Under the pieces are notes generated by a model. The model saw only the letters and a list, made by a program, of their open reading frames with translations. It searched no databases and was not told the DNA's origin. Shown here piece by piece: positions 1-63,362 of a stretch of 63,362 nt of DNA. Within the stretch, counting starts at the first letter, position 1; each line of letters opens with the position of its first letter. Both the position numbers and the translations under genes were made by a program. The stretch covers positions 1 to 63,362 of the forward strand of contig CAIMLG010000278.1 of NCBI GenBank assembly GCA_903842235.1, written 5' to 3'. Origin of the DNA: an uncultured Verrucomicrobia subdivision 3 bacterium (GTDB lineage Bacteria; Verrucomicrobiota; Verrucomicrobiia; Limisphaerales; UBA11358).

Positions 1-169
1 ACGACCGCATATGGCATATTTGCGTCAACTAAAGAAACGATTCAAAGTTGACCTGTTTTGCGGATACCAAAGCAATAGTTGCACCGCCGGATTTGAAGTT
101 GATCAGCGATGCCTCGGCTTGTTCACCGAACTGGGTATTCCATTCGGTGTTTCAATCATTATTTTCTAA
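1..169 (+). CDS. 3' end of a hypothetical protein, DUF4279-like (truncated by window edge)
   Basis: Own translation from base 2: RPHMAYLRQLKKRFKVDLFCGYQSNSCTAGFEVDQRCLGLFTELGIPFGVSIIIF*, TAA at 167-169. Lower GC than flanks. Family resemblance is from recall only. Confidence 0.5.
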   Translation, partial: RPHMAYLRQLKKRFKVDLFCGYQSNSCTAGFEVDQRCLGLFTELGIPFGVSIIIF

Positions 170-189
170 AACTCTTCAGCGCAGAAAAT

Positions 190-273
190 TTATTCCCCCT
201 CAATCGTCCCCGGCGGCTTGCTCGTAATGTCCAAGACACAACGGTTCACGCCTTTCACCTCGTTGATGATGCG
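190..273 (-). repeat. Orphan copy of the guaA 3' end (att-like direct repeat of 1020-1103)
   Basis: Encodes [27 protein letters not shown] versus guaA ...TIEWE*. 71/84 nt identical by manual alignment; only one difference changes an amino acid. Confidence 0.93.
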
Positions 274-291
274 TCCGGCGCAGGGCCAGCT

Positions 292-456
292 TCAGGCCGG
301 TTTTTCCACCACTTTGCCATCCTGCCAGACAATCAACGGCAGCTTCAGGGCGCGGTTTTGCGCCTGGACATTTTTCGCCGCGCGGCGCAGGGCGCGTTCG
401 GCCCGCAGGACAAAGGTGGGGGCCTTGGTTGATTTACGGGGGCGGTGGATTTTCAT
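292..456 (-). CDS. 54-aa basic protein, putative partner/antitoxin of the adjacent P-loop ATPase
   Basis: Below the ORF-track cutoff. MKIHRPRKSTKAPTFVLRAERALRRAAKNVQAQNRALKLPLIVWQDGKVVEKPA*. ATG overlaps the ATPase TGA (ATGA at 453-456). Confidence 0.75.
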   Translation of the reverse strand: MKIHRPRKSTKAPTFVLRAERALRRAAKNVQAQNRALKLPLIVWQDGKVVEKPA

Positions 457-1012
457 AGGCCAGTCAACTGTCGCACAGATTCAAGGTCATGGATACCAGA
501 GATGGCGAGCCGTTGTGCGGGCAGGCTGCGGCTGTCCCAGACCGCCCAGCGCGTGGTCAGCGGGAGATAATCGTCAAGCAGATGCTGCCGGCTGCGCTTG
601 AACCGGCGGCGGATGTCAGCGGCAGGGACGTGGTGGCCACCCTGCTGGACGCGCTGGCGCACCCGGGCAATTGCCTGAGCCGGACTGGAGAGCCAGAGAT
701 AATGCAATTCAACCTCATACCCGAGTTGGCGGGCCCGCTGGAACAGCCGGATGTAGGTTTGCCGCTCAGCGTGTTTTCCAGCGCAAAAGTTTCGCGGTCA
801 CTGAGGCACGCCTCAACTTGGGCGAGCAACAGCCGCGCGGCTTGCACGGCCCCGGCGCTGGGCTTGAAAGGAGAAAGTCCCCGGGCGATTTCATCGGCTT
901 TGAGAAAGCGCAGACATTTCACTTCTTTGGGCAAAAACTCGCGGGCAAAGGTGGCTTTGCCCGCGCCATTGCAGCCGGCGATGACATAAATTGTTGGAGG
1001 CCGCGCGGACAT
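453..1012 (-). pseudogene. Zeta-toxin-like/COG4185 P-loop ATPase, frameshifted
   Basis: N half (IAGCNGAGKAT, ADEIA) is in ORF 557..1012; C half (YLWL..P..AIARVRQRV..GGHHVP..DIRRRF) is in ORF 453..707. One extra A at ~758-760 joins them into ~186 aa. Walker A is degenerate (GKAT). Confidence 0.8.
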
Positions 1013-1019
1013 GGCTCAT

Positions 1020-2570
1020 TCACTCCCACTCAATGGTCCCTGGCGGCTTGCTGGTGATGTCGAGGACGCAGCGGTTCACACCTTTCACCTCATTGATGAT
1101 GCGGCTCGCCAGCTTCTCCAGCAGGTCGTAGGGCAGCTTCACCCAGTCGGCGGTCATGCCGTCCTGCGATTCCACGGCGCGGATGGCAATGGTGTATTCG
1201 TAAGTCCGTTCGTCGCCCATCACGCCCACGCTGCGCACCGGCAGCAGCACGGCAAAGCTCTGCCAGATCTTGTAATACAGCCCGCTCAACTTCATTTCCT
1301 CGACGACAATGGTGTCGGCGTTGCGCAAAATCTCGCAGCGCGCGGGCGTCACTTCGCCGAGAATGCGCACGGCGAGGCCGGGACCGGGAAACGGCTGGCG
1401 CCAGACGATGTCCTTGGGCACGCCCAGTTCCTCGCCGAGCAGCCGGACCTCGTCCTTGAACAAATTTTTCAGCGGCTCGACCAGCTTGAACTTCATTCCC
1501 TTGGGCAGGCCGCCCACGTTGTGATGGCTCTTGATGAGCGCGGCGGGATTGCCGGCAATCGGCACGGACTCGATGACGTCGGGATACAGCGTGCCCTGCG
1601 CGAGGAACTTCGCCTGGTTCGCCTTGCCCACCCGTTTCGTCGCGGCCTGAAACACGTCAATGAACGTCTTGCCGATGACTTTGCGTTTCTTTTCGGGATC
1701 GGTCACGCCCTTGAGCTTGTTTAGAAACAGCTTCGTCGCGTCCACATATTGCAGCCGGATGTTGAAGCTGCGGGCGAAAATATTCTGCACCACTTCGGCT
1801 TCGCGGGCGCGGAGCAGGCCGTTGTTCACGAAAATGCAGGTGAGCTGGTCGCCGATGGCCTGGTGCAGGAGCGCGGCCGCCACGCTGGAATCCACGCCGC
1901 CGCTCAGGCCGAGCACGACGTGTTCCGAGCCGACTTGGGCGCGGATTTCCTCGACGGCCTGCTCGATGTAATTGCGCATTGTCCAATTTTTGCCGCAGCC
2001 GCAGACGCCGTGGACGAAATTGAAAATAATTTCTTTGCCGCGCGGCGTGTGGACCACTTCGGGGTGGAATTGCAGACCGAAGAATTTCCTGGCGCGATGC
2101 TCGATGGCCGCGTATTCGGAGTTGTCCGTGGCGGCCACGGGTTTGAAGCCGTTGGGCAGCCGGGTGAGCTTGTCGCCGTGGGAATTCCACACTTGCAGCT
2201 GCTTGGGCAGCTTGGCGAACAGTTTGCAGGCACCGTCCGTGATGGTGAGCGCGCCCTTGCCGTATTCGCGTTTCTGGCCTTTCTCGACCTTGCCGCCGAG
2301 GAATTGGGCGAACAGCTGGACGCCGAAGCAGATGCCGAGGATCGGCACGCCCAGATTGAAGATGGCTTTGTCCGGCAGCGGCGCTTTGGGCGCATACACG
2401 CTGGACGGGCCGCCGGAAAGAATGATGCCGCTGGGCTTCATGGCCGCGACGGCGGCGGCGGGGGTGTTGAACGGGATGATCGTGGAATATACGTTGCCCT
2501 CGCGGACCCGCCGGGCGATGACCTGCGTGTATTGGGAACCAAAATCAAGGATGACAATTTGTTCGTTCAT
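1020..2570 (-). CDS. guaA: GMP synthase (glutamine-hydrolysing)
   Basis: [47 protein letters not shown] motifs; 516 aa. Confidence 0.98.
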
Positions 2571-2665
2571 GGTCTGACACCAAAGGCGAATTCTCGGGTG
2601 CGGCGGGAATGATTGCGAGCGAAAAATGTTTTTACCGGGGCCGGATTCGGCTAAAAAACAGCCGC

Positions 2666-4324
2666 ATGTTGAACCGTATCCGACTCTGGCTGACGACGCA
2701 TCCGCACGGGCTGCTGGTTTTGCTCACGCTGGCCTTGCTCGGGCCGTTTCTGGCCAAACCCTTCAACATTGACGATCCGTTGTTCATTTGGGCCGCCCAA
2801 CAAATTCAAGCCCACCCCGGCGATCCGTATGGTTTCGCCGTGAACTGGTATGGCCAGGTCCAGCCCATGTGGGCGGTCGCCCAAAATCCGCCGTTGGCCA
2901 GTTATTATCTGGCGGGCGCGGCGGGGGTGCTGGGGTGGAGTGAGTTCGGATTGCATTTGGCCTTCCTGCTGCCGGCCCTCGCCGTGATTTTGGGCACCTA
3001 CCGGCTGGCGGGGCGTTTTTGCCGCCGCCCCCTGCTGGCAGCGCTGGCAACCTTGTTCACGCCCGTCTTTCTGGTTTCCGCCACGACGGTCATGTGCGAT
3101 GTCCCGCTGCTGGCCTTCTGGGTGTGGGCGCTGGTTTTTTGGGTGGAAGGGCTTGCGCGTTCGGAGCCGGGCAAGCTGGCCGCGGCGGGCCTATTGCTCG
3201 GGCTGGCCGCCCTGACAAAATATTCCGGGCTGTGCTTGCTGCCGCTGCTGGGTGCCTATGCCTTGATCGAGCAACGCCGGCCCGGTTGGTGGGTGGCCAG
3301 CCTGTGCCTTCCCCTGGGTATGCTGGCGGCGTATCAGCTCCTCACGCAACGGCTCTACGGCCATGGCCTGTTGTCCGCCGCCATGAGTTATGCCGGCGAT
3401 ACCCGGAATCTTCTGGGGGTGGGCAAAATCACTGCCGCGCAAACCACCCTGGTGTTCATGGGGGGCTGTCTGGCCAGCGTGGCTGTTTTTGCGCCGTGGT
3501 TCTGGCGCTCGGCCCGGCTGATTATGATCGCCTTCGGGCTGTTTGCGGCGGGGGCGCTGGCGGGAAAATATTGGCTGGCCCGGCCCGGTCCGTGGGCGCT
3601 GGTGGAATTTCAAATGCTCTTTTGGACGCTGGGGGGAATTGGCGTGCTGGCCCTGGTCGTCACGGATGGGCTGCGGGCGCGCGATGGCCAATCGGCGCTG
3701 CTGGGGTTGTGGATCTTGGGCACGGCGATGTTTGCGGTGTTTTTCAATTGGACGGTCAATGGCCGCGTGCTCTTGCCGATGGCGCCCGCGGTGGGAATTT
3801 TGCTGGCCCGCTTCGTGGATTGGAAGCTGGCGGCCGGCCGGAAAATGTTCCCGCCCGCCGTAATCGCCGGTCTCGCCGTCAGTGCCACCTTTGCCTGGCT
3901 GGTGGCCCGGGCGGATTATCGGCTGGCCACGGCCGTCCGCGAGAGCGCCCGGCAGGTGGGTGCCTTTCCGGCCGGATCAAAGGCCGGAAAAATTTGGTTC
4001 CAAGGCCACTGGGGCTTTCAATATTACCTGGAAAAATCCGGCGCGGTGGCGGTGAACTCCGGCCCCGCCGCCGGGGCGCCCGGAGATTGGCTGGCTTTGC
4101 CCGCCAACAACGTCAATGTGCTGCCGCCGGACCCCCAATGGCGCCGCCTCCAAAACATCCGCTGCGCCGGGCCGCGCTGGTTGACCACCCTGAATGCGCA
4201 AACCGGCGCCGGGTTTTTCTTCGCGACGCTCCAAGGCCCTTTGCCTTTTGCTTTGGGTGATGTCCCCCCGGAAACGGTGACAATTTATGGCCTCCCAGCC
4301 GTCCGCCCGCCGGCCAAGCCCTGA
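2666..4324 (+). CDS. ArnT/PMT-like (GT39/GT83) membrane glycosyltransferase
   Basis: Multi-TM; N-terminal IDDPLF, NPPL..YY, LTKY motifs. Start placed at MLNR (the ORF opens at 2609). Confidence 0.75.
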
Positions 4325-4368
4325 AACGCTCAATGGGAATCGCTGATCGGGCGGCTTGATCGGGTGGC

Positions 4369-4710
4369 TTATTGTTTGACCATCTTGGCCGTTCCCGCCG
4401 TGGCGTCATACACGATCTTGGATCCAAACGGGGCCTCGGGGATTTTGCCGATGTAATTTGGCACCAGCTCCTGAAGGTCTTTCGGCAGGCGGCCCTCGCT
4501 CACTTGAAACATCTGGATGGCCTGGTTGATGTAGGAGACGTCGATGACCTTTTCCGAATATTTCTTCGCTTGCACCACCGCGCCCAGATACTGCCCCGGC
4601 GTGGTGACGACGTTGGAAACCGTGTTGGCGGCGGTGCCGGGTTTGGAGCTGTCGCCGCAGCCGGAAAGGAACGCCGTGGCGGTGGCCAGAATCAGTAGGG
4701 GGATCTTCAT
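4369..4710 (-). CDS. Hypothetical lipoprotein
   Basis: Lipobox LSGC after hydrophobic stretch; C-terminal GRLPKDLQELVPNYI resembles a pilin/GspG-like segment. Confidence 0.7.
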   Translation of the reverse strand: MKIPLLILATATAFLSGCGDSSKPGTAANTVSNVVTTPGQYLGAVVQAKKYSEKVIDVSYINQAIQMFQVSEGRLPKDLQELVPNYIGKIPEAPFGSKIVYDATAGTAKMVKQ

Positions 4711-4770
4711 GGCTTCAACTTACGCCGATTGCCGGAAAATGAAAACGGAAATTTCCCCGGCGGGGCGGGC

Positions 4771-6828
4771 TTAGCCGCCGCGGGCAACCAGCTCCCGCGC
4801 CTGCCGGATCAGGTTCAAATCCTCCGCCAGATTGCCGAAACGCAGGTTCGGCAGGCCGCTCTGCTGCTGCCCCAGCAGTTCGCCCGGCCCCCGCAGCTTC
4901 AGGTCGGCTTCGGCGATTTTGAAGCCGTCATTGGTCTCCGCCAGTATCTTCAGCCGCGACTGGGCGTCTTCATGCGGTGCGTCGGAAATCAGGATGCAAA
5001 AGCTCTTGTGCGCGCCGCGCCCGATGCGCCCGCGCAGCTGGTGCAACTGCGCCAGCCCGAAATGCTCCGCGTTCTCAATGAGCATCACCGTGGCGTTCGG
5101 CACGTCCACGCCGACTTCGATCAGCGACGTGGCCACCAGCGCCTTAATTTTATTCGCGCGAAATTCTGCCATCGTCTTTTCCTTGTCCGCCGGCTTGATC
5201 CGCCCGTGCAGCAGGCCGACCTTGCAGCCGGTGAGCGCGCGTTGCACATTTTCAAATTCCTTCGTCACCGCCTTGATGTCTTTGTCCGCCACCTCGACGC
5301 GCGGATAAACAATGTAAGCCTGCCGTCCGCCGGCAATTTTCTCGCGGATAAACTCAAACACCTTCGGCAGCTTCTCCGTCGTTCGCACAAAGGTTTTGAT
5401 CGCGCCGCGCCCGCCGGGCATTTCGTCAATCACCGACACGTCGAGATCGCCGTAAAGCGTCAGCCCGAGCGTGCGCGGGATCGGCGTGGCCGTCATCACC
5501 AGCAGATGCGGGTAATGGCCCTTGCGCACCAGCGTCTCGCGCTGCGCCACGCCGAACTTGTGCTGCTCGTCAATGATCACCAGCCCCAGCTTCGGCAGTT
5601 CCAAGCCCGCCGTGAACAGCGCGTGCGTGCCGATGAACAAGGTTGAAGGTTCGCGTTGCGCCGCGCTTTGGACTTTGGACTTTGGACTTTGGACTTCCTG
5701 CGTCTTCCGGCTACCCGTTTGCAATTCCACCTTCACGCCCAGCGGCTCCAACCAATTGGTGAAATTTCGATAATGCTGCTCCGCCAGAATTTCCGTCGGC
5801 GCCATCAGTGCCCCGTTGAACCCGCTCTCCAGCGCCATCAATGCGCTGCATGCCGCCACCGCCGTCTTGCCCGAGCCGACGTCCCCTTGCAGCAAGCGCC
5901 GCATCGGATGCGCCCCGCCCATATCGGCCCGGATTTCCTTCAGCACGTTGGCCTGCGCGGCGGTGAGCTTGAAGCCGAGCGCGGCCAGAAACGGCTTCAT
6001 CAGCCGGTTGTCGCCGCCGCACGGCAAGCCCTTCGCGCTCGCCTCAAACTTTTTCCGGCGCGCCTGGATTTGAAATTGCAGCGCCACAAATTCATCCAGC
6101 GCCAGCCGCTGCCGCGCGATTTCCGCATCCAGCAACTCCTCCGGAAAATGGATCAGGCGCACCGCATTGGCCCGCGACGGCAAATTCAGGTAGGGCGCGC
6201 AGTCCTCTGCGCGCCGCGCTGTCGCCGCCGTCGGCGCACACGAAGTGTCGCGCCCTACCTGCGGTTCCGCGATTTCCTTTTCAAACTTCTCCAGCGCCCG
6301 CCAGACCAGCGAGCGCAGCACGCGCGCCGTCAGCCCTTCCGTGAGCGGATGCACCGGCACGATGCGATTGACGTGGATGAATTCGTCGTCGCCCGGCTCC
6401 ACCAGTTCCGTTTCGGGATGCGTGAAGGTGCGCGGCTTCTTGTCATCGTCCAGCTTGCCGTAAATCAAAAATTCGCGGCCCACCGCATACCAGTCCGGCA
6501 TCCACGGCTGCGCCTGCCACCAGCGGCCATGCAGCCGCGCCGTGCCGTCGTCGAACACGCACTCGAACATCGTCCGCGTGCCTTTCTTGAAGTGCTTGGT
6601 GCCGGCGGCGATGATTTGCCCGCGTACGGTGGCGGCTTCCTTCAACTGCAAATCGCGGATCGGCAGAAATTTTCGGCGATCCTCATAGCGGCGCGGCTTG
6701 TGGAGCAGCAAATCTTCGATGGTGAAAATGTCCAGGCGCGCCAGCAGCCGGGCGCGCTCCTCGCCCACGCCCCAGACCGAGCTGACGGGCGCAGCGAGCG
6801 GGGAAACGTGATTTTCCGGCGCGGACAT
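4771..6828 (-). CDS. recG: ATP-dependent DNA helicase RecG
   Basis: QGDVGSGKT, DEQH, MTATPIPRTL, QLHQLRGRIGRG, DLKLRGPGE; start at MSAPENH. Confidence 0.96.
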   Translation of the reverse strand: MSAPENHVSPLAAPVSSVWGVGEERARLLARLDIFTIEDLLLHKPRRYEDRRKFLPIRDLQLKEAATVRGQIIAAGTKHFKKGTRTMFECVFDDGTARLHGRWWQAQPWMPDWYAVGREFLIYGKLDDDKKPRTFTHPETELVEPGDDEFIHVNRIVPVHPLTEGLTARVLRSLVWRALEKFEKEIAEPQVGRDTSCAPTAATARRAEDCAPYLNLPSRANAVRLIHFPEELLDAEIARQRLALDEFVALQFQIQARRKKFEASAKGLPCGGDNRLMKPFLAALGFKLTAAQANVLKEIRADMGGAHPMRRLLQGDVGSGKTAVAACSALMALESGFNGALMAPTEILAEQHYRNFTNWLEPLGVKVELQTGSRKTQEVQSPKSKVQSAAQREPSTLFIGTHALFTAGLELPKLGLVIIDEQHKFGVAQRETLVRKGHYPHLLVMTATPIPRTLGLTLYGDLDVSVIDEMPGGRGAIKTFVRTTEKLPKVFEFIREKIAGGRQAYIVYPRVEVADKDIKAVTKEFENVQRALTGCKVGLLHGRIKPADKEKTMAEFRANKIKALVATSLIEVGVDVPNATVMLIENAEHFGLAQLHQLRGRIGRGAHKSFCILISDAPHEDAQSRLKILAETNDGFKIAEADLKLRGPGELLGQQQSGLPNLRFGNLAEDLNLIRQARELVARGG
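5666..5696. repeat. Heptamer tandem repeat (CTTTGGA)x4 inside recG
   Basis: Read directly; translated as EVQSPKSKVQS. Confidence 0.9.
6187..6261. repeat. REP-doublet (REPIN-like) element in frame within recG
   Basis: 13-bp perfect terminal inverted repeat CAGGTAGGGCGCG/CGCGCCCTACCTG, two internal hairpins, 75 bp = 25 codons. Confidence 0.88.
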
Positions 6829-6909
6829 GGCCCGACGATACAAACCGGTGGAGGCGCCTTCAATGGGAAACAGACTGGCCAAGGGAAAAGCGGCATGGCT
6901 GGCGCGGAG

Positions 6910-7025
6910 CGTTTGGACTGCGTGTGCTTCAGCCCCGCTATATTCCCCGGTGCTGCGAGGGTTGCCGTGAGTGTGGTTGCGTCCCGCGATGTGAAAGCGG
7001 CGATGAATCGCACGCAGTCCAAACG
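6910..7025. repeat. Intergenic REP-like doublet
   Basis: 15-bp perfect inverted repeat CGTTTGGACTGCGTG (6910-6924) / CACGCAGTCCAAACG (7011-7025). Confidence 0.8.
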
Positions 7026-7120
7026 GTGGCGCGTGGTTCGTGCGCCAAGACGCGTCCGCTGATTGGTGATTTGTGAGCGGAGATGCCACTCGCTTCAAAA
7101 ATGATAATTCGTCAAAAAAA

Positions 7121-7175
7121 TTGAAAAACTCAATTGACGAATTGAATAAATCAATATAAAACGTGAGTAAATCAA
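7121..7175 (+). promoter_or_regulatory. Triple operator TTGA-N5-TCAA with 21-bp period, overlapping a probable promoter
   Basis: TTGAaaaacTCAA 7121-7133, TTGAataaaTCAA 7142-7154, GTGAgtaaaTCAA 7163-7175; TTGACG at 7134; AT-rich patch. Confidence 0.75.
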
Positions 7176-7555
7176 TGACCAAGCCCGGAACCAACGCCAA
7201 AAAGCTGATTACGCGCTGCCCGTTTTGCGGCGATCAATTGGGCATTACCCGGCTTTCCTGCTGCGGCTGCAACACGCAGATTGATTCCCAACTGGAGATT
7301 CCGCTGTTCTTCCGCCTGCCGCCGGATTTGCAGGAGTTCGTCATGGTGTTTCTGCGTTGTCAGGGAAAAATCCGCGACGTGGAAAAGGAACTGGGCATTT
7401 CCTACCCGACGGTTTGCAAGCGGCTCGACCTCGTGAACGAACTGCTCGGCAACACCAGCACGCCGGTGCGGCGCTCGCAAATTTTGGAACAGCTCGAACG
7501 CGGTGAAATCAATGTCTCAGAAGCCACTCAACTATTGAAAGAAAGATCATTATGA
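7175..7555 (+). CDS. DUF2089-family Zn-ribbon/HTH protein with C-terminal SHOCT-like motif
   Basis: CPFCG..LSCCGC; VEKELGISYPTV..RLD; ILEQLERGEINVSEATQLL. Confidence 0.85.
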   Translation: MTKPGTNAKKLITRCPFCGDQLGITRLSCCGCNTQIDSQLEIPLFFRLPPDLQEFVMVFLRCQGKIRDVEKELGISYPTVCKRLDLVNELLGNTSTPVRRSQILEQLERGEINVSEATQLLKERSL

Positions 7556-8658
7556 ACGTCATGTTTGCTCCAATCGTCCCGCTACTCGGCATAGTTGCTG
7601 TAGTGGCGTGGATTTTCTACCGCCGCTATACCGGCCTGACTCGTTGGCAATCAGCCCTGTTGAGCATGTTGGCCGCCGGACTCGGTATCGCATTGGCGGC
7701 CTATGCGGACAATATATTTCAACGCGGCTCTGAATGGAGTAATCGTCGTGATGCCGACGAGCCAGTTTTGATTTGCTTCTCTGTGTTGCTGCCGCTGCTG
7801 GCGGTTCCTTTTGTTGTCCGGCTTTATCGCAAGTGGATTGGCGGCCATTTGACCGACGCGGAAAAACTGCCCGGCGCGGCAGGCGTGCGGGCGTGGCTCG
7901 GCGTGGGCAATATCATCTGCGCGAGCCTGATTCCCATTTGCGTCTGGCAGGTTTTTGGCTATTCACCCATTGGCTTTTGGGCGCTCACTTTTGGATTATT
8001 GCTCGCTTATCCGTTGCTCAACATGGCTTTGCAATCGGCCCAGCCCGCGCCGGTGGCTCCGACCGAAGATTTGTCCAACGAGCGGGAAAAGGTTTTGCAA
8101 CTGCTCGAAGCCGGGAAAATCAGTGCCGCCGACAGCGCGGAGCTTTTGAACGCGCTCGCCCACAGCACGCCGACGCCGACGCCCAAGCCCGCCGCTGAAA
8201 TCAATCCGCCGCGCAAGCTGATTCTGATCGGAGCCGCCATCCTGCTGATCGGGTTTTTCCTGCCGTGGTTTGCCATCAATCCCAACGCTGAAGCCAACGC
8301 TGAGTTCGCCCATTTTCAGCAAAATATGAAGCAGATGATGCCGGGGAATGCCATGCCACAAATGAACCTTTCCCTGCCGAATACCACCGTGCAAATCCAT
8401 GCCGGTGATTTGGCCCACGGTTTGGGCTGGTGGATTCTAGCACTGGGGATCAGTGCCGCCGTGCTGCCATTCTTTGCGACCACGCTGGAATCGTCCCTGC
8501 AGAAAAAAATTATTCTGGCGGCGCTGGGCATCGGCGCAATTCTCCTGATCTATCTTTTGTCCGACGCCATCCGGTATGTCAGTTTCGGCATCATTTTGGC
8601 CCTGGCCGGCTACGCGCTGGAATTTGTGGGCACGTTCAAGGAACGGCCGACGCGGTAA
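7552..8658 (+). CDS. Multi-pass membrane protein with internal SHOCT-like motif
   Basis: ATGA overlap with upstream gene; many TM helices; EREKVLQLLEAGKISAADSAELLNAL. Confidence 0.8.
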   Translation: MNVMFAPIVPLLGIVAVVAWIFYRRYTGLTRWQSALLSMLAAGLGIALAAYADNIFQRGSEWSNRRDADEPVLICFSVLLPLLAVPFVVRLYRKWIGGHLTDAEKLPGAAGVRAWLGVGNIICASLIPICVWQVFGYSPIGFWALTFGLLLAYPLLNMALQSAQPAPVAPTEDLSNEREKVLQLLEAGKISAADSAELLNALAHSTPTPTPKPAAEINPPRKLILIGAAILLIGFFLPWFAINPNAEANAEFAHFQQNMKQMMPGNAMPQMNLSLPNTTVQIHAGDLAHGLGWWILALGISAAVLPFFATTLESSLQKKIILAALGIGAILLIYLLSDAIRYVSFGIILALAGYALEFVGTFKERPTR

Positions 8659-8753
8659 TTGGCGTTCGGATGACTGGCGGAGAAAGCGAAGAAGATGCTG
8701 CTTCGCCGCCGGGGTCACCTGTCTGAAACCGTGGGAAAGGATGCGGAAGTCAC

Positions 8754-9884
8754 ATGAATTCTTCGTATAAACCCGTGGTGGGGATATTGGTGGTGGTCGC
8801 CGTCAGTTCGCTGGTTGGCCTGTTATGCTACCGCCGTTACACCGGACTCAATCGCTGGCAATCGGCTTTGTTGGGCAACCTCGCCATACTGTTCCCGCTG
8901 GGGTGGTTAATTTATCTGGAAGGGCATCAAGGCCATCATGGCATCGGAACGGAAGATTACATCCGGACGAAAGTTGGGCCGGGAATGGTGGCATCGGTGC
9001 TGGGCTTTTCGCTGCTGCTGTTTCCTTTTGCGGTGCGCCTCGGTCGTAAGCTGTTTGGCAATCGTCTGACGGATGCGGAAAAACAGCCGGGTCTGGCTGG
9101 GGTGCGGGCCTGGCTCGCGCCGGGAAATCTCCTGTGCGCAACCTTGATTTCGCTGTTTGCCTGGCAGTGGCTTTCGCTTCCTCTGTTCGTCCTGTTGGCA
9201 GCGACCTATGGATTGGTGCTGGCGTATCCGCTTTACCATTTGGCGGTCGCGGTTGGGGCGGATTCCACCAGACGGACGGACAACTGCGTTCGCGAGCAGG
9301 AACAAGTGCAGCAGTTGTTGCTGGCTGGGAAAATTACCGAGGCCGAAAGAGTTAATCTGCTGAATGTCATGGGGTGCAGCGAACTGACCGAGGCACCAGT
9401 TCAAGGACTGCCACGTCGGCACCGGCGGATCTTGCTCGGCATTCTCAGTGTGGGGCTTGCCGTTCTGACGGGCTATGCCGGCTATGTCTATCAAGATGCA
9501 AAATATCGCCAACGAATTCATGTTTCGGCCAAGGCCAAACTGCAAAATTTCGGGAACATTGAGTTATCTGCCGGCGCCCCCCGGAATTTCGAGCTTGGGC
9601 CCGGAAAAAATGTGACGGTGATCGCCACGCCGGTAACCAACCAAAGTCTGTTGGCCAACCGGCCGGCTGCTTGGAGCAATGGCGTGCTTCAGATGACCTT
9701 GAGCTATACGTCCCGACTGGTCGCTGCCGAAGGCAAAGTTTCGGGGCTGAAGACCGAGCAACAAACCTGCATGTATCCGCAAAGCCGCCTGCTGGCAGTG
9801 GAGTTTGATCGAGAGACCCAATACCCGATCGCCGTTACCATGCGGCCCAAATTGATGTCGCAGCCGGGAGCTTCGGTTGATTAG
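8754..9884 (+). CDS. Membrane protein, tandem paralogue of 7552..8658 with a different C-terminus
   Basis: Shared YRRYTGL.RWQSALL, LTDAEK.PG.AGVRAWL..GN, LL.AGKI motifs. Confidence 0.8.
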   Translation: MNSSYKPVVGILVVVAVSSLVGLLCYRRYTGLNRWQSALLGNLAILFPLGWLIYLEGHQGHHGIGTEDYIRTKVGPGMVASVLGFSLLLFPFAVRLGRKLFGNRLTDAEKQPGLAGVRAWLAPGNLLCATLISLFAWQWLSLPLFVLLAATYGLVLAYPLYHLAVAVGADSTRRTDNCVREQEQVQQLLLAGKITEAERVNLLNVMGCSELTEAPVQGLPRRHRRILLGILSVGLAVLTGYAGYVYQDAKYRQRIHVSAKAKLQNFGNIELSAGAPRNFELGPGKNVTVIATPVTNQSLLANRPAAWSNGVLQMTLSYTSRLVAAEGKVSGLKTEQQTCMYPQSRLLAVEFDRETQYPIAVTMRPKLMSQPGASVD

Positions 9885-9915
9885 CCCGCTCAAGGAGCGG
9901 ACGCCGGGGAGGTGA

Positions 9916-10701
9916 TCAAATTTCGATCACGGTAATTTCCGGCCGGCAGTTGAACCGGAGATTCAGGTGAAACCAGCCGATGCCGGCTCCGACATACAGC
10001 GGCCCGGCGGGCGTTTGAAAAAATCCCAGATCGTAGCCTTCCACCCCCGTCGGCGTGACCACCGCGCCGAGGAACGGCAGGCGCACCTGGCCGCCGTGCG
10101 AATGGCCGGCCAGCAGCAAATCGCATTTCTGGTCGCCCAGATAATTGGCCCAGGCGGGATAGTGCATGAGCAGCAGGTTTTTCTTTGTGGCGTCCAGCGG
10201 CAGTTTGGCCTGCGCATCCCGGGCCGCAAACAAGCGCCCGCCGGTCAGGCCCATGAGATTGCTTTTGCCGTCCGGCGTGGGGCGATGTTCATTCAGCAGC
10301 CAATCACCGCCGGTGGCGCGGAAACATTCCCGCACCGGCCCAAACGGAATATTGCTCCAGTAGTCGTGATTGCCCGGCACGCCGAAGAGCGGCGCCTGAA
10401 TGCGCCTCAGCCATTCGAGCGCTTCGTCCAAGTATTGCGCCCGCTCCACAATGTCGCCGGTGAAACAAACGAAGTCCGGTTTGAGCGCGTTGATTTGCGC
10501 CACGACGGCTTGCAGATAGGCGCGGTCGCCTTTGTGGTGCAGGTCGGTGAAGTGAACGAACCGGTGCATGGCCGGCGCGGTGCCCACGCGCAGTTGGCGG
10601 ACTTTCAGCCAGGTCGGCTCGATGAATTTGGCTTCGGCAAACGCCACGGCGGGCGTGGCATAAAGCGCCAGCCGGAGGAAGTTGCGTCGGGTAAGTTTCA
10701 C
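9916..10701 (-). CDS. Calcineurin-like metallophosphoesterase (YkuE-like) with Tat-type signal
   Basis: TRRNFL; DLH, TGD, GNHD, GHSHGGQ. Confidence 0.9.
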   Translation of the reverse strand: MKLTRRNFLRLALYATPAVAFAEAKFIEPTWLKVRQLRVGTAPAMHRFVHFTDLHHKGDRAYLQAVVAQINALKPDFVCFTGDIVERAQYLDEALEWLRRIQAPLFGVPGNHDYWSNIPFGPVRECFRATGGDWLLNEHRPTPDGKSNLMGLTGGRLFAARDAQAKLPLDATKKNLLLMHYPAWANYLGDQKCDLLLAGHSHGGQVRLPFLGAVVTPTGVEGYDLGFFQTPAGPLYVGAGIGWFHLNLRFNCRPEITVIEI

Positions 10702-10721
10702 GGGCCTTCCGGTTCAGTGGC

Positions 10722-11300
10722 TTATTTGCTGCCCCGGATGCGCCGGGGCGGCGGGCCGAGTTGGATTCGCCGTTCCCGCTCATTCAGGCGCTCGAGGATG
10801 GCCGCGAGCATCTGCGGGTCGGCGGCTTTTTTCCGGATCATTTGCCGGCACAGCCGGCGCGCGCGAGGTGTTTTTCCATCGCGGATGAACTGGTTCAGGC
10901 GGTCCATCGGGTGCATTTCGATGGCGCGGTGGTCCGCCGTGTCGATCAGGGCCAGAAAGAGGCCGCCGAGGCCGCCGGTAATCCGATCCGCCCATAAAAT
11001 GGCCACCATCGTGGCGATGCCCACCGTCAGCAAACTGTCGCGGCCCATGCGCGTGAGATCCATAAAACCGTCGGCCCCCAGCAGGCTTTCGCGATGTACC
11101 TGGTGGTAAGCCCACCACAGAAACGCGAGGGTGGCGAGCAGTCGAAAGGTCTGAAACCAGCGATTCTGCGCCCAGTCTTCCAGTTGTTCGAAAGCCCGGC
11201 GCATTGTCCACCAAGCGGGTTTTATCACCTGGGCCAGCCAATCTTCTGAAGGCGGCGGCTCCGCGCTTTCTTTCGGATTCCGCTTGGGGGCTAAGCTCAT
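10722..11300 (-). CDS. Hypothetical membrane protein
   Basis: 192 aa, two hydrophobic segments, co-oriented between slyX and the phosphoesterase. Confidence 0.65.
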   Translation of the reverse strand: MSLAPKRNPKESAEPPPSEDWLAQVIKPAWWTMRRAFEQLEDWAQNRWFQTFRLLATLAFLWWAYHQVHRESLLGADGFMDLTRMGRDSLLTVGIATMVAILWADRITGGLGGLFLALIDTADHRAIEMHPMDRLNQFIRDGKTPRARRLCRQMIRKKAADPQMLAAILERLNERERRIQLGPPPRRIRGSK

Positions 11301-11332
11301 GGGGGTAAGGATACCGGCGCGTTGCTCGGCGG

Positions 11333-11545
11333 CTATTGGTAATGCGGCGGTTTTTGATTGTTGGCTTTGACGCTTTCCAGGTCCATCGTCTGCAGGGTGG
11401 TGGACTGGCGCTGAACTTCTTTTTTTAGACGCTCCAGCAGCCTGCCTTGTTCAATGACGACGCTGTTCAGTTGCTCGACCTGATGTTCGAGGTGCGCGAG
11501 GTTCGCCTCGATTTTATCCGTGCGCCGGGAATTTTCGTCTGCCAT
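11333..11545 (-). CDS. slyX: SlyX family protein
   Basis: 70-aa coiled coil (LAHLEHQVEQLNSVVIEQ) ending KPPHY. Confidence 0.88.
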   Translation of the reverse strand: MADENSRRTDKIEANLAHLEHQVEQLNSVVIEQGRLLERLKKEVQRQSTTLQTMDLESVKANNQKPPHYQ

Positions 11546-11614
11546 GAACAAAGTCTGCCCGCCGGTCGCCGCGAAGTCGAGCCGGCAGCGGGGCGGCAAA
11601 AACTCCGGCAGTGG

Positions 11615-11752
11615 AACCACCAAGGCGCCAAAGGCACCAAGCCCGGCCGGACAAAAAAATCATCGGCAGCCCTCGCCGATGGTTTTATTGGGTGGCAACT
11701 ATTCCCCAGCCTGAGAAACGTAAAATGGGGGTGCTGGTGGGGCCTAGTGGTT
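11615..11752. repeat. Degenerate REP-like doublet (AACCACCAAGG...TAGTGGTT)
   Basis: Imperfect inverted ends; same style as 22433-22495. Confidence 0.5.
11653..11686 (-). terminator. Probable intrinsic terminator downstream of the TolC-family gene
   Basis: Stem CATCGGC/GCCGATG with a T7 tract on the minus strand. Confidence 0.55.
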
Positions 11753-11785
11753 CATTTCCCCGGTGGGCGTTGCCGCCGTGCCGGC

Positions 11786-13123
11786 TTATTTTGCCGGCGC
11801 GAGGTCGGCGCCGATGGCGCGTTCCAGCCGGGCGCAGGCGGTCACGTAATCGTGCTGGGCCAGCAGTTGGGTGGTGCGGGCCTGGGTCAGCGCGGTTTCG
11901 GCGTTCAGCACATCCAATTGCGTGCCGCTGCCGGCTTGGGCGCGGGCGTTGGCTTCGCGCAAGGCTTCGTCGGCCTGCTCCTGCACTTTCAGCTGCGAGT
12001 CGAGGGTTTCCTGCGCCTGCAGGTAGTCGGAATAGACCGTGCGGACGGCCAGTTCAATCTGGCGTGACAGGTCGGTGAGTTCGGTCTGGGATTTTTCGTA
12101 AAGCGCCTTGGCCTGCTTCACCTTTCCGTAGGTGAGCGCGCCGTCAAAAATATTCCAGCTCAGCTGCGCGCCGCCGTTCCAGCCGTGAATGTCGTGCCCC
12201 AGCTCCACGGGCGCGGTGAACTGCGCGTTATACCAGCTGTAGCCGGCGAACACGGAAACGGTCGGTCGGCCGCCGGACTTCGCGCTGATGATATTCAGCC
12301 GCTGCAGCTCCATGTTTTTGCGCGACACCGTGAGTTCCGTGCGGCTGGCCAGCGCCTGCTGGATGGCGTCCGGCAGCTTGAGGGTCAAGGGCGTGGTGAC
12401 GAGCGTGTCGGTGAGATTCAGCGGCACATCTTCCCAGATGTCGCGCGGCAGATCGTAGCCGAGCAGGTTGGCCAGATTGTTTTTGGCAATGCGGTAGGCG
12501 TTGCGGGCGGCGATGAGGGCTGGGCGCTCATTGGCCACGGCGACTTCGGCGCGCAGCACGTTGAAATGCGGCACCGTGCCGGCGTCAAACCGGTGCTGCT
12601 GGTCTTCCAGTTCCTTCTGGAGCAATTTCACCGACGCCTCGCGCACGGTGATTTGCTGGGCGGCGAGCAGCACGTCGTAATACGCCAGCCGCACGGTCAG
12701 CAGCGTGTCGGCCACGGACGTCTGGTAAATGGCCAGCGCCTGCTCCTTCGTCGCCCCGGCGGCGCGGACGGCGGCGATCATGCGGCCACCCATGAACACA
12801 TTCTGCACCAGCTGAATGCCGGAATTCCAATTCCGGTTGGGCTGGGACGGCCCAAAGGATTCGATGGCGTCCGCCTGGGTGTATTTGAACTGGCCGGCCG
12901 CCTGCAACTGCGGCAGCGCCACCGCGCGCGTCTGCACTACGATGCCGTGGGCGGCTTCGAGGTCGTTCTGGGCCTTGAGAATCGCGGCGTTTTGCGCCAG
13001 CGCGGTGTTGAGCGCATCCGCCAGGGACAGCGGGCGGGTCAGCCATGCCGTCGTGTTGGTGGGGGCGGCGGTCGTCGCCAGGGTAAAGCCGAGGAACAGC
13101 GAGAGCAGCGTCAGTTTTTTCAT
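11786..13123 (-). CDS. TolC-family outer membrane efflux protein
   Basis: Signal peptide; LSLADAL..AL; two OEP repeats; GSGTQLDVLNAE. Confidence 0.9.
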   Translation of the reverse strand: MKKLTLLSLFLGFTLATTAAPTNTTAWLTRPLSLADALNTALAQNAAILKAQNDLEAAHGIVVQTRAVALPQLQAAGQFKYTQADAIESFGPSQPNRNWNSGIQLVQNVFMGGRMIAAVRAAGATKEQALAIYQTSVADTLLTVRLAYYDVLLAAQQITVREASVKLLQKELEDQQHRFDAGTVPHFNVLRAEVAVANERPALIAARNAYRIAKNNLANLLGYDLPRDIWEDVPLNLTDTLVTTPLTLKLPDAIQQALASRTELTVSRKNMELQRLNIISAKSGGRPTVSVFAGYSWYNAQFTAPVELGHDIHGWNGGAQLSWNIFDGALTYGKVKQAKALYEKSQTELTDLSRQIELAVRTVYSDYLQAQETLDSQLKVQEQADEALREANARAQAGSGTQLDVLNAETALTQARTTQLLAQHDYVTACARLERAIGADLAPAK

Positions 13124-13186
13124 AACAACGCGGCCATCCTACCATTCGGTAGGATAAAAGTCGAACAATCGTTTTTGCCGATGAAG

Positions 13187-13260
13187 CGGAGCGCCGAGCC
13201 CCGTCTCGGCAGGCTGGCATCCATGCTCATTTCAGGGCCGGGGCGGTGCCCGGCGTTCCG
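13187..13260. repeat. Intergenic REP-like doublet
   Basis: CGGAGCGCCG...CGGCGTTCCG ends with internal GCCGAG/CTCGGC hairpin. Confidence 0.6.
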
Positions 13261-13324
13261 GATGATGTCGCCATCGTTTCGCTCGTAAAATTTTTCCGCC
13301 GTGCTAATGTCGGGCCACGGTCGC

Positions 13325-14281
13325 ATGAAAAAATTCCTATCCGTCCTTCTTGCCGTGTCCGCCGCCGCGCTGCTCCCCGGCTGTGGCCAAAATCCCGTCG
13401 GCTCGTTCCAAGGCTATGTCGAGGGCGAATATGTTTATGTCGCCGCGCCGTTGGGCGGCGCGCTCACCCAGCTGGCCGTGGCGCGGGGCGATGCCGTCCA
13501 AGCCGGGCAAATTCTGTTTGAACTCGAACGGCAGGCGGAAGCTGCCGCCTTGGCGCAGGCAGAAATGAGTTTGGCCCAAGCTCAGGCCCAACTGGACGAT
13601 TTGACGAAAGGCCGGCGGCCCACGGAAATCGCGTCGCTGGAGGCGCAGTTGGCGCAGGCGCAGGCCGGTTTGAAACTCTCGGCCGCCACGCTGGCCCGGC
13701 AGGAAAAGCTCAGCGGTTCGGACGTGGTTTCCCCGGAGGATCTGGATCAGGCCCGCGCGCAAAATGACGCCAATCAGGCGCAGGTGAACCGGCTGGCCGC
13801 CGATCTGGCTACCGCTAGGCTCGGCGGGCGCGCGGACGCTATCCGCGCCGCGCAGGCCGCCGTGGCCGCGCAAGAAGCCGCGCGGGACAAGGCGCAGTGG
13901 GCGTTTGACCAGAAACGGCAAGTTGCGCCCACGGCGGCGCAGGTGCATGACACGCTTTACCGGGCGGGCGAACTGGTGGCGGCGGGCAACCCCGTGGTGG
14001 CGCTGCTGCCGCCGGAAAATTTGAAGGTGCGCTTCTTTGTGCCGCAGGAAAAATTGCCGCAAATCAAGGGGGGCCAGACCATTTCCGTGCAGGCCGACGG
14101 CGCGACCCACGCGTTCAGCGCCACGGTGAATTATCTTTCCACGAAGGCCGAATACACGCCGCCGGTGATCTACAGCCGCGAAACGCGGGCCGAGCTGGTG
14201 TTTATGATCGAGGCGAAGTTTGCTCCGGCCGACGCGGCGGAGCTGCGGCCGGGCCAGCCGGTGGATGTGAAAGTTCAATAG
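13325..14281 (+). CDS. HlyD-family periplasmic adaptor (YbhG-like), lipoprotein
   Basis: LPGC lipobox; QGYVEGE; coiled coil; AEYTPPVIYS; LRPGQPVDV. Confidence 0.9.
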   Translation: MKKFLSVLLAVSAAALLPGCGQNPVGSFQGYVEGEYVYVAAPLGGALTQLAVARGDAVQAGQILFELERQAEAAALAQAEMSLAQAQAQLDDLTKGRRPTEIASLEAQLAQAQAGLKLSAATLARQEKLSGSDVVSPEDLDQARAQNDANQAQVNRLAADLATARLGGRADAIRAAQAAVAAQEAARDKAQWAFDQKRQVAPTAAQVHDTLYRAGELVAAGNPVVALLPPENLKVRFFVPQEKLPQIKGGQTISVQADGATHAFSATVNYLSTKAEYTPPVIYSRETRAELVFMIEAKFAPADAAELRPGQPVDVKVQ

Positions 14282-14290
14282 TTTTCGCCG

Positions 14291-15034
14291 ATGAAAAAGC
14301 CCTGCAAGATGGCAATGGCCTTCACGCTGGTTGAATTGCTGGTGGTGATCGCCATCATCGGAATTTTGGCGGCCTTGCTGCTGCCAGCCCTGCAACGTTC
14401 CAAACTCGCGGCCCAGCGTTCGGTTTGCATCAATAATCTGAATCAGGTCGGGCTGGCCGTGAAAATGTATGTCAGCGACCACAACGATTCCTTGCCAGCG
14501 GCAAGCAAGCCGCCCGCTGATTATTGGCAGACCAATGGCATTGACATCTGGAACGTCTATAAATCGTTGGTCAAAAACTATGTGGGATTAAGAGGTCCGT
14601 CCGCTCCGGACGACCGGATTTTCGCCTGTCCCGCAGACCAGTTCTTTTACACCGGAATTGGTAACAGCTTTTCCAACACGCCGCTACACGAGCTGGCGCG
14701 CTCGGATTTTTCTAGTTACGATTACAACACCGGGAATTTGCGAACCAACCGTGCGGGATCCTTGTTTCCCGGGGTCGCGGGATTAAAGGAAACGGCCATT
14801 TCCGAGCCGGGCAAAACCGTTCTGGTCGGCGAAATGCCCGCCTGGATTTCATTTTCTTGGCACGCCCGGCAATCCGCGCTGCAGTTTAACAAAGCCATGA
14901 ATCAATTAACTTTTGTGGACGGCCATGTTGGATACGTTCAGATTTATTGGGACGTTTCAAAAACCAGAAATTTAAGCGCTTCGTTGTGTTACGATCCGCC
15001 GGCCGGTTACGAATACAAATGGAGCGGTCGTTAA
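14291..15034 (+). CDS. Prepilin-type N-terminal methylation / DUF1559-like protein with DG-H C-terminal motif
   Basis: [25 protein letters not shown]; C.NNL.Q; FACPAD; N..FVDGHV. Confidence 0.88.
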
Positions 15035-15972
15035 TGAAAACCTCAACGAGCGCTTCGGCCTTCGCCATTGACGTGCGCGGCGTCACGAAGAAATTCGGCC
15101 ACCGCACGGTGGTTAACGACCTCTGCATGCAGGTGCGGCCCGGCGAGATTTACGGTTTCCTCGGCCCGAACGGCAGCGGCAAGACGACGTTTCTGCGGAT
15201 GCTCTGCGGCTTGCTCCAGCCGGACGCCGGCGAGGGCAGTTGCCTTGGTCTCGATTTCCGCCGCGAATCGGCCGAGATTAAAAAGCGCGTCGGCTACATG
15301 ACGCAGAAATTTTCCTTCTATGAGGATCTGACCATCGAGGAAAACCTGGATTTCATCGCGCGGCTTTACGGGATGGCCCGGCGCAAAGCCGCCGTGGAAA
15401 AAAGCCTGGCGCGCCTCGGCATGCTCGAGCGGCGCACGCAACTGGCCGGCACGCTTTCCGGCGGCTGGAAGCAGCGGCTCGCGCTGGCCGCGTGTTTGAT
15501 CCACGAGCCGCAACTGCTCCTGCTCGACGAGCCGACCGCTGGCGTGGACCCGAAGGCGCGGCGCGATTTCTGGGAGGAGATTCACCAGCTGGCGGCGGCC
15601 GGCCTGACGTTTCTCATCACCACGCATTACATGGACGAGGCGTCGCGCTGCCACCGGCTGGCCTACATCGCCTATGGCCATTTGCTGGCGCGCGGCACGG
15701 TGGCTGAAGTGGTGCAAGCCGGCGGCCTGACCACTTGGGAAGTGGCCGGGGAAAACCTGGCGGCCCTGGCGGGAAAACTCCGCCGCTTGTCGGGCGTTGA
15801 ACAGGTGGTGGCCTTCGGCACCGCCCTGCACGTCAGCGGGCGCGACGCGGAGAAACTGCGCGCCGCCATCACGCCCTTCCTGGCCAGCGGCCAGCGCTGG
15901 ACGCAAATTGAATCGGGCTTGGAAGATGTGTTCATCAGCCTGATGGAAACCACGCCGGACAATTTCTCGTGA
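15034..15972 (+). CDS. ABC transporter ATP-binding protein (YbhF-like)
   Basis: GPNGSGKTT, LSGG, LLDEPT; TAATG overlap with upstream gene. Confidence 0.93.
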   Translation: MKTSTSASAFAIDVRGVTKKFGHRTVVNDLCMQVRPGEIYGFLGPNGSGKTTFLRMLCGLLQPDAGEGSCLGLDFRRESAEIKKRVGYMTQKFSFYEDLTIEENLDFIARLYGMARRKAAVEKSLARLGMLERRTQLAGTLSGGWKQRLALAACLIHEPQLLLLDEPTAGVDPKARRDFWEEIHQLAAAGLTFLITTHYMDEASRCHRLAYIAYGHLLARGTVAEVVQAGGLTTWEVAGENLAALAGKLRRLSGVEQVVAFGTALHVSGRDAEKLRAAITPFLASGQRWTQIESGLEDVFISLMETTPDNFS

Positions 15973-17108
15973 ACCGCCCCGCTTTTAGCTTCCAGCGTTT
16001 TTTCGCCATCGTGCTGAAGGAGTTCATCCAGATGCGGCGCGACCGGGTGACGTTTGCCATGATGATCGGCATCCCGATGGTCCAGCTCATCCTTTTCGGC
16101 TACGCCATCAATTCGAATCCCAAGCACCTGCCCACGGCGGTGTATGCGGCGGACAATAGCCCCTTCTCGCGCACCATCGTCTGGGCGCTGCGCAACAGCA
16201 GCTACTTCGACCTCACCCGCGAGGCGCACAGCGCGGCAGAAATCAAAACCCTGCTGGCGGAAGGTAAAGTTCAATTTGCCGTGACCGTGCCGGTGGATTT
16301 TTCCCGCCAACTGTTGCGCGGCGAAAAACCCGATTTGCTGCTGGAGGCCGACGCCACCGACCCGTCCGCCGTCGGTTTCGCGCAGGCGGCCGTGAGTCAA
16401 CTCGCGACGACCGTGATCAACCGTGACCTCACCGGGCCGCTGGCGCGGTTGCGCGCTTCGGCGCCGCCGTTCAACCTGCTCACGCACCAGCATTACAATC
16501 CCGAGAGCATCAGCCAATACAACATCGTGCCCGGCCTCATTGGCGTGATGCTGACGATGACCATGATCATCATCACCGGCCTCGCCATCACGCGCGAGCG
16601 CGAGCGCGGCACCATGGAAAATTTGTTGTCCACCCCCGTGCATCCCGGCGAAGTCATCGTCGGCAAAATTGTGCCCTACATCCTGGTGGGCTATGTGCAG
16701 ATGACGCTGGTCTTGCTGGCGGCCAAATTCCTGTTCAATGTGCCGTTCATTGGCAGCGTGCCGCTGCTGGTGGGGCTGACGTTCCTGTTTATTGTGGCGA
16801 ATCTCGCGGTGGGCATCACCTTTTCCACGCTGGCCAAAAACCAGTTGCAGGCGGTGCAGATGGCCTTTTTCTTCTTCCTGCCGTCGCTGCTGCTTTCCGG
16901 CTACATGTTTCCGTTTCGCGGCATGCCCGGCTGGGCGCAGGCCATTGGCGAATGCCTGCCGCTCACGCATTTTCTGCGGATCGTCCGCGGCATTCTCCTC
17001 AAGGGCAACGGCCTTGGCGAATGTGCGCCGGACCTGTGGCCCATCGCGCTGTTCGTGGCCGTGATGCTGGCCATCGCGGTGAAACGCTACCGGCAGACTC
17101 TGGATTAA
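15969..17108 (+). CDS. ABC-2 type permease (YbhR/S-like)
   Basis: KEFIQMRRD, RERERGTMENLL, PLTHF. Confidence 0.92.
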   Translation: MNRPAFSFQRFFAIVLKEFIQMRRDRVTFAMMIGIPMVQLILFGYAINSNPKHLPTAVYAADNSPFSRTIVWALRNSSYFDLTREAHSAAEIKTLLAEGKVQFAVTVPVDFSRQLLRGEKPDLLLEADATDPSAVGFAQAAVSQLATTVINRDLTGPLARLRASAPPFNLLTHQHYNPESISQYNIVPGLIGVMLTMTMIIITGLAITRERERGTMENLLSTPVHPGEVIVGKIVPYILVGYVQMTLVLLAAKFLFNVPFIGSVPLLVGLTFLFIVANLAVGITFSTLAKNQLQAVQMAFFFFLPSLLLSGYMFPFRGMPGWAQAIGECLPLTHFLRIVRGILLKGNGLGECAPDLWPIALFVAVMLAIAVKRYRQTLD

Positions 17109-17168
17109 AAAACGCCGGGCCGGGTTGGACAGCCCTTGACCGGTCTGATAAAAATCTAATCCACATAG

Positions 17169-17990
17169 ATGAGTGACGAGCGCAAACCGTTTACCGAGCA
17201 TGTAACCCGGGCGAACCGCAGTCGCGGATTGGAAAATCCGCGGCTGGGCTGGATTGCGGCGGGCGGGGTCGCTGGTTTGGCGATTCTCTTTCTGGTGCTC
17301 TGGGCCCGGGCGCTGGACCGGCAGCATGCTTTGGAATCGCTTTCGGGCAAGCTGGCGGCGGCCAATGCCCAGCTCGCCGCCGCCCAGGCGGAAAATGAGA
17401 AAAACCGGGATTTGCTCGCCACGCTCCAAACCAAGGTGGCCGATTTGGAATCGGAAAAAGCCATGGCGGCGCAGCTGGCCCGGGGGCTGGAGGACGAGAT
17501 GCGCGCGGACTTGGAATCCAAGGATGTCACCATTTCCAAACTGCAGGGCAAGCTGACGGTGAATATTCTCGACCGGATTATGTATAATTCCGGTGAGGCG
17601 ATTTTGCAGCCGGGCGGGGAAGCGGTGATGCTGAAAATTGCAGCCCTTCTCGCTCAGCACCCCGAACTCAAGATTCATGTGATTGGCCACACGGACAATG
17701 TGCCGATTCGCAGCCGGTTCGCGAGCAACTGGGAATTGTCCATGGCGCGCGCGCTGGCGGCCGTGCATTTTCTGACCGAAAAGGCCGGCGTGGATCCGCG
17801 CCGCGCGGGGGCCGTGGGTTATGGCGAATACCGGCCCATCGCCGATAATGCCACCCCGGAGGGCCGCGCGCGGAATCGGCGGATCGCCATCACGATTCTG
17901 CCGGAGGAACTGGCCGGGGCCGACACGGTGCCAACGGCAAAACCTGTCGCGCCCCCGGTTCCGACGCCCGTGGCAGTTCGGCCACCGTAA
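17169..17990 (+). CDS. OmpA/MotB-family peptidoglycan-binding membrane protein
   Basis: N-terminal TM, coiled coil, GHTDNVP, NWELS..RA, RNRRI. Confidence 0.88.
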   Translation: MSDERKPFTEHVTRANRSRGLENPRLGWIAAGGVAGLAILFLVLWARALDRQHALESLSGKLAAANAQLAAAQAENEKNRDLLATLQTKVADLESEKAMAAQLARGLEDEMRADLESKDVTISKLQGKLTVNILDRIMYNSGEAILQPGGEAVMLKIAALLAQHPELKIHVIGHTDNVPIRSRFASNWELSMARALAAVHFLTEKAGVDPRRAGAVGYGEYRPIADNATPEGRARNRRIAITILPEELAGADTVPTAKPVAPPVPTPVAVRPP

Positions 17991-18008
17991 GGGCGGTTCG
18001 GGGCGACG

Positions 18009-18458
18009 TCAGCCCGGAACCGGGGCGGAATGAGTTTCCCGCCATTGTTGGCCGAGGGCCAGCAGCGTCTCGGGGGCGAGCGTTTTTTCCAACACGGGGA
18101 AGATGAGGTTTTCCTCGCGCCGGAAATGCTTGCGGGTGGCCCCCAGCGCCTTTTGCAGCAGGCGCCCGGCTTCCGCCGGATCCGTGGTGCGCTGGATCCG
18201 CTCGAAGTGAGCGTCAATTTCGTGATGATCCTGATGCAGCAGGTCCACGGTTCCCCGGTCGGCCAGGGTGTGGTCGAGCGCCACATAGGCCAGATTGGTC
18301 TCGGTCTCGGCATGGCCCTTTAACAAGCCTTCCACCAGGGTCGCCATCAGTTTCACTTCGGCAAGGGAAGCCGTGCGGGTTAAAATCCGTTCGATCTGAT
18401 CGAAAACTTCGCCGTAAATGGCGTGTTCCAAAGCGAGGGCGCGCGTGATGGTCTCCAT
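18009..18458 (-). CDS. Hemerythrin/HHE domain protein
   Basis: EH, H...E, DHHEI, HFRREE..IFP. Confidence 0.8.
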   Translation of the reverse strand: METITRALALEHAIYGEVFDQIERILTRTASLAEVKLMATLVEGLLKGHAETETNLAYVALDHTLADRGTVDLLHQDHHEIDAHFERIQRTTDPAEAGRLLQKALGATRKHFRREENLIFPVLEKTLAPETLLALGQQWRETHSAPVPG

Positions 18459-18853
18459 ACCCTCTACCCATGACACACTTGGCGGGGTGGCGCAAGCGGG
18501 GCAATTCGGTTTTTCGCCCCGGCGGAGTGGTGCGGAAAGCTAAACCGCCGGGCCAAAGTTTAACCAACCGTTGCGCCGGTGCCCGGCGCGGCTGCCGCCG
18601 CCGCTATCCCTCGCCCGCAGGAGGCTGCCCTTCGCCCGCGGGAGGGGGAGACTTGAGTTGCTTGGGAAGCGACAAAAGAAATTTGCTGTCAGGCGAAGGC
18701 CCGCTGCGGGCCGAACGAGCGGGCGCGAGTGAGTCCACTGGCCGCCGGCCGGTTGAGGCAAGTCGGGAAAAAACAAACTATTGCGGAGCGGGTGGCGCTT
18801 TCTGCCGAGGTTCATGGGGACAAAGGTGAGGGCGGTGGTTAAACCCTTTAAAT

Positions 18854-19012
18854 GGTAGGGACGGCGCGCTGCGCCGTCTGGGGTGGCCAGCCACAAGGAG
18901 CTTCGCGGATCGCGTCAAGGGTAGATGACTATTCCGGGCTTGGGTGGGGGCTGCTGCGACGTTCGCGCCTTGGCCTTGGTGGAGGGGGACAACGCGCTGC
19001 GCTGTCCGTGCC
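18854..19012. repeat. Intergenic GTAG-type REP doublet, partly decayed
   Basis: GGTAGGGACGGCGCgctGCGCCGTC at the left; degenerate inverse GGACAACGCGCTGCGCTGTCCGTGCC at the right. Confidence 0.65.
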
Positions 19013-19047
19013 CCCGAGCCGGCGAAAGGCAAGCTTAACGCCGTCTG

Positions 19048-19166
19048 AATTTTCCCCTTGACCGCCGTCGGTAATAATTGTATAATAATGTAAACTACAT
19101 TCAAACCGCGGGTTTCTTGGAACCGGGTTTGATGTTCTTTGACATTTTGTTCGCCGGGGCCGGCGG
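19048..19166 (+). promoter_or_regulatory. Repeated promoter-hairpin-boxA-like module, copy A
   Basis: TTGACC(19058)-17 bp-TATAAT(19081); CAAACC...GGTTTG hairpin; GTTCTTTGACA; 101/119 nt identical to 63150-63268. Confidence 0.8.
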
Positions 19167-19489
19167 GTTGGGTCGATGGCGGGAAGGCGGGAAGAAATGC
19201 CTCGCCACGGTCCGGAAACGGTCCGGTTTTGGATGCCCCATCAAGCACTTACAAAAATTGCCCCGGTTCGGGTAACCAGGATCAGCCCGCAGCCAACCCC
19301 GTGGCGGCCACGCCCTCGTCGCCCGGGGCATGCGGGGTGGTTTCGCTCTTGGGACGGACCCCCAAAGTCACAAGGCGTTGCTTTCCCCCTTGGGTTGAAG
19401 TCTCAGGTGGAATCCTTGGTCATCCGTGAACTCCGCGTCCAAGAATTTTTCGTGTGGTTCGCGGGGTTCGCGGTTAACATTTTTCGAAG

Positions 19490-20551
19490 ATGAAATCGAA
19501 AAAAGTCGCCATTGTCGGTGCGTCCGGGTATTCCGGCGAAGTCCTCGTGCAGTTGCTCCTGAACCATCCGCATGCGGAACTCGTGGCCGTCACCTCGCGC
19601 CAGAACGCCGGCCAGACGCTGGCCCAGGTGTTTCCCAAATTTGCCAGCCATCCGAAATCCAAAACGCTCCGGTTTTCTGAGCCCAACGCCGCGGTGCTCG
19701 CCCAGCAGGCGGAGGTGGTTTTTCTGGCCCTGCCGCATGGGGTGGCCGCTGAATTTGCCGTCCCGCTGAACGCCGCCGGTTGCGTGGTTATTGATCTCAG
19801 CGCCGATTTCCGGCTGCGGAGCGCGGAGGTTTACAAGGAATTTTACGCGCATGATCATCCCGCGCCCGAGTTGTTAAAAACAGCCGTTTACGGCTTGCCG
19901 GAAGTTTATCGGGAAGAAATTAAAAAATCCCTGCTCATCGCCTCCCCCGGCTGTTATCCGACGAGTATCCTGCTGCCGACCATTCCGCTGCTCAAAGCCG
20001 GCCTCATCCAGCCGACCGGCATTATCGCCGACTCGTTGAGCGGCGTCAGCGGTGCGGGGCGCAAGGCCGAGGTGGATTATTTGTTTTGCGAATGCAATGA
20101 GAGCGTCCGCCCCTACGGCGTGCCCAAGCACCGGCATTTGTCCGAGATTGAAGAGCAGCTTTCCTTCGCCGCCGGCACCAAGGTCACCATTCAGTTCACC
20201 CCGCATTTGATCCCGGTGAACCGGGGCATTTTAACCACGCTTTACCTCGCGCCGGCCGAGGCCTTCGGCGATGCCGCCGGCGCCGACGCGTTCGGTAAAA
20301 AGATCGCCGCGTGCTACCAGCAGGCTTACGCCACCGAGCCATTTGTGCGGTTGCTCGAAGGCAAAGCATTGCCCGATACGAAAAACGTGGTCGGCACCAA
20401 CGTCTGCGAATTTGCCTGGCGGCTGGACCCGCGCACCGGCCGATTGATCGTGATGAGCGCCGAGGACAATGTGGTCAAAGGCGCCAGCGGTCAGGCCGTG
20501 CAAAGCATGAATCTAGTCTGCGGCTGGCCGGAAACGTCCGGCCTGATCTAA
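19490..20551 (+). CDS. argC: N-acetyl-gamma-glutamyl-phosphate reductase
   Basis: GASGYSG, DLSADFRL, PGCYPT, SGVSGAGR, DNVVKGASGQAVQ. Confidence 0.97.
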   Translation: MKSKKVAIVGASGYSGEVLVQLLLNHPHAELVAVTSRQNAGQTLAQVFPKFASHPKSKTLRFSEPNAAVLAQQAEVVFLALPHGVAAEFAVPLNAAGCVVIDLSADFRLRSAEVYKEFYAHDHPAPELLKTAVYGLPEVYREEIKKSLLIASPGCYPTSILLPTIPLLKAGLIQPTGIIADSLSGVSGAGRKAEVDYLFCECNESVRPYGVPKHRHLSEIEEQLSFAAGTKVTIQFTPHLIPVNRGILTTLYLAPAEAFGDAAGADAFGKKIAACYQQAYATEPFVRLLEGKALPDTKNVVGTNVCEFAWRLDPRTGRLIVMSAEDNVVKGASGQAVQSMNLVCGWPETSGLI

Positions 20552-20558
20552 CGCCTCC

Positions 20559-21557
20559 ATGCCGCCGTCCTTGTCCCAATCTGCCGCCGAGCATCTGGAT
20601 GAACTGGTGCTGCCGTTTGTGCGCCAGGATTTCACCACCCTGGCAGACGATGCCACCGTGGAACAGGCGTTGGCCTCGATCCGCAGCCAGGGCGTGGGCG
20701 AGCGTGTGGTTTATTTTTATGTGGTGAATGCCGCGAAACAGCTCGTGGGTGTGGTGCCCACCCGCCGCCTGCTGACCACGCCGCTGGATAGCCGGTTGGT
20801 GGATATTATGATCCGCAATGTGGTGGCTATTCCCGCCACCGCCACCGTCATGGATGCGTGCGAATGTTTTGCCATCCACAAATTTTTCGCCTTTCCCATC
20901 CTTGATGCGGCCCGGCACGTGGTCGGCGTGGCGGATGTGGGCCTGTTCACCAATCAGGTCTTCGACGTGGCGGAGCGGGAGCAGATGGACGAAGTTTTTG
21001 AAGCCATCGGCTTCCGGGTCACGCAAGTCCGGGACGCCTCGCCGGGGCGGGCCTTTCGCATCCGTTTCCCCTGGCTGGTGACGACCCTCATCAGCGGCAC
21101 GTTCTGTGCGCTGCTGGCGAGCGCCTACGAGCTGACGCTGGCCAAGAGCCTTGTGCTGACGTTTTTTCTGACCATGATTCTCGGCCTGAATGAAAGCGTC
21201 AGCATCCAATCCATGACCATGACGATTCAGGCGCTGCGTTCGCTGACCCCGACGCGGCGCTGGTATCTCCAGGCGTTCCGGCGCGAAGCCGGCACCGCGC
21301 TGCTGCTCGGGCTGGCCTGCGGGGTCATTGTGCTGATCATTTCCTGCGTCTGGCGCGGTCCGGACCTGGCGGCCGTGGTGGTGGGCGTGACCATTTTTCT
21401 AACGCTCTGCGTGGCCTGCCTTGCTGGGTTGTCGGTGCCAACCATTCTGCACGCCCTCAAGCTGGATCCCAAAATTGCCGCCGGCCCGCTGACGCTGGCG
21501 CTGACTGACATTATCGCGCTGCTGCTGTATTTTAATCTCGCCAAGTTTCTCCTGTGA
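20559..21557 (+). CDS. MgtE-family transporter (CBS pair + TM domain, no N domain)
   Basis: YFYVV...LVGVV..RRLL; RFPWL; DPKIAAGPLTLALTD. Confidence 0.8.
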   Translation: MPPSLSQSAAEHLDELVLPFVRQDFTTLADDATVEQALASIRSQGVGERVVYFYVVNAAKQLVGVVPTRRLLTTPLDSRLVDIMIRNVVAIPATATVMDACECFAIHKFFAFPILDAARHVVGVADVGLFTNQVFDVAEREQMDEVFEAIGFRVTQVRDASPGRAFRIRFPWLVTTLISGTFCALLASAYELTLAKSLVLTFFLTMILGLNESVSIQSMTMTIQALRSLTPTRRWYLQAFRREAGTALLLGLACGVIVLIISCVWRGPDLAAVVVGVTIFLTLCVACLAGLSVPTILHALKLDPKIAAGPLTLALTDIIALLLYFNLAKFLL

Positions 21558-21558
21558 C

Positions 21559-22434
21559 ATGAAATATGCCGCTGCGAACCTGGCGTGGAATCCGGCCGAT
21601 TACGCCGCCAATTCGGCCGTGCAGCTCAGCTGGGCGCGCGAGCTCCTCGGCCGGCTCCATCTGCGCGGCGACGAGCACCTCCTCGATGTTGGCTGCGGCG
21701 ATGGCAAGATCACGGCGGAAATCGCCCGGGCTTTGCCGCGCGGCGCGGTGGTGGGGATGGATGCCTCGGCGGAAATGATCGCCTTTGCCCGCAAAATGTT
21801 TCCGGTCAGCCGTCATTCTAATTTGGATTTTCAAGTGTGCGACGCTCGGGAAATCGAAACATTGGTAGGGCGCGTCACTCCGTGCGCGCCGGATGCTCGA
21901 CAGCCTCGCGCCGGCGGGCAGAAGACTGCCCGCCCTACCTTTGACGTAGTCTTCTCCAACGCCGCCTTGCATTGGGTGGATGATCACGAGGCAATTTTGC
22001 ACGGCGCGGCGGCCTGCCTCAAACCCGGCGGCCGCTTGGTGGTTTCCTGCGGCGGCAAAGCAAACGCGCACGAGGTGTTTCTGGCGCTGCGACCGGAAAT
22101 GCGGCTGAAGCGCTGGCGCGCATATTTTCGCCAGATGCCCATGCCCTATCACTTTTATTCGCCCGCCGATTACGAAAAATGGTTGCCGCGCGCCGGGTTC
22201 AAAATCCAGAAAGTGGAACTCGCGCCGAAAGCGGCGCTTTACGACGGCGCGGCTGGTTTGGCTGCCTGGCTGCGCACGACGTGGCTGCCGTTCACCCAGC
22301 GCGTGCCGGCAGCGTTGCGCGAAGAATTCCTCACCGCCGTCACGCATCGCTATCTCTCCGTGCATCCGCCGGATGCGGCGGGCCAGGTCCACGTCCGCAT
22401 GGTGCGGCTGGAGATTCAAGCGGAGAAAATTTAA
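21559..22434 (+). CDS. Class I SAM methyltransferase (Tam-like)
   Basis: LLDVGCGDG, DAS.EMI, FDVVFSNAALHW, LKPGG. Confidence 0.88.
   Translation: MKYAAANLAWNPADYAANSAVQLSWARELLGRLHLRGDEHLLDVGCGDGKITAEIARALPRGAVVGMDASAEMIAFARKMFPVSRHSNLDFQVCDAREIETLVGRVTPCAPDARQPRAGGQKTARPTFDVVFSNAALHWVDDHEAILHGAAACLKPGGRLVVSCGGKANAHEVFLALRPEMRLKRWRAYFRQMPMPYHFYSPADYEKWLPRAGFKIQKVELAPKAALYDGAAGLAAWLRTTWLPFTQRVPAALREEFLTAVTHRYLSVHPPDAAGQVHVRMVRLEIQAEKI
21864..21939. repeat. GTAG-type REP doublet translated within the methyltransferase gene
   Basis: GGTAGGGCG/CGCCCTACC termini as in the recG element; internal hairpin GGCGGGCAG-aaga-CTGCCCGCC. Confidence 0.88.
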
Positions 22435-22495
22435 CCACCAAGAAACAAAGCAACGCAGACCGGAAAATACTTTGTTCCTTGGTTCCTTTGTTGTT
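22433..22495. repeat. Intergenic REP-like palindrome overlapping a stop codon
   Basis: AACCACCAAGAAACAAAG ... CTTTGTTCCTTGGTTCCTTTGTTGTT; a related half-site lies near 42908-42927. Confidence 0.6.
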
Positions 22496-22506
22496 CAATT
22501 TTTAAT

Positions 22507-23889
22507 ATGAAAATGCCGTTGAAAGAAATTCCCGGTTCCATCGTCGCGCCGATTGGCTTTATGGCCGGCGGTGTGTTTTGTGACATCAAAAAACTCGGCA
22601 CGGGCAAAGGCTCCAATAAGGGCCAAAAGCGCGATCTCGCCCTGATCGTCTCCGAAACGCCCGCCACGGTCGCCAGCCTGTTCACGACCAATCAGGTCTG
22701 CGCCGCGCCGGTAAAAGTCTGCGTCGAGCGGATGAAGTCGCCCACCGCGCAAGTGGTGGTGGTGAATTCCGGCAACGCCAATGCCTGCACCGGCAAACAA
22801 GGCATGGCCGATGCCCGCGCCATGGTTTCCTTTACTGAACAGACGCTGGGGCTTTCCGCCGGTCGCGCGCTGGTCGGTTCCACCGGCCGGATTGGCGTGC
22901 TCATGCCGATGGATAATATCCGCGCTGGCATTCTCGAAGCGGCAATGGAGCTGGGGACCACCGCCGAGCACGCGAACCGGGCCACCGAAGCCATCATGAC
23001 CAGCGACACCAAGCCCAAGCAGGTCGCCGTGGAATTTAAGCTGGGCGGTAATACCGTTCGCATCGGTGGCATCTGCAAGGGCGCCGGCATGATTCAGCCC
23101 GGCATGAGCGCCACCGGCGCGCGGCCGGCCGCTTTGCCTGGTGGCCGTGCGCCAGCACTGCACGCCACGATGCTGGGCTTTATCACCACGGATGCCGCCG
23201 TTGACGCCAAGGTTTTGCAGGCGGCGCTCAACGAAGCGGTGGCCAGCAGCTTTAACCGGATTACGGTGGATGGCGACATGAGCACCAATGACACCGTTTT
23301 AGTGCTGGCCAACGGGCTAGCGGGAAATACCCCGCTGGTAGCCGCCGATGTGAATCGGCGGAAATCCGCGTTTTCACCAGCGCGGCTACGCGATTTGAAA
23401 ATCTTCCAAGCCGCGTTGAACCATGTCTGCCTCGAACTGGCCAAGAAAATTGTCCGCGATGGCGAAGGCGTTCACCGGGTGGTGACCGTGCGGGTGAATG
23501 GCGCCAAGACCATTCAAGATGCCGATGCCGCCTCGCGCGCCGTGGCCAATAGCGCTTTGGTGAAAACGAGCTGGCACGGCGGCGACCCGAACTGGGGCCG
23601 CATTATTGACGCCATCGGCTATTCCGCCGCCAAGGTGGTGGAAGAGAAAGTTGACATTGGCTACAGCGCGCCCGGCAGCAAAAAAACACTCTGGAGTCTC
23701 AAACGCGGCCAGCCGACCAAAGCGACGTTCAAAGCATTATGCGCCGCCGTCGCGCCCAAGGAATTTGAGCTGCACATCAACTTGAATCTCGGCCAGGCCA
23801 ACGCGGTGATGTATGCCGCCGATTTGACCGAAGAATATGTGGACTTCAACAAGGGCGATGTCACCGATGCCAGCTCGCTGGGCGGTTGA
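22507..23889 (+). CDS. argJ: Ornithine acetyltransferase ArgJ
   Basis: NSGNANACTG, STGRIG, IMTSDT, KGAGMI, ATML, VDGDMSTND, RDGEG, DPNWGRI. Confidence 0.97.
   Translation: MKMPLKEIPGSIVAPIGFMAGGVFCDIKKLGTGKGSNKGQKRDLALIVSETPATVASLFTTNQVCAAPVKVCVERMKSPTAQVVVVNSGNANACTGKQGMADARAMVSFTEQTLGLSAGRALVGSTGRIGVLMPMDNIRAGILEAAMELGTTAEHANRATEAIMTSDTKPKQVAVEFKLGGNTVRIGGICKGAGMIQPGMSATGARPAALPGGRAPALHATMLGFITTDAAVDAKVLQAALNEAVASSFNRITVDGDMSTNDTVLVLANGLAGNTPLVAADVNRRKSAFSPARLRDLKIFQAALNHVCLELAKKIVRDGEGVHRVVTVRVNGAKTIQDADAASRAVANSALVKTSWHGGDPNWGRIIDAIGYSAAKVVEEKVDIGYSAPGSKKTLWSLKRGQPTKATFKALCAAVAPKEFELHINLNLGQANAVMYAADLTEEYVDFNKGDVTDASSLGG
23338..23389. repeat. GTAGC-type palindromic element in frame within argJ
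   Basis: GTAGCCGC/GCGGCTAC termini; internal CCGCCGAT-gtga-ATCGGCGG hairpin; peptide VAADVNRRKSAFSPARLR. Confidence 0.7.
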
Positions 23890-23947
23890 TTTTTGTTTGC
23901 GGCGGGATGCACTAAAATCGTCCCGGTCGCTAAGCAAGCATCGCCGG

Positions 23948-25147
23948 TTACAGCAAGTGCCCCAGCTTCTCGCGCTTGGTTTTCAGGTAGTGCTCGTTGT
24001 GCGGGTTGGACTTGATCTTGATGGGGACCTGTTGGGTGACTTCTAGTCCATACCCTTCCAAGCCAACGATTTTGCGCGGGTTGTTGGTGAGGAGCCGGAT
24101 GGTTTTCAGGCCGAGGTCGCAGAGAATTTGCGCGCCGAGGCCGTATTCGCGCAGATCCATCTTGAAGCCGAGTTTTTCGTTGGCCTCCACGGTGTCGTAG
24201 CCCTGCTCCTGCAATTTGTAGGCTTGGATTTTTGGCAGGAGGCCGATGCCGCGACCTTCCTGTCGCATGTAGAGCACCACGCCGCAGCCCGCCTCCGCAA
24301 CCTGCCGCATGGCGGTGTGCAACTGCGGCCCGCAATCGCACCGGCGCGAGCCAAAGACGTCGCCGGTCAGGCACTCGCTATGGACGCGCACCAGGACGTT
24401 TCTTTTGCCAGTAATGTCGCCATGCACGAGGGCCAGATGGTTTTCGCCATCCAGCTTCGAACGGTAAAGATGCAGATTGAAATCGCCGAAGGCGGTGGGC
24501 ATCCGCACGATTTCGATGGCTTCCACCAATTTTTCGCGGTTGCGCCGGTATTCGATGAGCGAGGCGGTGGTGCAAATTTTTAATTTATGCTTTTTGGCAA
24601 ATTTCCGGAGCTGCGGCAGCCGGGCCATGGTGCCGTCGTCGTTCATGATTTCGCAGATCACGGCGATCGGGCGGCAGCCGGCCAGCGTGGCCAGATCCAC
24701 GGCCGCCTCGGTGTGCCCGGCCCGCTGCAGTACGCCGCCGGGTTGTGCCCGCAGCGGAAACATATGCCCCGGTTGCACCAGATCGCTGGGTTTGGCTTTG
24801 GGATCGGCCATGATGCGGACGGTTTCCGCGCGATCGGCGGCGCTGATGCCGGTGGCGATGCCATGGGCGGCATCCACGCTGACTTGAAAATCGGTTTTAT
24901 GGGATTCGCGGTTCTGACGCACCATGCGTTCGACGCCCAAGCGCGCCAGGTAGGCGGAAGTGGTGGGCACGCAGACCAAGCCGCGGGCGTGTTTGACCAT
25001 GAAATTAATGACTGTCGGCGTGGCGTGCTGGCCGGCCACGATGATGTCGCCTTCGTTCTCGCGATCTTCGTCGTCTACCACGATGACCATTTTGCCTTTA
25101 CGGATGGCAGCCAGGACGGCTTCGATCGAGTCAAATTTCGTTTTCAT
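23948..25147 (-). CDS. ribBA: Bifunctional DHBP synthase / GTP cyclohydrolase II
   Basis: [48 protein letters not shown]. Confidence 0.97.
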
Positions 25148-25387
25148 CAGCCGGAACAGGCTAATCGTAAACGCGAAAAATGTCACCCCATTCATCACGC
25201 GGTGGCGTGTCGTTTTCAAAGGGAGACTTTTGCGTGCGGCTTTGTAGCGGATGGGCGATGGGACAACGTCACCGTGCGACGTGGCGAAATGAGCTCGTGC
25301 CCTCGCAACGCCGCCGGGTCAGATGACAAATGCATCGGGAGACAGCGCCGGAAAACCGGAAGCAATGACCCGTTGCGTGCAACCACT

Positions 25388-25445
25388 ATCCCGAAGCGAT
25401 TGCGTCATCCAGCCCGGCGTTGGCGCGGAGCGGCTACGCCGGGTT
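25388..25445. repeat. REP-like hairpin between ftsY and ribBA
   Basis: AGCCCGGCGT...ACGCCGGGTT stem. Confidence 0.5.
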
Positions 25446-25454
25446 ACCCGATTC

Positions 25455-26366
25455 TCATTCCTCAAACAACGCCTGCGCAAACTGCTTCGCGTCGAAGGGC
25501 TGCAAGTCGTCGGGCTGTTCGCCGAGGCCGATGAACTTGATGGGCAGGCCGAGTTCCTTCTGGATGGCCACCACCATGCCGCCTTTGCTGGTGCCGTCCA
25601 GCTTGGTCACGATCAGGCCGGTGAGCGGCACGGCTTTGTTGAATTCGCGCGCCTGGTTCAGCGCGTTCATGCCGGTGCTGCCGTCGAGCACGAGCAGCAC
25701 TTCATGCGGCGCGCCGGGCAGCTGCTTGCCGATGACGCGATGCAGTTTTAACAGTTCCTGCATGAGGTTGTGCTTGGTGTGCAGGCGCCCGGCGGTGTCA
25801 ATGAAGAGGTAATCGGCCTTGCGCGCGTGGGCGGCGGTCACGGCGTCATGCGCCACGGAAGCGGCATCGGAGCCATAGGCGCTGGCGATGACTTCCACCT
25901 TGAGGCGCGCGCCCCAGAGTTTGAGCTGCTCGATGGCGGCGGCGCGGAAGGTGTCGCACGCGGCGAGCAGCGCGGTCTGGCCTCGCGATTGCACGAGAAA
26001 AGCGAGTTTGGCGCTGGTGGTGGTCTTGCCGGTGCCGTTCACGCCCACGATGGAAACAATGGTGGGGCCGCTGGGCGCCTTGAGCAAATCGGCTTTATTG
26101 CTGGCCAGGCTTTTCTCGATTTCGGCGCGGGCGATGGCCAGGTAATCCAGCCCCGCCGCGCCTTGGGTTTCGTAGGCTTTTTTAACGGCCGCCACGATCT
26201 GGGCGGTCATGGCGTGGCCGAGGTCGGCGGCGATGAGCGCGTGCTCGATTTCCTCCAGCGACTCAGCGGTAAGCTTGGGCGAGCGCGTGACGATGCGCTT
26301 GAGTTCGTGGGTGAGCTTGGCGTGCGTCTTGGCCAGGCCGGCTTTAAATTTGGAAAAGAGTCCCAT
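25455..26366 (-). CDS. ftsY: SRP receptor FtsY (short, NG domain only)
   Basis: GVNGTGKTT, DTFRAAA, DTAGR, TKLDGTSKGG; start MGLFSKFK. Confidence 0.97.
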   Translation of the reverse strand: MGLFSKFKAGLAKTHAKLTHELKRIVTRSPKLTAESLEEIEHALIAADLGHAMTAQIVAAVKKAYETQGAAGLDYLAIARAEIEKSLASNKADLLKAPSGPTIVSIVGVNGTGKTTTSAKLAFLVQSRGQTALLAACDTFRAAAIEQLKLWGARLKVEVIASAYGSDAASVAHDAVTAAHARKADYLFIDTAGRLHTKHNLMQELLKLHRVIGKQLPGAPHEVLLVLDGSTGMNALNQAREFNKAVPLTGLIVTKLDGTSKGGMVVAIQKELGLPIKFIGLGEQPDDLQPFDAKQFAQALFEE

Positions 26367-26373
26367 GTTTTTC

Positions 26374-26442
26374 ACCACAGATTTACTCAGATGGACACAG
26401 ATGTAAAAATCTGTTTCCGAAAAATCCGTGTTTATCCGCGGT
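26374..26442. repeat. REP-like palindrome containing the PHP gene stop codon
   Basis: ACCACAGAT...GGACACAGAT versus ATCCGTGTTTATCCGCGGT, imperfect inverted repeat. Confidence 0.65.
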
Positions 26443-27271
26443 TTTTTGATTTTCGTTCGGCCACTTTGGCCTTGAGTTTCTCGACATGGTCGTAGGGCAG
26501 CCGGATGGTGCCGATGAGCGGGGCCTTTTTGCTGAAGCCGTGGCAGTCGCTGCCGCCGGTGACGAGTAGATGGTATTTCTCGGCGATCTCCAGGTAGCGC
26601 TCGGCCATCACGGTGGAATGTTTGGTGTGGAAACATTCGATGCCGTCCAATCCGGCGGCCACCAGCGCGGGAATGATGTCATCCGTGCGGTTGAGGCCGG
26701 GGTGGGCCATGACGGCAAGGCCGCCGGCTTGGTGAATCAGTTCCACGCTTTCGAGCGCGGACATTTTGCACTTGGGCACCCAGGCGGGCCGGCCTTTTTT
26801 GAGATACCGCTCAAAGGCCTCGTCGAGATTGCTGATGAGCTTTTCCTTCACCAGCGCGCGGGCGACGTGCGGCCGGCCGGGCGATTTGCAATTGGCCAGG
26901 GCAAACACGGTTTCCGCCCGGAGCGCGAGGCCGAGCCGGTTCAGCGCGGCGACCATTTCGCGGATGCGGTTTTGCCGGACGGCTTGGAACTGGGCGAGGC
27001 GCTCGAGCAGCCGCCGGTTTTGCGGGTCGAGAAAATAGCCGAGAATGTGCACCTCGATATCTTCGTGCTCGGCGGTCAGCTCGGTGCCCACGATGAATTC
27101 CATCTGCCCGGCGGCGCAGGCGGCGGCGGCGCGGGCGCAGCCCTCCACCGTGTCGTGGTCGGTCAGCGCGATGCCCGCGAGGCCGGTGTTTTGCGCCCGC
27201 AACACGAGCTCCTCCGGCGTGAAGGTGCCGTCGGAAAACTGCGTGTGAAGATGCAAATCGGCAAACTTCAT
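26432..27271 (-). CDS. PHP-domain phosphoesterase (YciV/TrpH-like)
   Basis: DLHLHT..SDG, TDHD, HILGY, GRPH, AHP, GGSDCHG. Confidence 0.93.
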   Translation of the reverse strand: MKFADLHLHTQFSDGTFTPEELVLRAQNTGLAGIALTDHDTVEGCARAAAACAAGQMEFIVGTELTAEHEDIEVHILGYFLDPQNRRLLERLAQFQAVRQNRIREMVAALNRLGLALRAETVFALANCKSPGRPHVARALVKEKLISNLDEAFERYLKKGRPAWVPKCKMSALESVELIHQAGGLAVMAHPGLNRTDDIIPALVAAGLDGIECFHTKHSTVMAERYLEIAEKYHLLVTGGSDCHGFSKKAPLIGTIRLPYDHVEKLKAKVAERKSKNRG

Positions 27272-27771
27272 TTCACAATGCGCGCCGGCCGGAGAATTTC
27301 GCCGCGCACCTTGTCGAGAATGCCGTTGACGAACTTGCCGCTGTCCTCGGTGGAAAATTTCTTCGCGATGTCCACCGCCTCGTTGATGCTCACCACGGGG
27401 GGAATGTCCTCGCGGTGCAGCATTTCGTAGATGGCCAGGCGCATCACATTGCGGTCCACCACGGCGATGCGGTGGAAATCCCAGTTGCGGGCGTGCTTCT
27501 TGATGTGCTCGTCAATGGCGTCGCGGTGCTGGAGCACGCCCTTGATGAGCGGCTCGGCAAAGAGGCGCGTCTCGGCCTCTTCGGCGGTGGGCGGCGGTAG
27601 TTCGGTCTTTTCGCCCCACTTGGCCATGCCGGACTTTTCGTCCTCAATGGCGGCGGCGCGCTGGGAATTCCAGAACGTCGCCAGTTCCAACTCAAGGTTG
27701 TCTGGTGGATTCAGGTCGTGCTGAAACAAGAATTGAACTGCGCGTTCGCGCGCTTCGCGTCGTTTTCCCAT
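27268..27771 (-). CDS. nusB: Transcription antitermination factor NusB
   Basis: RREARERAVQFLF, VDRNVMRLAIYE, INEAVDIAKKF, FVNGILD. Confidence 0.96.
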   Translation of the reverse strand: MGKRREARERAVQFLFQHDLNPPDNLELELATFWNSQRAAAIEDEKSGMAKWGEKTELPPPTAEEAETRLFAEPLIKGVLQHRDAIDEHIKKHARNWDFHRIAVVDRNVMRLAIYEMLHREDIPPVVSINEAVDIAKKFSTEDSGKFVNGILDKVRGEILRPARIVK

Positions 27772-27899
27772 GCACCGGATGATGCCGCAAAAAGTCGCCC
27801 CGGGAAATAAAAACTATTCCGGCCCGGCCACCACTTTGCCGGTCGGGTAGATTACGCTTGGGCGGGCAGCGGGTTTTGGCTATTGTCCGCCCTGCCCGT

Positions 27900-28151
27900 A
27901 TGCCCAATCCCGCCCTTGTATCGGCCGATTATATTGTCGTGGTCAGCAACGAAGATGATCACCTCAGTGGCTTTCACCATTTCTCCGAAAAAGTGAATCG
28001 CAAGCTGAAGGTGGGTTACCAACTGCACGGCCAGCCGTTTGCCATGGGCAAGGTCATGTGTCAGGCCATGATCCGGATCGCGGGGCCCGCCCGCCAGGGC
28101 GACACCACTTTTTTCCACACCCACCCCGCTGCCCCGCAGGGCTATCCTTAA
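27900..28151 (+). CDS. Small hypothetical protein, DUF1737-like
   Basis: Y.VV...DD...F..KVN..L..GYQLHGQP......QAM pattern, recalled resemblance. Confidence 0.55.
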   Translation: MPNPALVSADYIVVVSNEDDHLSGFHHFSEKVNRKLKVGYQLHGQPFAMGKVMCQAMIRIAGPARQGDTTFFHTHPAAPQGYP

Positions 28152-28206
28152 GCGGTGGCCGCATTTCCCGGCTTGCGGTTTGGCGGCGATTTGCTTTCAT
28201 CGCTCC

Positions 28207-28968
28207 ATGCCGAAAGTCACCCTTGCCCAGCTGGTCCAACATTGCGATCAGCTGCTGCGCACGCCGGAAATCGGCGACTATGACGGCGCGGTGAACGGAT
28301 TGCAGGTGGAAAATTCCGGCGCCGTCACGCGCCTCGCCGCCGCCGTGGACGCCAGCCTCGCCACCGTCAATCTGGCCATTGCGGCAAAGGCGGATTTGTT
28401 GATCGTCCACCACGGCTTGTTCTGGTCGCCCCTTCAGCCGTGGACCGGCAAAAACCATGAATTGCTCCGGCGGTTGCTCGAAAACAATCTGGCCGTTTAC
28501 AGTTCGCACCTGCCGCTGGATTTGCATCCCCGGCTGGGCAATAACGCGCGGTTAGGCGCCGCGCTGGGCCTGAAAAAATTGCAGCCCTTCTTCACCAGCC
28601 ATGGCCAGCCGATCGGATTTAAAGCCCGGCAGCGCCTTACCCGGGCGCAGTTGGCCGAGCGGCTGGCGCGCGCGACGGGCACCCCCCCGAAACTCCTTCC
28701 CGGCGGCAACGAAATCTGTGAATGCATCGGCGTGGTGACCGGTGGCGCCGGCGGCGAGCTGAAACTCGCCGCGGCCGGGGGCGTGGACACCTTTATCACC
28801 GGCGAAGGCCCGCACTGGACCTACGCGCTGGCAGAGGAGCTGGGCCTGAATGTGTTTTACGGCGGCCATTACGCGACCGAAACCTTCGGCGTCAAGGCCC
28901 TGGCGGCGGAATTGTCGAAAAAATTCCGGCTGCCGTGGCAGTTTTTAGATTATCCCACGGGATTGTGA
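28207..28968 (+). CDS. Nif3/YbgI-like dinuclear metal-centre protein
   Basis: NGLQVE, VHHGLFW, HLPLD.HP..GNN, TGE, GHYATETFGV. Confidence 0.94.
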   Translation: MPKVTLAQLVQHCDQLLRTPEIGDYDGAVNGLQVENSGAVTRLAAAVDASLATVNLAIAAKADLLIVHHGLFWSPLQPWTGKNHELLRRLLENNLAVYSSHLPLDLHPRLGNNARLGAALGLKKLQPFFTSHGQPIGFKARQRLTRAQLAERLARATGTPPKLLPGGNEICECIGVVTGGAGGELKLAAAGGVDTFITGEGPHWTYALAEELGLNVFYGGHYATETFGVKALAAELSKKFRLPWQFLDYPTGL

Positions 28969-29068
28969 TGGGTAGAACCGGCTGGAATTGGCGGGGTCCG
29001 GCGGTTTTCCATTTCGCTGCGGGCGGCTTCCTGTTAAAACTTTTTCAGTGGAGCCACCCAGACCTATC

Positions 29069-32000
29069 ATGATTCCGGCCACCGGCGAGCGCCTGGTGCA
29101 TTTCGTCGGTGATAAAATCCTTTTTACGCTGCAGGACGAGCGGCAGATCGCCGGCGTCGGGTGGTCCGCCCGGTTGCGCACGAATCTGGGGCGCGCCGCT
29201 GTCCGGCGGCAGGAAATCATTGCCGCCCATGCCGGGGGTGCACTGTCGGCCGGCGCCTCGTGGCGCGATCTGCCGATGCAGAAAACCGCCGCCGGCTGGC
29301 AAGTGGAACTGCCGCTGGCCGAGGTGGGTTATTTCAAGGCCAAAGCCTATTTTCTCGACGATAAAAACTGGCAGCACTGGCCGGAAGGTGCGGACGTGGG
29401 CATCTCGGTGCATCCGGATTTCGCCCGCACCGCCAATACCATTTACTGCGCTTTCACCCGGCTTTTTGGCGCGACCAAAACCCTGGCCGCCGCCGCCGAT
29501 GCCAAACTGGAGGCCCAGCTCATGCATCTGGAGCAGCAAGGCTACGCCACCTTGCCGCCCTCGGGGAAATTCCGCGATCTCACCAAGCAGTTGCCGTTCA
29601 TCGTCAATCAACTTGGCTGTCGCATTCTGCATCTCCTGCCGGTGCATCCCACGCCGACGACCTATGCCCGCTTTGGACGATTTGGCAGCCCCTACGCCGC
29701 GCTGGATTTGACGGCGGTGGATCCCGCCCTTGTCGAATTTGACCAGCGCACCACGGGCATTGACCAGTTTTGCGAGCTGACCTACGCCGCCCATTCGCTG
29801 GGGGCCCGCGTCTTTATTGACATTGTCATCAACCACACCGGCTGGGGTTCGACGCTGCAGGAAAATCACCCGGAATTTTTCCTGAAAAACCCGGATGGCA
29901 GCTTCGCCAGCCCCGGCGCGTGGGGCACGGTTTGGGAAGACTTGGTGGAACTCGAACAGCACGACGTCAAACTCTGGGATCTCATCGCCGATTCGCTGCT
30001 GACCTGGTGTCGGCGCGGGGTGGATGGTTTTCGCTGCGATGCCGGCTACAAAGTGCCCGTGCCGGCCTGGCAATACATTGTGGCCCGCGTGCAGGAGGAA
30101 TTTCCGGAAACCATCTTTCTGCTCGAAGGCCTCGGCGGCTCGTGGGCCGCCACGGAAAGCCTGCTCACCGAAGGCGGCATGCAATGGGCGTATTCCGAGC
30201 TGTTCCAGAATTATTCCGGCCCGGAGATCGCGGGGTATCTCGCCTACGTCCACCGCCAGAACATACGCGTGGGCAGCTACGTCCATTACAGCGAAACCCA
30301 CGACAACGACCGCCTCGCCAAAAAAGGTCGCGCGTGGTCGCGGCTGCGCAATCGGCTGTGTGCGCTCACCTGCCCGAGCGGCGGCTTCGGCTTCACCTGC
30401 GGCGTGGAATGGCTGGCGGCGGAGAAAATCCGCGTCCATGGCAACACCGGCTTGAACTGGGATAGCGCCGACAACATCGTTCCCGAACTGGCGCAGCTCA
30501 ACGAACTGATTTCCTATCATCCGTGCTTCTTTGATGGTGCCAAACTCACCCGCCTAAGCGCGCCGGACGCGCCAGTGTATGCCCTGCTCCGCGAATCGGC
30601 CGAGGGTCAGGACGCCGTGCTGGTGCTGGTCAACCCAGACGTGGAGAAAAGCCAGCCGCTGGGGTTGACCGAAAATTTCAAATTTCAAATTTCAAATTTC
30701 AAATTCGACCTGCTGGGCCAGGCGCTGCCGGCCATTGCCACAGCCAGGGACCAAGCCGCCGTTACGCTCCCGCCCGGCGCGGTGTTTTGTCTGGCGCCCA
30801 CGGAGCGCCCCGCGGGCTGGAGCGGCGAAGCGTATCGCCGCGCGCGGGCGCAGGCCGCCTTTGCGTTTCAGGCGCTAAACAAAATTATTTCCATTGAAAC
30901 CGTGGATGGCCTCGACTGGCGCTGGCTGGCCGGGCAAGTGGAGCGTTCGCCCCGGCAATTTCTGGCCGCCGCGAGCGAATTTGCCGCGCAGCGGCTCCTG
31001 GGGCCGCCCCAGGTCGGCGAACTAAAGCCGCTCGCCGCATTTCTATCCCGCCGGGAACCGCAAAAATTTTTTCCGCGGGTCATCACTTGGACATTGCTGG
31101 ATACGCGGCGCATTACGCTGGTTCCGCCTGGCCACTGGCTGCTGATCGAGGACTCCGCGCCGTTCCGCGCCACGCTGGAAAACGAGCAGCCCGCCTCCCC
31201 CCTTCAGAATCCCGCCGTGCATGTTCAGTCCCTCGCCGTTGGCAACTGCCATGTCGCCAGCTTCGCCCCGCGCGCCACGGCCGCGGAGGCCAGGTTGACT
31301 TTGGAGCGCTTTGCCGCCGCTTCGCAAACGCTCAGCGCCCCCATCCGTTTCCTCGCGCCGGCGCCGCTTTCCTCCGCCGGCAATTCAGTCCTGCCGCCCG
31401 CTGATGCGCTGGTTTTGTTGACCAACGGGCGCGGCGGCATGGCCCGGCTCGGCGTGGATCTGGGCCGGGTGCAGTCCAAATACGACTGCGCGCTGGGCGC
31501 GAATCTCCATCCCACCGTGCCGGTGGACCGGCACGTTTTTGTGAAACGCCTGCGCGTCTGGGTGAATGCCGACGGTTTTCTTTCGCCGCTGGATTACAAA
31601 AATCTGGCGGCGTTTCACGCCGGCCCGCCGGCGGTCTGGAAATTTGTCGCCCCTGGCGGTGACGGCCGCACGGTGGAGGTGGAGCTGCGCGCGGAAATGG
31701 TCGCCGAGCAGAACACCACCCGCTTTCGTTTCAGCCGGCCCACGGAAAAACAGGCGCAGGGCAAACAGTTGCCCGCCGGGGCCGACGTGCGGCTGACCGT
31801 GCGGGCGGATCTTGAGGACCGGAATTTTCACGGCGAAACCCAGCGCAATGGTGGGGCGGATTTTCATTTTTCAAACCACACGCACGCCTTGGCGCAGCCG
31901 GCCGGGTTTGCCTTCACGCCCGCCGGGGACCGCCAGTTGCGCGTTTTTTCCGATCGCGGGGCGTTCCATCCGCAGCCGGAATGGTGCGAGCACATTCCGC

Positions 32001-33421
32001 ATCCGGTGGAGCAGACGCGCGGTCAGACCGGCAGCGGCGATGCCTATAGCCCGGGCTGGTTTGAGCTGCCGCTGGCGAAAGGGGCGAGCGTGACCCTGAC
32101 GCTGACGGCGGAAACGGATGCGGCATCGGTTGGCGTCCAAGCTTCAGCTTGTTCCAGCGGCCCGCTGAAGCATGATCTCCAGCCCGACCGGTCAAAGGCG
32201 GGCGTTTCGTTCGCCGCCCAGCTAAAACGCGCCGCCCAACAATTCGTCGTGCGCCGGGACGAGGGCAAAACGGTCATCGCCGGTTACCCGTGGTTTCTGG
32301 ACTGGGGGCGCGATTCGCTGATTTGCGCCCGTGGGCTCCTGGCCGCCGGCCTGGTCGCCGAGGTGAAGCAGCTTTTGCTGACGTTTGCCAAGTTTGAGGA
32401 AAGCGGCACGCTGCCCAATACGATTCACGGCAACGATGTTTCCAATCGTGACACGTCGGACGCGCCATTGTGGTTTGCCGTGGTGTGCGAAGAGCTGGCC
32501 GACCAAAAATTTTATCAGGCCGTGGTGGATGAAAAGGGCCGGACGATTCGTGCGGTGCTGACCAGCATTGCAACCAACTACCGCCACGGCACGCCCAACG
32601 GCATTCGCATGGATCCGGACTCGGCGCTGATCTGGAGCCCCAGCCACTTCACCTGGATGGACACCAATTATCCCGCCGGCACGCCGCGCGAAGGCTACCC
32701 AGTCGAGATTCAGGCGCTGTGGATCCGGCTGCTGCGGCAGCTTGAAAAGCTGTCCGCGCCGACCGAATCTAAGCCGTGGCGCGACCTCGCGGATCAGGCT
32801 ACCGCCTCGTTTGCGGAGCTTTTCTGGCTGGAAGACCAAGGCTGGTTCGCGGATGTGTTGCTCGCCCAACCGCACGTTTCCGCCCGCCACGCCACGCCGG
32901 ACGACGCCCTGCGGAGTAATTGCCTGTTTGCCGTCAGCCTCGGCTTGGTGGCCGGGGAGCGGGCGAAACGCTGCGTGGCTGCCGCGCAGAAATATCTCGT
33001 GGTGCCAGGCGCGCTGCGCTCGCTCGCGCCGCTGCCGGTGGCCGTGCCCTTGGCGATTCAGCGCGACGGCCAGCCGCTGAATAACCCGGTCGAGCCGTAT
33101 TGTCCCCGCTATGAAGGCGACGAGGACACGCGCCGCAAGCCCGCCTACCACAACGGCACGGCGTGGACGTGGACCTTTCCCACCTTTTGCGAAGCGTTGG
33201 CCCGGGCTTGGGACTATTCCCCGGCCGCCGTGGCGGCGGCGAAAAGCTATCTTGGCAGCACGGAAAAACTGTTGAACGAAGGCTGCCTCGGCCAGCTTCC
33301 GGAAATTCTCGACGGCGACGCTCCGCATGCGCCGCGCGGCTGTGACGCGCAGGCATGGGGGGCCACCGAAGCGCTGCGGGTGTGGAAAGGGTTGAATTCG
33401 CTGGCCGCCCAGGCAAAATGA
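29069..33421 (+). CDS. Glycogen debranching enzyme: GH13 domain fused to amylo-alpha-1,6-glucosidase
   Basis: DIVINHT, GFRCDAG, LLEG, THDN; then LTNGRGG, AGYPWFLDWGRD, TWMD, YHNGTAW, GCDAQAW. Confidence 0.9.
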   Translation: MIPATGERLVHFVGDKILFTLQDERQIAGVGWSARLRTNLGRAAVRRQEIIAAHAGGALSAGASWRDLPMQKTAAGWQVELPLAEVGYFKAKAYFLDDKNWQHWPEGADVGISVHPDFARTANTIYCAFTRLFGATKTLAAAADAKLEAQLMHLEQQGYATLPPSGKFRDLTKQLPFIVNQLGCRILHLLPVHPTPTTYARFGRFGSPYAALDLTAVDPALVEFDQRTTGIDQFCELTYAAHSLGARVFIDIVINHTGWGSTLQENHPEFFLKNPDGSFASPGAWGTVWEDLVELEQHDVKLWDLIADSLLTWCRRGVDGFRCDAGYKVPVPAWQYIVARVQEEFPETIFLLEGLGGSWAATESLLTEGGMQWAYSELFQNYSGPEIAGYLAYVHRQNIRVGSYVHYSETHDNDRLAKKGRAWSRLRNRLCALTCPSGGFGFTCGVEWLAAEKIRVHGNTGLNWDSADNIVPELAQLNELISYHPCFFDGAKLTRLSAPDAPVYALLRESAEGQDAVLVLVNPDVEKSQPLGLTENFKFQISNFKFDLLGQALPAIATARDQAAVTLPPGAVFCLAPTERPAGWSGEAYRRARAQAAFAFQALNKIISIETVDGLDWRWLAGQVERSPRQFLAAASEFAAQRLLGPPQVGELKPLAAFLSRREPQKFFPRVITWTLLDTRRITLVPPGHWLLIEDSAPFRATLENEQPASPLQNPAVHVQSLAVGNCHVASFAPRATAAEARLTLERFAAASQTLSAPIRFLAPAPLSSAGNSVLPPADALVLLTNGRGGMARLGVDLGRVQSKYDCALGANLHPTVPVDRHVFVKRLRVWVNADGFLSPLDYKNLAAFHAGPPAVWKFVAPGGDGRTVEVELRAEMVAEQNTTRFRFSRPTEKQAQGKQLPAGADVRLTVRADLEDRNFHGETQRNGGADFHFSNHTHALAQPAGFAFTPAGDRQLRVFSDRGAFHPQPEWCEHIPHPVEQTRGQTGSGDAYSPGWFELPLAKGASVTLTLTAETDAASVGVQASACSSGPLKHDLQPDRSKAGVSFAAQLKRAAQQFVVRRDEGKTVIAGYPWFLDWGRDSLICARGLLAAGLVAEVKQLLLTFAKFEESGTLPNTIHGNDVSNRDTSDAPLWFAVVCEELADQKFYQAVVDEKGRTIRAVLTSIATNYRHGTPNGIRMDPDSALIWSPSHFTWMDTNYPAGTPREGYPVEIQALWIRLLRQLEKLSAPTESKPWRDLADQATASFAELFWLEDQGWFADVLLAQPHVSARHATPDDALRSNCLFAVSLGLVAGERAKRCVAAAQKYLVVPGALRSLAPLPVAVPLAIQRDGQPLNNPVEPYCPRYEGDEDTRRKPAYHNGTAWTWTFPTFCEALARAWDYSPAAVAAAKSYLGSTEKLLNEGCLGQLPEILDGDAPHAPRGCDAQAWGATEALRVWKGLNSLAAQAK
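30673..30706. repeat. Heptamer tandem repeat (AAATTTC)x4+ inside the debranching enzyme gene
   Basis: Read directly; peptide NFKFQISNFKF. Confidence 0.9.
32129..32183. repeat. Decayed palindromic element in frame within the debranching enzyme gene
   Basis: GCTTCAGC/GCTGAAGC core, GTTGG/CCAGC ends; peptide VGVQASACSSGPLKHDLQ in an interdomain linker. Confidence 0.6.
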
Positions 33422-33425
33422 GCCC

Positions 33426-33911
33426 GTGAATTTCCGCGACAAAATCATTGCCTGGGACAATTTGCCCGCGTGGCGAAATAAACTCCGCGCCGCCGGCAAA
33501 ACCCTGGTCGTCACCAACGGCTGCTTCGACCTCCTGCATCTCGGCCATGTGACATATCTGGAAAACGCGCGCAATTTCGGCGACGCGCTGCTCATCGGGG
33601 TGAACCGCGATGCGGCCGTGCGCGGCTTGAAAGGCGCCGGCCGCCCGGTAAATTCTGAAACGGATCGCGCCGCTGTGCTCGCCGCGCTGCAAAGCGTGGA
33701 CGGCGTCTGCCTGTTCACCGACCCGGCGGCCACGCAATTTCTCGCCGCCGCCCAGCCGGACCTCTATGTGAAGGGCGGCGATTACACGCTGGAAACCTTG
33801 AACCAGGATGAACGTCGCGCGGTCGAATCCGCGGGCGGAAAGATAATTCTGGTTCCCTTCGTTCCCGGTAAATCCACGACCGGCTTGCTGGAAAGAATCT
33901 TGCGGCTGTGA
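33426..33911 (+). CDS. rfaE2: ADP-heptose synthase adenylyltransferase (HldE domain II)
   Basis: TNGCFDLLHLGH, LKGAGRP, VKGGDY, GKSTT. Confidence 0.93.
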   Translation: MNFRDKIIAWDNLPAWRNKLRAAGKTLVVTNGCFDLLHLGHVTYLENARNFGDALLIGVNRDAAVRGLKGAGRPVNSETDRAAVLAALQSVDGVCLFTDPAATQFLAAAQPDLYVKGGDYTLETLNQDERRAVESAGGKIILVPFVPGKSTTGLLERILRL

Positions 33912-34972
33912 AAATCTTAATTATTTCCTTGGCTGGCATTGGCGATACGCTGATCGCCACGCCATTGCTGCATGAGTTGCGGAACAATTTTCCGACGGCG
34001 ACGATCGACGTATTGACCATGTGGGCCGGGGCCAAGGATTTGTTGGAGCACAATCCGCACGTCAATCGGGTCTTCCAGAAAAACCTGATGAAATGCGGCA
34101 AGCTGGCGGCGCTGCGTTTTCTCTGGCAGCTGCGGCGCGAGGGCTATCAGCTATCCATTAACACGCATCCGCAAAGCCGGATTCATTATCGTCTTGCAGC
34201 CTGGCTGGTGGGGGCAAAACAGCGTATCAGCCATGAATATGAATGTTTTACCTGGTTGGACCGGCGGTTGGTGACGCAGGCGTTGCCGCAAGACTACACG
34301 CGGCATTCCATAGAAAATAATTTCGACGTGCTCCCCCTGGTTGGCGCCAGAAAACATTTGTGCCAGCACGAAATGGAATTTTTCCTAACTCCGGCCGAGA
34401 CGCAATTTGCAGATCAATTTCTGCAGGAACATAATTTGTTGGGGCAAAAAATTCTTGGCATCCACGTTGGTTCGGGTGGAACCAAGAATTTGCCTTTAAA
34501 GCGCTGGCCGTTAAAACACTACACGGAGTTGGTGGAAAAATTGAATCAGGAGCGTCCGGACCTTCGGGTGCTGTTGTTTGGCGGGCCGGAGGAAACCAAG
34601 GATCATCAAGCAATCCTCGCTCAAGCCAACTGCCAATTGTCTCAGGAAGCCAAAACCCGGAATTTGCGGGAAACGGCCGCTTTGATGCAGCGCTGCAGCG
34701 CCTTTCTCAGTGTGGATACGGCGTTGATGCATGTGGCAGCGGCGTTGCAGGTGCCCAACCAGATGGTCATCGAGGCGCCCACTTTGAGTGTCACCAACTG
34801 GCCTTACGGGAATGCATTTACTTTGATAAAGAATCCGGTGGTCAACGGTCGGGGGTTGGATTTTTATCGCTACGATGGCGGGGATATCAAGGGCACCCGG
34901 AAGGAACTCATCGCCACCATGGAATCGGTCAAGGTTGCCGACGTTTTTGCCGTCGTGAGCCGATTGATTTGA
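33908..34972 (+). CDS. GT9 heptosyltransferase-like protein
   Basis: KILII...IGD...ATP, KRWP, DTALMHVAAAL. Confidence 0.9.
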   Translation: MKILIISLAGIGDTLIATPLLHELRNNFPTATIDVLTMWAGAKDLLEHNPHVNRVFQKNLMKCGKLAALRFLWQLRREGYQLSINTHPQSRIHYRLAAWLVGAKQRISHEYECFTWLDRRLVTQALPQDYTRHSIENNFDVLPLVGARKHLCQHEMEFFLTPAETQFADQFLQEHNLLGQKILGIHVGSGGTKNLPLKRWPLKHYTELVEKLNQERPDLRVLLFGGPEETKDHQAILAQANCQLSQEAKTRNLRETAALMQRCSAFLSVDTALMHVAAALQVPNQMVIEAPTLSVTNWPYGNAFTLIKNPVVNGRGLDFYRYDGGDIKGTRKELIATMESVKVADVFAVVSRLI

Positions 34973-35094
34973 AGGTCATGGCCGTCAGGATTTTGCCGCA
35001 AAGCGGTTTGCAAAAGATAAAAACCACCCTAACATCCGCCGCGTCATCTCAAGCTTTAGCTGGATGACCGGAAAATTTATTTTCAAATCGCCTT

Positions 35095-36381
35095 ATGAGC
35101 CGACCAGCATCAGTTGAAGCCCAAGCCGCCGCCTCGCGGCTTGGGCGGCTGTGGCAAAGCGGAATCATCTTTTCCGCCGCCAGCTTTTTGACCGGCATTG
35201 GCAATTTGGCGTTTCAGGCCATCATCGGCCGTCAGTTGGAGAAAAGTGGTGAATACGGTCTGGTCAATACCACCCTCGGATATGTTGGGCTGCTTGGCTT
35301 GCCGCTGCTCATCGCCACGACCGCCATTGCCCATTACATTGCCCGTTATGATTTTCATGGGGATCATGCGCGGCTGCAGGGGCTGATCGCCGGTTGCCGG
35401 AGATTTCTTTTCCGGCTCACGCTGGTCGGCTCGCTGGCGGCCATTTTTTTGGCCAAACCGTTGAGCGATTTTTTGCATTTCCGGGCTGCGATCACGGTGG
35501 CGGCGTTGATCTGCGTGCTGGCCGGGCTGTGGGGCAGTTTGGTCGCGGCGCTCTGCCAGGGACTTTCCTGGTTTAAGCGCCTCGCGCTGATCGGCTTGCT
35601 GGCCATGCTCCTGCGCCTGGCTTTTGGCGGGGTCATGGCGGCTAAGTTCCCCATTGCCGAATGGGCGGTGCTCGCCACCGGCGTGGCCGCGCTGGCGAAT
35701 TTGGTTTTGCTGTATTGGAGAAAAGATTTGGCGCGGCCGGCTGAGCCCGTGTCTCCTTGGAACTGGGATCTGGTCCAGTTTCTAATCGTCTCGGCGGCGG
35801 TCGTGGGTGGCGGTTATTGTTTCACCCAAGGGGACCTGTTGGTGGCCCAGCGGAATTTCTCCCTGGCTGATCGCGATGCCTACTCGGCGGCCGAGCGGTT
35901 GGCGGTCGCCCTGCCGATGACCGTCGGACCGCTGTTGACGGTTTTGTTTACGCACCGCTCCAAGGCCCACACGGGCGCTGCGCTGCGGGAACAGTTGAAG
36001 CTGATCGGGCTTTACGCCGCCGGCTTGATTTGCGGATGGCTTGGCCTGCTCCTGCTCGGGACGTTTTGCCTCAAGCTGATCGGGCGGAATACGCCGGAAG
36101 CCGCCGCCATGATCCAGCCGCTGGCCACCACCATGGTTTCCGTTGGGCTATTGCAGGCGCTGGGCATGTGGGCGCTGGCCAGCCGGTGGGTTAAAATTGC
36201 CCTGCTGTTTGGCGGATTGGGGCTGGCGTATTGGATCACGCTGCTGTGCTGGGGCCGGTCACCGGCCGATTTGTTGCGGATCATGCCCATCGCGGCCGGA
36301 ATTTCGTTTGTGGCCTTGTTTGGCTTCTGGCTGATCGCCATGCGCGGAAACCAACCTCCGACGCCTCCAGAAATGACGTAA
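35095..36381 (+). CDS. Wzx-like polysaccharide flippase
   Basis: About 12 TM helices, R.L...EYG motif, polysaccharide context. Confidence 0.7.
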   Translation: MSRPASVEAQAAASRLGRLWQSGIIFSAASFLTGIGNLAFQAIIGRQLEKSGEYGLVNTTLGYVGLLGLPLLIATTAIAHYIARYDFHGDHARLQGLIAGCRRFLFRLTLVGSLAAIFLAKPLSDFLHFRAAITVAALICVLAGLWGSLVAALCQGLSWFKRLALIGLLAMLLRLAFGGVMAAKFPIAEWAVLATGVAALANLVLLYWRKDLARPAEPVSPWNWDLVQFLIVSAAVVGGGYCFTQGDLLVAQRNFSLADRDAYSAAERLAVALPMTVGPLLTVLFTHRSKAHTGAALREQLKLIGLYAAGLICGWLGLLLLGTFCLKLIGRNTPEAAAMIQPLATTMVSVGLLQALGMWALASRWVKIALLFGGLGLAYWITLLCWGRSPADLLRIMPIAAGISFVALFGFWLIAMRGNQPPTPPEMT

Positions 36382-36510
36382 GCCATTACTTTTGTTTGTA
36401 ATATTCATTAGTAATTAATGTGCATTGTTATTTAAGTTGACGCATTCTTATGCTGGATGCATAGTCGCTTTACCTCGGGAAATATAAAAAACCGGATGGG
36501 AGCTCATTTT

Positions 36511-39500
36511 ATGAAACCTCTTAGAACTCTTCTGTGCGTCGTGGGCATGTTGGCGGTGGGGTCGGCTGTCTCGGTCGGTCGGGCGGACGCGGTTGGCGTT
36601 CCCGCGCCCGCGGGCCTGGTGGCGTGGTGGCGGGGGGAGAGCAATGCGTGGGACAGCGTGGGGAGCAATCATGGCACGTTGCTCGGCAATACGGTTTTTG
36701 GGGTTGGGAAGGTGGGTCAGGGTTTTGCGTTGGATGGGGACGGCAGCTATGTTCTGGTTTCGAATTCACCCTCGCTTAATCCTGTGGGGCCATTTTCGAT
36801 TGAGAGTTGGATTTATCCGACCTTGGATGGCACTCGGCGGATTATGGCCAAATGGGGGGATCAGGGCGCCTATGGCGACAGCCGGAGCTACATGTTAACC
36901 ATGCAGCCTGGTCTGAGCCTGCAGTTTGGGATTAGCGATTGGGCCCACCAGTGGGATTATGCTTTCCAAGATTTTACGGTGACCAACGTGGTGGCATTAA
37001 ACGCCTGGAATCATGTGGCGGCCACTTACGATAGCGCGACGGGGGTTCGTTGTATCTATGTCAATGGGGTCAAGGTGGGGGGGCGCACCAATGCGCCGGT
37101 CGTCATCTATAATAGCAGCACCCCGGCGACAATCGGCAGTTGGCTGCGGGCGCCGGATTTTGCGCAGGATGTTTTCCAAGGCATGATTGACGAGGTCAGT
37201 TTCTACAACCGGGCGCTTGCCGGTAGTGAGGTAGAGGCGATTTACGGGGCGGGGAGCGCGGGGAAAATCCTTTCTTCGCAGGTTGCATCCAATTTTTGTG
37301 TTGCCTACCCGAACTTTAATTCCATCAATGGGATAAACTTGTTTGGCAGTGCGGCGACCACCAATGGCGTTCTGCGGTTAACCCCGGCGGTCGCGGGCCA
37401 AACGGGAAGCGTCTGGCTTCAGGGCAAAGTGCCCTGTTCGGGCAGTTTTGACACCCGCTTTCATTTTCAAATTACCCAGTTGGGAAACATCCTTGGCAAT
37501 GAACCGGGGGGCGACGGTTTTACGTTTTCTGTTCAAAATCTTTCGGCAACCAATGCGGCTTGGGCCATGGGGGACACCAATCATTACGTCTCGGTTTTTT
37601 TTAACACCTTCTGGAATTGGCCCGGCAGCAGCGATTTAGATCTCAGCGGTAGCTCCGTGGGGATTCTGGTTAACCAGAACTATGTTGGTCAGGCGGACCT
37701 GAGCTTGTTGGGCATAGATATGAGCGATGGCGGCGTGCATCAGGCCCGGGTTTTATTTGATGGCGCCGGGCTGGCGGTATGGGTGGATAACCTCCAAGTG
37801 CTCACAAATATATCCCTGCCGGGTTTGCAGCCTGGGGTTGACACCTCCGGGTTGGGGTGGGCCGGATTCACTGCCGGCACCGGCGCGGCCTATGAGAACC
37901 ACGATATTCTCGACTGGTCATTTTGTTCGAGCTCGCCGACAAATGGTCTCACCAATGTTCCGCCGGAGTTGCCGTTGATCACGAGCCAGCCGGCGGCGCA
38001 GAATGTGGCGGTGAGCGGAGCGACGACCTTTGCGGTGACCGCGAGCGGGACGGGGCCGTTGAGCTACCAATGGCAATTGAACCTGACGAATCTGGTTGGG
38101 GCGACGAATGCAACGTTGGCGCTGAACAATGTGCAGTTGACGAATGGGGGCTATTACTCGGTGCGGGTGAGCAGTCCGTATGGGGCCACGAACAGTCAAG
38201 CGGCGTTGTTGACGGTGGTCGTGCCGCCGAGCGTCGTGCCGCCGCCGGGTTTGGTGGCGTGGTGGCGGGGGGAGAGCAATGCGTGGGACAGCGTGGGCGG
38301 CAATCATGGCACACTATCTGGCAACACTACCTACGGTTCTGGCAAAGTGGGGCAGGAATTTGTGTTCAACGGAAACAATGGTTGCGGGGTTGCTTTGGGT
38401 AGTCCGGCCAGTTTGCAGTTGTCGAATTTAACGGTCGAATGTTGGATCAAACGCAGTAGCCCGACGGTGGCGTCCTATGGCAGCGGAGGCAATGGGACGA
38501 TTTATGGCTGTGGTTTAATTGGCTATTGTTTCTTGGTGGACTGGACGGGCCAATTGGTCTTTGGTCATTGCGTGAGCAATGTCAAAATAACTGATACAAA
38601 TTATCACCATGTGGCGCTGACGCTGACGGGTGGGATGGCCATGGTTTATCTGGATGGCGCGGCGGTTTCGACACCAGCTAATAATCGTGGTTTGACTTTT
38701 GCCGGGTTAATGGGGATCGGGTATCGGCCGGATAATCAGGACAACAGTTTTCTGGGGCGGATTGATGAAGTGGGCCTCTACAATCGGGCGCTAACGAGCA
38801 ATGAAATCGCTGGGATCTATGGGGCGGGGAGTGCGGGGAAGACCTTTATACCGGAGTTGCCGGTGCTAACGGGGCAGCCGACGAACCGGACGGTGGTGGT
38901 GGGCGATCCGGTCACCTTCAGCGTCGCGGCCAGCGGCACCCCGCCATTGAGCTACCAGTGGACCTTTAACCTGACTAACATTGTCGGGGGCACCAACAGT
39001 TCACTGACCTTGTCATCGGCGCAGTTGGCCCAGGCCGGTAACTATTCTGTGACAATAACCGGTCCCGGTGGATCCATTGCCAGTTCCAACGCCCTTCTCA
39101 CCGTGCTCGTGCCCACCTGCACGCCTGCACCCGCGGGCTTGGTGAGTTGGTGGTCGGCGGAAGGGAACGCCTTGGATCAAATCAGCGGCAACCACGGCAC
39201 CTTGGTGGGCGGCGCGAGCTATGGAGCCGGGAAAGTAGGCCAGGGATTTGTCTTTAACGGCATGAGCAGTGGCATCTTTGTGAGCAACACCCCCAGCCTC
39301 CAACTCCAAGACTTCACGATTGAAACCTGGGTCAAGCGGACCAGTGCTTCCGTGGTTTCTTATGTCGGTGCTGGGGACGGCTGCATCTTGGTATATGGCC
39401 CGGGAACCACTTCCCCGGGAGGCTTCATGTTTTTTATCAGCGCCGCTGGCAATCTAACCTTCAGCCAGTGGGGCAAATCACAGATTTTAACGGGCCCGTC

Positions 39501-42500
39501 CATCCTGGACACTAATTTCCACCATGTGGCCGTGACTAAGGTGGGGAGCGCCATGGCCTTTTATCTGGATGGTGTGGCCTATCCCATGCCGGCTTTTTCC
39601 ACTTCCTTCAACTATACCAGCAACCCCGGCATTGGGTATCGGTCGGATAATCAGGGGAATGGTCTTTACGGCACCATCGACGAAATCGCCATCTACAACC
39701 GCGCCCTCGCCCCCAACGAAATTCAGGCCATCTATGCCGCGCGCGGCGCTGGCAAATGTTTCACGCCCGTGCCGCCAACGATCATCAGACAACCGACGAA
39801 CCGGACGGCGGTGGTGGGCGATCCGGTCACCTTCAGCGTCTTGGCCAGCGGCACCCCGCCGTTGAGCTACCAGTGGACCTTTAACCTGACCAACCTTGTC
39901 GGGGCCACGAACGCCACCCTGACCTTGCCCGGCGCCCAACTCACCCACGCCGGCAATTACCAGGTGCGCGTCAGCAACGCCACCGGCTCTCTCCTGAGTT
40001 CCAACGCCATTCTTACGGTGCTCGTGCCCACCTGCACGCCCGCGCCGGCGGGGTTGGTGGCGTGGTGGCAAGCTGAAGGGAATACCCGTGACATTGTTGG
40101 CGGGAGTGACGGGGCTTGGATTGGCACAGCTAGTTACACTAATGGAAAATCCGGTTTAGCTTTCAATTTCGATGGAGCAAGTCGGGTGCAAGTCCCCGAT
40201 TCTGCAGCCATGCATTTCACCAAAGCCATGACCGTCGAAGCATGGATTAACCTCAGCACATTTAGCGGCGTCAATTCCAGGGAAATTGTTTCCAAACTTG
40301 ACGGCCCAAACGACAATTCAAAAACCTTCACGTTTGCCATCGACCCAGCTACAAAAACGGCTTATTTTATCGTGTGCACAACCAATGGCGTGACGGGAGT
40401 CGTTCTTGGCTCCACAACCATCCCGCTCAATCAATGGGTTCATCTCGTGGGCACCTACGATGGCAGCACAGTCAAAATCTATTTCAACGGCCAACTCGAC
40501 GGATCCACCCCTTGGACCAAAGACATCTTTCCGGGAATCAATCCCCTGGTTATCGGCTGCACGTTGCAATTCACCTCTTCATCTCCCACCTCATTTTTTG
40601 ACGGCTTGATTGACGAAATCTCCCTCTACAATCGTGCCCTGACCACCAACGAAATCGCCGCCATCTACGCCGCGCGCGGGGCTGGGAAATCCCCGCTCCC
40701 GCCATCAATCACCCAACAACCGACGAACCAGACGGTGCTGGTGGGCGATCCGGCCACCTTCAGCGTCACGGCGAATGGCACGCCACCGTTGAACTACCAA
40801 TGGAACTGCAACCTGACCAACCTGGTCGGGGCCACGAACGCCACCCTGACCTTGTCATCGGCGCAGTTGGCCCAAGCCGGTAACTATTCTGTGACGGTGA
40901 CCGGTCCCGGTGGATCCATTGCCAGTGCCAACGCCCTTCTCACCGTGCTCGTGCCCACCTGCACGCCCGCGCCGGCGGGGTTGGTGGGCTGGTGGCCGGC
41001 CGAAGGGAACCCCTTGGATTCGGCCGGCACCAATGCCGGCACCTGGCTGCAGGGAGCGAGTTATGCCGCCGGCAAAGTCGGTCAGGCCTTCCGCTTTACC
41101 AACGCGGATCAAGCGATCATCATCCCGGACGCCCCCGCACTCAACCCGGCCAACGGCTTAACCTTAGAAACCTGGGTGTTAGTTGAAAGATATCCTGCCA
41201 GCGGCGGAGGGGTGGTGGTCGCCAAAAACTGGCCGTGGGCTCAATTACAATACATGATCAGTCTGGACTCCGTGGGTGGCCGTTGGGCTTTCCGCTCCTA
41301 TATTGGGATCCCATATCTCGCTTACATTGACAGCGCCACCGCTGTCCAAACGAATACTTGGTATCACGTGGTCATGACTTATGACAACGCGACCTTGAAA
41401 GTATTTGTCAACGGCCAACTCAACGGCAGTTTGCCGGTTATAGGATCGATCATTGCCGCCACCAACCCGCTGGTCATTGGTGGTTATGGTCAAGGTCAAG
41501 GACCTTGGACGCTGCCGGGCCGCGTGGATGAAGTCAGCCTTTATAACCGCGCCCTCGCCCCCAACGAAATTTCCGCCCTCTACGCCGCGCGCGGGGCCGG
41601 CAAATGCCCGCTGCCGCCGACGGTATTGAACTTAAATCCGACCGGTTGGTATGTGAACGAGGGCGCCACGGTGACCGGCACGGTTACCGCTGTCGGTTCG
41701 CCGGCCTTGGCTTATCAATGGCAATATAACGGTTCCGAGATGAGTGGGGAAACCAATGCTTCACTGACTTTGAGCAACGTGGTTTATGCCCAAGCCGGGA
41801 ATTACGCGGTGGTCGTTTCTAATTCCAGCGGCTCCGTCACCAGCTCCAATGTGGTGCTCCGGGTCAACCGCGCGCCGGTGGCCGATGCCCGCGCCACGGA
41901 AACGCTGGTCATTTCCCCGAATGGCACGAATGCGATCGTGGTTCTGGATGGTTCGCGTTCCGGTGATCCGGATGGCGATGCGCTCGCCTATCAGTGGTTC
42001 GCTCCGGGAGACACCCATCCCCTGGCGGCCAGTGTGGTGGCCATCCAAACCCTCCCGGTGGGCACCAGCCAACTCGTGCTCCTCGTCAATGATGGTCTCG
42101 CTTCGGCTTCTCAGGAATTTACTGTTGAGGTCATCACCACCTCGCAGGCGGTTGACCGGTTGATCGAGTGGCTTCAGTCCGGTTCGAGCAAGGCCCAGCC
42201 GCTGGTCGCTTCCTTGCGGGCAGCCTTGGCGGCCATTGATCGCAGCCAACCGGAAACGGCCATCCATCAGCTGGAGGCTTTCATCAGCAAGGTGCGCGCT
42301 CAGTTGCTGTCCTCCGATGCGGCGCTGGCCGCTCAATTGATCGCCGATGCTCAGGCTATCATTGATGCCTTGCAGGGGGGCAGTCCAGCCCTGGCGTTGC
42401 CGGTGGAAATCACGTCGGTTAGCCAGCCCAGCCCGGGCAAAACGCATCTCAAGTTTAAAGGGGCGGTTGGCCGCGTTTATGTGATCGAAGCTTCGGCTAA

Positions 42501-42621
42501 CCTGGTGGATTGGGTGCCCGTTGGCCAAGCCGCCACGACGCCGGAGGGGGCGTATGAATTCGATGATCCTTCCTCTCCGGCCGTGGGCGCGCGCTTCTAT
42601 CGCGTCGTATCGCCGAAGTGA
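36511..42621 (+). CDS. Large secreted protein: 5 LamG-like + 1 legume-lectin-like + 5 Ig-like + PKD-like + helical + C-terminal domain
   Basis: Signal peptide; repeated GLV.WW..EGN...W.HVA.T...IDE...YNRAL; LRLTPA...GS.W...GDGFTF; F.V.ASGTPPLSYQW. Confidence 0.9.
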   Translation: MKPLRTLLCVVGMLAVGSAVSVGRADAVGVPAPAGLVAWWRGESNAWDSVGSNHGTLLGNTVFGVGKVGQGFALDGDGSYVLVSNSPSLNPVGPFSIESWIYPTLDGTRRIMAKWGDQGAYGDSRSYMLTMQPGLSLQFGISDWAHQWDYAFQDFTVTNVVALNAWNHVAATYDSATGVRCIYVNGVKVGGRTNAPVVIYNSSTPATIGSWLRAPDFAQDVFQGMIDEVSFYNRALAGSEVEAIYGAGSAGKILSSQVASNFCVAYPNFNSINGINLFGSAATTNGVLRLTPAVAGQTGSVWLQGKVPCSGSFDTRFHFQITQLGNILGNEPGGDGFTFSVQNLSATNAAWAMGDTNHYVSVFFNTFWNWPGSSDLDLSGSSVGILVNQNYVGQADLSLLGIDMSDGGVHQARVLFDGAGLAVWVDNLQVLTNISLPGLQPGVDTSGLGWAGFTAGTGAAYENHDILDWSFCSSSPTNGLTNVPPELPLITSQPAAQNVAVSGATTFAVTASGTGPLSYQWQLNLTNLVGATNATLALNNVQLTNGGYYSVRVSSPYGATNSQAALLTVVVPPSVVPPPGLVAWWRGESNAWDSVGGNHGTLSGNTTYGSGKVGQEFVFNGNNGCGVALGSPASLQLSNLTVECWIKRSSPTVASYGSGGNGTIYGCGLIGYCFLVDWTGQLVFGHCVSNVKITDTNYHHVALTLTGGMAMVYLDGAAVSTPANNRGLTFAGLMGIGYRPDNQDNSFLGRIDEVGLYNRALTSNEIAGIYGAGSAGKTFIPELPVLTGQPTNRTVVVGDPVTFSVAASGTPPLSYQWTFNLTNIVGGTNSSLTLSSAQLAQAGNYSVTITGPGGSIASSNALLTVLVPTCTPAPAGLVSWWSAEGNALDQISGNHGTLVGGASYGAGKVGQGFVFNGMSSGIFVSNTPSLQLQDFTIETWVKRTSASVVSYVGAGDGCILVYGPGTTSPGGFMFFISAAGNLTFSQWGKSQILTGPSILDTNFHHVAVTKVGSAMAFYLDGVAYPMPAFSTSFNYTSNPGIGYRSDNQGNGLYGTIDEIAIYNRALAPNEIQAIYAARGAGKCFTPVPPTIIRQPTNRTAVVGDPVTFSVLASGTPPLSYQWTFNLTNLVGATNATLTLPGAQLTHAGNYQVRVSNATGSLLSSNAILTVLVPTCTPAPAGLVAWWQAEGNTRDIVGGSDGAWIGTASYTNGKSGLAFNFDGASRVQVPDSAAMHFTKAMTVEAWINLSTFSGVNSREIVSKLDGPNDNSKTFTFAIDPATKTAYFIVCTTNGVTGVVLGSTTIPLNQWVHLVGTYDGSTVKIYFNGQLDGSTPWTKDIFPGINPLVIGCTLQFTSSSPTSFFDGLIDEISLYNRALTTNEIAAIYAARGAGKSPLPPSITQQPTNQTVLVGDPATFSVTANGTPPLNYQWNCNLTNLVGATNATLTLSSAQLAQAGNYSVTVTGPGGSIASANALLTVLVPTCTPAPAGLVGWWPAEGNPLDSAGTNAGTWLQGASYAAGKVGQAFRFTNADQAIIIPDAPALNPANGLTLETWVLVERYPASGGGVVVAKNWPWAQLQYMISLDSVGGRWAFRSYIGIPYLAYIDSATAVQTNTWYHVVMTYDNATLKVFVNGQLNGSLPVIGSIIAATNPLVIGGYGQGQGPWTLPGRVDEVSLYNRALAPNEISALYAARGAGKCPLPPTVLNLNPTGWYVNEGATVTGTVTAVGSPALAYQWQYNGSEMSGETNASLTLSNVVYAQAGNYAVVVSNSSGSVTSSNVVLRVNRAPVADARATETLVISPNGTNAIVVLDGSRSGDPDGDALAYQWFAPGDTHPLAASVVAIQTLPVGTSQLVLLVNDGLASASQEFTVEVITTSQAVDRLIEWLQSGSSKAQPLVASLRAALAAIDRSQPETAIHQLEAFISKVRAQLLSSDAALAAQLIADAQAIIDALQGGSPALALPVEITSVSQPSPGKTHLKFKGAVGRVYVIEASANLVDWVPVGQAATTPEGAYEFDDPSSPAVGARFYRVVSPK

Positions 42622-42645
42622 TGTCTCGTTCGGCATGATTCAGCC

Positions 42646-42673
42646 AAGCCCGCGTGCAAACGCGGGCTTTTTT
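42646..42673 (+). terminator. Rho-independent terminator
   Basis: AAGCCCGCGT-GCAA-ACGCGGGCTT followed by a T tract, 25 nt after the stop codon. Confidence 0.85.
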
Positions 42674-43060
42674 GCCGGCCCTTGGCGTGGCGTGCCGCCG
42701 CCGAAGCATCCAGCCTTCAAAAGCCGGCCAAACGCGTCCGTCTTGGAAGTTGAATGTTGAACTTAAATTCCGCAGTGGGGATAGGAACCACTTAGCAATC
42801 CGGCAACGAAGACGAAGTCGGAAATAAAGCATCGAGCCCAAACGGCCTTCACCTTCTGGGGGAAGGTTTTCGCAGGCGGAAAAAGTGGAATCGTTTTTTC
42901 ATCCGGCCTTTGTTTCTTGGTTGTTCAACGGCGGTTTCTAGGTTTTAGCGGTCGCCTGGGGCGACCCGGTTTCGGAATCTCAAGGAAAACCAAAACGCGT
43001 GCAAAAGGTTGCGGCTGGGGCGGGAAGTCTGATATTTTTTGCCGCTAGCAATACCATAAA

Positions 43061-43834
43061 ATGAAAGTCGTGATTTTTTGCGGTGGTCTGGGCACGCGCC
43101 TGCGCGAGGAGACGGAGTTTCGCCCCAAGCCCATGGTGCCGGTCGGCGAGCGGCCGATTCTCTGGCACATCATGAAGAGCTACGCGCATTACGGCCACAA
43201 GGAATTCATTCTCTGCCTCGGTTACAAGGGCGAGGCCATCAAGGAATATTTTCGCAACTACCATTGGAATACCAGCGATGTTACCTTGAGCTTGGGCGCG
43301 AAGCCGAAAATCAAATACCACAACCAGCACGGCGAAGAAGACTGGGGGGTGACGATGATTGATACGGGCCAGAACACCATGACGGGGGGGCGGCTCAAGC
43401 GCGTGCTGCCTTATATCAAGGACGACACCTTCCTGCTCACCTATGGTGACGGGGTGGCGGACAGCGATATCAACGCCACCATTGCGTTTCACCGGAAGCA
43501 GAAAAAAATCCTCACCATGACCGCCGTGCAGCCGGCTGGCCGCTTTGGGGACCTGGAGATCGCCGCTGGCAAGGTGACCGCCTTCAAGGAGAAGCCGGAA
43601 AAACAAGCCGGCTATATCAATGGCGGCTTCTTTGTCGTGGACCGGCGCATCAGCCAATATCTCGGCGACGACACCTGCGTGTTCGAAAATGAGCCGCTGG
43701 CGAAGCTGGCGGGGGAAAAACAAATCGTCGCCTACCAGCATCCGGGCTTTTGGCAGTGCATGGACACCTTCCGCGAACAGCAATTGCTCACCGGCCTGTG
43801 GAACAGCGGCAAGGCCCCGTGGAAAGTCTGGTGA
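43061..43834 (+). CDS. rfbF: Glucose-1-phosphate cytidylyltransferase
   Basis: GGLGTRL.EET..RPKPMV, TGGRL, TYGDG, GFWQCMDT, APWKVW. Confidence 0.96.
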   Translation: MKVVIFCGGLGTRLREETEFRPKPMVPVGERPILWHIMKSYAHYGHKEFILCLGYKGEAIKEYFRNYHWNTSDVTLSLGAKPKIKYHNQHGEEDWGVTMIDTGQNTMTGGRLKRVLPYIKDDTFLLTYGDGVADSDINATIAFHRKQKKILTMTAVQPAGRFGDLEIAAGKVTAFKEKPEKQAGYINGGFFVVDRRISQYLGDDTCVFENEPLAKLAGEKQIVAYQHPGFWQCMDTFREQQLLTGLWNSGKAPWKVW

Positions 43835-44937
43835 TGTTCAACGACTACTACCAGAATCGTCGAGTGCTGGTCACCGGCCACACCGGTTTCAAGGGCGCCT
43901 GGCTTTCGCTGTGGCTGAAAAAGCTGGGCGCGGAAGTGCATGGCTTGAGCCTGCCGGCGCCGACGAATCCCAATCTGCACGAAATCATCTGCGACACGAC
44001 GTTTGCCAGTGAAACCCTTTGCGACATCCGCCAACTGAAGCCGCTGACTGCCGCGATCCAAAAAATCCAGCCTCAGGTGATCTTTCATCTCGCGGCGCAG
44101 CCCCTCGTCCGCCGTTCTTATGTTGAGCCGCTGGAAACGTTTGAGACCAATGCCCTCGGCACGGCGCATGTCCTCGAAGCCATCCGCCGGATGGAGTTGA
44201 ACTGCCTCACGATCGTCATCACCAGCGACAAATGCTATGACAATCGGGAATGGGAATTTGCCTATCGGGAAAACGACGCCTTGGGCGGCCACGATATTTA
44301 TTCCATGAGCAAAGGCGCGACCGAGTTGGTGGCGCAGTCATGGTATCGCTCGTTTTTCGCCCCCAACCCCAAGCTCGGCCCGGTGGTCACCGTCCGCGCC
44401 GGCAACGTCATTGGCGGCGGCGATTATGCGGCAGACCGGATTGTGCCGGACTCCATCCGGGCGTTGATGGAGAAACAGCCGATTCAGGTTCGCAATCCGC
44501 GCGCCATCCGCCCGTGGCAGCATGTGCTGGAATGTCTGAGTGGCTATCTCTGGCTGGCCGCCCGCCTCAGCGGGGAGCCGAAAACGTCCAAGCTGGTGAG
44601 TCCGTTTAATTTCGGCCCGGAACCGTCCGCCCGCCAGTCGGTCGGGCGATTGGTGGAGGAAATCTTGCAGTCATGGCCCGGCCAGTGGGTGGACCAATCC
44701 GACCCCACCGCGCCGCACGAAGCCACGCTGCTATCCCTTTCCATCGAAAAGGCCGGGGCGCTGCTGGGCTGGTATCCGGCTTGGGATTTTACCGAAGCCA
44801 TCCGGCGCACGGTGGCCTGGTATCGCGAGCGGCATGATTTGAAAAACCCGGACCTGCTGCGCTTCAGCCAGACGCAGATTGAGGATTACACGACAGCCGC
44901 CCGGCGGAAACATCTGGCTTGGGCAAAATCGGCATGA
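43834..44937 (+). CDS. rfbG: CDP-glucose 4,6-dehydratase
   Basis: [43 protein letters not shown]. Confidence 0.96.
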
Positions 44938-46163
44938 GCTTCCATTGTAAATGCCGCTCCTGCGGCAGCACCGATGCTGCGCTGATTCTCGACCTCGGCC
45001 TGCAGCCGCTGGCGAACAATCTGCTGACGCCCGCCGACCTTGCGAAACCCGAGCCGAAATTTCCCCTCCGCCTGGCGGTTTGCCAATCCTGCTGGCTGCT
45101 GCAAATCACCGACCTCGTCCCGCCGGTGGCGCTGTTCTCCGAGTATCTTTATTTTTCGTCGTTTTCCGACTTGATGTTGCGCCACGCCCGTGCCGCCGCC
45201 GAGGGCTACATTCAGGAATTCGGCTTGAATTCGCAGAGCCTCGTGGTGGAAATCGCCAGCAATGACGGTTATCTGTTGCAAAATTTCGTCCACGCCAAAA
45301 TTCCCTGCCTCGGCATTGAACCGGCGGCGAACATCGCCAAAGTGGCCCGGGAAAAAGGCATTGAAACCCTGGTGGAGTTTTTCGGGCAGGGCGTGGCCAC
45401 GAAATTGGCGGGGGAAAACCGGCAGGCCGATCTCATCCTCGGCAACAATGTTTTCGCCCACGCGCCGGAGACCAATGATTTTGTCGCCGGGATGGAAAAA
45501 CTCCTCAAACCGTCGGGCCGCCTCGTGCTGGAATTTCCTTATGGCGTTGAGTTCATCGAGCGCAACGAGTTCGACACGATTTACCACGAGCACGTTTTTT
45601 ACTTCACGCTCACGGCGCTCCGGCCGCTCTTTGCGCGGCACGGCTTGACGATCTTCCGGGTGGAACGGCTGCCCATTCATGGCGGCTCGCTGCGGTTATT
45701 CGCTGGGCACCTCGGTGCCCAGGCCGTTGAACCTTCCGTCGCCCAGCTGCTGGCCGAAGAGCAGCAAAAAGGCGTGGACGCGCTGGGCTACTACGAAGGT
45801 TTCGCCAGCCAGATTCACACCATCAAGCGCGACTTGGCCGACCTGCTGACCCGGTTAAAAAAAGAAGGCAAACAGGTGGCCGCTTATGGGGCGTCGGCGA
45901 AAGGCAGCACCTTGTTGAATTTTTTTGGGATGGGGGCCGGAGATTTGAATTTCATCGTGGATCGCAGCACCTACAAGCATGGCCGGCTCACCCCCGGCAC
46001 CCACCTGCCGATCCTGCCGCCGGAAGAATTGCTCAAGCGCCAGCCGGATTACACGCTCTTGCTGACCTGGAATTTTGCCGAGGAAATTCTCGCGCAGCAA
46101 AAAGCCTATCGCGCGGCGGGCGGCAAATTCATCATCCCCATCCCCCGGGTTAAAATCGTCTGA
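44934..46163 (+). CDS. NDP-hexose C-methyltransferase (Zn-binding)
   Basis: CRSCG...[35 protein letters not shown]. Confidence 0.9.
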
Positions 46164-46167
46164 CCGC

Positions 46168-46704
46168 ATGAAATTCTCGCGCACCAGGTTGGCCGGATTG
46201 TGGCTCCTCGAGCCGGAATTGCGGGCGGATGAGCGAGGGTTTCTGGCGCGCACCTACTGCGAACAGGAGTTTGCCGCCCACCAGCTCAACACGCGCTGGC
46301 CGCAAGGCAACCTGACGTTAACCAAATCGCGCGGGATGATTCGCGGGCTGCATTTCCAAGCCGATCCCAAGCCCGAGATTAAACTCATCCGCTGTGCCGC
46401 CGGGGCCATTTTTGACGTGGTGGTGGACGTCCGGCGGGAGTCGCCGACGTTTGGCCAGTGGGAAAGCTTTGAACTGACGGCGCAGAATCATCGTCTGCTC
46501 TATGTTCCCGGCGGTTTCGCCCACGGGTTCCAATGCCTGGCCGACCACTGCGAGGTGTTTTACCAGATGTCGGAATTTTATCACGCCGAGCTTGCCCGCG
46601 GCCTGCGCTGGAATGATCCGGCGGTAAACATTTGCTGGCCGATTGCGGACAGCCGACTCTCGGAGCGCGACCGCAACCTGCCCCAGTTGGCTGACCTGCC
46701 ATGA
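46168..46704 (+). CDS. rfbC: NDP-4-keto-6-deoxyhexose 3,5-epimerase (RmlC family)
   Basis: DERGF, RGLHFQ, DVVVDVR..SPTFG, VP.GFAHGF, WNDP. Confidence 0.92.
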   Translation: MKFSRTRLAGLWLLEPELRADERGFLARTYCEQEFAAHQLNTRWPQGNLTLTKSRGMIRGLHFQADPKPEIKLIRCAAGAIFDVVVDVRRESPTFGQWESFELTAQNHRLLYVPGGFAHGFQCLADHCEVFYQMSEFYHAELARGLRWNDPAVNICWPIADSRLSERDRNLPQLADLP

Positions 46705-47597
46705 AAATCTTTGTTACCGGCGCGGCGGGATTTATCGGTTCGGCCTTCTGCCGGCACGCCTTGCGCCATGGGCATGAAATCGCCGGGCTCCAACTGCCGG
46801 GCATTCCGCCGGCTGGCAATGTCCCCACCGGCTCCCAAATGCTTTGGCTGGAAGGCCCGCTGGCCGAGCCGCCCTGGCGGGCGATTGAAAAATTTAACCC
46901 GGACGCCGCTGTGCATTTTGCCTGGGTGGCCACGCCGGGCGTTTATCTGGAGTCGCCGGAAAATGAACTATATCTGCGATGGAGCCTGGATTTGGCCCGG
47001 GGGTTGCGCAATCTGGGGGTCAATCATATTGTCGGGGCGGGCACCTGCATCGAATATCAGATTTCCGATGCGCCGCTCTCCGAAGAGTTTACCCCGGTCA
47101 ATCCCACGACGCGGTATGCGCGCTGCAAAAACGAGTTGCGAACGATCCTCGCTGATAATGCCCGGCAGGAGGGCTGGCATTTTTGCTGGGGCCGGGTGTT
47201 TTATCCCTATGGCGTGGGCGAACATCCGGCGCGGCTGTGCAGTTCACTGATCCAGAAATTCCAGCGCGGCGAAAAGCTGCTGCTCAAAACCCCGGACAGC
47301 CGGAAGGATTATATTCATATCGAAGATCTGGCGGCCGCGATTTTGCTTACGGTGGAAAAAAAGTTCACCGGCACGATCAACTGGGGCACGGGCACCGGCG
47401 TTTCCGTTCGGGAAATCGCCGACACCGTGGCGGCCCTGTTGCGCCAACCTAATCTGGTTGAGCTGGCTGAACCTCCGGAACCGGATCCATTTCCATTCGT
47501 CGTTGCCAGTGTTGCCCGGCTCAAGCAACTGGGCTGGCGACCCCAGATGGATTTATCGGCTGGGTTGGCCCAGTTGGTGGGAATGCTTTCCCGGTGA
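46701..47597 (+). CDS. NAD-dependent epimerase / 4-ketoreductase (extended SDR)
   Basis: TGAAGFIG, GTCIEY, YARCK. Confidence 0.88.
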   Translation: MKIFVTGAAGFIGSAFCRHALRHGHEIAGLQLPGIPPAGNVPTGSQMLWLEGPLAEPPWRAIEKFNPDAAVHFAWVATPGVYLESPENELYLRWSLDLARGLRNLGVNHIVGAGTCIEYQISDAPLSEEFTPVNPTTRYARCKNELRTILADNARQEGWHFCWGRVFYPYGVGEHPARLCSSLIQKFQRGEKLLLKTPDSRKDYIHIEDLAAAILLTVEKKFTGTINWGTGTGVSVREIADTVAALLRQPNLVELAEPPEPDPFPFVVASVARLKQLGWRPQMDLSAGLAQLVGMLSR

Positions 47598-47746
47598 TTC
47601 CCTTTTGCCGCGCTGCCCATTTTATGCCCCCGGCTGGCGCTTGCGATCGGGCAGCTTTATAAGTAGCCGACGAAATGCCGGGCCGGTTTCAAACTGGTTA
47701 ATTTCCTTGTCAGCATTTTTCGCATTGTAAATACTCCAATAATTCT

Positions 47747-48757
47747 ATGGCGAAAAAAGCTTTGATTACCGGCATCACCGGCCAAGACGGTTCGTATCTG
47801 GCGGAGCTGTTGTTGGGCAAGGGGTATGAAGTTCACGGCCTTGTGCGGCGCGCCAGCACCTTCAATCGGGGCCGGCTCGATGAGATTTATTCGGACCCCC
47901 AATTAAGTGAAACCCACCTCTTCCTGCACTATGGCGATTTGACCGATGGTTCACTGGTGCGGCTGCTGGACCGGGTGCAGCCGGAGGAAATATACAATCT
48001 GGGGGCTCAGAGTCATGTGCGCGTCAGCTTCGACAATCCGGAATACACCTCGGACGTGAATGCGACGGGCTCCGTCCGGTTGCTGGAGGCGATTCGTGAA
48101 TCCGGCATCAAGCCCCGCTTTTATCAGGCCTCCTCGAGTGAGATGTATGGCTTGGTTCAGGAGGTGCCGCAAACGGAGAAGACGCCCTTTTATCCCCGCA
48201 GTCCCTACGCGGTTTCCAAGGTGTTCGCTTACTGGATGACGGTGAACTATCGCGAGGCCTATGGGCTGCACGCCACCAACGGCATTCTCTTTAACCATGA
48301 ATCACCCCGGCGCGGTAAGGGTTTTGTCACCCGCAAAATCACGCGGGCGGTGGCTCATATCCAAGCCGGCCTCCAGAATAAATTGTATCTGGGTAACTTG
48401 GACGCCCAGCGCGATTGGGGCTATGCCAAGGAATATGTCGAAGCCATGTGGCTCATGTTGCAGCAAAATCAACCCGATGATTACGTGGTCGCCACCGGCG
48501 AAACCCACTCCGTGCGGGAATTTCTGGAGGAATCCTTCGGTTATGCCGGCTTGGATTGGAAGCAATATGTGGAGCTGGACCCGCGTTACCTGCGGCCTTC
48601 CGAAGTGGATTTGTTGATTGGTGACGCCACCAAAGCCAGGCGCCAGCTCAACTGGGAGCCCAAGACGAAATTCAAGGATCTGGTCCGCTTGATGGTGGCG
48701 GCCGACATCCAATTGCTCAAGGACCACCGCGAAGGCCGCGTCAAAGTCACCAGTTGA
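47747..48757 (+). CDS. gmd: GDP-mannose 4,6-dehydratase
   Basis: [42 protein letters not shown]. Confidence 0.97.
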
Positions 48758-48815
48758 TCTCCTTCAGCGGACGTTTAATCTTGTTCCACCCAATATTATT
48801 TGATTCATTTTTGCC

Positions 48816-50102
48816 ATGTCAACACTCGCATTTTCACCGATTCTTGTCACTCGTCAGACCTGCCGCCTGTGCGGCAGTCGCGCCCTGACTCCCGTGGTCT
48901 CCTTGGGCGATCAGTTTATTGGGGGCGCCTTTGCCAAACCGGACTGCACCCCGCCGGTCCAACGGCGCATCCCGCTGGATCTTGTTCGCTGTGACCCGGC
49001 GCTGGATCAAAACGCTTGTGGCTTGGTTCAAATGCGCCATTCCGTGCCGCCCCGGGTGCTTTATGCGTCTTACTGGTATCGTTCCGGGGTCAACCAAACC
49101 ATGCGCGATAATCTCGCTGGCATCGCGCACATGGCGGAACACATTGCCCGGCTCAAAGCCGGCGATCTGGTTTTGGACATTGGCTGTAACGATGGCACCC
49201 TGCTGAAATCCTATCTCACGAAAGGCATCAAACGGCTGGGCATTGATCCCTCCAATGTCGTGGCGCATGCGCGCGCTGCGGGTCTCCACGTGGTTAATGA
49301 TTTCTTTTCCGCGGCTGCATTAAAGTCCGCCTACCCCACCCAAAAGCCCAAGGTCATCACTTCCATTGCGATGTTTTATGATCTGGAAAATCCCCATGCC
49401 TTTGTCGGGGATATCAAAAGCAGCCTGCACGAAGAGGGGGTGTGGATTCTGGAATTGAGCTACCTGCCGGCCATGCTGGCGATGAACAGCTTTGACACCA
49501 TCTGCCACGAGCACTTGGAATATTATTCCTTGGCCCCCATGGAACGGTTGTTGGCGGAGCACGGACTGGAAGTGGTGGATGTGACCTTGAACGATATTAA
49601 CGGGGGCAGCTTTCGGATTGCGGCCGGCCATGCGGGCAAGGTGAAGCCCTTGCCGGAAGCTCAGGCGCGGGTTCAGCAATTGCGCTTGAAGGAATTTGAA
49701 CTGGCGCTGGATACCGACGCGCCCTATGCCGTTTTCCGGAAAAACATCGAAACCATCCGCAAGGACATCCGGGCCTTCCTCAAGAAGGCCAAAGCACAAA
49801 AGCAGCTTGTCCATGGCTACGGTGCCTCCACCAAGGGCAATACCACCTTGCAATTTTGCGGCATCACGCCGGATCTTTTGCCGGCCATTGCCGACCGCAA
49901 TCAGGATAAATGGGGGACGAAAACGGTCGGGACCAATATTCCGATCATTTCGGAGGAAGCTTCGCGGAACCAGAAACCGGATTTCTATTTTGCCCTGCCT
50001 TGGCACTTCATTGAGGAATTCAAAAAACGCGAACAGGAATTTCTGGCGCGCGGCGGAAAATTTGTCATGCCCATGCCCAAAGTCTATTTCATCGGGAAAT
50101 AA
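48816..50102 (+). CDS. Second NDP-hexose C-methyltransferase
   Basis: CRLCG, DIGCNDG, FDTICHEH, NGGS, YGASTKGN, LPWHF. Confidence 0.9.
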   Translation: MSTLAFSPILVTRQTCRLCGSRALTPVVSLGDQFIGGAFAKPDCTPPVQRRIPLDLVRCDPALDQNACGLVQMRHSVPPRVLYASYWYRSGVNQTMRDNLAGIAHMAEHIARLKAGDLVLDIGCNDGTLLKSYLTKGIKRLGIDPSNVVAHARAAGLHVVNDFFSAAALKSAYPTQKPKVITSIAMFYDLENPHAFVGDIKSSLHEEGVWILELSYLPAMLAMNSFDTICHEHLEYYSLAPMERLLAEHGLEVVDVTLNDINGGSFRIAAGHAGKVKPLPEAQARVQQLRLKEFELALDTDAPYAVFRKNIETIRKDIRAFLKKAKAQKQLVHGYGASTKGNTTLQFCGITPDLLPAIADRNQDKWGTKTVGTNIPIISEEASRNQKPDFYFALPWHFIEEFKKREQEFLARGGKFVMPMPKVYFIGK

Positions 50103-50108
50103 TCCGGC

Positions 50109-51116
50109 ATGAAGCGCGCTGCCATCACGGGTATCACCGGTCAGGACGGAACCTATCTGGCCCAACTCCTCCTCCAGAAAGGTTATGAAGTTCACGGGTT
50201 GCTGCACGCGCCCTTCGACCGGGAGGAGCCCCGCCTGTTGCGCCGGTTCGGGGCCGGGGTGGTGGCAAAAATTCACTGGCACACGGGTTCGCTGGAAGAC
50301 TCATTTTCTCAGTTGCGCTTTCTTAAAGCCGCGCAGCCCGACGAAATCTATCATCTGGCTGGCGTGACCGATTCGCGCCAGAGCTTTGGCATTCCCGAGC
50401 AGACCGTCAACGCCATCACTTTGGGCACGTTGCGCCTCTTGCAGGCTGCCCGCGAATTTTGTCCCTCCGCGCGGATTTTTCTGGCGTCGTCCTGTGAAGT
50501 TTTCGGCGTCCCCACCCAGGTGCCGCAGGATGAAAATACCCTGAAACAGCCAATCACGCCCTACGGTATCGCCAAATTGGCCGCCGATCAGTTTGCGCGG
50601 CTGCATCGGGAAAGCTACGGTCAATTTGTGGCCACCGGTATTCTCTACAATCACGAATCACCCTTGCGCCCGCCCAACTATCTGAGCAGTCGCGTTGCGC
50701 GCTCGGTCGCCGCCATCAAGCAGGGGCGCCTGCGGGAATTGCCGCTCGCCGATCTGAATGCCGAACGCGACTGGAGCGACGCCCGTGATTTTGTGCGTGG
50801 GTTCTGGCTGGCGCTGCAAGCCCCGGCGGCTGGCGATTATGTTTTTGCTTCCGGCCGTAGTCATCGGGTCAGCGATTTGGTGGAATGCGCCTTTCGCGCC
50901 GCCGGGCTGGACTACCGAGACTTTATTAAAGTAACCACGCGCACCAGCGCCGCCCAGCAGGTGACCCTGGGCTTGTGCGGCAATGCCCACAAGGCGGAAT
51001 CCGAACTCCACTGGCAGCGCGAATGGTTTTTTCAAAAAACCATTGCGGACATGGTTTCGGCCGAGTTGGACGACCGGCCGGAAATGGACCGCGCCCACCC
51101 GGCTCCACTGGGTTGA
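50109..51116 (+). CDS. Divergent Gmd-like SDR (dehydratase or GDP-4-keto-sugar reductase)
   Basis: [26 protein letters not shown]. Confidence 0.85.
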   Translation: MKRAAITGITGQDGTYLAQLLLQKGYEVHGLLHAPFDREEPRLLRRFGAGVVAKIHWHTGSLEDSFSQLRFLKAAQPDEIYHLAGVTDSRQSFGIPEQTVNAITLGTLRLLQAAREFCPSARIFLASSCEVFGVPTQVPQDENTLKQPITPYGIAKLAADQFARLHRESYGQFVATGILYNHESPLRPPNYLSSRVARSVAAIKQGRLRELPLADLNAERDWSDARDFVRGFWLALQAPAAGDYVFASGRSHRVSDLVECAFRAAGLDYRDFIKVTTRTSAAQQVTLGLCGNAHKAESELHWQREWFFQKTIADMVSAELDDRPEMDRAHPAPLG

Positions 51117-51131
51117 ACCGACGCTGAAGCA

Positions 51132-52274
51132 ATGACGATTCTCGCCGTCATCCCTGCCCGCCCGCGTTGTGGCGTGAGCGACTATGCCCGCCACCTTTAC
51201 TCGGGAACGCAATTTGAAACCGCCGGTTTCCGGCTGAAGAAAATTTCGCCCGGATTTTGGAACTGCCTTAAAATTCCTTTTGCCCGCGCCAGCCTCGTTC
51301 ACTTGCAACACGAGTATTCGCTTTACGGATTTGCGGGTTGCTGGGGTTTTCTGCTATTGTGCTACCTGTTGATATTGCGCCTGGTAGGCGGCCGGCTGGT
51401 TGTTACGCTCCACACCATCTATAACTGGAACCAGGCTGGGCCGATATTTGCGCATCGCACCAAGTCCCGCCTGCTGATTCAGGCGCTGAGCCTCTATGGC
51501 AAAATGTATCACCGGCTCATTGTCTTGGCCGCCAGCCGGGTGGTGTTTTTAAGCGAGGGGTCGCGGGCCGCATTTATTCAATACGAACCCTGGGCTGATT
51601 CGCAAAAACTCACGGTTATTCCGATTGGTGTTTATGATCTTCCTTTTCGTGCCCGCAACCCCGCCGGTTTGGAGGCGCGCTATGGCATTACCCCGGACGA
51701 ATATGTTTTCACTTTGTTCGGCTTCGCCCTCCCCAACAAAGGCTATCATCTGGCCATAGAAGCGTTGAAAACCCTTTCCGCCGCGCAGCCCGGATTGAAA
51801 CTGCTCATCGTGAGCGGCGAACCCGGCGAGGGCGGCGCGCAATATCTGACGTCGCTGAAAGATTTGGTGAAACGTCTGGCGCTGGAAAAGGCGGTGGTGT
51901 TTACCGGGTTCATTCCATTCGACGACCCGTTGCTGGACGAGGCGTTGCTGCGCACCCAGTGTTTTCTTTACCCCTATCTCAAGGAATCCGCCACCTCCGG
52001 ATCGCTGGCGACGACGCTTTCGGCCCGCAAAATTTACCTCACGAGCGATCTGGAAATGTTCCGCGGTTTCACGCCTGGCATCAAGTTCCGGGCTGGTGAT
52101 GTCGGCGATCTCGCGGCCAAGATGCTGCAAGTTCATCAGATGAATTCCAACACCCAAGCCTCCGCGCAGGAACAGTTGCAAATTTATCTGGTCGGCAACA
52201 ACGCGGCAGCCATGAGAAAGCGTCACATGGTTTGTTTTATGCAGCTGCTTGAACAACCACCTAGGCAGAATTGA
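51132..52274 (+). CDS. GT4 glycosyltransferase
   Basis: CGVSDY, QHEY, FGF..PNKG, YPY...SG. Confidence 0.85.
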   Translation: MTILAVIPARPRCGVSDYARHLYSGTQFETAGFRLKKISPGFWNCLKIPFARASLVHLQHEYSLYGFAGCWGFLLLCYLLILRLVGGRLVVTLHTIYNWNQAGPIFAHRTKSRLLIQALSLYGKMYHRLIVLAASRVVFLSEGSRAAFIQYEPWADSQKLTVIPIGVYDLPFRARNPAGLEARYGITPDEYVFTLFGFALPNKGYHLAIEALKTLSAAQPGLKLLIVSGEPGEGGAQYLTSLKDLVKRLALEKAVVFTGFIPFDDPLLDEALLRTQCFLYPYLKESATSGSLATTLSARKIYLTSDLEMFRGFTPGIKFRAGDVGDLAAKMLQVHQMNSNTQASAQEQLQIYLVGNNAAAMRKRHMVCFMQLLEQPPRQN

Positions 52275-52374
52275 CACTATCACAAGGCCTTTTGAGGCTT
52301 GCCAGCTTCCCGAGTCAGGTTAAAATCCGCAAAATAAAACCATCATCGGTGAAGTATCCGGAAATAAATGTGCT

Positions 52375-52917
52375 ATGAGTGAACCTATCAAACTCAACCT
52401 CGGCTGCGGAAATGATTACCGATCTGGCTGGATTAATTGCGACACGTCCTCAACTCACAATATCAAGGCGGACAAGTATTTCGACCTTGAAATATTTCCC
52501 TGGCCGTTTCCCGATAACCATGCTGATGAAATCCTCTTGGAGCAGGTCATGGAGCATCTGCCCAATACGCTTGCCACGATCAATGAACTGTGGCGCATCT
52601 TGAAGCCGGGGGGAATTGTGCGCATCAATGTTCCCTACGCAAAATCGGACTGCGCCTACCAGGACCCCACGCATCGTAAATTTTTTACCGAGAAAACGAT
52701 GGACTACTTTACCGAGGCCTCGCCTTGGAATTTTTATTCACCAAAGCGATTCAAATTGCTCCGCGCCGAGTTGACGGCCATGAATACTACGCCGCTCCTA
52801 AAACTGCGGAATCTGGTGCCGTTCAGGAAGTATCTGACGGGATTCTTCTGGAACATGTATGACGGCGTGAGCTTTGAGTTGCAAAAAATTGCCCTTGCCG
52901 CGCCGGTGAACCGCTAA
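52375..52917 (+). CDS. Small class I SAM methyltransferase
   Basis: LNLGCG, EHL, RILKPGG, DPTH. Confidence 0.85.
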   Translation: MSEPIKLNLGCGNDYRSGWINCDTSSTHNIKADKYFDLEIFPWPFPDNHADEILLEQVMEHLPNTLATINELWRILKPGGIVRINVPYAKSDCAYQDPTHRKFFTEKTMDYFTEASPWNFYSPKRFKLLRAELTAMNTTPLLKLRNLVPFRKYLTGFFWNMYDGVSFELQKIALAAPVNR

Positions 52918-54098
52918 CCAGCCTTGTTCGCCAACTCTTGATATATATCAAGGTGGGCTGAGAAGATGTTTTGCATGTCGAACTTCTTCGCATTGTGCCG
53001 GGTGATTTCTGCCGCCTGCGTTACGAGCGCGGGGTTGGTCAGCAACTCGGTCATCCGGCTCGCTAACGCGGCGGCGTCCCGTTCCTTAAAACTCAGCAAC
53101 CCTTCATACTCCTGAAAACAACGGATGTCCGAAACCAGCACCGGCTTCCCGGTGGCCAGCGTGGTTGAAATCGCGCCCGAGGGAAAATTGCGGTCCAGAT
53201 AGGGAAAGACGAAACAAAAGGTGGCCGCGAAAATTTCCTCCAGTAGCGGGTCGTCATTGGCCAGATAGCCGGTGAAGTGGATATGCGACTCAAGTTTGCG
53301 TTCTGCCGCCAGGCGCTTGAGCCAGCCAATGTAGGTGCCGCCTTGGCCTCCGCCGGGAAAGCTGCCCTTGCCAGTTTCCCCGCTGACGATGATCAGTTTG
53401 ACATCCGTCCGGCTCTGGTGGTGGACAAGCTGATCCAGCGCCTCAATGGCATATTCATAACCTTTGACCGGAAAGGCAAAGCCAAAGAGGACGAAAATTT
53501 TCTCGTTGCCCGCCAGCCCAAATTTTGTTTTCAGTAGCCCGTGCCGCTCCCGGCGGACCCGAGCGGCATAGTTGCCCAGATGGGTATAGCGGACCTTGCG
53601 AGCCATCGTGCGGGGTGAAACCACGCGCGCAATATTCTCCCTGCCCATTTTGCTTAAAATCAGAATGATCCCGGAACAAGCACAGACCAACCGGAGATGC
53701 AGCCGCAGGTAGACTCGGCCCAACGGGAACAGCCATTTAAACTTTGCAAAATGCGGCAGCGCGCCGCCCAAGTCATCCACATTATAGGTTGAATGGATGG
53801 TGGTCACAATTCTAAAGCCCATCAGTTTCGACCAGAGCCAGAGATAGGGATAGTAAAACAGCGCCGACCCCCCGACCAGCCGGTCAAACATAAAAAATTC
53901 GTGCTGAATATGCACCACGTCCGCCTTTTGAAACGGCGCCGCCAGCATGTTTCCGGGGGTGATATCCGTGATCTGAACCTCCAACTTCGTGAGTTTCTGA
54001 AATTCCGGCCGGAATAACTGACGCGTGTATTCGGCGATTCCGTCCCGCTCCTTGCGTGTGGACGAAAGCACCCAAATCTTGAGGGGTTTGTCTTTCAT
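52914..54098 (-). CDS. GT4 glycosyltransferase, paralogue of 51132..52274
   Basis: DGIAEY, QHEF, FGFAFPVKGY, FPY...SG; start MKDKPLKI. Confidence 0.85.
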   Translation of the reverse strand: MKDKPLKIWVLSSTRKERDGIAEYTRQLFRPEFQKLTKLEVQITDITPGNMLAAPFQKADVVHIQHEFFMFDRLVGGSALFYYPYLWLWSKLMGFRIVTTIHSTYNVDDLGGALPHFAKFKWLFPLGRVYLRLHLRLVCACSGIILILSKMGRENIARVVSPRTMARKVRYTHLGNYAARVRRERHGLLKTKFGLAGNEKIFVLFGFAFPVKGYEYAIEALDQLVHHQSRTDVKLIIVSGETGKGSFPGGGQGGTYIGWLKRLAAERKLESHIHFTGYLANDDPLLEEIFAATFCFVFPYLDRNFPSGAISTTLATGKPVLVSDIRCFQEYEGLLSFKERDAAALASRMTELLTNPALVTQAAEITRHNAKKFDMQNIFSAHLDIYQELANKAG

Positions 54099-54412
54099 GA
54101 TTGGCCCATGGGCTGCACTTGCCGCCCCGCTATGGCCACGGGATGCAAATGCCGCGACATTGTAGCTGTGGCTTGAAAATTCGCCAACCAAATGCGTCCT
54201 CCTGCTGCAAGATGAGCCGCCCCCCTGAGACCTAAAGTATTTTAGATTTCGGGATTCGGACAAGCGTCATTGACGTCCCGAAAAATCCCTATATTTTTCT
54301 AAATTTATGTCGCCATTTACCTGGGGAAGGAACAGCCGGGGGCAGAGCGCTCCCGTTCAGAAAGCGGTCAACCCTGCGGCGGGTCGTTCAGTCATGGTAT
54401 CCAAAGCAGCTT

Positions 54413-55462
54413 ATGAGTAAATCCGGGCCGATGCCGATGGTCACCGTTGTCCTCGTTTGTCACAATGATGGCAAGTGGCTGCCGCGTTGTTTGGAATCGT
54501 TGCGCACCCAAACAGTCTTTGATCGCATGGAATTGATCATTGCCGACAATGCTTCGCACGATGGCACGGACGTATTGGCGCGCCGCCTCATTGCCGACTG
54601 GCCCAATGCCCGCCTGCTGTCGACGGGCGGCGACAACGGGTACGATGTGGCTTGCAACCTTGGCGCCGAGGCAGCGCACGGCCAATACCTTTATTTCCCG
54701 AATCCAGATACGTGGCTGGAGCCGGACTGTTTGGAGCAGCTTTATGCGACCGCCGAACGAGAAAAGGCCGGGTGTGTCGGCGGACTGATCCTGGAATATG
54801 AAGATAACACCGTGCAAGCGCGGGGGTGCATTGGGTTTGACTTTTGCGGCAATGGGATTGAGCCACCCCGAAGCCGGCTTCCAGATCGGCTACTTTACGT
54901 TCAAGGGTTCTTTTTCATCCGCAAAGACCTGTATGCCCGGCTGGGCCGGTTTGATGAGAAATTCTTCATGTATGGCGAGGAGCCGGACCTTTCCTGGCGG
55001 GTCTGGATTGCGGGTGAAAAAATCGCCCCTGCCCTTGCTGCCCGGGTGCATCATCGCGGGTCAGCCTCCGTCAATCCAGCGGGCGGTGGCAAAATCATAG
55101 AAAACCGGACCAGCCCCGACCGGCGGTTTCTGTCCAACCGGAACAGTCTGTTATTTATCGCCAAGAACTGCCAGCATTTGCTGCTGCTCATGCTGCTGCC
55201 TTGCGCCGCGCTCATTGTGCTGGAGGGGTGCTCTGTCCTGCTGATGACCAAGAATGCGGCGATCGCCAAAAGAGTAAGCGTGGACGTGTTTGCCGATTTT
55301 TGGCGTTTGCGCCATCATGTTTTCCAAGAACGAAAACGCATCCGCTCGTTCCGCCGCCGGGGCGATTTCTGGATGCTGCGATTTTTCCGGTTGGGGTTTG
55401 GTCGGAGCTATGAGATCAAGGCTATTTTCAAGCTGGGCTTTCCCAAGTTCAACCGTCGTTGA
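54413..55462 (+). CDS. GT2 glycosyltransferase
   Basis: DNASHDGT, NPDT, FDEKFFMYGEEPDLSWR. Confidence 0.9.
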   Translation: MSKSGPMPMVTVVLVCHNDGKWLPRCLESLRTQTVFDRMELIIADNASHDGTDVLARRLIADWPNARLLSTGGDNGYDVACNLGAEAAHGQYLYFPNPDTWLEPDCLEQLYATAEREKAGCVGGLILEYEDNTVQARGCIGFDFCGNGIEPPRSRLPDRLLYVQGFFFIRKDLYARLGRFDEKFFMYGEEPDLSWRVWIAGEKIAPALAARVHHRGSASVNPAGGGKIIENRTSPDRRFLSNRNSLLFIAKNCQHLLLLMLLPCAALIVLEGCSVLLMTKNAAIAKRVSVDVFADFWRLRHHVFQERKRIRSFRRRGDFWMLRFFRLGFGRSYEIKAIFKLGFPKFNRR

Positions 55463-55610
55463 TTCGCCGGTGCGTAATCGCGCGAATCATGAATGGCCCG
55501 CTTCACAAGTTTGGGGCCGCGCCAGTGGCCCAAGACCTTCACCGAGGGGTTGTTTTTTCGTGCCGCCGGCGGGCGTTTGGGCCGGCCCACTGGCGAATCT
55601 GGCGTCCGGT

Positions 55611-56528
55611 TTATGAGGTTTTGGCCGGCGGGTAGCCGGGGTGCCGGCCGGTGTGGCCGCGCAAGCCGTCCCAAATGCCTTGAAACACGGCGTGAAGCTT
55701 TTGTTTGCGTCCGTGTTCCAGGAGGATGATCCGTCCCAGCTCCAGCACCATCCCCCGGGCATCGCGCAAAGCCCACCGCGGAAAGGTGGTCAGGTAACGG
55801 CGATACAGCACCAGCCGGTTTCGCATGATGTAGTAATAGCGCCAGGCGGTGTGAATCCGGAACGACAGCGCATAGCCCAGCAGGTTCCGGGTTTGTTGGG
55901 TGCCCAGTTCATGTTCCAGCACCACCAAAGTTGCGCTTAAAACTTTGAACCCGTTTAGCTGCATGCGCAGACAATGTTCTGCGTCCACATAATCAATGAA
56001 CAGCGCATCATCATAAAATCCGGCCGTTTCAAACACTTTGGCCTTGATCAAGCTGCCCGAGGTGATTGCCGCCATCACATAGGAAAATGCGGCGGCTGCC
56101 GGGGGCGGCGGTTTTGCCGGACGGGCCGTTCCCATGGACCATTTTCCCGGGGCGATCATCCCCACGCTCTCCCGTGCCGGGCAGGCGTGGTAAGCGAGGA
56201 ACAGTTGCTCGAAAAAACCTTTTGGAATAGCGCTATCCTGATCGAAGGTGGTTACCCATTCGCAGCCCGACTGGAGCGCGGCGCGAATTCCGAGGTTCAG
56301 CGCCGTGGCGATGCCCAGGTTGGACCCGTTGCGGATCAGGCGAACCCCGGCCAGTTCGCCGGCGGCTTCAACCCGTTTTGCGTCCGCGCCCTCCGAACCA
56401 TTGTCCACCACGACGACCGTCGGAACTTGGGCCAAAATCCGGCGCAGGTGTTCCAGCAATCCCCTATCCGGCTGGTAGGTGACCACCACTGCCGAAATCA
56501 AGGGCAGCTTGTGAGGAAGCACGGGCAT
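55611..56528 (-). CDS. GT2 rhamnosyltransferase-like protein
   Basis: VDNGS, NLGIATALN, FDQDS, ITSGS, FIDYVD, YY..RN. Confidence 0.9.
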   Translation of the reverse strand: MPVLPHKLPLISAVVVTYQPDRGLLEHLRRILAQVPTVVVVDNGSEGADAKRVEAAGELAGVRLIRNGSNLGIATALNLGIRAALQSGCEWVTTFDQDSAIPKGFFEQLFLAYHACPARESVGMIAPGKWSMGTARPAKPPPPAAAAFSYVMAAITSGSLIKAKVFETAGFYDDALFIDYVDAEHCLRMQLNGFKVLSATLVVLEHELGTQQTRNLLGYALSFRIHTAWRYYYIMRNRLVLYRRYLTTFPRWALRDARGMVLELGRIILLEHGRKQKLHAVFQGIWDGLRGHTGRHPGYPPAKTS

Positions 56529-56813
56529 TGTTAATCAAGGCAGCGGAAAAAACAATTTTGCATCAGTCACGGCAAATAATGTTCCGGCAAAGGGCCGCCA
56601 AGTCGAGCGCCAAATTCCCGGTCCGCCCCGTCAGACAATCGAAATTCCGCTGGTGAAAAGCCGCTCGCTTTGCTGGGGTCCAAAAAATAAATAATCCTTG
56701 AATTTGGCGGCAAAACCAACATGCTCTTGGCCCGTTGAACCCGGTTTGGCGGCAACTGCGCTTGGCTTGAGTTTCGGGGCTGGGGCATTAATCCGTAAAA
56801 ATCCATTGACCAG

Positions 56814-57713
56814 ATGAACATCTTTAAGATTACCAACAAAAGAATCAACTTCCGCAAGGCTTTGCGGGCGCGCGGGGTGTTTGGCGTGATGGTGGCCGCG
56901 GTGCGTTTTATCTTCCTGGCGAAGGCCGCCACGGTGCCGGTTTGCCGGGATTTGGTTGCCGGTCGCAGCGGTTTGGAAATCGGCGGGCCCAGCTTTGGTT
57001 TCGGGCCAAAGGGTTTTCTTCCGCTTTATCCGGCGGTGGCTCGTCTGGACAACTGCAATTTTGGTTTTAAAACCGTCTGGGAAGGCTCCCTCTCCGCGGG
57101 CATGAACTTTCAATTTGCCCCGGACAAGCCCAAGGGTCGCCAATATGTGGCGGAAGCGACTGATTTAAATGAGATTCCGGATAAATCCTATGATTTTGTT
57201 ATTTCCTGCCATGCCCTCGAACATACCGCCAACCCGCTGCGCGCCCTCAAAGAATGGGTCCGGGTGCTCAAAGACGGCGGGGGGGCCGTGCTGGTTTTGC
57301 CCCACAAGGAGGAAAGTTTTGATCACCGCCGGCCGGTAACGACTTTGCCGCACCTGATTAAAGATCTGCAAAACAACACCAGGGAAGACGATCCGACGCA
57401 CCTCCCCGAAGTCCTGGCGCTGACTGATTTGGACCGCGACTGGGGCTTGCTGGATCCCAATGACTTTAAACAGCGTTGCGAAAAAAACTTTGAAAACCGC
57501 TGCGTGCATCAGCACGTCTTTGTGACCTCCCTGGTCGTTCAAATGTTTGATTATGTGGGCATGCAGGTTCTGTCGGTGGAATCCATCCGCCCTTTCCATA
57601 TCATTGTCAGCGCCCGAAAACTTCCCCCGGGTGAAATCCTCAAAAACGAACCTTACCTTAATGCCCAAGCGGTTTGGAGGGGGAAAAGTCCCTTCAAACT
57701 TGATCGGGCATGA
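56814..57713 (+). CDS. Class I SAM methyltransferase
   Basis: GLEIGGP, YDFVISCHALEH.ANP, RVLK.GG, HQHVF. Confidence 0.8.
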   Translation: MNIFKITNKRINFRKALRARGVFGVMVAAVRFIFLAKAATVPVCRDLVAGRSGLEIGGPSFGFGPKGFLPLYPAVARLDNCNFGFKTVWEGSLSAGMNFQFAPDKPKGRQYVAEATDLNEIPDKSYDFVISCHALEHTANPLRALKEWVRVLKDGGGAVLVLPHKEESFDHRRPVTTLPHLIKDLQNNTREDDPTHLPEVLALTDLDRDWGLLDPNDFKQRCEKNFENRCVHQHVFVTSLVVQMFDYVGMQVLSVESIRPFHIIVSARKLPPGEILKNEPYLNAQAVWRGKSPFKLDRA

Positions 57714-57764
57714 ATTAAAGGTCTGGTCGCGCAGTTGATCCGTTGGCACGTTTGCCTGCGGTGT

Positions 57765-58760
57765 TTATTTATGGCAGATGAGCACAGCCTCTTCACCGCA
57801 GTTCAACCCTTTGCGCAAAAGTAAAGCTTCACGATATTGAATAATGCAGCAGCGAAGCGCGCGCAGCATGTTTATTTCATAGGCCGCCCGCGAATGGGTC
57901 CTTTGTTCCCTGGCTTGGCGGATTCCAAAGCTGGCCCCAATGACAGCATCGGCATTGGCGGCGGAACTTTTCATTTCGACCTTTTTAAAGAAGGCTTGGC
58001 GGGCGCAATTGCCTAAAGAATTGAGTGAAAAAATTTGCAGGTGGCGTGGTGGCTCCAACCCCCTCCAGCAATCTTGAAACAAAGAATGCCCCACACTTTG
58101 AATGTTGGGAGTCGTTACAACTAAACGCCCTCCGGGCTTCAAAACACGCTTTGCCTCGGACAGCAGTGCGACTGGTTCAGGCACATGCTCGATGACATGG
58201 TGCATTGTTATGGCATCAAAAGAATTGTCTTGAAAATGGGCCCCAATTAGATCGCTGTGCAATAATTCAAATCCATATTTGGCTTTCGCATTGGCAATCG
58301 CAGCGCCACCAAAGTCCACCCCGGTGACAGACCAGCCTAACTGATGCATCCGATGTAAAAATTCCCCGCTCCCACAACCCACATCAAGCACCTGACCTGT
58401 CGGCAAATCTTCCAAAAACATGTGCAGAATCTGTCGTCTAGCCTGGGTCAGCCCCAAGACACTCGATGGCATCAGCTTGGCGAATTCATAGCAACTAAGT
58501 AGAAACGACCTTGCTTTAGCCTGAAATCCTAAATGGGAATGGTTTTCGGCGTGAGTGTAATAATTCTTATATAAATATTGTAGGTCAGATTCAATTGTCA
58601 CTGGATCCAGCCAGCACAATCCGCACTCGGGGTTGGCGCATTGTTTCAAATTCCATTTCCCGGGGGCATTAAATAAATAATCCTCCAAATCTTTGTATAA
58701 CAAACTGCCCGGCTTGCTACAAATCGGGCAGTGCGGGCGGGACGCAGTTCGGATTTCCAT
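57765..58760 (-). CDS. Class I SAM methyltransferase with N-terminal Zn-finger-like motif (low GC)
   Basis: CPIC...C...CGL, LDVGCGSG, HVIEH, LKPGG, PPRHL. Confidence 0.88.
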   Translation of the reverse strand: MEIRTASRPHCPICSKPGSLLYKDLEDYLFNAPGKWNLKQCANPECGLCWLDPVTIESDLQYLYKNYYTHAENHSHLGFQAKARSFLLSCYEFAKLMPSSVLGLTQARRQILHMFLEDLPTGQVLDVGCGSGEFLHRMHQLGWSVTGVDFGGAAIANAKAKYGFELLHSDLIGAHFQDNSFDAITMHHVIEHVPEPVALLSEAKRVLKPGGRLVVTTPNIQSVGHSLFQDCWRGLEPPRHLQIFSLNSLGNCARQAFFKKVEMKSSAANADAVIGASFGIRQAREQRTHSRAAYEINMLRALRCCIIQYREALLLRKGLNCGEEAVLICHK

Positions 58761-59205
58761 TGTTAGAAAATTGCTATGTTTTACCACTTGTTTGCAAGGC
58801 AATTGTTAATCGAAGGCTCGGAATACCTGTGTGCGGCGCTCTGTTTCCACCGAGGAAATACTAACTTTTAAAAAAAAACATTGCGCCCACAGGCCGCCGT
58901 TACAGCCGAGAAGCTGCCAGTCTGCGAATTGATTGGTTTGCCATTACCGCGCGCACCGGGCTGGGCACGGTGGCACCAAACCTTTAATCCCCGCCTTGAA
59001 ACCGCGATCAATCGATTGCTTCCGAGTCTTTCCTTCGCGTCGGCGGCTGGCCGGTCTGGCGGCTGCGTCGAGCAGGCGTGGCCGCGCCCATTGGGGCGTC
59101 GACGGCAACCGGGCGGATTAAGGCAGATTAACAAAACAAATGAGCTGTGCTTGTAGTATAATTCCGGCTTTGCAAGTGCGCGGGAAGCTGTCAGGCTCAA
59201 AATCT

Positions 59206-62200
59206 ATGCAAGCTGGAAATTCACTCCGCAAAGGCTTCGTGGTGGCCGCATTTTTGATTCTTCTCGTCGCTCCCCTTGGCCGCGCGGCTGAAAGGCAAGT
59301 GGTGCGCCAGCCGCGGCTTCCCCTCCCCAGCGCCTGGCCATCCTTGGGGACGCTGCCGGCCACCAATGCTTTGAATCTGGCCATCGGCTTGCCCCTGCGG
59401 AATCCGGCGGCCCTTTCCAATTGGCTGCAACAAGTCTATGACCCCGCCAGCTCAAATTATCATCACTACCTGACCCCGGAGCAGTTCGCCGAACAGTTTG
59501 GCCCGACGGAAGCGGATTACCAGGCCGTCATCGCGTTCGCCAACGCGAACGGCTTGCCGGTCACGGCCACGCACCCCAACCGCCTGTTGCTGGATGTGCG
59601 TGGAACCGTGGCGCAGGTGGAACAGGCCTTGCATGTGACCCTGCGCACCTATCCGCATCCGGGGGAGAACCGGACGTTCTATGCGCCGGACGCCGATCCA
59701 TCGCTCGCTCTGGCCGCGCCCATTTTGGGCATCAGCGGTTTGGACAATTATTCGCTGCCGCGCCCGCGGCTGGTGGCCCAGCCGCTGGTTCAAGCCGAGA
59801 GCGCCGCGCCGAATTCGGGTTCGGGTACGGGCGGCACCTACTTGGGCAAGGATTTTCGGGCGGCCTATGTCCCGGATTCCGCGCTCGACGGTGCGGGCCA
59901 GGTGGTGGGTTTGTTGCAATTTGATGGTTACGCGGCCAGCGACATTGCCTATTACGTCAGCCAGGCCGGCCTGCCCAGCGTGCCCTTGCAAAATGTGCTG
60001 CTGAACGGATTCAGCGGCCACCCCACGGGCAGCGGCGGCGAAGTGGAGGTGTGTTTGGACATTGAAATGGCGATCGCCATGGCGACCAATTTGTCCAAGG
60101 TGATGGTTTATGAGGCCGGTCCGTATGGCAACTGGCACGACCTCCTGAATCGGATGGCCACCGACAATCTGGCCAAACAATTGAGTTGTTCCTGGTATAT
60201 TCCCTATGGCGGGGCCGATCCGGTGGCCGATCAGATCTGGCAGCAGATGGCGGCCCAGGGGCAATCGTTTTTCAACGCCTCGGGCGACAATGACGCCTAT
60301 GCCGGCTTGATTCCGTTTCCCGGCGACAGTCCCTATATCACGCAAGTGGGCGGAACGACCTTGACGACGAGCGGCCCGGGCGGGGCCTGGGCTTCGGAGC
60401 AGGTCTGGAACTGGGGCGGCGGCATCGGCAGCGGCGGCGGCATCAGCACCACCTATCCGATTCCGGGCTGGCAGACCAACCTCAATATGGCGATCAATCA
60501 AGGCTCGCTGACCAAACGCAATACGCCGGATGTGGCGCTGACGGCGAACAATGTTTATGTGCGGGCGAATGGGCGGGACTATAATGTGGCCGGGACGAGC
60601 TGCGCGGCCCCGCTTTGGGCGGGTTTCGCGGCCCTGATCAATCAGCAGGCGGCGGCGGCCGGCCGGCGATCGGATTTGCCAATCCCGCCCTCTACGCGAT
60701 CGGCGCGGGGGCAGATTATCCCGCCGCGTTTCATGACATCACCTTGGGCAACAATGAAAGCCCCGGCAGTCCCACCAAATTTTCCGCGGTGGCCGGCTAT
60801 GACCTCTGCACCGGCTGGGGCACGCCGGCGGGGCAAAGGCTCATCAATGCGCTCGCCAATCCTGAACCCCTGCAAATCACGCCCTTGACCGGCTTTGCCG
60901 CCAGCGGCGGCGTGGGCGGACCGTTCACCCGCACGGCCCAGAGTTTTTCGCTGACCAATCTGGGAACCAATACGTTGACTTGGTCGCTCGTCAACACCTC
61001 GGCCTGGCTCACGGTTTCGTCCGCCGGCGGCCCGCTGCCGGCCGGTGGATTTGTCGCCGACGTGACGGTGTGCCTGAATACCACCGCCAGCAATCTGCTG
61101 GTGGGGAATTATAGCGCCACCCTATGGTTTACCAACCTGAGCGACAATTTCGGGCAAAGCCGTCAATTTGCCTTGTCCGTGATCAGCCCGCCCGCCATCA
61201 CCGCGCAGCCCGCCGATCAATCCGTCTTGGAAGGCGCCCCCGCCGCGTTCTCGGTCGCTGCGGTCGGTGGCCTGCCGCTGTCCTATCAATGGCAGAACAA
61301 CGGGACCAATCTGGTTGATGACGGCAACCTCGCCGGGTCCACCACCACCAATCTGCTGGTCCGCCAGGTTACCGCCGCTCACGGCGGAAGCTACACGGTG
61401 GTGGTGGCCAATGCGGCCGGCACGGTGACCAGTTCCAATGCGATGCTGACGCTGATTCCCTCGCCTCCGGTCATCACCCTGCAGCCGGCGGATGCGACCG
61501 TGGTGGTGAACGGCCCGGCCCGGTTTTTCGTGGCTGCGCTGGGCACCCAGCCCATTGCTTATCAATGGAGTTTCAACGGCACGAACCTCCTGGCCGGGGC
61601 GACGAATTCCTGGCTGACCTTGACCAATGTCCAATATTCGCAGTCCGGGGTTTATGCGGTGACGGTGACAAATATTTTCGGGGCCACCAATAGTTCCAAT
61701 GCCGCCTTAACGGTGACGCCGTGTGCTCCGGCTCCAGCCGGGCTGGTGAGTTGGTGGGCGGCGGAGGGGAACGCTTGGGATCAGATCGGCGGCAATCACG
61801 GCACGTTGTTTGGCAATGCCAGCTACGGAGCGGGGGAAGTGGGCTGGGGATTTGTCTTTGACGGCAGCAGCGATGGGGTGTTCGTGGGGAACCCCACCAA
61901 TCTCCAGCTTCAAAACTTCACGATTGAAGCCTGGATCAAACGGTCCAGCAGCACGGCGGTTTCCGGCAGCGCACCCAACGCCTGGTTGTTCGGCTACGGC
62001 AGCAACGGCTATGGGTTTGAATTGTGGAACGATGGTCGGATCTCCCTGACCAAGGCTGGGGTTGACGAAGTTGACGGAAGCATCAGTATTACCGATACCA
62101 ACCTTCACCATGTGGCGGTCACCAAGAACGGGAGCACCGTCACTTTCTATGTGGATGGGGTCGGCTGTCCGCCCGTGGTTTACAGCGCGGTCTTTTCCTT

Positions 62201-63119
62201 CACCACCTCGGCTGCGATTGGCTGTCTGGGCACAACAACTTGCAGCTTTCTGGGTTTGATGGATGAGGTGAGTGTCTATAACCGGCCTCTGTCCGCGGCC
62301 GAAGTGCAGGGCATCTATCTGGCCAACAGCGGGGGCAAGTGTTTCACGCCCGTGCCGCCGACGATCACGAGCCAGCCGACGAACCAGACGGTGTTCGCGG
62401 GCCAGACCGCCAGTTTCAGTGTCCTGGCCAGTGGCACGCCGCCGCTGACCTACCAGTGGGCCTGCAACACCACGAATCTGGCTGGGGCCACCAACGCCAC
62501 GCTGCTCTTCCCCGCCGCGCAGTTCACCAACGCCGGCACTTACAGCGTGACCGTAAGGAGCCCCTTTGCCGCTACCCTCAGTTCCAATGCCATTTTGACG
62601 GTGAATAACAAATTGGATCACTTCGCCTGGAGCCCGATCCCCTCCCCCCGTTTTGTCAATGTGCCTTTTGCCGTGACGATTCAAGCGCTGGATGCGACCA
62701 ACGGAATGTTCACCGATTTCACCGGCCCCGCCCTTTTAAGCTCCACCAATGGAATGCCCGTCAATCCAACAGTTACGGCCGCCTTTGCCCAGGGCACCTG
62801 GACCGGCTTGATCAATATTTCCCAACCGGCGACCAACCTCGTGCTGCGGGTGGCCGGCGGGAATGGGGAAGCCGGCCTGGCCAAATCCATCAATGTGGTC
62901 AACTTGCCGACCCTCGGGTTCACGCCTTCAGGTAATTTCCTGATGGTTTACTGGCCGGTGGCTGCCTCCAACTTCGTGCTGGAGACCTCCACCAACCTTT
63001 CGCCCGCGCAATGGCATCCAATGGATAGTCCGCCGCTGAAAATCGGCGACCAATATTTGGAATCCATTCAAATGAACAGCGCCAATCAATTTTATCGCCT
63101 TTGGTATATCGGCCCCTGA
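59206..63119 (+). pseudogene. S53 (sedolisin/kumamolisin) protease fused to Ig and LamG domains, split by one frameshift near 60660
   Basis: Prodomain YLTPEQF...FGP; EVCLD, ASGD, GTSCAAP catalytic motifs. The S53 tail (IGFANPALY, FHDIT.GNN, GYDLCTGWGTP) continues in ORF 60615..63119. Confidence 0.85.
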
Positions 63120-63149
63120 CCCTGCCCGGCAACCCAAGCGCTGCGTGTA

Positions 63150-63268
63150 AATTTTCCCCTTGACCGCCGTCCGTCATTGTCGTATAAGAAAGCCATCTAC
63201 GAGCAAACAGCGGATTTCTTGGAGCCGGGTTTGCCGTTCTTTGACATTTTGTTCGCCGGGGCCGGCGG
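63150..63268 (+). promoter_or_regulatory. Repeated promoter-hairpin-boxA-like module, copy B
   Basis: TTGACC(63160)-17 bp-TATAAG(63183); identical 22-bp 5' block and 33-bp 3' block shared with 19048-19166. Confidence 0.8.
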
Positions 63269-63362
63269 CTGGTTGGATCGGTGTTTGCGCCCTCTCGTCG
63301 CCCGTTCTCGCTCGTGCGCGCTTCCCGCCTTGCCTGGGCTGGGTGTCTGCCTCGGGCCGGTG

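Follow-up and report, generated by a model that had tools for sequence, protein, structure and literature searches.

The window, a stretch of 63,362 nt on contig C278 (63 kb) of the draft genome of an uncultured Verrucomicrobia subdivision 3 bacterium (G000), carries close to its start an intact guaA gene, whose product is 91% identical in amino acid sequence to that of the nearest relative (G009). Downstream of its stop codon lie a zeta-toxin-family ATPase gene, a small gene coupled to it, and a displaced copy of the end of guaA itself (Table 1; tail A is the end in use, tail B the displaced one). A sequence-only reading of this DNA had placed the ATPase start codon (position 1012) 7 nt past the guaA stop and the end of a coupled 54-aa gene 18 nt before the repeat, and both spacings were confirmed.

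Table 1. Features at the guaA end of the window (C278) and on the neighbouring contig C150.
Feature	Position	Strand	Description
guaA (GMP synthase)	1020..2570	-	intact, 516 aa; GATase 3.4e-51, GMP_synt_C 1.1e-44
Tail A, last 27 codons and TGA stop of guaA, in use	1020..1103	-	from alignment
Spacer, guaA stop to ATPase ATG, 7 nt	1013..1019	-	from sequence
Zeta-toxin-family P-loop ATPase gene, broken by loss of 1 nt	453..1012	-	frame 1: 1012..557 as ORF; frame 2: 752..453
Frameshift site, GGCAAACCTAC	745..755	-	one A missing from A-run; intact relatives encode G-K-T-Y
54-aa basic partner gene	292..456	-	start overlaps ATPase stop (ATGA)
Spacer, partner stop to tail B, 18 nt	274..291	-	from sequence
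Tail B, displaced, non-translated guaA end	190..273	-	from alignment; 27 codons, W>G, TAA
DUF4279 gene, C-terminal 55 codons (cassette 2, low GC)	2..169	+	opposite orientation; cut by contig start
DUF4279 gene, first 68 codons	C150 3..206	-	other half, on neighbouring contig
Tail C, 42 nt	C150 311-352		identical to last 42 nt of tail B

The low-GC gene that had been noticed beyond the repeat belongs to a second cassette; GC content is 42.9% over positions 1-189 of the window, compared to 62.1% in cassette 1 and 59.6% in the genome. The name DUF4279 is based on P0122, which scores 7.2e-11 against PF14106. The two halves of the gene map to residues 1-68 (C150) and 92-146 (window) of a 146-aa relative, and about 23 codons (~70 nt) are absent between the two contigs. 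C150 (26 kb) also bears a conserved, convergent 139-aa gene that is found after guaA in G003, G008, G011 and G024. The common 42-nt tail variant, the other DUF4279 half and this conserved gene together identify C150 as the true neighbour of the window. The order is therefore guaA with tail A, the ATPase gene and its 54-aa partner, tail B, the DUF4279 gene, tail C on the next contig, and the old flank. Behind guaA, G000 thus carries two stacked cassettes, each consisting of cargo and, after it, a copy of the host gene's end, and the stacking that had been proposed from the window is borne out by the third tail, which bounds the second cassette. Some further genes were named by eye only, and presumably represent a YjbQ-like gene, glycoside hydrolases and an SRPBCC gene on C150, a Wzz/GumC-like gene (G069) and an IS200/RAYT-like gene (contig C234).

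The ATPase gene reads from 1012 to about 750 in one frame and from about 752 to 453 in the other. Intact relatives of 186 aa read ...SGKTYIRLFQ... at this site, and the frameshift in the A-run may be either genuine or a sequencing error. Residues 1-88 of the window ATPase are 93% identical to one such intact protein (P0003), which scores 1.5e-8 against Zeta_toxin PF06414 (34.8 bits, cut-off 22.3) and 2.1e-10 against AAA_33; the frameshifted protein itself scores against AAA_33 only, at 0.006. A partner of 52-61 aa with the same ATGA overlap is encoded at 27 of 34 related loci. No family match was found for the 54-aa partner, PADLOC, NCBIfam and Atlas giving nothing useful for the cargo, and a PDB sequence search returned P-loop noise only. 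Judged by its sequence and its coupling, the pair appears toxin-antitoxin-like, with a putative zeta-like toxin and the 54-aa protein as the presumed antitoxin. No sigma-70-like promoter and no terminator-like site was detected at the junction of guaA and the ATPase gene, in agreement with the earlier description of minimal, tightly packed units; together with the tight packing, this makes expression of cassette 1 by read-through from guaA plausible. A GGGAG in the last guaA codons, about 10 nt before the ATPase ATG, was picked out by eye as a possible ribosome-binding site. An Rfam search of positions 1-3000 gave no match.

Tails A and B (1020-1103 and 190-273) align without gaps in the same orientation, with 71 of 84 nt identical. 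The earlier count of 13 differences, 12 of them silent including the stop, was reproduced: 11 fall in ten synonymous codons, one changes TGG to GGG (W>G) and one lies in the stop codon (TGA/TAA). As the expected silent share of random single changes in these codons is 22%, the probability of at least 11 silent changes out of 12 is about 6e-7. Furthermore, metagenome contigs from other organisms have a tail B-like end joined straight to a guaA body. The near-absence of replacement changes and these foreign joins indicate that both tails are likely to be working guaA ends of different lineages, which upholds the proposal that both copies once served as functional termini in different hosts. One candidate donor of tail A was rejected: a G029-like guaA has an identical 39-mer, but the rest of the gene is 79% identical and no cassette is found there, so the match was judged coincidental.

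A search of related genomes for a 39-nt guaA tail pattern gave matches in 150 of 163 genomes of the genus (none with a reversed control) and in 343 of 401 genomes of the order. Two matches on the same contig and strand, 560-960 nt apart, were found in nine genomes of the genus, and eight more genomes in the order have two or three same-contig copies 83-1209 nt apart. In at least 17 genomes, one or two small cassettes come after guaA, each with a guaA tail behind it. Not included in this count are a second tail of G009 at a contig end (C153; the guaA site of G009 is empty), the two-contig doubles in G077, G119, G120 and G084, which are second full guaA alleles, and G170, with two matches lacking listed positions. 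The inserts measure 0.5-1.2 kb and are filled by cargo ORFs, and several cassette genes are broken. Among the cargo types are HicA (5e-18) and a PIN protein (9e-6), each with a partner, a HigB-like pair of Gp49 and an addiction antidote, two related nucleotidyltransferase-like (NTase) pairs, a pair of 59 and 81 aa, and single genes. Further tails and differing cargo in relatives had been suggested as a check on the sequence-only reading, and one or two cassettes with different cargo do occur at this very place. The 3' end of guaA is thus a landing place of cassettes.

The cargo is shuffled among these sites. The NTase-A pair stands alone in G003 and G054, precedes HicBA in G428 and precedes the PIN pair in G213, and the 59+81 pair comes first in G234 and second in G524. 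Cassette type is at odds with the guaA tree, in which G003 is sister to G042 and G054 to G121. Clean pairs of empty and occupied sites were also found. G016 (empty) and G110 (occupied) share 144 of 149 nt at the guaA end and 877 of 995 nt in the flank, and the empty sites of G009 and G024 were compared with the occupied ones of G003 and G008. Same-type cargo is 76-85% identical in nucleotide sequence between genomes, and guaA itself 79-84%; the cargo is thus about as diverged as guaA and gives no hint of recent transfer, and its distribution may alternatively reflect old vertical descent combined with many losses. In the genome G011, the insert behind guaA comes with no copy of the tail, indicating that the site is also an ordinary variable spot.

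The guaA tail copies measure 27, 36, 42, 57-60, ~63, 84, 92-111 or more than 120 nt, and their 5' edge goes with the cargo, at 57-60 nt after NTase-A (four genomes), 92-111 nt after HicBA and 96-105 nt after the 59+81 pair. Within the last ~36 nt, all copies of a genome share silent variants that are host-specific. This combination of a cargo-linked 5' edge and a host-specific end would result from crossover or conversion inside the tail. A few bases after the tail core go with the following cargo (the HicB leader), and near-identical repeats surround old cargo in G005 and G428. The spare tail that stays with a cargo type sits distal of it, and not in front of its cargo as had been assumed. 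Homogenisation of the guaA 3' end by gene flow was also considered and rejected; identity at four-fold sites, 50-66% over the gene, reaches 65-71% within its last 80 codons, which is too mild a rise.

The cassette architecture is not specific to guaA. A first genome-wide repeat scan of G000 missed the guaA pair; a second gave 48 matches from 5187 frames, mostly tandem paralogues or within-protein repeats, of which five named host genes were kept (hits 43-55, compared to a maximum of 17.5 in the reversed control). In G000, HicA and HicB lie between 71-nt tails of a MurA-family gene, a DUF433 gene and a PIN-like gene lie between SDR tails, and further cassettes are found at the tails of SufBD and PheS. 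Across the phylum, the ATPase pair is bounded by a repeat of the upstream gene's end at 27 of 78 loci (reversed control 0 of 78, maximum 14; a cross-locus shuffle was unclean, with 8 of 234 pairs at 24 or above, since some loci have a host gene in common, and the reversed control was used instead). The host genes encode ThiC, a class-I Glu/Gln-tRNA synthetase, IlvD, an Asn-synthase-like protein, ArgG and 3-keto-disaccharide hydrolases, and this one cassette family is found at no fewer than seven unrelated gene ends. A guaA-specific attachment, as first envisaged, is difficult to reconcile with similar cassettes behind at least four other genes of G000 and at least six other genes elsewhere, each with its own tail.

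At the tRNA-synthetase, ThiC, IlvD and GuaA loci the ATPase ATG lies 0-7 nt past the host stop, and the partner stop lies 0-20 nt before the repeat; the gaps flanking a cassette span 0-45 nt (left) and 0-20 nt (right). Repeat length ranges overall from 27 to 213 nt and differs even among five ThiC loci (115-213 nt). Silent and replacement differences between copies number 20/4, 7/1, 6/1, 6/1 and 7/2 at several loci and 11/1 at guaA of G000; the total over 17 loci is 77/55, and many of the second copies are just decaying. When second tails from the ThiC, tRNA-synthetase and IlvD loci of different genomes were clustered, no clear pattern emerged as to whether the tail travels with its cargo.

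The absence of a nearby integrase, also part of the sequence-only reading, was confirmed with a PF00589 profile. The genome has 14 matches (at least nine tyrosine recombinase genes), none of them on C278 or C150, and among five relatives none was found within 32 kb (G003) or 780 kb (G213) of guaA or on the guaA contig of G428, G005 and G234. Neither strand of either tail folded in an attC-like manner better than shuffled sequences (z +0.98, +1.19, +0.27 and -0.10), and the integron-like mechanism that had been suggested for the array finds no support in this result or in the recombinase search. No intact integrase-bearing island with a guaA tail was found among the 150 genus and 343 order genomes, where same-contig tail pairs are at most 1209 nt apart, a survey that islands split between contigs would escape. 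A public metagenome search gave only small shares (0.22 at most), the lake-water and peat runs being kept as contigs; in the contigs of four public runs, none extended across the tails, positions 719-763, the contig start and gap, or a circle junction, and two runs held exact 151-nt contig pieces of cassette 1.

Several known systems resemble these cassettes in part. Insertion with long target duplication was reportedly described for restriction-modification (RM) gene complexes by Nobusato et al. in 2000. The portion available to us of a later study (Furuta, Abe & Kobayashi 2010, PMC2853133) describes such RM units as flanked by direct repeats of more than 30 bp, of long and variable length, that are single copy at empty sites; the inserts are below 20 kb and have no transposase or integrase, some repeats overlap the 3' end of a neighbouring gene, and the mechanism is left open. 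To the extent of that portion, the guaA cassettes are alike in being addiction-type units with direct repeats above 30 bp that are single copy when the site is empty (G110 and G016; G003 and G008 as compared to G009 and G024), and in being small inserts (0.5-1.2 kb) with no tyrosine recombinase (PF00589) in or beside them. They differ in several ways: the insert has its start at a conserved gene's stop codon and shares the orientation of that gene, the copies are often only silently different, i.e. foreign versus native alleles, stacks of up to two cassettes occur, and a given cargo is met repeatedly across the phylum, both at one gene and at different ones. As the cargo consists of type II toxin-antitoxin (TA)-like pairs and other small genes, and not of RM systems, we regard the guaA cassettes as a variant, and not a member, of the RM class.

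In integrons, an intI gene and an attI site act together with folded attC sites on promoterless cassettes, among which TA cassettes are frequent. The likeness of the arrays described here is in form only (promoterless, packed cassettes of one or two genes in one orientation, each with its own variable repeat and in shuffled order), as there is no intI, attI or attC-like fold and the repeat, which differs by locus, is a housekeeping gene's coding end. CIMEs are stretches of integrase-less DNA between two att copies at a gene 3' end that can form tandem arrays, e.g. at the ICESt1/ICESt3 site of Streptococcus thermophilus; they derive from and depend on the site-specific integrase of a cognate element with a fixed core. 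The guaA cassettes are likewise integrase-less, bounded by a duplicated gene 3' end and arrayed in tandem, but no cognate element turned up, the gene ends in use are many and unrelated, and the repeat has no fixed length. In Rhs, CDI and T6SS orphan modules, a new 3' end arrives by recombination together with a protective partner, and the old end is displaced so that arrays build up. There too the old gene end is pushed downstream and persists as a non-translated relic, but in those modules a functional toxin tip is displaced and the product changes, whereas in the guaA cassettes the end of the protein stays the same and the cargo forms an operon of its own. A counterpart at the same target is GIsul2, which, in the available part of its description (PMC9376610), is a 15-kb island at the guaA 3' end with int beside guaA, att sites of ~19 bp and an 8-bp core GAGTGGGA. 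The core GAGTGGGA stands at the end of every tail examined here, and the integrase-less CR2-sul2 unit between att copies is a further likeness. As far as that part of the source goes, the differences are the lack of an int beside guaA, the size of the units (0.5-1.2 kb) and the length of the guaA repeats (27-111 nt).

In our preferred reading, which we consider an even call, these are integrase-less minicassettes that sit behind the guaA stop codon and are spread by homologous recombination of the host, as a TA counterpart of insertion with long target duplication. Once founded, a cassette would be gained, lost, exchanged and stacked by this route, the long arm being provided by the conserved gene body and the second arm, short and portable, by the spare tail; alternatively, a circle might be excised tail-by-tail and re-enter by a single crossover. 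Direct repeats would invite deletion, so that mainly addictive cargo such as TA pairs would survive, and promoterless cargo would be expressed through read-through and translational coupling from the housekeeping gene. The W>G change common to tails B and C counts against this explanation, as it requires gene conversion or a particular order of events. Nor does homologous recombination account for the use of at least seven host genes, the spacing of 0-7 nt between host stop and ATPase ATG at four of these genes and the varying duplication lengths at ThiC, which call for a separate founding mechanism. As part of the same reading, and judged just as evenly balanced, the guaA case may be one local instance of a habit general in Verrucomicrobiota, in which addiction-type pairs settle at the 3' ends of conserved genes. 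A bolder version, put forward tentatively and falling somewhat short of an even chance, is that conserved 3' ends serve as universal docking places for portable units of cargo and tail, which would be able to enter any genome that has the gene, stack in an integron-like manner and be shuffled or lost tail-to-tail; this could be a main, as yet undescribed route of TA pairs, perhaps founded by stop-codon-proximal insertion with long target duplication.

The need for a founding step brings up the possibility that a dedicated, yet-unknown insertion process at gene ends makes the long duplication, for instance by fill-in of staggered breaks or by replicative template switching where a transcribed gene ends, with homologous recombination being secondary. 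The spread of one cassette family over seven or more unrelated gene ends, the ORF-precise junctions, the variation among the five ThiC loci and the near-identical repeats around old cargo in G005 and G428 would all follow from such a process, and Furuta et al., in the part of their article available, suggest a property such as double-strand breakage (PMC2853133). We nevertheless hold it to be unlikely, because no candidate enzyme was found and silent-only differences between copies mark tails of different lineages, unlike a simple duplication in situ. The insertion enzyme cannot be encoded by the cassette, since the cargo types (RNases, a kinase-like ATPase and nucleotidyltransferase-like proteins) are mutually unrelated. 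Rather improbable, in our judgement, is movement in trans by a guaA-specific tyrosine integrase of att-flanked CIME- or CR2-sul2-type elements, stacked by accretion. The same architecture with unrelated tails at four or more other genes of G000 and six or more elsewhere, repeats of 27-213 nt, the lack of any integrase-bearing guaA-tail island in the 150 genus and 343 order genomes (tail pairs at most 1209 nt apart) and the lack of a tyrosine recombinase near guaA in six genomes weigh against this model, even though attachment at the guaA 3' end is known, the last codons of these tails are identical to the GIsul2 core GAGTGGGA and the GIsul2 Int also mobilises an integrase-less unit (PMC9376610, in the part available). 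It would also be compatible with cassettes starting right past the stop, with the bases after the core that go with the HicB leader, and with the nine or more tyrosine recombinase genes of G000.

That each cassette is the last remnant of a large decayed guaA island, from which an addictive TA pair was kept, seems highly improbable. Islands that bring a replacement gene end are classical, TA pairs are common in islands and several cassette genes are broken, but the 17 or more genomes show units of 0.5-1.2 kb only, with no intermediate or intact island; random deletion would not leave packing so tight (left gaps of 0-45 nt, right gaps of 0-20 nt), and the same cargo keeps its tail edge across families and array positions. 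Finally, the start of the window could be a chimera of the guaA ends of two strains in a metagenome bin, as the G000 draft comprises 354 contigs and shows 4.3% contamination, 189 nt separate tail B from the contig end and two guaA alleles are present in several other bins. We consider such an assembly artefact barely credible: the longest exact run common to both tails is 11 nt, which makes repeat-driven misassembly unlikely, many assemblies made independently show the architecture, among them contigs as long as 2.47 Mb (G213), 885 kb (L099) and 648 kb (L094), and exact 151-nt cassette contigs occur in the two public runs.

According to the part available of a 2009 review, chromosomal TA pairs are highly mobile and their fixation is not understood (PMC2654758). 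Our literature search found no paper on tail-flanked insertion for TA pairs, with most subscription journals outside its scope and the supplementary tables of Furuta et al. 2010 as a place where further gene-end cases may be listed. The signature described here can be counted. It consists of cargo set at a stop codon and, after the cargo, a second copy of the gene's tail, with no recombinase; at least 17 genomes show it at guaA, and one toxin family shows it at seven or more different housekeeping genes across the phylum. Annotators thereby gain a way to recognise displaced gene ends, and the mechanism is testable with simple constructs. The comparison links TA pairs to RM insertions with long target duplication and suggests that this mode of insertion may be a shared property of addiction modules. 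The cassettes thus point to a little-studied way for selfish gene pairs to settle in genomes.

The intact guaA gene of the window ends in a stretch (tail A) that recurs downstream as tail B, and from the nature of the changes between them both copies appear to have evolved as working guaA ends. They differ at 13 positions: 11 are in 10 synonymous codons, one replaces the conserved Trp with Gly and one is in the stop codon (TGA to TAA). By chance, only 22% of single changes in these codons are expected to be silent, which gives the observed pattern a probability of about 6e-7, and the pattern is therefore not that of a decaying copy. Ends resembling tail B were also found joined directly to the guaA body in metagenome contigs of other organisms (joints 270/273 to 1111–1142). 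The duplicated tail with mostly silent divergence is confirmed, and an origin of the two copies as functional termini in different hosts, as proposed in the sequence-only reading, is supported.

Features of the guaA locus in the window and on contig C150 of the same genome
Feature	Position	Strand	Description
guaA	window 2570..1020	minus	intact
Tail A	window 1020-1103	minus	final 27 guaA codons and stop, from repeat alignment
P-loop ATPase gene		minus	ATG 7 nt past guaA stop; first of two genes between tails A and B
54-aa ORF		minus	ATG overlaps ATPase stop; ends 18 nt ahead of tail B; second gene between the tails
Tail B	window 190-273	minus	recurrence of tail A, 71/84 bases identical
DUF4279 protein, residues 92-146	window 2..166	plus	
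DUF4279 protein, residues 1-68	C150 3..206	minus	
Tail C	C150 311-352		42 nt, identical to final 42 nt of tail B including Gly codon and TAA
Conserved convergent gene	C150 8189-8605		139 aa
Repeated element	C150 227-295 and 965-1036		~70 nt, adjoining tail C
Further insertion	C150 353-8188		~7.8 kb, no guaA tail
Hairpin with T-run	window 940-965	minus	terminator-like, within P-loop coding part of ATPase gene

The window is the first 63,362 bases of contig C278 in this draft genome of 354 contigs and so starts at a contig end, and the reverse complement of C150 is assigned as its immediate left neighbour because the two share the tail variant of tails B and C and a split gene for a 146-aa DUF4279 protein (gap of ~23 codons), and because C150 carries the conserved convergent gene, which follows guaA in the related genomes G003, G008, G011 and G024. 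The locus order is therefore guaA with tail A, ATPase and partner, tail B, the DUF4279 gene, tail C and flank. The DUF4279 gene, on the opposite strand and with 43–48% GC, is the low-GC gene previously noticed past the repeat. The two copies of the ~70-nt element on C150 (94%, 92% identity between copies) may be REP- or MITE-like, and in G003 a similar element was seen by eye past the spare tail (L037, about 1000–1080). The further insertion lies between tail C and the convergent gene, which is directly behind guaA in relatives, and by eye encodes a membrane protein, an SRPBCC-like protein and three glycoside-hydrolase-like proteins.

Intact relatives of the ATPase have 186 residues, with 80–93% identity over the first 88 residues and Zeta_toxin and AAA_33 domains; the 54-aa partner is a presumed antitoxin. 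The ATPase gene in the window is broken by the loss of one A from an A-run, with a frame change near 750 (a real mutation or a sequencing error). Broken toxin-like genes are frequent in cassettes and match this frameshift, with the ATPase open for only 64 (L103) or 56 codons (L121) at other loci and a nucleotidyltransferase-like gene frameshifted in G121 (L056). No sigma-70-like promoter was found in window positions 1–2700 and no terminator-like site between guaA and the ATPase gene, both weak tests for this phylum; the hairpin within the ATPase gene is probably a chance match.

A 39-nt degenerate pattern of the guaA tail (≤3 mismatches) matched in 150 of 163 genus genomes, and the reversed control pattern in none. 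Among the matches listed, two copies on the same contig and strand, 560–960 nt apart, were present in at least nine of these genomes (G000, G003, G005, G008, G042, G054, G069, G110 and G121); G170, with two matches without positions, was left out of this count. An order-wide sample gave a match in 343 of 401 genomes, and among the matches listed at least eight further genomes from six families (G187, G213, G234, G259, G392, G428, G449 and G524) carried two or three same-contig tails 83–1209 nt apart, with no pair more widely spaced. The searched set included the unpublished genomes G117 and G466, which support none of the conclusions here. The proposed stacked array at guaA is supported by the third tail here and by these relatives, bringing the genomes with further tails to at least 17 counting G000, with varying cargo.

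The cargo comprised a HicB-like gene with HicA (PF07927, 5e-18; G005, G428), a different Hic-like set (G259), an 81-aa gene with a PIN gene (9e-6; G213), an addiction antidote with a Gp49-type killer (opposite strand; G234), nucleotidyltransferase-like pairs of two related types, A (weak DUF2204 match, 7.6e-4; G003, G054, G213, G428) and B (G008, G042, G121), a 59+81-aa pair (G234, G524) and single genes (G069, G110, G187, G524), several copies being broken (G121, G259). The type A pair occurs alone, ahead of HicBA or ahead of the PIN pair, and the 59+81 pair is the first cassette in G234 and the second in G524. Cassette type is at odds with the guaA tree, in which G003 (type A) is sister to G042 (type B) and G054 (type A) to G121 (type B). 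The site is empty in G009 and G024; comparing empty G016 with occupied G110, the guaA end is identical at 144/149 positions and the flank at 877/995.

Some arrangements differed. G011 carries a low-GC gene for a 199-aa membrane protein between guaA and the convergent gene (L038, 202–801, guaA orientation), with no guaA tail duplication found at this insert. In G018 (L044) a 29-nt partial tail copy lies 27 nt past the stop with nothing between, and in G392 (L074) a full spare tail, with a 21-nt hairpin-like insert within it, sits right at the guaA stop, followed by a hicB leader; both may be emptied cassettes or precursors. In G004 (L051) guaA matched as three pieces in different frames, a broken gene or assembly errors.

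The architecture is not specific to guaA. Two whole-genome scans of G000 for long-ORF ends repeated downstream, the second covering 5187 frames (maximum score of the reversed control 17.5), found tail-flanked cassettes at four other genes: a MurA/EPSP-family gene (71-nt tails; HicA, 8.7e-11, and HicB, 1.8e-11), a short-chain dehydrogenase gene (47-nt tails; DUF433, 2.7e-17, and a weak PIN-like match), sufBD (60-nt tails; 164-aa and 67-aa ORFs) and pheS (76-nt tails; a 95-aa ORF). The six differences in the MurA-family repeat are all silent and clustered in its 5′ half. Repeats falsely flagged as a gene tail on contig C234 are by eye REP-like and flank an IS200/RAYT-like 151-aa ORF (about 7539–7994, minus); on contig C10 (L090, minus-strand scan coordinates 6205–7461) a HicA/HicB-like pair was seen by eye between GAGACC/GAAACC-type simple repeats, not gene tails.

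Eighty loci encoding the ATPase were collected from Verrucomicrobiota assemblies with names, among them Limisphaerales, Pedosphaera, Chthoniobacterales, Luteolibacter, Prosthecobacter, Akkermansiaceae and Opitutaceae. Of the 78 with enough flank, 27 have the sequence just 5′ of the ATPase start repeated (32–198 nt) just past the partner gene (reversed control 0/78, maximum score 14). The genes whose ends are duplicated encode ThiC, a class-I Glu/Gln-tRNA synthetase, IlvD/Edd, an Asn-synthase-like protein, ArgG and 3-keto-disaccharide hydrolases; guaA was the host at none of the 80 loci. At the tRNA-synthetase, IlvD, GuaA and three ThiC loci the ATPase ATG lies 0–7 nt past the stop of the host gene, and the partner is coupled by ATGA in 27/34 loci. 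Across 17 ungapped loci, silent changes separate the tail copies at 77 codons and replacements at 55; five loci are strongly silent-biased, and other loci are plainly decaying.

Every spare guaA tail extends to the stop codon, and its 5′ edge tracks the preceding cargo, the tail measuring 57–60 nt behind type A (four genomes), 92–111 nt behind HicBA, 96–105 nt behind the 59+81 pair, 84 nt behind the ATPase pair and 36–42 nt behind single genes. In G005, G428 and G392 the 45-nt hicB leader starts directly past the stop that precedes it, and the unit is thus leader, cargo and tail. Within a genome, the final ~36 nt of all tails carry the same host-specific silent variants (G428, G213, G449, G524, G187, G234), with three TAA stops among the tails of G213; tail copies in G000 and G392 differ strongly, if silently. 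Crossover or conversion within the tail would account for both patterns, which do not require a fixed-site enzyme. Same-type cargo has 76–85% DNA identity between genomes, against 79–84% for guaA, and the cassettes are therefore old, the comparison giving no sign of recent transfer.

An integron-like mechanism, raised in the sequence-only reading, found no support: attC-like folding was not found in the guaA tails, and none of the 14 tyrosine recombinase (PF00589) matches in G000 lies on C150 or the window's contig. The matches nearest guaA were a fragment 32 kb off in G003 and one 780 kb off in G213, with none on the guaA contigs of G428, G005 and G234. The guaA 3′ end is described as an island attachment site (PMC9376610), but such attachment does not account for the arrangement seen here. 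It is unlikely that a dozen unrelated gene ends would each be served by a site-specific enzyme of their own. Among published phenomena, the nearest is the insertion of restriction-modification genes with long target duplication (PMC2853133), where repeats exceed 30 bp and vary in length, no mobility gene is present and some overlap gene ends; these cases are mostly from naturally competent species, and the mechanism was unknown to the authors.

We give about an even chance to a reading in three parts: a founding event, spread through tail homology and retention of addictive cargo. A dedicated insertion process placing the cassettes is a less probable alternative, given that ORF-precise junctions at several genes and differing duplication lengths at ThiC are weak points of spread by homology. 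Under the three-part reading, a rare founding event would have placed an addiction pair lacking a promoter, together with a duplicated tail, at a stop codon. Two homology arms would afterwards be available, the conserved gene and the spare tail, or the tail would act as a crossover site for an excised circle, and the unit could then enter other genomes regardless of downstream sequence, stack, be swapped or be lost. Between direct repeats, non-addictive inserts would be short-lived, which would explain the bias towards toxin-antitoxin cargo.

Follow-up and report, generated by a model that had tools for sequence, protein, structure and literature searches.

To our knowledge, antitermination by Nus factors at boxA is held to be nearly specific to rRNA, with few extra cases per species (suhB, some CRISPR arrays and phage nut sites). 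The nut sites of phage lambda are boxA elements outside rrn, and CRISPR arrays are reportedly a precedent for boxA shielding long untranslated RNA from Rho. Promoters are carried by the Correia elements of Neisseria. In the part of Baniulyte et al. (2017, PMC5725501) available to us, boxA outside rrn is described for suhB and other gamma-proteobacterial genes; putative sites number 0-7 per genome, 'only a few regulatory targets' are expected per species, and the boxA of suhB lies <50 nt from the start codon and represses. CRISPR operons are mentioned as carriers of boxA in the accessible sections of PMC13753749. Among dispersed intergenic repeats, BOX, RUP and SPRITE of Streptococcus pneumoniae are, as far as the available text of the paper goes, co-transcribed with their neighbours, thought to affect the expression of these, and slow in turnover between relatives (Croucher et al., 2011, PMC3049150).

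The locus described here lies in a window of 63,362 nucleotides, the whole stretch of DNA that was analysed, which belongs to a 4.3-Mb Verrucomicrobiota metagenome-assembled genome (MAG; G000). It contains two copies of a cassette that we read, with about even confidence, as a dispersed, lineage-specific promoter joined to a putative Nus-type antitermination leader.

A cassette repeated through the genome

A preliminary description of this DNA had reported an rRNA-leader-like module present twice, 44.1 kb apart, and a gapless match of the two copies. Direct alignment of copy A (19048-19166) with copy B (63150-63268) reproduced this result, with 101 of 119 bases identical, zero gaps and a longest identical block of 33 bp from 19134 (GTTCTTTGACATTTTG...); in BLAST the two copies matched at E = 1e-33, far past chance. 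The pair was real but incomplete, since the genome-wide BLASTn suggested at that time returned 13 copies in G000, each at E <= 3e-10, and a 14th, diverged copy was found at C198. The general build of the cassette is TTGACC-17-TATAAN, a hairpin, the boxA-like word GTTCTTTGACAT and, past a GC hairpin, a modular leader 250-700 nt long (Table 1).

Table 1. Coordinates of the cassette features and of argC behind copy A
Feature	Position in window	Strand	Remarks
5' edge, copy A	19040..19057	+	start of between-subfamily homology; all-against-all BLAST edges
-35 hexamer TTGACC, copy A	19058..19063	+	same in 13/13 copies
-10 hexamer TATAAT, copy A	19081..19086	+	predicted start ~19093-19095; final base variable among copies
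boxB-like hairpin CAAACC...GGTTTG, copy A	19097..19133	+	1-3 nt before boxA; folds, RNAalifold, pair counts
boxA-like motif GTTCTTTGACATTTTG, copy A	19134..19149	+	core 12-mer 19134-19145
GC hairpin right behind boxA, copy A	19150..19167	+	folds, RNAalifold, pair counts
Remaining untranslated leader, copy A	19168..19489	+	~95 nt deleted relative to other copies
Second dispersed element in leader, copy A	7-nt direct repeats 19209-19227; GGATGCCCCATCAAGCACTTACAA 19231-19254	+
argC, first gene 3' of copy A	19490..20551	+	then MgtE/CBS gene, methyltransferase gene, argJ
5' edge, copy B	63144..63159	+	25-31 nt past stop codon of exoprotein gene 60615-63119
-35 hexamer TTGACC, copy B	63160..63165	+
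-10 hexamer TATAAG, copy B	63183..63188	+	final position without T; predicted start ~63195-63197
boxB-like hairpin, copy B	63199..63235	+	folds, RNAalifold
boxA-like motif, copy B	63236..63251	+
GC hairpin and conserved subfamily-B leader, copy B	63252..63362	+	ends at contig end

The predicted promoter of copy A (TTGACC, a 17-nt spacer and TATAAT) matched at 11 of 12 positions, its -10 element ending 47 nt before boxA, and a scan of 2 kb gave four promoter-like sites against 0.3 expected from shuffles. The earlier term 'strong promoter' suits copy A alone. The final T of the -10 element, usually a key sigma-70 contact, is absent from 11 of 13 copies (TATAAG, TATAAA, TATAGG or TATATG). Between the 11 full copies pairwise identity was 69-98.5% (median 84%), and the 68 invariant columns among 139 clustered in 17 consecutive nt at the -35 region, in GTATA of the -10 element and in GTTTG and TCTTTGA at boxA. 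In 20000 shuffles a run of 17 invariant columns was equalled once. The copies of one genome are homologous, so that counts over them are not independent. In copy A coordinates the invariant run is 19051-19067 and takes in the TTTCCCC immediately 5' of the -35 hexamer, and in the -10 region invariance is limited to GTATA at 19080-19084.

In the leader, sequence conservation reached +250 and, for some of the copies compared, +690. The leaders had a patchwork build, with variable microsatellite-like arrays as well as large insertions and deletions, and the cassettes sat among other repeat families, with a REP-like palindrome flanking some copies. The leader of copy B (63252-63362) was 97% identical to that of C105 and 98% to that of C314, and six cassette copies were 91-98% identical over several hundred bases. 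Five of the 13 copies lay 0-121 nt from a contig end; a near-identical repeat of this kind breaks the assembly, which explains the contig breaks, including the one behind copy B at the window end. The CTCGTCGCCCG reported downstream of both copies was indeed present, at 19315-19325 and at 63294-63304, but the two occurrences are not positional homologues: in copy B it is part of the conserved leader common to most copies, whereas the homologous leader segment is deleted in copy A and the 11-mer there is ~150 nt out of register.

For 18400-21600 the sequencing runs listed comprised no RNA run and five DNA runs, from two studies, with small shares of the sequence. Contigs from four runs were also placed on 18300-20100, at low organism depth and in pieces of 43-274 nt. 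One contig of 223 nt (X2) equalled 18941-19163 with zero differences, and two started within boxA and went on into the subfamily-B continuation; these contigs give no independent support, since the runs may be the source of the MAG itself, and stretches without a contig carry no meaning.

The boxA-like word and its hairpins

The boxA of the cassette lies ~40 nt into the predicted transcript. Its GTTCTTTGACA matched 10 of the 11 positions of GYTCTTTAANA, the gamma-proteobacterial consensus in the available part of PMC5725501. The sole mismatch was a G at position 8, and the same G was found in 8/8 rrn boxA sequences of congeners and also in AUGAUCUUUGAAA, which is the boxA of B. subtilis in the accessible text of PMC13753749. 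A comparison with the boxA of the organism's own rrn operon had been proposed; the MAG has no rRNA genes, and the rrn leaders compared here are those of congeners. All eight of these carried another variant, GCTCWTTGAAAA / TGCTCWTTGAAAATTGA (RNA word GCUCUUUGAAAA), which shares 9 of 12 positions with the dispersed 12-mer and differs at 3 of 12, so that recognition of the dispersed boxA by the same NusB/S10 is assumed here. The congener rrn boxA lay 137-151 nt before 16S, in flanks unrelated to the cassette.

A hairpin adjoins boxA on its upstream side, as in congener rrn leaders and, in the available part of PMC13753749, in B. subtilis. In G000 92.5% of the hairpin pair cells were paired against 89.7% in shuffles (reached by 0/500), and the covariation score was modest, 0.143 against 0.103 (1/500). 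A hairpin beside boxA was found in 11 of 11 G000 copies, which are mutually homologous, compared with 51% of shuffled-flank controls; elsewhere it was seen in 2/13 instances of G071 and 8/21 of G111, with controls near 46-50%. No general signal emerged when minimum-free-energy hairpins closing within <=6 nt of an unpaired boxA were counted across species (52% vs 47% in controls). RNAalifold returned no conserved structure past the first ~100 nt of the cassette, where two short hairpins were all that was found, and single-sequence folds were no better than shuffles (z -1.46 to +0.33). A Rho-loading (rut-like) tract was tried as a candidate and rejected; after boxA the excess of C over G was mild (C 38-42%, G 20-30%, windows +141 to +161).

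Promoter-like sites of at least 10/12 were then counted around the 12-mer in five genomes. Such a site was present in sense within 160 nt upstream of 22 of 59 instances, compared with 1/59 for the antisense strand upstream and 0/59 downstream on either strand. A good sigma-70 match upstream of the 12-mer was rare in G062 (0/12) and in G111 (3/21).

Occurrence in related genomes and relation to rrn loci

The 12-mer was surveyed in 101 genomes and gave at least one match in 45. It was found in at least six further species of the same GTDB genus at 6-21 occurrences each, the counts being 21 in G111, 18 in G062, 15 in G071, 10 in G056, 9 in G089 and 6 in G116, with 11 in G000; the reversed control gave 0-2 in the counted genomes. 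The flanks around boxA were unrelated between species and the sites non-orthologous. Cassette loci of G111 and G071 had only common leader-repeat pieces and were not alike at E < 1e-20. A convergent pseudouridine-synthase gene was observed downstream of a cassette in both of these genomes. Neither the 24 congeners sampled nor the 5 nearest relatives carried the G000 version of the cassette. Exact-pattern scans of public genomes (two patterns) and of metagenome contigs (one pattern), from which the own genome was possibly excluded, gave 0 loci, because the patterns were too specific to the G000 flanks; the family in congeners was found via the 12-mer alone. From these comparisons we read the cassette family as one probably in fast turnover from species to species, whether through transposition or through recombination.

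Among 40 relatives a single BLAST match to the cassette was obtained, in G040. It was rejected as chance, lying inside an ORF that reads like an ABC-ATPase, which we take to be UvrA-like, and a search of Rfam at this match found nothing.

No 16S or 23S gene was found anywhere in the MAG. The earlier statement that no rRNA lies behind copy A was borne out, and was extended to the other resolved copies, behind which no rRNA, tRNA or Rfam family was detected. Behind the resolved subfamily-B copies (C105 and the continuation piece C170) came an AT-rich leader and ordinary genes, and rRNA was absent over ~1 kb. The search of Rfam 15, likewise proposed beforehand, gave no window match at gathering score and, with the limit relaxed to E 1, none at six cassette loci; at 18 loci of G111 it returned tRNAs only. 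In G099, G081, G112 and G049 the dispersed 12-mer was not at the rrn locus.

Genes downstream of the cassettes

Copy A faces argC to argJ across a repeat-rich spacer of ~1 kb, as had been described. The resolved copies of G000 lead to argC, mreB, yfhO-pfk or rho, or to convergent genes. The final ~45 nt before argC were common to G091, a relative without the cassette. At mreB the spacer to the upstream gene was ~100 nt in the relatives G079 and G094, and in G000 ~2.67 kb was inserted with the native promoter retained. At rho a conserved native promoter and leader were retained 1.15 kb downstream of the cassette, the site being non-orthologous between species. Judged by these alignments, the native control regions of mreB, rho and argC have gained the cassette on their upstream side and were not replaced by it.

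At 22 of 33 resolved loci the first Pfam-supported gene behind the cassette was co-directional (4/6 in G000, 13/17 in G111 and 5/10 in G071), a weak bias (one-sided binomial p = 0.04 over the 33 loci), and a like share could arise by neutral insertion into divergent spacers, which are longer. At the other 11 of 33 a convergent gene was faced, and there termination-resistant transcription would run antisense. The nusB gene lies in the window (27307-27759) and rho is encoded in G000.

Coding was considered for two sets of ORFs and rejected. Reverse-strand ORFs of 85-109 aa through the promoter did not keep frame between copies. A tiny ORF (MLYQPLTK...) starting from the second element is unlikely to be coding: residue 5 varies (P/A/R/G), the copies have unrelated tails, and tandem units of 8 nt come next.

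Alternative explanations

The preliminary description had offered a dispersed portable antitermination promoter, a multicopy ncRNA and the end of a mobile element. The antitermination promoter is favoured over the other two, which stay in consideration, because of the many copies, the conserved -35, -10 and boxA, the fit to the boxA consensus, the insertion sites 5' of native promoters and the multi-copy families of the 12-mer in other species. We regard it as rather unlikely that the cassette is a self-contained multi-copy ncRNA gene, the 250-700-nt RNA being the product (for example regulatory or protein-sponging) and the neighbours incidental. Convergent genes are faced by C83, C105 and probably C198 in G000, by four loci in G111 and by five in G071, which would suit an ncRNA, as would the conservation of the leader to +250/+690 and the highly conserved second element found 230-600 nt 3' of boxA in three species; a boxA, too, would suit an untranslated RNA. 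Such a gene fits less well with the absence of RNAalifold structure past ~100 nt, with patchwork leaders of which copy A lacks ~95 nt, with an Rfam search empty to E 1 and with boxA flanks unrelated between species, and no intrinsic-terminator-like site that could define its 3' end was found in the cassette direction in the two leaders scanned. A selfish or neutral repeat of the MITE, BOX or REP-cluster type, with promoter and boxA words that are by-products or serve its own spread, appears unlikely to us. It would fit a lineage-restricted family at non-orthologous sites (G111 vs G071; rho), insertions upstream of intact native promoters, embedding among repeats, the weak orientation bias and an invariant 17-mer at the 5' edge of the element, a position that could hold a recombinase site. 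At C151, however, which was the locus examined for this, REP-like palindromes were the only candidates and terminal inverted repeats or target duplications were not found, the filled/empty comparison at mreB gave no clean junction, and transposase domains were absent among the Pfam-scanned neighbours of resolved copies, so that the case of a known IS end, named earlier as refuting, was not encountered there. Across species only the 12-mer boxA is conserved, with promoters upstream in sense and flanks otherwise different, which points to selection on promoter and boxA and not on element ends.

That the word GTTCTTTGACAT acts as a DNA site, either a transcription-factor operator or a promoter element, seems very unlikely. 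It contains TTGACA and is invariant as DNA, and since it is not palindromic, roles as RNA and as DNA are indistinguishable from sequence alone. Its TTGACA was nevertheless rejected as a -35 element, a -10-like hexamer following 16-18 nt on in 0 of 62 instances; moreover, the word always stands 3' of the promoter-like site on the same strand, and it matches boxA consensus sequences of three phyla. Hardly credible is the explanation that the copies are rrn leaders, or fragments or pseudo-copies of these, with rRNA just past the contig ends including 63362. Although the MAG lacks 16S/23S, 5 of 13 copies lie near contig ends and promoter, hairpin and boxA follow one another as in an rrn leader, 13 copies far exceed the number of rrn operons expected in the group, and near-identical copies explain the contig breaks. 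The resolved C105/C170, without rRNA within ~1 kb, the other boxA in 8/8 congener leaders and the 12-mer off the rrn locus in the four genomes named above also stand against it.

Proposed role and comparison with known systems

If the cassette is a promoter with an antitermination leader, RNA polymerase would start at its own predicted promoter, NusB and S10 (NusE) would bind boxA of the nascent RNA, and the elongation complex so bound would become Rho-resistant. Such a polymerase could pass over a long untranslated spacer rich in repeats and go on into the downstream genes, and transcription from the cassette would add to that from the native promoter of the downstream gene, in the case of copy A the argC operon. 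Promoter firing, NusB/S10 binding and Rho suppression are what we infer for the cassette.

It is possible, if doubtful, that the family is a mobile 'rRNA-style expression cassette', i.e., a non-coding element that copies a promoter and a dedicated Nus-boxA around the genome in a Verrucomicrobiota subclade. Were this true, dozens of unrelated operons (tuf, smpB, lpxC, leuA, mreB, rho, argC and others) would gain Rho-resistant transcription, perhaps tied to growth rate in the manner of rRNA, and GUUCUUUGACAU would represent a second antitermination class beside the rrn boxA in the same cell. With 10-20 copies per genome before housekeeping operons, processive antitermination would be spreadable by repeated DNA and usable for carrying transcription over long untranslated spacers. 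A small and concrete set of sequences, namely the RNA word of 12 nt and the nusB gene that lies 8 kb off within the window, would then be at hand for direct tests of binding. For annotation and assembly, the family accounts for several contig breaks of the MAG and marks likely (predicted) transcription starts.

The rrn leader, made up of promoter, boxB-like hairpin, boxA and boxC and served by NusB/NusE/NusA/NusG/SuhB, has a like order to that predicted for the cassette, namely a promoter, a hairpin, a single-stranded boxA and a further hairpin. The boxA core UCUUUGA is common to both, and in both the signals come early in an untranslated transcript, which for the cassette is predicted. In this the cassette resembles the rrn leaders of the congeners and also those that the accessible part of PMC13753749 gives for E. 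coli and B. subtilis. Unlike an rrn leader, it has no rRNA behind it, is present in at least 13 copies per genome, differs in boxA at 3 of 12 positions and lies in unrelated flanks, and the cassettes precede protein-coding operons or face convergent genes. With suhB, CRISPR arrays and nut sites it would share a Nus-type boxA on non-ribosomal transcripts, as predicted here, but those are single and locus-specific, whereas the boxA of the cassette is repeated, comes with its own promoter and stands 350-1250 nt from start codons.

As in a dispersed modular repeat, the cassette is intergenic, modular and lineage-restricted, and its sites vary between relatives. Compared with the available text on BOX, RUP and SPRITE (PMC3049150), the likeness is that of multi-copy, lineage-restricted, modular, intergenic elements, and the pneumococcal 'boxA' module of the same source is unrelated to the Nus boxA of the cassette. 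In that text BOX, RUP and SPRITE are defined by extensive secondary structure, or as MITE-like by terminal repeats, and neither was found in the cassette, the conserved core of which is instead a predicted promoter and a putative antitermination word.

Copies of the cassette in the source genome

The stretches at 19048-19166 and 63150-63268 of the window aligned without gaps at 101/119 positions, and the preliminary description of this alignment, with its 33-bp longest identical block from 19134 (beginning GTTCTTTGACATTTTG), was reproduced exactly. That description had presented a two-copy repeat; it was accurate for both stretches (copies A and B), but these are merely two of many, since a genome-wide BLAST search returned 13 copies in the source MAG (G000; 4.32 Mb, 354 contigs, completeness 88.65%, G+C 59.6%). 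Each cassette comprises a predicted promoter, a boxB-like hairpin, a boxA-like word, a GC hairpin and a modular untranslated leader. The truncated units of C107 and C247 end at an identical point in boxA. The shared downstream 11-mer was indeed present behind both window copies; in copy B it is a component of the conserved leader, while copy A has lost the corresponding segment and carries the 11-mer displaced by about 150 nt from that register.

Coordinates of cassette copies and associated features (G000 contigs unless stated; bare positions refer to the window, contig C278; L014 and L015, mreB-side locus on C151 and rho locus; offsets are from the cassette)
Feature	Location	Strand	Remark
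Copy A (BLAST)	C278:19040	+	argC at +451, then MgtE/CBS, methyltransferase, argJ
Copy B (BLAST)	C278:63144	+	
Copy	C151	+	mreB at +861
Copy	C250	+	YfhO-like membrane protein at +709, then pfk
Copy	C203	-	rho at +1325
Copy	C83	+	Kelch/fn3 protein, convergent
Copy	C105	-	SASA-type esterase, convergent
Copy	C314	+	
Copies	C91, C56, C185	-	
Copies cut inside the unit by contig end	C107, C247	-	
14th, diverged unit	C198:7230-7345		boxA GATCTTTGACATATTG
Copy A -35	19058-19063	+	TTGACC; 17-nt spacer follows
Copy A -10	19081-19086	+	TATAAT; promoter match 11/12
Invariant cluster	19051-19067	+	TTTCCCCTTGACCGCCG
Invariant cluster	19080-19084	+	GTATA
Invariant cluster	19127-19131	+	GTTTG
Invariant cluster	19136-19142	+	TCTTTGA
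Shared 11-mer	19315-19325; 63294-63304		CTCGTCGCCCG
Second element	19209-19254		two 7-nt direct repeats, 4-nt spacer, then TTTYGGATGCTCTATCAACCACTTACAA
Hemerythrin-domain gene	18009-18476	-	divergent from argC
Hemerythrin-argC spacer	18477-19489		about 1 kb; repeat modules almost throughout
nusB	27307-27759	-	PF01029, 119.9 bits; 8 kb from copy A
Exoprotein	60615-63119	+	834 aa, Ig/Laminin_G_3; ends ...NQFYRLWYIGP (stop) 31 nt before copy B; C-terminal tail of F[FY]R[LV] type
REP-like palindrome	18858-18879; 18986-19007; L014 5460-5487; L014 6164-6191		GGGACnGCGCnnnGCGCnGTCC
Dispersed repeat, ~110 nt	C105:35256-35385		oriented upstream
Tandem word arrays	L014 6001-6037; C83, C250, C185, C203		(TGTCATCGGA)x3-4, (GCACCGAA)n, (GGTGCCAAAA)n
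491-aa ORF, then 169-nt duplicate	L014 3635-5435		duplicate diverged, 80% identical to G079 orthologue
Native mreB promoter region	L014 6306-6372		retained
Native rho leader	L015 ~960-1060; L143-L147 in five congeners	- (L015)	…GACTGCGAAATTCCCCTTGCCG…CGTCCAATGCG…
Tandem boxA words, congener G111	C1:34251 + 34509; C2:109854 + 110300; C5:36078 + 36546	same strand	258-468 nt apart

The first ~250 nt were common to all copies, and between subfamilies the homology set in sharply about 10-20 nt upstream of the -35 hexamer. In subfamily A (C83, C91, C250, C151, C203) it extended to +305-372, C151 and C91 being alike to +690. Subfamily B (C105, C314, C56, C278:63144, C107, C247; internal identity 91-98%) also shared a ~100-nt upstream repeat and an AT-rich continuation to +481, with which contig C170 opens. 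In five copies the distance to a contig end was 0-121 nt. Repetition of several hundred bases, nearly identical in six copies, suffices to account for the breaks between contigs, the one that closes the window among them.

Other repeats accompany the cassettes. A separate dispersed repeat of ~110 nt lies directly upstream of those of subfamily B and has at least 10 more copies in G000 unlinked to a cassette (C130, C215, C197, C127, C279, C220 and others). The REP-like palindrome, with ~45 matches (at most 2 substitutions) in 32 contigs and none for the reversed control, flanks some subfamily-A cassettes on one side or both. The tandem word arrays of the leaders differ in copy number among cassettes, and some pair with inverted upstream copies into long imperfect hairpins; leaders of the congener G071 carry arrays of (GGTGACAAAAAG)n and (GGTGCGGTTT)n.

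Conservation, predicted RNA structure and relation to rrn boxA

A 2-kb scan that included copy A returned four promoter-like sites, against 0.3 expected from shuffles. When the 11 full copies were aligned (139 columns), pairwise identity was 69-98.5% (median 84%) and 68/139 columns were invariant and clustered, the 17-column run being matched in 1/20000 column-label shuffles. The final -10 base was variable: TATAAT occurs in copy A and C91 only, copy B has TATAAG, and the others have TATAAG, TATAAA, TATAGG or TATATG. Two hairpins were predicted by RNAalifold, one closing 1-3 nt 5′ of boxA, the other, GC in make-up, 4 nt 3′ of it, with no predicted structure beyond about +100. Standard pairs occupied 92.5% of pair cells (89.7% in shuffles; reached by 0/500), the covariation score was 0.143 (0.103 in shuffles; reached by 1/500), and double changes at 3 pairs were equalled in 71/500 shuffles. 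These statistics lend modest support to the predicted hairpins, as the structure was derived from the very sequences tested.

On comparison with the rrn boxA of congeners (same GTDB genus), the dispersed word was identical at 9/12 positions. All eight congener 16S loci compared (G003, G010, G016, G017, G099, G081, G112, G049) carry TGCTC[T/A]TTGAAAATTGA 137-151 nt before 16S, with a second copy of the word in the spacer where the spacer was read. The dispersed word matched the gamma-proteobacterial consensus GYTCTTTAANA, as given in the excerpted text of Baniulyte et al. 2017 (PMC5725501), at 10/11 positions; the sole mismatch is a G that also occurs in the rrn boxA of the genus and in the B. 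subtilis boxA AUGAUCUUUGAAA quoted in the excerpt of PMC13753749. The dispersed cassettes appear to use a sister variant of the rrn boxA signal.

Downstream genes and native upstream regions

As had been described, copy A faces argC...argJ, with argC the first downstream gene by ORF and Pfam analysis. Cassettes were co-directional with the next gene in 4 cases and convergent in 2 in G000 (not resolved: 7/13 BLAST copies and the C198 unit), in 13 and 4 in G111 (1/18 loci not resolved), and in 5 and 5 in G071 (3 not resolved, 1 at a contig end), giving 22/33 co-directional and 11/33 convergent (one-sided binomial p = 0.04). The G111 co-directional genes include tRNA-Thr-tuf, smpB, lpxC-lpxA, lpxI, kdsA, leuA, serA and FAA-hydrolase-proS, with an unsupported ORF intervening in 2/13 cases. 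The bias is weak and could also arise from neutral insertion favouring longer divergent spacers. No terminator-like site in the cassette direction was found in 1 kb of the mreB leader or behind the C105 copy.

The G000 version of the cassette was not found in the 40 sampled relatives, 24 of them of the same genus, in the five congeners whose ArgC is closest (88-90% identity), or, as an exact pattern, in public genome-contig and metagenome-contig collections. The sole match among the 40 sits inside a coding frame and was rejected as chance. Judged by the loci of relatives, the cassette appears to be an addition to native upstream regions, not a replacement. In G079 and G094, mreB lies ~100 nt from the upstream gene behind a promoter-like TTGACC...TTAACT; at that gap G000 has ~2.67 kb inserted, made up of the cassette, other repeats, a 491-aa ORF and a second copy of the last 169 nt of the upstream gene. 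The segment of ORF and duplicate sits between that gene and the cassette and appears to be a local rearrangement without counterpart in G079 and G094. At rho, a promoter and ~200-nt leader conserved in five congeners are retained in G000, the cassette lying 1.15 kb further upstream; this leader is a candidate rho autoregulatory leader, and Rfam returned nothing for its G000 locus with E allowed up to 1. Synteny at argC is broken: a hemerythrin-domain gene lies upstream in G000, versus rplM-rpsI and a terminator-like hairpin (read from sequence) in the nearest relative, G091, and the final ~45 nt ahead of argC alone are common to both.

The boxA word and a second element in congeners

The exact boxA 12-mer occurred 21 times in G111, 18 in G062, 15 in G071, 11 in G000, 10 in G056, 9 in G089 and 6 in G116, and 0-4 times in each remaining genome, against a calculated chance expectation of ~0.5 per genome; at least one match was present in 45/101 genomes (reversed control 0-2), the unpublished G073 entering solely as one genome without motif matches. 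A promoter-like site (at least 10/12 match, A at -11, at most 160 nt upstream, same strand) preceded the word in sense in 22/59 instances from five genomes (G000 6/7, G056 7/8, G071 6/11, G111 3/21, G062 0/12), compared with 1/59 on the opposite strand and 0/59 downstream on either strand. In G062, an extended -10-like TGCTATGTT was read by eye ~95 nt upstream in 4/12 copies. The word itself was rejected as a -35, with a -10-like hexamer at 16-18 nt after its TTGACA in 0/62 instances. A hairpin adjoining boxA was no general feature outside G000.

The sole part of the G000 leader matched by BLAST in G091 was a second dispersed element, GGATGCTCTATCAACCACTTACAA. Its GGTNNAG-like 7-nt repeats differ among copies and are the same twice within one copy, and besides its position in the window it recurs 16 times in G000, for instance at C83:2675-2698 and C151:9796-9819. 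The 24-mer (at most 3 mismatches) was present in 10/101 congeners searched, with none for the reversed control (G071 22, G111 20, G000 17, G009 17, G069 13, G007 12, G091 5). Upstream of it in G071 stand units of promoter plus boxA that repeat the word GTTCTTTGACAT between different flanks. This element could be a regulated promoter or the start of a tiny ORF (MLYQPLTK); its 11-bp periodicity is similar to that of response-regulator boxes sited before a -10.

Interpretation and comparison with known systems

Inside one genome as across species, the conserved feature appears to be a promoter with the boxA word behind it in sense, the remainder being patchwork. The simplest mechanism using both would be rrn-style processive antitermination, a prediction from sequence to which we give roughly even credence. 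NusB/S10 would load onto boxA of the nascent RNA, and the polymerase, turned Rho-resistant, would run through a repeat-rich, untranslated leader of 0.4-1.3 kb to reach the gene behind. The view of the cassette as simply a portable promoter for the following gene is weakened by the third of copies facing convergent genes, the imperfect -10 in most G000 copies and the weak orientation bias.

Single-sequence folds of the cassette were no more stable than shuffles, and an Rfam search of six cassette loci returned no match at E up to 1. A stand-alone non-coding RNA is an unlikely reading. Slightly less likely still is selfish or neutral repeat DNA. Cassette sites are non-orthologous between G111 and G071, and among the congeners compared the rho cassette occurs in G000 only, so the family shows turnover from one species to another, in the manner of repeats that are mobile or spread by recombination. 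Neither terminal inverted repeats nor target duplications were seen at the C151 locus, and the idea of a known IS end found no backing, with no transposase among the Pfam-scanned neighbours of resolved cassette copies. That the boxA-like word acts as a DNA-level site is improbable; the sense placement behind promoter-like sites recurs in several genomes. Very improbable is an origin as rrn fragments. G099 carries the rrn boxA together with three dispersed words, at least 100 kb apart, which argues that cassettes are not copies of the rrn leader. The reported lack of rRNA behind copy A was borne out: Rfam families at gathering score and tRNAs were both lacking from the window, no 16S or 23S was found in G000, and no tRNA lay behind its cassette copies.

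Searches of open-access text turned up no account of promoter and boxA as a multi-copy repeat and, among the matches listed, nothing relevant on boxA in Verrucomicrobia. Already known are boxA outside rrn and dispersed modular intergenic repeats acting on neighbours. Correia elements are an example of the latter. So are BOX, RUP and SPRITE, as described in the excerpted text of Croucher et al. 2011 (PMC3049150). For boxA outside rrn, the excerpt of Baniulyte et al. 2017 gives 0-7 putative sites per genome and expects few targets per species. The tandem boxA words of G111, found at three loci, are reminiscent of tandem P1/P2 leaders, and for predicted antitermination of a long untranslated RNA, CRISPR arrays offer a precedent of such protection (excerpt of PMC13753749).
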